Below, in pieces: positions 1-29,702 of a stretch of 29,702 bases of DNA. Location: the NCBI GenBank assembly GCA_043750125.1, contig JAYVCD010000453.1:1-29702 (forward strand). The letters run 5' to 3'. Source of the DNA: Archangiaceae bacterium (lineage in GTDB: Bacteria > Myxococcota > Myxococcia > Myxococcales > Myxococcaceae). Both the position numbers and the translations under genes were made by a program. How positions within the stretch are numbered: the stretch's first letter is position 1; the number at the start of each line of letters is the position of its first letter. The notes under the pieces were generated by a model. It was not told the DNA's origin. It was given only the letters and a program-made list of their open reading frames with translations, and did not search any database.

Positions 1-1203
1 GGCGGCTTGAGCTGGACGGCGGTCACCGGCTTTGGCGGCTTCAACGTTCAGAGTCTCGCGGCGCCGAACGCCACCGACCTGTGGCTCAGCGGGGACACCA
101 CCGTCTCGAGCGCAGGGTTGATTTCGCGCCTGGTCGGAGCCACCCGCACGGATCAGACCCTGCCGGCCTCGCCCAACAACGTCTTCACCGTCAGTGGCCT
201 GTTCGCCCGCTCGTCCACCGAGCTGGTGGCCTTGAGCTTCGGCGGGGTGGTGCTCAAGACGCTCACCGGCGGGCCGGCGTGGACGGAGTCTTCGAGTGGC
301 ACCCGCGCCCAGCTGACCCGGGTTGCGATTCCGCGCGGCGGTGTCTTCAACAACACGGTCTGGGCGGCAGGGGGCGGCGGCTTGATTCAGCGCACGCTCA
401 ACGGCGGCGTCGACTGGACCGCGCAAGGAGTCGGCGTGATCGGCGCGGCCCTGTCCGGAATCAGCATGGTCGATGTCAACGGCACGGCCGCCGGAGCTCA
501 AGGGTACGTGGTCGGGACCAACGGGTACATCGCGTACACCGTGAACGGCGGGACCACCTGGGCGGTGCACGCCGACAGCGCGATCGTCACCAACGCGCTG
601 TACGACGTCGACTGCCGCAGCAGCACCGCGTGCATCGCGGTCGGCGCGAACACCACAGTGCTGGTCAGCAACGGAGCGTTGCCCGGTGCGTGGACGGTCG
701 CGACCGTTGCGGCCACGGCTGAGAGCTACCGCGGCGTTGCCACCTACCTGGTCGGCGGCTCCACTCCGCGGGCGATCATCGTCGGCACCGGCGGCTCGGT
801 GCGGATCTTGAACAACACCCTCTGGTCCAACCCTGCCCCGGTGGTCGGCGCGAACTTCTACGACGTGGCGGCGAAGTCCGATGCGAGTGGGATCGCGATT
901 GCAGTCGGTGCCAATGGGATCATCTACAAGAGCCTCGACCATGGAATGACCTGGGCCGCCAAGCCGTCAGGCGTCACCAACGGCTTGAGTGGCGTGGATC
1001 ACGCAGCCGGAACCAACACCTGGTACGCAGCCGGCTTCGGAGTGCTGCTGAAGTCGATCGACGATGGCGAGACCTGGGCGCCGGTGATCACCAACTTCGC
1101 GCAGGCGCTCAACAGCGTGGCGGTCTCGAGCGTCAATCCCAACCGATTGTGGGCGGTGGGCGTGAACGGCAGCACGCTGTTCAGCAGCAGCGCCGGCCAG
1201 TAG
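1..1203 (+). CDS. C-terminal part of a YCF48/BNR (Asp-box) repeat beta-propeller protein, 5'-truncated by the window edge
   Basis: Frame is open from base 1 to TAG at 1201-1203. Repeated Asp-box-like motifs (RTLNGGVDW, YTVNGGTTW, KSLDHGMTW, KSIDDGETW) and AVG.NG.I repeats. High GC3. Confidence 0.85.
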   Translation, partial: GGLSWTAVTGFGGFNVQSLAAPNATDLWLSGDTTVSSAGLISRLVGATRTDQTLPASPNNVFTVSGLFARSSTELVALSFGGVVLKTLTGGPAWTESSSGTRAQLTRVAIPRGGVFNNTVWAAGGGGLIQRTLNGGVDWTAQGVGVIGAALSGISMVDVNGTAAGAQGYVVGTNGYIAYTVNGGTTWAVHADSAIVTNALYDVDCRSSTACIAVGANTTVLVSNGALPGAWTVATVAATAESYRGVATYLVGGSTPRAIIVGTGGSVRILNNTLWSNPAPVVGANFYDVAAKSDASGIAIAVGANGIIYKSLDHGMTWAAKPSGVTNGLSGVDHAAGTNTWYAAGFGVLLKSIDDGETWAPVITNFAQALNSVAVSSVNPNRLWAVGVNGSTLFSSSAGQ

Positions 1204-1208
1204 TTGAT

Positions 1209-1247
1209 CTTCGACAGTGCGGTGGATGGGCACCGCACTGACCGAAG
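1209..1247 (+). terminator. Strong hairpin just after the stop codon (possible terminator or stabilising stem-loop)
   Basis: CAGTGCGGTG (1215-1224) is the perfect reverse complement of CACCGCACTG (1231-1240), extended by CTTCG/CGAAG. No U-tract follows. Confidence 0.45.
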
Positions 1248-1413
1248 TGAAGGGGAAGGGGTTTGCCCTGGGCAGGGATTGTGCGTGATTGACGCAACCC
1301 ACGCGCTTCGCTGCTTCGGCCCTTGAGACGCGAACAGCCCGACCGCTGGCGAGTTCGTTGGAGACTCTGGCATCCTGTCGGGCCGGCCTGGTCTTCGCCG
1401 GGCAGGAGTCGTG

Positions 1414-2078
1414 ATGCGCTGGACCTGGTCGCCGATCGCCGCCGTTCTGCTGCTCACCGCGTGCGGGGGCGAGATCTCGTCCGCCGGCAGCGGGGGCGGC
1501 AGCGGAGTCGGAGGCGGCAGCGGAGTCGGAGGTGGCAGCGGAGTCGGAGGTGGCAGCGGAGTCGGCGGCGGAGCGGCGTCGGTGGCGGGAGCGGGAGCGG
1601 AATCGGCGGCGGCAGCGGAGTCGGCGGTGGCGGCGCGATCAACGAGCTCCTCGCCGCTCACAACGCCGTGCGCGCAGCGGCGATGCCGGCCCCCAGCCCT
1701 CAACTGATGACCAGGAGCTGGAACAGTTCTGCGGCAGGCGTCGCGCAGACCTGGGCGAACAACTGCGTCTACATGCACAACGCAGGACGCGGCAGCCTGG
1801 GAGAAAACATCTTTGCGGCAACCGGGGGCAGTTGGACCCCGACCCAGGTCGTCAATTCCTGGGCGAGCGAAAACGTGGACTACACCTACTCCACCAACAC
1901 CTGCGCAGCGGGCAAAGTGTGCGGCCACTACACCCAGATTGTCTGGCGCTCGTCGATTGGATTGGGCTGCGGCTCGAAGACCTGTACGACCGGCAGTCCC
2001 TTCGGCTCCGGCACCTGGTTGTTCTGGGTCTGCGACTACAGTCCTCCGGGCAACTCCGTCGGAATGAAGCCGTACTGA
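1414..2078 (+). pseudogene. CAP/SCP (PR-1-like) domain lipoprotein with Gly-Ser linker, frameshifted by one missing base at about 1571
   Basis: AGGAG RBS, then MRWTWSPIAAVLLLTAC (lipobox) and (SGVGGG)n in one frame. The CAP domain (LLAAHNAVR, GENIF, CGHYTQIVW, WVCDYSPPGN) is in another frame ending TGA 2076-2078. The junction falls in a 17-nt repeat unit among 18-nt units. May be an assembly error. Confidence 0.8.
1501..1631 (+). repeat. Coding tandem repeat, 18-bp unit AGCGGAGTCGG(A/C)GG(C/T)GGC encoding SGVGGG
   Basis: Units start at 1501, 1519, 1537, 1555 (17 nt), 1572, 1596 and 1614, with a 6-nt partial unit at 1590. Confidence 0.9.
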
Positions 2079-2285
2079 GCACGCAGCAGTCTGCGTGGAT
2101 CCGGCGGGGCAGGCGTCGTCGTCGGTCAGCGCCACGACCGCACTTGTTGTTTTTCCTCGAATCGCCGTGCGCGGACTTCACGGGAAATGCCACCCGAGGC
2201 ACGCCGCCGAGCGCTCGATTTCGAAGCGCCGGCCAGATGTCGGTTGGGGCTCGACCCTGCTGCTGAGAGCACCCGGTTGGCTGCC

Positions 2286-2719
2286 TCGTAGAGATTCGGC
2301 CCTACGTGCGCGCAGGGGGGCCATCGGCAGCAGCGGTTCTCGCGGCCCATGGGCATTGGCGGGAAGTGCTGTTCGTTCAGCACGCCTTGCTCGCGGGTTG
2401 CGTTCGCTTTCTGGGACAAAGGCACCCCGTCGCCGAACAGTGCAGGCCGACGGGTGGTTTGGTGAAGGCATTCGCCTTTCGTGGGGTGAACCGGTGAGAA
2501 CCACCCCCGGTGGTGAGCGCTACCCGCGTGGCTCGACGGCAAACCACACCGCTGGGGGTAGTTCTCACCAGAACGACGCAGAAAGGGCCCTGCAGAAGCG
2601 AACGCAGCCCGTACGCACTGGGCTCGAGTCAAAGAACAGCTCTTCCCGCCAATGCCCGTGGGCCGTGGGAACCTCTGCTGCCGATATCCCCTGCGCGCAC
2701 GTGGCCCGGATCTCCACGA
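2286..2719 (+). ncRNA. Candidate large structured non-coding RNA or long nested inverted-repeat element of unknown family
   Basis: Arm 2286-2374 pairs with 2634-2719, and 2393-2413 with 2593-2612. Inner hairpins at 2423-2456, about 2457-2492 and 2493-2569. It lies between convergent genes and no credible ORF covers it. Confidence 0.6.
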
Positions 2720-2741
2720 TCAAGCCGTGGCTTCCCCACGC

Positions 2742-3413
2742 TCAGCCGGGAAACGCAGCGCAGAGCGGGCAGCGCGCGGCCAGGTGCGGTCCGTCGACGC
2801 GATGCAGATCGAGCAGCTTGCGCGAGTGCTCGGCCAGCGCGCGACGCAGCTCGCGGCGAGCGCCCTTCACCCGCGCCACCTGCATCGAGTCGTAGGCGGT
2901 GGTCGCGTGCCGCAGCCAGGCGATGACGGCCGCTTCAGCCCGGCGATCGATCTCGATTCGTTTGGTGCGCGCCACGGTGCCACTGCCCACGGGCGTGGCG
3001 TGCGCGGTGACCGCGTGGGCGAGCGCGGCTGCGAGAGCAGCGTGGGACGACGAGAAGCGAAGAAACGCCTGCACCTCGGCTTCGAAGTCCGTCACGTAGG
3101 TCGCCTGCGCCATCTCTCGTCGGCGCAGATCTCCCTCGCGCTTCTTCGCGTAGCTCTCGGTCGAACGCTCGGCCTCGAGGGCGGTCCGTGCCGCGGCGAT
3201 TTGCGCGGCCGCCACCCAGACACCCCGGGAGAATGTCTTGCGGCCCTTCTTCTCGACGACCGTCCAGCTGTCGCCGCCGGCCTTCACTCTTCGGGTCAGG
3301 CCCGCATCGCCCGGAGGCAGACATTCCCAGCCGGCCGGAATTTCCAGCACCCGACCATCGGGAGCCCGGACTCTTCGGGGATCTGCGGTGGGCGCGAAAG
3401 TCAGGGTCTGCAT
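2742..3413 (-). CDS. DUF2293-like conserved protein
   Basis: Likely start ATG at 3413 (MQTLTFAPT...). Motifs LPPGDAGLTRRVK, KGRKTFSRGVW and GSGTVART...AEAAVIAWLRHATTAYD are typical of this family as I recall it. Confidence 0.8.
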   Translation of the reverse strand: MQTLTFAPTADPRRVRAPDGRVLEIPAGWECLPPGDAGLTRRVKAGGDSWTVVEKKGRKTFSRGVWVAAAQIAAARTALEAERSTESYAKKREGDLRRREMAQATYVTDFEAEVQAFLRFSSSHAALAAALAHAVTAHATPVGSGTVARTKRIEIDRRAEAAVIAWLRHATTAYDSMQVARVKGARRELRRALAEHSRKLLDLHRVDGPHLAARCPLCAAFPG

Positions 3414-3644
3414 TTTGAGAGGATGAGCAAACAATCCAAGGCCGGGAACTTCGCTCGCCCCAGCCCAAAAGTCTTTCGCCGTCCGCATGTCAGTCGAGTG
3501 CACGACTGACACCTACCCATCCACGAACGGTCGGTGCGCGGCCCTGGGTGTCAGTGGTTTGTGACACCTGGCGCAGCGGCTGCTGGCGCTGGGCGGGCTT
3601 GGCTTCCCCGAACCTCTGGCCAACAAGCCGCAATGTCATCGGGG

Positions 3645-4321
3645 ATGCGAATCCCAACTGCCCTCGCTTCTTCTCCTGCCGCCCGCTTCGATCGTCCCCC
3701 TGCGCAGGCCCAGGTGCCTCAGGTCGCGGCGCGGCCGGTCGACGCCTTCGAGCCGGCGAAGGGCCCGGTCGATCGTTCTGCGGCAGTCGCGATGGTGAAG
3801 CTTCAGAAGGTCAGCGGTCCGATCTCGGCCGATGCGCTGCGCCGGGCGATTGTCGATGGGATCCAGGACAAGGACGGCCACGGAGCGTCCAGCGAGCTGT
3901 CGACGATTCAAGCCTGGGGGACGGCCCACGCGGGTCGGCTGACGAAGGCCGCCAAAGAGGTGCTCGCCGCGTGCGTGAAGGTATGGACCGCGGCGCGAAA
4001 AGACGGGCAGACGGGGTTGAGCGCCGCGCAGGTCACGAAGCTGGGCGCGGCGATGGCGCCGAGCTCCTCTTCCTCGGCGACGTGGCCTGGCACTGGCGCA
4101 ACGTTGCCGAAGTTCGCTCTCGCGCCCGACTCGCGCCGCTGGTGATGGGTGAGGATCGCGACGGGGTCCTGCTGCAGCTGCAGGAAATCAATCGACTGAT
4201 CGCAGCCGAGCCGCCGCTGCAGGCGGTGCCGGGCCATGACAAACAGCGCCTCGACCAACTGGTGGCGGGTGGCTTTCTCAGAGCGGGCTTTGAAGTCGAG
4301 CCCGCCCAGCCCCTTCCGTGA
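3645..4321 (+). pseudogene. Hypothetical protein, probably frameshifted near 4130 (alternatively two coupled ORFs, 3645-4145 and 4145-4321)
   Basis: MRIPTALASSPAARF...PVDAFE start with high GC3. Restoring one C in GACTCGCG (GAC CTC GCG) joins it to the high-GC3 frame LAPLVMGEDRDG...PLP* ending 4321. A TGATG overlap also exists at 4143-4147. Confidence 0.5.
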
Positions 4322-4325
4322 AGCT

Positions 4326-6128
4326 CTACGGGACGGTGGCGGCCGCTCCGCCCGAGAACTGGTAGCCGTCGCCTCCGGTGCCGTTGAGAAGCACGCTCAC
4401 CTCATCACCCGGAGCCAGCGCCGGAGGAGATCCCGCGGCGGGCGTCAGCTGCACGGTTCCGGGCGGAAGCACTCCGTAGGGCACCGGGGGCACGAGGCCC
4501 GCCAGAGATTGAACTTCCCACTTCACCACTCCCACTGCGTCGATCACCCGCAGCGCCACCGCGGGCTTCACCGGTGACCACCCGATCGCGTTGCCGGTGA
4601 CGGTGACCACCAGGTCCAGCTTGTTGTGGCCTGCGAGCAGCCGCAGCTGAATCGGCCCGGTCGGACATTCGGTCAACAGCATCGACCCCCGCCGCGACGC
4701 CTCGATGAAGCCGGCCTTTTCGACCAGCGCCGTCGAGACGACCGCCAGCCCCGAGAGCAGCGGGAGGTTGAGCGTGAACTGTCCCATTTCGTTCGACGAC
4801 GTCGAGAGCGTGCAGCGGGTGCCAAGCTTGCCGCATAGGGCGTTGAACGCCGTTCCGCTGAGCGCCTCATCGAAGCCGAGCACCACCGCGCCCGTCACCG
4901 GGCTGCCGGTTCCGTCGACCGTCGTTCCGGAAATCTTGCACCGCTTCGCGCTCGTCACCGCTTGGCTGCTGACCGAGATTTTTCCCGCCGCGGTGCAGCT
5001 GCCGCCACAGGTGCCCGCCACCGTCGGGGCGGGGGTGGATCCTCCGGAGTAGGCGACGCCGGCGTACTGAACGGTCAGGGGTCCACTCGCGCTCAGCCCT
5101 GCCGACAGACAGAAGCTGCCGTCCGCGTGCGACACGCTGGGTTCAGATCCTTCGAGGCTGACCATCGCTCCTTCCGCGCTGTGGCCGTCGGCTTCCACCG
5201 TGCCGGTCACGCACCCGGCAGAGGCGGCGGGCAACGCAATCGTCCAGTAGCCGGCGCGCGTCACCGTCGCGACCGCGACCACGCCCCCCGCGAATTGCCC
5301 CTCGCGCACTCTGGGCAGCGCGCTCTCGGGGATCTTCAGCCCGAACTCGGTCTCGAGGGTGCCTTGCGCCTGCTTGCTCCAGGTGCCCTTGGCTTCATCG
5401 AAGTATAAAAAGGGAACTTCGATGAACGCCGTGCCGGGCTGCGCATCTTCCACCTTTCGCCAGGTGACGAACGGAACCCGCACCCGCAGCACCGGAGGAC
5501 CGGCATCGACCGCACCGCCATCGCCGCCGGGAAAGCCCGCATCGCCTTCCGGGACCCCTGCGTCCTCGTCATTTGGCCCCGCATCGAGCAGCGGCCCCGC
5601 GTCGAGCTCGTACCAGGCGACGACGATGGGCCGCAGCGCCTCGAGCCCAATCAAGTGTGGCGTCTCGGTCGACGGCTCGAACACCCGGGCGCGGCCGATC
5701 AGGTTGTCGGGCACTTCGTTCAGACTCAAGTCGTCGGAAGCGCCGACGCAGTGGTTGTCGGTGCACTCGATCGCTTCGGCCGTCTCGAGCGCAACCGACA
5801 GCTGCGCTTCGGTGAAGGGGCCGACGAACAGCCCGCGAAAATTCGGCACCAGGTTGCTCGAACGAAAGGCGACCACCACCCGGGTGTCGGCCTCGGCGGG
5901 GAACGACAATCGATAGCCTCCCGTCACCGAGCTCGTCGCCGTCGCGAGCTGCTGTCCGTTGCTGGCCCGGGTCACCGTGACGGTGGCGCCTTCCAACGGG
6001 TCACCTCGTCGCTCGGTGCCTCCGAGGTAGACGGTACCGGTGAGGTTGACGTTCTTGTCCGAAGGTCGCGGCAGCCCGCCCGAGCAGGCGCACAGCGACA
6101 AGCAAAGGACGAGGCAGATCTCGCGCAT
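4326..6128 (-). CDS. Secreted lipoprotein with carboxypeptidase-regulatory-like (prealbumin-fold) domains and a DAG-repeat linker
   Basis: 600 aa with lipobox LSLCAC. Repeated G.V...G.P..GA.V motifs (PLEGATVTV, SAEGAMVSL, PVTGAVVLG) and paired cysteines. Confidence 0.8.
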   Translation of the reverse strand: MREICLVLCLSLCACSGGLPRPSDKNVNLTGTVYLGGTERRGDPLEGATVTVTRASNGQQLATATSSVTGGYRLSFPAEADTRVVVAFRSSNLVPNFRGLFVGPFTEAQLSVALETAEAIECTDNHCVGASDDLSLNEVPDNLIGRARVFEPSTETPHLIGLEALRPIVVAWYELDAGPLLDAGPNDEDAGVPEGDAGFPGGDGGAVDAGPPVLRVRVPFVTWRKVEDAQPGTAFIEVPFLYFDEAKGTWSKQAQGTLETEFGLKIPESALPRVREGQFAGGVVAVATVTRAGYWTIALPAASAGCVTGTVEADGHSAEGAMVSLEGSEPSVSHADGSFCLSAGLSASGPLTVQYAGVAYSGGSTPAPTVAGTCGGSCTAAGKISVSSQAVTSAKRCKISGTTVDGTGSPVTGAVVLGFDEALSGTAFNALCGKLGTRCTLSTSSNEMGQFTLNLPLLSGLAVVSTALVEKAGFIEASRRGSMLLTECPTGPIQLRLLAGHNKLDLVVTVTGNAIGWSPVKPAVALRVIDAVGVVKWEVQSLAGLVPPVPYGVLPPGTVQLTPAAGSPPALAPGDEVSVLLNGTGGDGYQFSGGAAATVP

Positions 6129-6139
6129 GGGGCCGTCGC

Positions 6140-6399
6140 TACCACAGGCGCGACATGCGGTTGAATTGGCGATCGCCGCAAGGACCGTCTTTGTGGCCCC
6201 CAGTGCGAAGCGATTTCAGAGGGCGCTGGACCTGATGGATAAGTACCGCGATGTGCCGATGGACTGGGTCGACGCCTTGCTGGTCGTGAGCGCCGAAGAG
6301 ACAGGAGTCGCGCGGGTGCTCACTTTGGATCAGCGAGGGTTTCTCAGTTACCGGATGCACGGGCGCAAGCCGTTTCAGCTCTTCCCGCGGGTGCGATGA
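6140..6399 (+). pseudogene. C-terminal remnant of a PIN-domain (VapC-like) ribonuclease
   Basis: ALDLMDKYRDVPMDWVDALLVVSAEETGVARVLTLDQRGFLSYR matches the second half of VapC PIN domains. The N-terminal D(T) strand and first helices are absent, and no antitoxin lies upstream. The 5' boundary is approximate. Confidence 0.75.
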
Positions 6400-6408
6400 A
6401 CGACCGCC

Positions 6409-7711
6409 TCACCACGAACCCGAAGAGCCGCCTCCGGACGAGCTTCCACCGCCGAAGCCCGACCCGGAGGAGGACGACGAGGAAGAGCTCGAGCTGCGGC
6501 GGGTGAGGCGGGCCGTGTGGCGGGTGTAGCTGTTGCGGTAATTGCAGTGCGCGCAGCTCTCGTCCACCTGGACCCACCCTTCGCTGTACTCGGTGGCGTA
6601 CTGCAGCGTGGTGGACGAAGAGTGAAGGGTGCGGTTGCGGCAGCCCTGGCAGCGCGAATAGCTCGAGAACCACGCGGTGGTGTCGCGGACCAGCACGGTC
6701 CGGCAGACCCCGCACCAGCAGACGTCGTAGTCGATGGGTCCCACCGACTGCTCGGCCCGCTGACCACTTCGTTCGCTGAGCGCAGGGGAAAGCCGTGGAT
6801 CAACACCGGAGCGGCGCGAAGGTTCGCTTCGATCACCTCGCTCAAGTCGGGGGCGTTCATCGCTGCATTCCCGATCTCGGCTTCCAGGGCCGCGGCCCGA
6901 GGGTCCTGGTGGAGCTCGTCGGGAAAGGCGAAGGCCGCGTCCGGTCGTTCGAGGTTCACCGCCAACAGCGCAGCGCGCGGATGTCGGGGCGCCAGCGACG
7001 CGAGCGCGCGATCACGCACTTGCGAAGCCGAGAAGTTGCGCGACCGTAAAAAAAAACGAGGAACAGCTGCCGACCCTCGGCCACGTAGAGCTCGTTGGGC
7101 AGCCGCTCGAGCGCGTGAACCGTTTCCTGCGGGACTTCCTGGGGCAGATCGATGACCCACCTGCGCGGGCTGGGGTCGGAAATCTGTCCGGTGATGAACA
7201 GCTCACTCACCTTCGCTTCCGCCAGCGCTCCCTGGGTCGAGACCTGGGCCCGCGGCGCCTTGGGCGCGGCGCTGGTCAACAGCTCGGCCAGGGCGCGGGC
7301 CCCCTCGAGCAGTGCCTGTTCGGGGTGGCCGGCTTTGAAGTTGCTCACCACCTGATTTTTCATCACCGCGTCGGTATCGCCGGTCGAGATCCGATTCAGC
7401 CCATCTCCGAGAAGGATTTTCGTCTTGCGGTCCTCGAGCGCGACGAACAGCAGAATGCCGTTGTTGTACTCGGGGTGGCCGATTCCCCATTGATTGAAGA
7501 CGCAGGTCGCGAAGGCGCGCGGCACCTTCAGCTGTCCTCCCCCGCTGCGGTTCACTCCTTCGGCGATCGCATCGAGGCCCTGCAGCGTCGAGACCGAGAT
7601 CTTCCCCGAGGTGTCCTTCGCCCAATGCCCCGCGGGCGGAGCTCCCAGGTCAGGCGTTGCGGCCAGGGCCACTGCCGAAACGCACCACAACCCCACGAGC
7701 TGAGTGCGCAC
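6409..7711 (-). pseudogene. TPM-domain (TLP18.3/Psb32/MOLO-1) protein with CxxC zinc-ribbon and Ser/Gly-rich tail, in three pieces
   Basis: Signal peptide and TPM motifs (FNQWGIG...NNGILLFVALEDRKTKILLGDGL). Frame change near the A9 run at 7048-7056. Second frame change near 6750 into DYDVCWCGVC...CQGC...CAHC...SSSSGSGFGGGSSSGGGSSGSW*. The expected TM segment is missing. Confidence 0.8.
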
Positions 7712-7807
7712 GTGCGCTCCCTACTTCAGTCGTCCTCGATTAAGAGGCGTGGCCAACCGCCGTTCACCCCGAGAGCAGTCGAGGGACGGCTTCGTCAAGG
7801 GTGGCCG

Positions 7808-9757
7808 ATGATCCTCTTTTCTTTGATCGCATCTGCCACGCTCGCGCAGGCTCCGCTGATTCCCCGCGAGCTGTTGTTCGGAACGCCCGAGCGCGCCGAA
7901 CCGCGAATCTCACCCGATGGAAAGCAGCTGTCCTGGCTGGGCCCAGACACCCGGGGAATTCTTCAGGTGTGGGTCAAGCCCCTGACCGCCGCCGACACGG
8001 ACGCCGTCGCTGTCACCCACGACGAGAAGCGGCCGGTGCGAAGCTACGAGTGGGCTGAAGACGGCAACTGGATTTTGTATGGGCAGGACGTCGCCGGGGA
8101 CGAGAATTTTCACCTCTTCGCGGTCGAGCTTTCGACGATGAACGTTCGGGACCTGACGCCCTTTCAAGGCGTTCGCGTCAGCAGCTGGGAAACGCGGGGG
8201 AAGTGTCCCGACACGGTGCTGGTCAGCCTCAACCTGCGTGACCGCAAGACGTTCGATCTTCACCGGGTGTCGCTGAAGACCGGAGCGCTCGAGCTCGACA
8301 CCCAGAACCCGGGCGACGTAACCCGCTGGGTCGTCGACTCGAACTGTCAGGTGCGTGGAGCCGAGGCCTCGCTCACCGATGGCGGGCGTGAGCTGCGCGT
8401 GCGGGACACGGTGAAGAGCCCGTGGCGCTCACTGGTCAGGGTGGGCCTCGAAGAGAACGTTTCGCTCAAGGGGTTTGCCCTCGATGGGAAGAGCGCCTTC
8501 GTCACCACCAGCATCGACACCGACACCGATCGACTGGTCGAGAAGAACATCAAGACCGGCGCTGAACGACTGCTGGCCCAGAGCCCGAAGTCCGACGTGC
8601 GCGACGTGCTGCTCCACCCCGTGCGGTTTACAGCGCAAGCCGCTTCGTTCGAGGTCGCCGGTAAGCCCGAGTGGACGTTGATCGAGACCAGCATTCGCAA
8701 CGACTTCGAGAGGCTCAAAGATCTGGGCACCGGCTTTCCCGTCTTGATCTCGCGCGACCGCACCGACACCGTGTGGCTGGTGGCGGTCCGCTCGGACCTG
8801 TCGCCCTCCCGATATTTTCTCTGGGACCGGATGGCCAAGAAATCGACCTTCCTCTTCAGCGAGCAGCCGAAGCTCGAGGGGCTGCCGCTGCAGCCGTTGC
8901 AGCCGGTGGTGATCAAATCGCGCGACGGGCTCGAGCTCACCGGGTTCCTGATCCGCCCTTCCGGTGGGGCGAAAAATGTCCCGCTGGTGCTGCAGGTGCA
9001 CGGGGGGCCCTGGGCCAAAGACGAGTGGGGCTTTGATCGCGCGATGCAGCTGGTGGCCAACCGCGGCTACGCAGTGCTGAAAGTCAATTTCCGGGGCTCG
9101 ACCGGCTACGGGAAGCGGTTCCTCAACGCGGGGAACAAGCAGCTGGGCCAGAAGATGCACGAGGACCTGCTCGACGCGGTGCAGTGGGCCGTCGGTGAGG
9201 GCCTCGCCGACCCGAAGAGGGTCTGCATCGAAGGCGGCAGCTACGGGGGGTACGCGGCGTTGGTGGGCGCGGCGTTCAACCCCGAGGTCTTCACGTGCGC
9301 CGTCGATCTCGATGGCCCTTCGAACTTGCTGACGTTCCTCTCGACCGCCGCCCCTTATGGGTCCGCGGTGAAGAGCAAGTTCGAGATGCGGGTGGGAAAC
9401 CCGTCTGACCCCAGAGATCTCGAGCTGCTGAAGAAGGCTTCGCCGCTCAACTCGGCCGACAAGATTCGCATCCCCCTGCTGATCGGCCAGGGCGCCGGTA
9501 ATCCCCGGGTGAAGCAGGCTGAGACCGAACAACTCGTGGCCGCGATGGAAAAGTCGGGCCGCGCCGTCACCTACGTCCTCTACCCCGACGAAGGCCATGG
9601 CTCGTTTCGTCCCGAGAATGACCTCGATTTCATCGCTCGCACCGAGGCTTTCCTTGCTGAAAACCTGGGGGGCCGGGTCGAGCCCTTGCCCAAAGGCGGA
9701 AAAGTCCCCGGCTCGAGCGCAGTGGTGAAGTTGGTCAAGGCCCGTCCTACGAAGTAG
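7808..9757 (+). CDS. S9 family (prolyl oligopeptidase / dipeptidyl aminopeptidase-like) serine peptidase, secreted
   Basis: Signal peptide MILFSLIASATLAQA, N-terminal beta-propeller, HGGPW, NFRGSTGYGK, nucleophile GGSYGG and YPDEGHG. Confidence 0.92.
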   Translation: MILFSLIASATLAQAPLIPRELLFGTPERAEPRISPDGKQLSWLGPDTRGILQVWVKPLTAADTDAVAVTHDEKRPVRSYEWAEDGNWILYGQDVAGDENFHLFAVELSTMNVRDLTPFQGVRVSSWETRGKCPDTVLVSLNLRDRKTFDLHRVSLKTGALELDTQNPGDVTRWVVDSNCQVRGAEASLTDGGRELRVRDTVKSPWRSLVRVGLEENVSLKGFALDGKSAFVTTSIDTDTDRLVEKNIKTGAERLLAQSPKSDVRDVLLHPVRFTAQAASFEVAGKPEWTLIETSIRNDFERLKDLGTGFPVLISRDRTDTVWLVAVRSDLSPSRYFLWDRMAKKSTFLFSEQPKLEGLPLQPLQPVVIKSRDGLELTGFLIRPSGGAKNVPLVLQVHGGPWAKDEWGFDRAMQLVANRGYAVLKVNFRGSTGYGKRFLNAGNKQLGQKMHEDLLDAVQWAVGEGLADPKRVCIEGGSYGGYAALVGAAFNPEVFTCAVDLDGPSNLLTFLSTAAPYGSAVKSKFEMRVGNPSDPRDLELLKKASPLNSADKIRIPLLIGQGAGNPRVKQAETEQLVAAMEKSGRAVTYVLYPDEGHGSFRPENDLDFIARTEAFLAENLGGRVEPLPKGGKVPGSSAVVKLVKARPTK

Positions 9758-9767
9758 AGGAGCACCC

Positions 9768-10577
9768 ATGTCCGAAACCTTCAAAACTGCATTGATCACC
9801 GGAGCCTCCAGCGGCATCGGCCGGGCGGTCGCCATCTGGTTCGCCAAGCGCGGGACCACCGTCTACGCCGCGGCCCGCCGCACCTCGATGCTCGATGAGC
9901 TCGCCGCCGCCGGGCACGGGAAAATCATTCCTGTCGCGCTCGACGTGTCGAAGGAACAAGCGACGGTCGATGCGATCCAGAAGCTCGATGACGAGTGTGG
10001 CGGGCTGGAAATGGTGATGGCCAATGCGGGCGTGGGCGACCCGACTCCGGCGCACAACTCGACCTGGCAGATGGTCGAGCGGGTATTGAAGGTGAACGTC
10101 ACCGGGGCCGCGGCCACCCTCACCGCCGTGCTTCCCCGAATGGTCGCCCGCCGCAACGGCACCCTCGTGGGCATCTCGTCGATCGCCGGCAACCGCGGGC
10201 TGGGCGCCTACAGCTGCTACTCGGGAAGCAAAGCGTTTCTCTCGACCTTCCTCGAGAGCCTGCGGGTCGACCTTCACGGCAGCGGGGTGAAGGTGGTCTG
10301 CATCGAGCCCGGGTTCGTCAAGAGCGAGATGAGCGACCGGGTCGAAGGCGTGGCCCCGATGCCTTTCCGAATGGGCACCGACCAGGCCGCAGACAAGATC
10401 GCCCGTGCCGTCCTCGGGGGAAAGCGGGTGCTGGCGTTCCCCTGGCAGCACGCGTGGAGCTCGGCGGCGATTGGAATGGTGCCGGCTCCGATTTACGAGC
10501 CGCTCGCCCACAAAGTCTCTCGTCCCCAGGTCGCGATGCTCGAGGCCGAACGGGTCAAGGCCGCCGCGTCCAAATGA
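9768..10577 (+). CDS. SDR family NAD(P)-dependent oxidoreductase
   Basis: TGASSGIG, ANAG, ISS, YSGSK (YxxxK) and PGFVKS. AGGAG RBS. Confidence 0.93.
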   Translation: MSETFKTALITGASSGIGRAVAIWFAKRGTTVYAAARRTSMLDELAAAGHGKIIPVALDVSKEQATVDAIQKLDDECGGLEMVMANAGVGDPTPAHNSTWQMVERVLKVNVTGAAATLTAVLPRMVARRNGTLVGISSIAGNRGLGAYSCYSGSKAFLSTFLESLRVDLHGSGVKVVCIEPGFVKSEMSDRVEGVAPMPFRMGTDQAADKIARAVLGGKRVLAFPWQHAWSSAAIGMVPAPIYEPLAHKVSRPQVAMLEAERVKAAASK

Positions 10578-10798
10578 ACGACGCCCGGCTGAAAGAGGCC
10601 TACGACAAGGTCGAGCGCCACATCGAGGACGTAAGCGACTACTTCGCCGCCGACTGGAAGTACCTCTCGCACTACTACCGAACCGGAGTGAAGCTCGATT
10701 TCCGAGCCCAGATCGAGCCGGGAAAAGGCGAAATGCTCAGCCCGCTGAAGATCTCCGATTTCAAACCGCAGAAATGGATTTCACGTTGGGCGTTCTAG
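10574..10798 (+). CDS. Small hypothetical protein (74 aa), not called at this start by the ORF track
   Basis: ATGA overlap with the SDR stop. TAG directly abuts the next ATG at 10799. High GC3. Sequence MNDARLKEAYDKVERHIEDVSDYFAADWKYLSHYY...WISRWAF. Confidence 0.75.
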   Translation: MNDARLKEAYDKVERHIEDVSDYFAADWKYLSHYYRTGVKLDFRAQIEPGKGEMLSPLKISDFKPQKWISRWAF

Positions 10799-11449
10799 AT
10801 GCAAACGCTGATCGTCGGCGACGTTCATGGCTGTTTGACCGAGCTGCAGGATCTTCTCGTTGAAGCCAGGCTCTCGCCCCAGACCGACCAGCTGATCTTC
10901 GTCGGAGACCTCGTCGCCAAGGGGCCCGACTCGCGCGGAGTGTTGAAGCTCGCCCAGCAGTGGAAAGCCCAGAGCGTCAAAGGCAACCACGATGCCCACG
11001 TGCTGAAGTTTCGGCGCGGAGCGGCCGAGAAGATGAAATCCCACCACCTCGAAGTGGCCAGGACGCTCGACGAGACCGATTGGCGCTACCTCGAAGAAAT
11101 GCCGCTGTGGCTGCGGCTTCCGGGAATGATCGTGGTCCACGCCGGCCTGGTTCCCGGGGTCCCCCTCGAGGGTCAAGACGAGGACGCGATGATCAACATG
11201 CGCTCGCTCACCCCTTCGGGGAAGTGGAGCAAACGCATCGACGCGGGAGTCCCCTGGGCGGGCGAGTGGCAGGGCCCCGAACGGGTCCTCTTCGGTCACG
11301 ACGCGATGCGCGGGCTGCAGCAGTACCCCCACGCCCTGGGCCTCGACACCGGCTGCGTCTACGGGAAGCGGCTGACCGGACTGCTGCTGCCCGCCAACGC
11401 GCTGATCTCGGTGCCCGCGCACAAGGTGTGGTCCCCAGTCGACGGCTGA
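10799..11449 (+). CDS. Metallophosphoesterase (PPP / ApaH / PrpA-like)
   Basis: GDVHG, GDLVAKG, GNHD, VHAG, FGH and LDTGCVYG motifs. Confidence 0.92.
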   Translation: MQTLIVGDVHGCLTELQDLLVEARLSPQTDQLIFVGDLVAKGPDSRGVLKLAQQWKAQSVKGNHDAHVLKFRRGAAEKMKSHHLEVARTLDETDWRYLEEMPLWLRLPGMIVVHAGLVPGVPLEGQDEDAMINMRSLTPSGKWSKRIDAGVPWAGEWQGPERVLFGHDAMRGLQQYPHALGLDTGCVYGKRLTGLLLPANALISVPAHKVWSPVDG

Positions 11450-11475
11450 GCCTGCAGTTTGGTAGGTCGTGCCCC

Positions 11476-11895
11476 ATGAACCGTTCTTCCGCCGACGAAC
11501 TGTTGACCGGCAACGCGCTCGTCCCCTGCATCGAAGGCATGGTGGCCTACGCGAAAGAGCTCGAGCGCACGCTGCTCGAGGCCGAGATTCCGGCCCGGCT
11601 CGCCAAGCCGCCGACCAAAGCCTGCTGCGGTTCCGGGGGCTGTGGCTGTTCGGCGAAGGTTCAGGTGATGGTGCGCGAGGCAGATCTGCCCCGGGTCGCT
11701 GAGCTGTTTCGCGACGAGTGGATGCAGGCGGTGCAGCGCGAAGGGACGATCGACGGGTTGCAGTTGGTTCCGATGAAGGTCGAAGGCGCGCTGCCCTTAG
11801 ACCCCGCCGCAGATCCTCCTTGCCCGGCGTGTGGCACTGCCGCCCCGCTGGTCGAAGGAGCCTGCAGCGACTGCGGGCTCCAGCTCGACAACTGA
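11476..11895 (+). CDS. Cys-rich hypothetical protein with a C-terminal zinc ribbon (139 aa)
   Basis: ATG at 11476. ACCGSGGCGC cluster and CPAC...CSDC. High GC3. Confidence 0.75.
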   Translation: MNRSSADELLTGNALVPCIEGMVAYAKELERTLLEAEIPARLAKPPTKACCGSGGCGCSAKVQVMVREADLPRVAELFRDEWMQAVQREGTIDGLQLVPMKVEGALPLDPAADPPCPACGTAAPLVEGACSDCGLQLDN

Positions 11896-11899
11896 AGGT

Positions 11900-12540
11900 C
11901 TACTCGACCGCGGTCGGCGCCCACTTGCGCTGTCCATGGATCTTCACCAACAGCGCTTCCCCCGCGGCCTTTTCACCCGCGTCTTTCGTCAGCCTCACCG
12001 CCCGCGTCAGGTGCGGCTCGGAGAACCGACCCAGCGCGAGAAATTTTGCGGTCGCGGCTTCTGCGGTCGGCGACTGCGAGAGCTCGTTGAGCCACTGCGC
12101 CAGCTGTCGCTCGTACGCCGGGGTGAGCAGGCCATCGGCCACCAGCACCGCGGTCAAGCGGGCCCGAAGCACCTCGACGAACTGTCCCAGCGGCATCGTC
12201 GCCTCGGGAATCTGTGCGGTGCGCTGCTCGCCGCCCGCCAACGCGCCGAGCTCGACGAAGCCCGCCGCGGTCGGGGTCACCTGCACCAGGAAGACCGCCG
12301 TTACGGTCTTCTCGCCCACCGGGTTCGAGAAAGCGGCCCTGTCGGCTTCCACAGTCGAGACCAGCGGCAGTCGAAAGTTTCCGAGCCCGCGGTAGAACAA
12401 GAACTTCTCGCGCTGGCCTCTTTCTTCGCAGTCGTCAGCCCATCGGGGTGCTGAGCGTCGGTCACCGGGCTGAACAGGCCATTGCGGCCGCAGGACAGCA
12501 AAAGGAAGGACCCCGTCACGGCTGCAATTGCGATTCTCAT
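11900..12540 (-). pseudogene. Remnant of a conserved hypothetical lipoprotein (EKFLFYRG motif) with internal deletion(s)
   Basis: AGGAG RBS and MRIAIAAVTGSFLLLSC lipobox. The frame switches near 12432 into REKFLFYRGLGNF...TAG 11900. The abrupt join ADGL|LTPAYE suggests a second deletion. Confidence 0.65.
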
Positions 12541-12665
12541 CGAATACTCCTGTTGAAAATTCTCCGGCCCTTCGCGTGCTGGTATGCCGGGGGCTCCGGC
12601 GGCGGACAAAAGCGTCGGCGGTTTGTTCCTTTTCGCAGCCGCGGCATACGGAGTGAGGACGGCCA

Positions 12666-13050
12666 GTGGACGCGCGGGAACGAATGGTGCCGGCAACGAA
12701 CGGGGTGCGCTTCGCCGCTGGCGACGCGAGGCGTTCGTCGTCGTCTACCGCGCCTTCGCCGCGCCGCTTCGCCGATGGGTAGCGCGGTTCTTCAAGAGCC
12801 CCTTCGAACAGGAAGAGGCGGTACACGAGGTCTGGCTCACCGTGCACCGAATGCAGAAAACGCTGCCGGGCTCACTCCCGAAGAGGTCCAGGTGCTGCGC
12901 CACGGGCTGATTGAAGAGCAGACCCACGAAGAGTTGGCCGCAGTGCTGGGAATCAACGTGCGCAGATCGAAATACCTCAAGCTCAAGCTGCTCGCGCGGG
13001 CCGCCTTGGATCCGTCGCTGCAGGCCCTGGCGGCCGAGGTGTTGCGATGA
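12666..13050 (+). pseudogene. ECF sigma-70 factor remnant
   Basis: Three frames: RFAAGD, then REAFVVVYRAFAAPLRRWVARFFKSPFEQEEAVHEVW (region 2, N-half), then LTPEEVQVLR...THEELAAVLGINVRR (region 4 HTH). One-base loss near 12726. The rest of region 2 and the linker are deleted near 12858. Confidence 0.8.
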
Positions 13051-13829
13051 GCGTGTGGCGACAACGACTGACCATCGAGCGTGCGGTGGCGGGGCAGTTG
13101 GCGGCCGTCGACGAAGCGAGGCTGCGCGCCCATCTTCGAGGTTGCCTCGAGTGCCGTCGGTACTACGACGCCCTCACGGTGCAGGCGCGGATCCTCGCTG
13201 GGGACCCGCACTCGACGCGCGTCGCCGCCGAGGCAGAAGAGGCGCGACTGATGGAAGCGCTCAACCCCATTCCGGCGGTGCCCGAGGTCCCGGCATGGTG
13301 GCCACGCTTCGCCGTCGCCGCCGCGGTGGCAGCGGCGGGGATCTTCGGGTTCATCAGTTGGCGGCAGTCCTCGCCCCAGCCAGTTGATCAGATCGCCTGG
13401 CGTGGCAGCCCCTCGCCCGCTTCCGTTTCGACGTTCGCGGTGTGGGTGATCTCTGCTCCGCGAGACGGGGGGCCGCTGCGCCGCGACGTGAACTTTCCCG
13501 CGGACTCCATCGGGCAGGTGCGCACGGACGAATGGATCGCGTTTGCGAAGAAAGGGCCGGTTCCGGTCGAGTTCTTCAAGGTGGCCCTGGTCAACGAGCA
13601 ACGCCAGACGCTGGTTCTCGCCAGTGGGCAGAGCGTCGCGCTCGACGCGGGAAAGTGGAGAGTCTTCGCGGTCGGGTTGAAGACTTCCGGTGGTGCGCAA
13701 GCTTTCGGAGACGAAGCGCTCGCGGCCGCAGCACGCGAGGCGGGGGTGGAAGGAAAAGTCCTGAAGTTGCCGACCCAGGGGGACCGTCCGGTTTTTCAGG
13801 TTTCAGGAACCATTCTCGTTCAGCCATGA
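13047..13829 (+). CDS. zf-HC2 zinc-binding transmembrane anti-sigma factor
   Basis: HLRGCLEC (HxxxCxxC) and a single TM (FAVAAAVAAAGIFGFI). ATGA overlap with the sigma remnant. Confidence 0.85.
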   Translation: MSVWRQRLTIERAVAGQLAAVDEARLRAHLRGCLECRRYYDALTVQARILAGDPHSTRVAAEAEEARLMEALNPIPAVPEVPAWWPRFAVAAAVAAAGIFGFISWRQSSPQPVDQIAWRGSPSPASVSTFAVWVISAPRDGGPLRRDVNFPADSIGQVRTDEWIAFAKKGPVPVEFFKVALVNEQRQTLVLASGQSVALDAGKWRVFAVGLKTSGGAQAFGDEALAAAAREAGVEGKVLKLPTQGDRPVFQVSGTILVQP

Positions 13830-14414
13830 GTGTGCTGATCGCCCTGGCGCTGGTGGTGGGGTCGACTGAGCCCGTGCCCACCGACATCTGCGCGGTGGTG
13901 GTCGGCGCAATGGAGGGCGCCCGGGTCTTCCTGCCCTTCATTTCGCCGACGACGACGCGCTGCGAATGGCGCGGACTTTTTCGGCGCTCCCCGGGCACCG
14001 GGCGACCTGGGTTCTGGCCGAGCCGGACGAAGCGACGCGCGCCACGTTGCAGACCGCGGGGTTGTCGGTGCCGGTAATTCGCGAGCCCACCCGCGCTGCG
14101 CTCTTTGCGGCCCGCGACGTTCAGGGCTCCAGTGTCTCAGGAGACCTCATCGACGCCTGCACGGGCGCGGCGGTCGCGGCGCGGATCACCATCGCCGGAA
14201 AATCGACGTGCTCAGTTTCGGGCAAGGGCTGCTGGCAGCTGACCGGTTTGCCCCCCGGAGGTCCGCAGACGCTCGCCGCCGGAAGAGCAGGGTACCAGGC
14301 GTTCAGCGCTTCGCTCACGCTGGTGTCGGGGTTCAACGCGCTCGAAAAAATTTCGCTGACCCCGGCCGGGGGTTGTTCGGTCCCGCCCCCGGCCGATGGC
14401 GTTAGTCCGAAAAC
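13826..14414 (+). pseudogene. N-terminus of a secreted caspase-family (C14) protein fused by deletion to a carboxypeptidase-regulatory-like fragment
   Basis: ATGA-coupled start and signal peptide. AVVVG, then after a 1-nt shift near 13906 NGGRPGLPALHFADDDALRMAR...EPTRAALFAA (caspase strand 1, helix 1 and PT motif). No His/Cys follows; instead VSGDLIDACTGAAV...GYQAFS. It has no stop of its own before the convergent gene. Confidence 0.65.
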
Positions 14415-15617
14415 TCAAAGTCCCTGGCGCGGAATCACGGCCTGGTCGGTGAGGTCTCGAAGCCCGTGGGTCAGCTTCTCGAGGGCGCCACCGGCCGCCG
14501 CCGAAAGAGTCTTTCCCTGGGCGGCGGTCTGGAGCTCGGCGACTTTGGCCAGTGCGTCCTTGCGCGAGAGCTTCGAGAAGTCGGGGGCTTTGAGGCCGAG
14601 CTCCTCGTAGGCGGACTTCATTTCCGGGCCGTACGCCTTCTGGAAATTGACCTTCACCTTGTCGTACTTCATCAGCCGGAAGGTGGTCTCGATGCGCTCG
14701 GCCAGCTTCGCCCGCTCGGGTTCAGTGGTGGTGGGCCGTGAGCTCAGGTCCTGCAGGTCATTGTAGTGCGCGCGCAGCTCGGTCTCGGACGCAGCCACCT
14801 TCGCGCCGGAAAAGTGCGAGTCATAGGTCGGCTTGAAGTCATCGACGCGCTTCTGCACGATCTCGACTTTCTCTTTCGCGCCGGGAGTCAGGTAGCCGTT
14901 CTTCACGCTCCAGGTTGCGATGTTTGCGTATTTCTCGAGGCCCTTGAACGTCCCCGGAGGAAGCGCTTCGACATCGCCCCGGGTCGCCTTGTCCCAGGCG
15001 TTGAGGTGGGCCCTCGAGCCGGTGGTGCTTGAGCCGCTGGGAGACTTGTCGGCATAGGCGAGCATGGTCTTCGCGTTGGGGAAGCCGGCTTTCCACTTCA
15101 TGATCGTGTCTTCGCCGCCGCAGTAGCAGGCCGAGATCGCGATGTCCTCGACCTGTCCGGCGGCCCTGGGCATCGCCTTCGCGAGGTCGGTGAGCAGCTC
15201 GCGGTTGAACGCGCCATTGGTGAAGCCGTCTTCGTCGCCGTAGATCCCGCTGCCGCCGCTGTGGCCCGAGAGCACCAGCCGCCCGGGAACGTCTCCTCCT
15301 TTTTCGCCGACGGCCCAGGCCTTCGCCAATTGGGCGAACTCGTCGCGGGTGTCGCTTTCTGCGCGCTTGAGCACGTCTGCGATCTTCGCGCCCTGGGCGG
15401 CGGGCAGGCCGAGGGTCTTGACGAAGTCCTGGCGGCCCGCGTCGGTCTTGAGGTCGTAGGTGACGGCGCTCTTGCCCTTCCCGACGGTGATGGTGTCGTC
15501 CTTCGGCGCGTCCTTGATCAGGTCGACCTTGGTTCCGTTCTTGGAAATGGCGTTCGCTTCCTGCTGGGCGAACTTGTTCATTCCGACAAACAGCACGTCA
15601 TTTTTCCGAACGCTCAT
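14415..15617 (-). CDS. Hypothetical protein (400 aa), putative clan CD (caspase/CHAT-like) cysteine peptidase
   Basis: Clean high-GC3 ORF. RLVLSGHSGG and EDIAISAC place His and Cys 45 residues apart, each after a hydrophobic strand. No signal peptide. Confidence 0.75.
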   Translation of the reverse strand: MSVRKNDVLFVGMNKFAQQEANAISKNGTKVDLIKDAPKDDTITVGKGKSAVTYDLKTDAGRQDFVKTLGLPAAQGAKIADVLKRAESDTRDEFAQLAKAWAVGEKGGDVPGRLVLSGHSGGSGIYGDEDGFTNGAFNRELLTDLAKAMPRAAGQVEDIAISACYCGGEDTIMKWKAGFPNAKTMLAYADKSPSGSSTTGSRAHLNAWDKATRGDVEALPPGTFKGLEKYANIATWSVKNGYLTPGAKEKVEIVQKRVDDFKPTYDSHFSGAKVAASETELRAHYNDLQDLSSRPTTTEPERAKLAERIETTFRLMKYDKVKVNFQKAYGPEMKSAYEELGLKAPDFSKLSRKDALAKVAELQTAAQGKTLSAAAGGALEKLTHGLRDLTDQAVIPRQGL

Positions 15618-15656
15618 GCGCCCATTATCGAGACCCGATGCGATCGTGATTCTCGA

Positions 15657-16166
15657 TTATTGAATGCGGACGGCGATTGACGGCGATTGCAGTCCGCGGC
15701 GAGAAAGCACCAACCGCTCGCATTCCTTGAGGTCCACCGGTCCGCTGCTCAGAGTCGGTGTGGCCTCGGAAGCCACAACAGTGACTTCGTAGGTCAGGCC
15801 GTAACGGCCTTTGGCCGGCGCGCGGTAGGGGCCGCCACCGCAGGCAAAATCATCGAAGCGAAGGACGAGCTCTTGTTGAGGCTCGAGGACAAAGGTGCGC
15901 TGGGCGGGAGCAGGCTCGAGACCGAGCTCGAAGGCACAGTCGCAGGAATGAAACAGCAGTGAGGGGGGGCCTCCTTTGTCTGGGGTGAAGAGCAGGCCGT
16001 GAACATCGCGATGCCGAAGGCGCACGGGCTGAGCGCCGAGGTTCTTGAGCCGAACGGAAATGACTCCGCTGAGCTGACCTTTGTGCAGCTTGAGCGGCTT
16101 GGGGACCTCGACCTGAATCGAGAGGTCAAAGCTGGCGAGTAGAGCGGTGAGCGCGAGGGCGAGCAC
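15657..16166 (-). CDS. Secreted hypothetical protein, probable single Ig-like beta-sandwich
   Basis: Signal peptide MLALALTALLA. Pattern VRLKNLG.QPVRL...VLEPQQEL...GRYGLTYEV with Cys pairs. Confidence 0.65.
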   Translation of the reverse strand: MLALALTALLASFDLSIQVEVPKPLKLHKGQLSGVISVRLKNLGAQPVRLRHRDVHGLLFTPDKGGPPSLLFHSCDCAFELGLEPAPAQRTFVLEPQQELVLRFDDFACGGGPYRAPAKGRYGLTYEVTVVASEATPTLSSGPVDLKECERLVLSRRGLQSPSIAVRIQ

Positions 16167-16317
16167 AGTCGAACCGTAGCGCGAGCGCGCGAGTGGCGAT
16201 GAGTGGTGAGGGCCACCCCCAGTGGTGCGGGATACGCCCGAAGGCCAGCAATTCCAGGTCCTTGCTTCGGCATCTCTTCAGGAGCAACAAGGTACGACTT
16301 CCACCGACAATCCTTCC

Positions 16318-29702: not shown

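What the first reader, a model, noticed from the sequence alone, without database searches (positions are those of the whole stretch)
2286..2719. About 435-nt intergenic element folding into an ~85-bp stem with a branched cap: candidate undescribed large structured RNA
Seen in sequence: 2286-2374 is an imperfect reverse complement of 2634-2719 (for example GGCCCATGGGCATTGGCGGGAAG with CTTCCCGCCAATGCCCGTGGGCC, and ACGTGCGCGCAGGGG with CCCCTGCGCGCACGT). Nested inside, 2393-2413 pairs with 2593-2612. That stem closes a junction with three hairpins: 2423-2456, about 2457-2492, and a 23-bp stem 2493-2515/2547-2569 whose loop is itself branched. By my manual count the three long stems contain about 10 G-U wobbles if the + strand folds, against 2 A-C mismatches that would be wobbles on the - strand. 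Inference: this asymmetry points to selection on a folded + strand single-stranded molecule, whereas a MITE's terminal repeats recognised as duplex DNA should diverge without strand bias. Further hairpins flank it (2080-2097, about 2205-2233). I recognise no RNase P, tmRNA, SRP, 6S, intron or riboswitch hallmarks, and no transposase or reverse transcriptase lies in the window. It could be a new ncRNA class, an RNase III substrate or sRNA precursor, or a non-autonomous element mobilised through ssDNA or RNA.
Basis: partly seen in the sequence, partly recalled or inferred. Interest (0 to 1): 0.82.

Follow-up and report, generated by a model that had tools for sequence, protein, structure and literature searches.

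The report
Nested palindromic intergenic repeat, not RNA gene
The 434-base hairpin-forming stretch is real, but it is one copy of a species-specific family of modular palindromic DNA repeats that come and go between genes, an ordinary kind of small mobile element rather than a new large RNA.

Summary
The palindrome at 2286-2719 is real (stems of 31, 50, 25 and 22 bp). It folds far better than shuffles on both strands, as RNA and as DNA (z -14.9, -14.1, -12.5). It is not unique. The central ~85-nt hairpin occurs at 16 loci of this 6.2-Mb metagenome-assembled genome, 4 of them at contig ends. The 15-nt frame GGGCATTGGCGGGAA occurs 17 times against 0 for a control pattern. One paralogue (C396) is 79% identical over 309 nt. 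Modules are combined differently from locus to locus. Two related units sit where congeners have only 57-95 nt between the same genes. The G-U strand bias does not hold: 10 G.T against 7 A.C here, and it is reversed in C396. There is no Rfam match and no promoter-like site, and orientation relative to neighbouring genes is mixed. Only the core hairpin shows compensatory changes, and only across genera. No RAYT, TnpB, IS110 or DDE_Tnp_1 gene was found, so the mobilising enzyme is unknown. Verdict: a new family of a known kind (MITE / REPIN / BIME-like). This scan has reported similar families in other Myxococcota genomes.

The parts
2286..2350 (.). Outer left arm of the palindrome
   Evidence: Pairs with 2659-2719 (83% over 64 nt; helices). 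blastn finds no other copy. The equivalent arm has one distant homologue at C135:21940-22056 (nhmmer E 5e-4).
2351..2365 (+). Left frame motif GGGCATTGGCGGGAA (TIR-like)
   Evidence: Exact inverted copy at 2643-2657. There are 17 copies with at most 1 mismatch in G000, against 0 for the reversed-pattern control.
2366..2413 (.). Inner left arm, including GCGTTCGCTT, the complement of the GAAGCGAACGC motif
   Evidence: 87.5% identical to the matching arm of C396 over 64 nt. Pairs with 2593-2642.
2416..2473 (.). Junction hairpins: a 16-bp hairpin at 2416-2463 and a 3-bp hairpin at 2464-2473. This is the most diverged part.
   Evidence: Fold. Poorly conserved between the window and C396 (alignment).
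2475..2586 (+). Core hairpin module. The family core is 2485-2575, with apical motif ACCnnCG-N5-CGACGG.
   Evidence: 16 loci in G000 (nhmmer). Covariance model R1 scores this copy at 100 bits. 94.3% of cells are paired across 14 copies. 12 of 23 pairs show compensatory change when copies from G054 and G001 are added.
2593..2642 (.). Inner right arm with GAAGCGAACGC (2595-2605)
   Evidence: The motif is shared with C396, C415, C232 and C135. B-type units carry the variant GAAGCGATTCC.
2643..2657 (-). Right frame motif (TTCCCGCCAATGCCC on the + strand)
2659..2719 (.). Outer right arm
1323..2078 (+). Left neighbour: CAP-domain gene, whose 3' end faces the element
   Evidence: PF00188, E 5.1e-17.
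2742..3512 (-). Right neighbour: DUF2293 gene, whose 3' end lies 23 nt from the palindrome
   Evidence: PF10056, E 9.6e-18.

Best explanation
Window 2286-2719 is the longest and best-preserved copy of a lineage-specific family of non-coding, modular palindromic repeats, of the MITE / REPIN / BIME kind. Each copy is built from reusable modules. These are an ~85-nt core hairpin, a pair of inverted arms framed by GGGCATTGGCGGGAA...TTCCCGCCAATGCCC, a GAAGCGAACGC motif, and variable outer sequence. Shown: the family is multi-copy, dispersed, strictly intergenic and amplified in this one species. Its modules are combined differently at different loci, and small hairpin repeats are nested inside larger units. 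Two related units occupy sites that are empty in congeners. Inferred: the units were spread in trans by an enzyme that recognises the conserved, sequence-invariant hairpin and frame. Copies are now only 75-85% alike, so most are probably ageing relics. The deep nesting here comes from inverted arms around a hairpin module, not from selection for an RNA shape. At this locus the element sits between two convergent genes. Read-through RNA from either side would fold into a long hairpin that could stop transcription or be cut by RNase III. That would be a by-product and is untested.
For: Copies: blastn and nhmmer find the core at 16 loci of G000, 4 of them within 160 nt of a contig end. C415, C232 and C434 share 90 identical bases at contig ends. 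C396:15286-15587 is 79% identical to the window over 309 nt. The frame motif (at most 1 mismatch) occurs 17 times in G000 against 0 for the control, and 2, 1, 0 and 4 times in the four congeners against controls of 0-2. Mosaic build: C59 and C396 share flanks and frame but have different interiors. B-type units of 450-640 nt carry the same core without long arms, and C325 and C119 have B flanks but no core. A second hairpin repeat of ~55 nt is present inside B units C43, C337, C325 and C119 but not C167, C416 or C231. Gain or loss: the flanks of the C59 unit are 698 nt apart in G000, 60 nt apart in G001, 89 nt in G003, and 28 nt at the paralogous site G000:C376. The flanks of the C43 unit are 655 nt apart in G000, 57 nt in G003 and 95 nt in G004. 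Distribution: model R1 hits 4 of 41 relatives (G000 and 3 of 4 congeners) and 4 of 39 genomes of the same family (G000, G004, G054, and G022 weakly). No family member was found among 11 genome contigs and 9 metagenome contigs pattern hits, nor in plasmids or phages. All 17 loci examined are intergenic by crude GC3-based gene calls. No neighbouring gene recurs within +-4 kb of 20 loci. The palindrome folds as well with DNA parameters (z -12.5) and on the - strand (z -14.1).
Against: No transposase that could move the family was found. Y1_Tnp is missing from G000 and all 4 congeners, and TnpB Zn-ribbon, IS110 DEDD and DDE_Tnp_1 are missing from G000. No IS-sized pair of the frame motif exists in G000. 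The genome is only 89% complete in 460 contigs, and repeats and insertion sequences are often lost from such bins. No direct repeat of 8 nt or more flanks the window copy. The only candidate target duplication is a 12-of-13-nt repeat at C59, a single case. The window's own locus gave no empty site, because the gene next to DUF2293 differs in G000, G001 and G004. Three of the five loci tested for empty sites were uninformative. The element is G+C-rich (65%), unlike typical AT-rich MITEs (PMC10969869, section 2.1). The core hairpin keeps its pairing through compensatory changes across genera (12 of 23 pairs) and has an orientation-specific apical motif, so some function of the hairpin itself is not excluded.
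Confidence: 0.7

Rival explanations
1. A family of transcribed structured non-coding RNAs. Each copy would be an RNA gene or an RNA-processing substrate whose long hairpins are selected in RNA.
For: Very stable fold (z -14.9). This copy has more G-U on the + strand (14 against 9). The core hairpin is 94.3% paired in 14 copies and shows compensatory changes in 12 of 23 pairs across genera. The apical motif is orientation-specific.
Against: The strand bias is reversed in C396 and absent across the 14 cores. The outer stems show no excess of kept pairs: against C396, 14 are kept and 27 broken. Within G000, only 2 of 24 core pairs co-vary, and both mark the A/B subfamily split. No promoter-like site was found and no Rfam match. 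Sense relative to neighbouring genes is 2 same and 2 opposite in tandem settings. The distribution is species-specific and orthologous sites are empty. The - strand and DNA fold equally well.
Confidence: 0.12
2. A DNA-level functional site. The conserved, largely invariant hairpin and frame would be bound or cut by a host protein, as with BIMEs bound by IHF or gyrase, or hairpin repeats recognised by a single-strand nuclease. The repeats would then be kept for chromosome or transformation biology.
For: The stems are conserved in sequence rather than co-varying within G000: 9 of 24 pairs never vary. The inner motif CCACTGGTG...CACCAGTGG persists in congeners and in another genus. G004 holds a tandem array of four 129-nt units, each with this hairpin.
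Against: No associated gene was found. Two small GIY-YIG genes of G000 and four of congeners have no R1 hit within about 1.5 kb, and the two G000 loci have no blastn similarity to the family. No neighbouring gene recurs. Copy number is low, and copies are 75-85% alike.
Confidence: 0.1
3. A palindrome that grew in place by inverted duplication, through template switching at the core hairpin, without any transposition of the 434-nt unit as a whole.
For: blastn finds the outer arms (2286-2350 / 2659-2719) nowhere else. The locus is a synteny breakpoint.
Against: The frame and inner arms are shared arm-for-arm with C396: left with left at 87.5%, left with right at 76.6%. The inverted structure therefore predates the two copies. 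The outer arm has a distant homologue at C135 (E 5e-4).
Confidence: 0.05

Closest known systems
Prokaryotic MITEs (for example Correia/NEMIS, ERIC, RUP, QMITE; review PMC10969869, sections 2.1 and 3.3 and passages read)
   Same: Non-coding, under about 500 bp, with inverted terminal arms. Multi-copy, intergenic, and forming very stable stem-loops. Present or absent between relatives. Elements insert into one another, as reported for BOX/RUP/SPRITE.
   Different: G+C-rich (65%) rather than AT-rich. No clear target-site duplication. No parent insertion sequence with matching ends was found. The arms (about 130 nt) are much longer than typical TIRs of 4-30 bp.
REPINs / REP doublets with RAYT transposases (PMC3337134, PMC3116915, PMC2817692: abstract starts seen in the search listing only)
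   Same: Two inverted copies of a repeat unit, separated by a spacer, fold into one long hairpin. Solo arms also occur. The family is confined to a lineage.
   Different: No Y1 (RAYT) gene in G000 or any of the 4 congeners. The units are 85-130 nt, not 20-40 nt. No invariant GTAG or CGTC tag. About 16 copies rather than hundreds.
BIMEs of enterobacteria and BOX elements of pneumococcus (modular mosaic repeats; named from the listing, passages of PMC10969869, and recall)
   Same: Modules (core, frame, GAAGCGAACGC motif, flanks) are combined in different ways at different loci. One congener holds a tandem array.
   Different: Unrelated sequences and much longer stems. No known binding protein.
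Ssn nuclease-associated hairpin repeats (NTS/SRM; PMC11893778, abstract and one section read)
   Same: Dispersed hairpin-forming repeats with a conserved sequence.
   Different: No hairpin copy lies next to the small GIY-YIG genes tested. The SRM consensus itself was not compared.

Membership tests
MITE | Short (typically under 500 bp) and non-coding | tested here: met
   434 nt. No ORF with a coding GC3 signature overlaps it or any of the 17 loci. The gene calls are crude.
MITE | Terminal inverted repeats | tested here: met
   Arms 2286-2374 / 2634-2719, with exact 15-nt frames at 2351-2365 / 2643-2657.
MITE | Flanking target-site duplication | tested here: inconclusive
   No direct repeat of 8 nt or more at the window copy. 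One 12-of-13-nt repeat flanks the C59 insert. The review notes that such repeats decay with age.
MITE | Multiple dispersed copies, with presence or absence at orthologous sites | tested here: met
   16 core loci. Empty sites at 2 of 5 related loci tested, with the other 3 uninformative. The window's own locus could not be tested.
MITE | A related autonomous IS with the same ends | tested here: not met
   No IS-sized pair of the frame motif. No Y1_Tnp, TnpB, IS110 or DDE_Tnp_1 hit in G000. The genome is 89% complete, so absence is not proven.
REP / REPIN-RAYT | A RAYT (Y1 transposase) gene in the genome | tested here: not met
   PF01797 hits 0 of 5 genomes of the genus, while the control rings in 6 of 14 named genomes.
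REP / REPIN-RAYT | 20-40-nt palindromes with a GTAG or CGTC tag, in high copy number | tested here: not met
   The core is about 85 nt. GTAG is present in only some copies and is internal (alignment A1). There are 16 loci.
Rfam structured RNA families | A match at the gathering score | tested here: not met
   The best hit is mir-2040 at 23.7 bits against a gathering score of 51. Ten further loci gave nothing at gathering score.
Structured ncRNA (generic) | Compensatory changes, a consistent strand, and its own promoter | tested here: inconclusive
   Compensatory change is seen only in the core and only across genera. Strand bias is inconsistent. No promoter-like site was found. No RNA data were available.
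Retron msr-msd | An adjacent reverse transcriptase | tested here: not met
   RVT_1 hits lie on C167 (6 kb from a B unit), C19 and C90, and none is next to a copy. None is in the window.
Ssn/SRM repeats | Repeats flank a small GIY-YIG ssnA gene | tested here: not met
   No R1 hit at 6 GIY-YIG loci. The two G000 loci have no blastn similarity to the family.
Intrinsic terminator | A G+C-rich hairpin followed by a T run | tested here: not met
   The only terminator-like site in 1900-3000 is at 2123-2140, outside the element.

The most novel reading that the evidence does not exclude
The ~85-nt core hairpin is not just decaying selfish DNA. It would be the recognition module of an undescribed hairpin-specific system: a single-strand DNA transposase or nuclease of a family other than Y1, TnpB or IS110, or a processed RNA. 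It keeps its pairing by compensatory change across at least two genera, carries an orientation-specific apical motif (ACCnnCG-N5-CGACGG), and is reused as a cargo or landing pad inside at least two different repeat frames.
Probability: 0.1. Interest if true: 0.6.

Novelty: new member of a known kind. Interest (0 to 1): 0.22.

Why it matters
It removes a false lead. A striking 434-nt fold with z about -15 is a property of palindromic repeat DNA, not evidence for a new large RNA. It also shows that the G-U against A-C strand test can mislead when applied to a single copy. It adds one more undescribed family of modular hairpin repeats in an uncultured sediment bacterium (probably Myxococcota, not verified) with no recognisable transposase. 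That is a small data point on the open question of how such repeats move where RAYTs are absent. Repeats of this kind also break metagenome assemblies: 4 of 16 copies lie at contig ends.

Tried and rejected
- **RNA expression.** The look-up of sequencing runs listed 5 DNA metagenome holders and no RNA holder, so expression could not be examined.
- **Empty site at the window locus.** The DUF2293 orthologues in G001 and G004 are followed after 6 and about 146 nt by unrelated convergent ORFs. The CAP orthologues lie on other contigs. G001's neighbouring gene has its homologues on G000 contigs C207 and C384. The locus is a synteny break and gives no verdict.
- **Empty-site tests at C267a, C416 and C396.** Flanks were not syntenic or were split over contigs.
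- **Collection scans with a degenerate core pattern.** There were 11 hits in genome contigs and 9 in metagenome contigs. None scored like a family member: the best reached 23.6 and 17.7 bits, against 55 bits or more for G000 copies.
- **Plasmid and phage blastn.** No match.
- **Retron idea.** Rejected, because no RT lies next to any copy.
- **Integron attC idea.** Rejected on reading: copies are dispersed, in both orientations, and I recognised no R'/R'' core sites. That consensus is recalled, not tested.
- **Ssn/GIY-YIG link.** No association was found.
- **Frame motif with 3 mismatches.** Too noisy to use: 443 hits against 197 in the reversed genome.
- **Solo arms.** blastn-short for partner arms of solo frame motifs found only the core hairpins.
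- **Taxonomy.** The protein atlas gave Myxococcota or Planctomycetota for DUF2293 clusters, so the phylum stays unverified.
- **Literature.** Searches for MITE or REP/RAYT together with Myxococcus found no description of this family. That is three searches of the held library only.
- **Earlier notes on this genome.** None.

Full report
**1. The observation**

The sequence at 2286-2719 is a large nested palindrome. The repeat finder gives arms at 2310-2377/2631-2698 (68 nt, 84% complementary), 2304-2318/2688-2702 (15 nt, 100%), 2394-2409/2596-2611 (16 nt, 94%) and 2474-2515/2547-2588 (42 nt, 71%). The minimum-energy fold of the + strand has these helices:

| Helix | Pairs |
|---|---|
| 2286-2319 / 2687-2719 | 31 |
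| 2323-2374 / 2634-2685 | 50 |
| 2384-2410 / 2595-2623 | 25 |
| 2416-2434 / 2445-2463 | 16 |
| 2475-2487 / 2573-2586 | 11 |
| 2493-2515 / 2547-2569 | 22 |

As RNA the + strand folds at -297.5 kcal/mol, against a shuffle mean of -194.9 (sd 6.9), giving z -14.9. None of 100 shuffles folds as well. The - strand does nearly as well (-281.8, z -14.1). So does the + strand with DNA parameters (-162.5, z -12.5). The stability is therefore a property of the palindrome and does not point to RNA.

The element lies between two convergent genes: a CAP-domain gene (1323-2078 +) and a DUF2293 gene (2742-3512 -). None of 19 window ORFs scanned against Pfam is a transposase or reverse transcriptase.

Contigs from four metagenome runs of one study carry the sequence without a single difference. 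Two span 1536-3600. Two cover 1810-2564 and resume at 2705. This rules out a chimera private to one assembly. No contig joins across the element.

**2. It is a repeat**

The window is contig C453 of a genome of 6.17 Mb in 460 contigs, 89% complete and 65% G+C.

- **Core hairpin.** blastn and an nhmmer profile find the central ~85-nt hairpin at 16 loci. Four of them lie within 160 nt of a contig end. Three contig ends (C415, C232, C434) share 90 identical bases, as expected for a repeat that breaks assembly.
- **Closest paralogue.** C396:15286-15587 is 79% identical to window 2351-2658 over 309 nt.
- **Frame motif.** GGGCATTGGCGGGAA, with at most one mismatch, occurs 17 times in this genome and 0 times for the reversed control pattern. 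The four congeners have 2, 1, 0 and 4 matches, against controls of 0-2.
- **Rfam.** It has nothing at gathering score for the window element or for ten other loci.

**3. The family is modular**

A-type copies have this layout: frame arm, spacer, core hairpin, GAAGCGAACGC, spacer, frame arm.

- C59 and C396 share about 170 nt of flank on each side and the frame, but their interiors differ entirely. C59 has an AT-richer hairpin and no core.
- Five B-type units of 450-640 nt (C231, C167, C416, C337, C43) carry the same core in a conserved setting that is not palindromic. C325 and C119 have B flanks without the core.
- A second small hairpin repeat of ~55 nt, with at least 12 further short hits in the genome, sits inside B units C43, C337, C325 and C119 but not C167, C416 or C231. 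Small hairpins therefore nest inside larger units.
- blastn finds the window's outer arms nowhere else. A two-arm profile finds a distant homologue at C135:21940-22056 (E 5e-4).
- The window's left arm is closer to the matching arm of C396 (87.5%) than to C396's other arm (76.6%) or to its own partner (78.7%). The inverted structure is therefore older than these two copies.

**4. Gain and loss**

For the C59 unit, the two flanking genes are 698 nt apart in G000. They are 60 nt apart in G001:C610 and 89 nt apart in G003:C1137. At a paralogous gene pair in the same genome (C376) they are 28 nt apart. The insert, about C59:17403-18010, begins right after a stop codon and is bounded by GCAGAAGGGTTGA and GCAGAAGGGTGA. 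That is a single case, so it is only a hint of a target duplication.

For the B unit at C43, the flanks are 655 nt apart in G000, 57 nt apart in G003:C1013 and 95 nt apart in G004:C7.

Three other loci (C267a, C416, C396) were uninformative. No tested locus showed the element conserved at an orthologous site in a congener. The window's own locus cannot be tested, because the gene next to DUF2293 differs in G000, G001 and G004.

**5. Distribution**

A covariance model of the core (R1, built from 14 copies) hits 4 of 41 relatives: G000 and 3 of its 4 congeners, the latter at 27-37 bits. It hits 0 of 36 genomes of other genera, though that search used stricter filters.

A second search of 39 genomes of the same family hits G000, G004, G054 and, weakly, G022. 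G054 belongs to another genus and has two loci at 52 and 47.6 bits. G022 scores 25 bits.

Pattern scans of genome contigs (11 hits) and metagenome contigs (9 hits) gave no family member. Plasmid and phage collections gave no match.

G004 holds a tandem array of four 129-nt units, each with the inner hairpin CCACTGGTGA...TCACCACTGG.

**6. The RNA argument**

- **This copy.** The fold has 14 G-U on + and 9 on -. Counting every opposed position gives 6 G.T against 4 A.C in the arms and 4 against 3 in the core. The total is 10 against 7, which is not a significant bias.
- **C396.** In the same orientation it has 1 G.T against 8 A.C. It folds 24 kcal/mol better on the other strand.
- **All cores.** Among 14 core hairpins, the antisense strand folds better in 10.
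- **Pair conservation.** On the window's own fold, the comparison with C396 covers 121 pairs. Of these, 78 are unchanged, 14 are changed but kept (7 on one side, 7 on both), 27 are changed and broken (20 and 7), and 2 fall in gaps.
- **Covariation within G000.** The core is 94.3% paired, but only 2 of 24 pairs changed on both sides, and both mark the A/B split.
- **Covariation across genera.** Adding the G054 and G001 copies raises this to 12 of 23 pairs. The hairpin as such is maintained across genera. That fits an ssDNA or RNA hairpin, a symmetric protein site, or arm-to-arm correction in palindromes, and does not single out RNA.
- **Promoter and orientation.** No sigma-70-like promoter was found in 1900-3000. 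In tandem gene settings the core is in the same sense twice and the opposite sense twice.
- **Gene context.** Of 12 loci with both neighbours called, 5 are convergent (all A-type), 5 tandem and 2 divergent (crude gene calls).

**7. Who moves it**

This is unknown.

- Y1_Tnp (RAYT / IS200) was not found in G000 or any of the 4 congeners.
- TnpB Zn-ribbon, IS110 DEDD and DDE_Tnp_1 were not found in G000.
- RVT_1 hits are not next to any copy.
- No IS-sized pair of the frame motif exists.
- No neighbouring gene recurs around 20 loci.

The bin is incomplete, so these absences are weak evidence.

**8. Comparison with known kinds, and verdict**

The element meets the MITE criteria of size, non-coding nature, inverted arms, stable stem-loops, dispersed copies and nesting (PMC10969869, sections 2.1 and 3.3 read). 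It lacks a clear target duplication, an AT-rich composition and a parent IS.

It resembles REPIN doublets and BIME or BOX mosaics in architecture. It fails the REP/RAYT tests on three counts: no RAYT, units of 85-130 nt, and about 16 copies. The REP, REPIN and BIME definitions were taken from abstract starts in the listing.

I file it as a new family of a known kind, with the mechanism of spread inferred and not shown. Earlier notes of this scan describe similar long modular palindromic repeats in other uncultured Myxococcota genomes. I did not check those notes.

Noticed in passing
window 16203-16236: A solo 5' half of the core hairpin (GGTGAGGGCCACCCCCAGTGGTGCGGGATAC) lies in the gap just before, and running a few bases into, the predicted start of the ACTMAP-like ORF at 16222-17109. 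It is a truncated second copy within the same window (nhmmer E 9e-4).
   Followed up: partly
L039 1489-1967 (G004:C40): A tandem array of four ~129-nt units, each with the inner hairpin CCACTGGTGA..CGAAAG..TCACCACTGG, preceded by an AT-rich stretch. This is a different arrangement of the same hairpin motif in a congener.
   Followed up: partly
G000:C43:9658-9714 (L034 about 859-915): A second small hairpin repeat of ~55 nt (GTGACCTTGGCCC..GGGAAGGACAAGGTCGC) has at least 12 more short hits across G000 contigs. It is inserted in some B units and not in others.
   Followed up: partly
G000:C167:6339-7062: The B unit here is partly duplicated head to tail with a period of about 580 nt. C231 shows the same pattern.
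   Followed up: no
L037 about 309-475 (G000:C396:14166-14332): Another repeated stretch of ~100-160 nt has hits on many G000 contigs and in all four congeners. Its nature was not examined.
   Followed up: no
window 1485-1635: An internal repetitive stretch of the CAP-domain gene matches several offsets in a G004 locus and attracts many short metagenome contigs. It is probably a low-complexity linker.
   Followed up: no
window 2742-3512 and its relatives: The gene downstream of DUF2293 differs in G000, G001 and G004, so the element sits at a synteny breakpoint.
   Followed up: partly
G000:C167:12626-13267: A reverse-transcriptase gene (RVT_1, 127 bits, open frame 404 aa) lies 6 kb from a B-type unit. 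No link between the two was seen.
   Followed up: no
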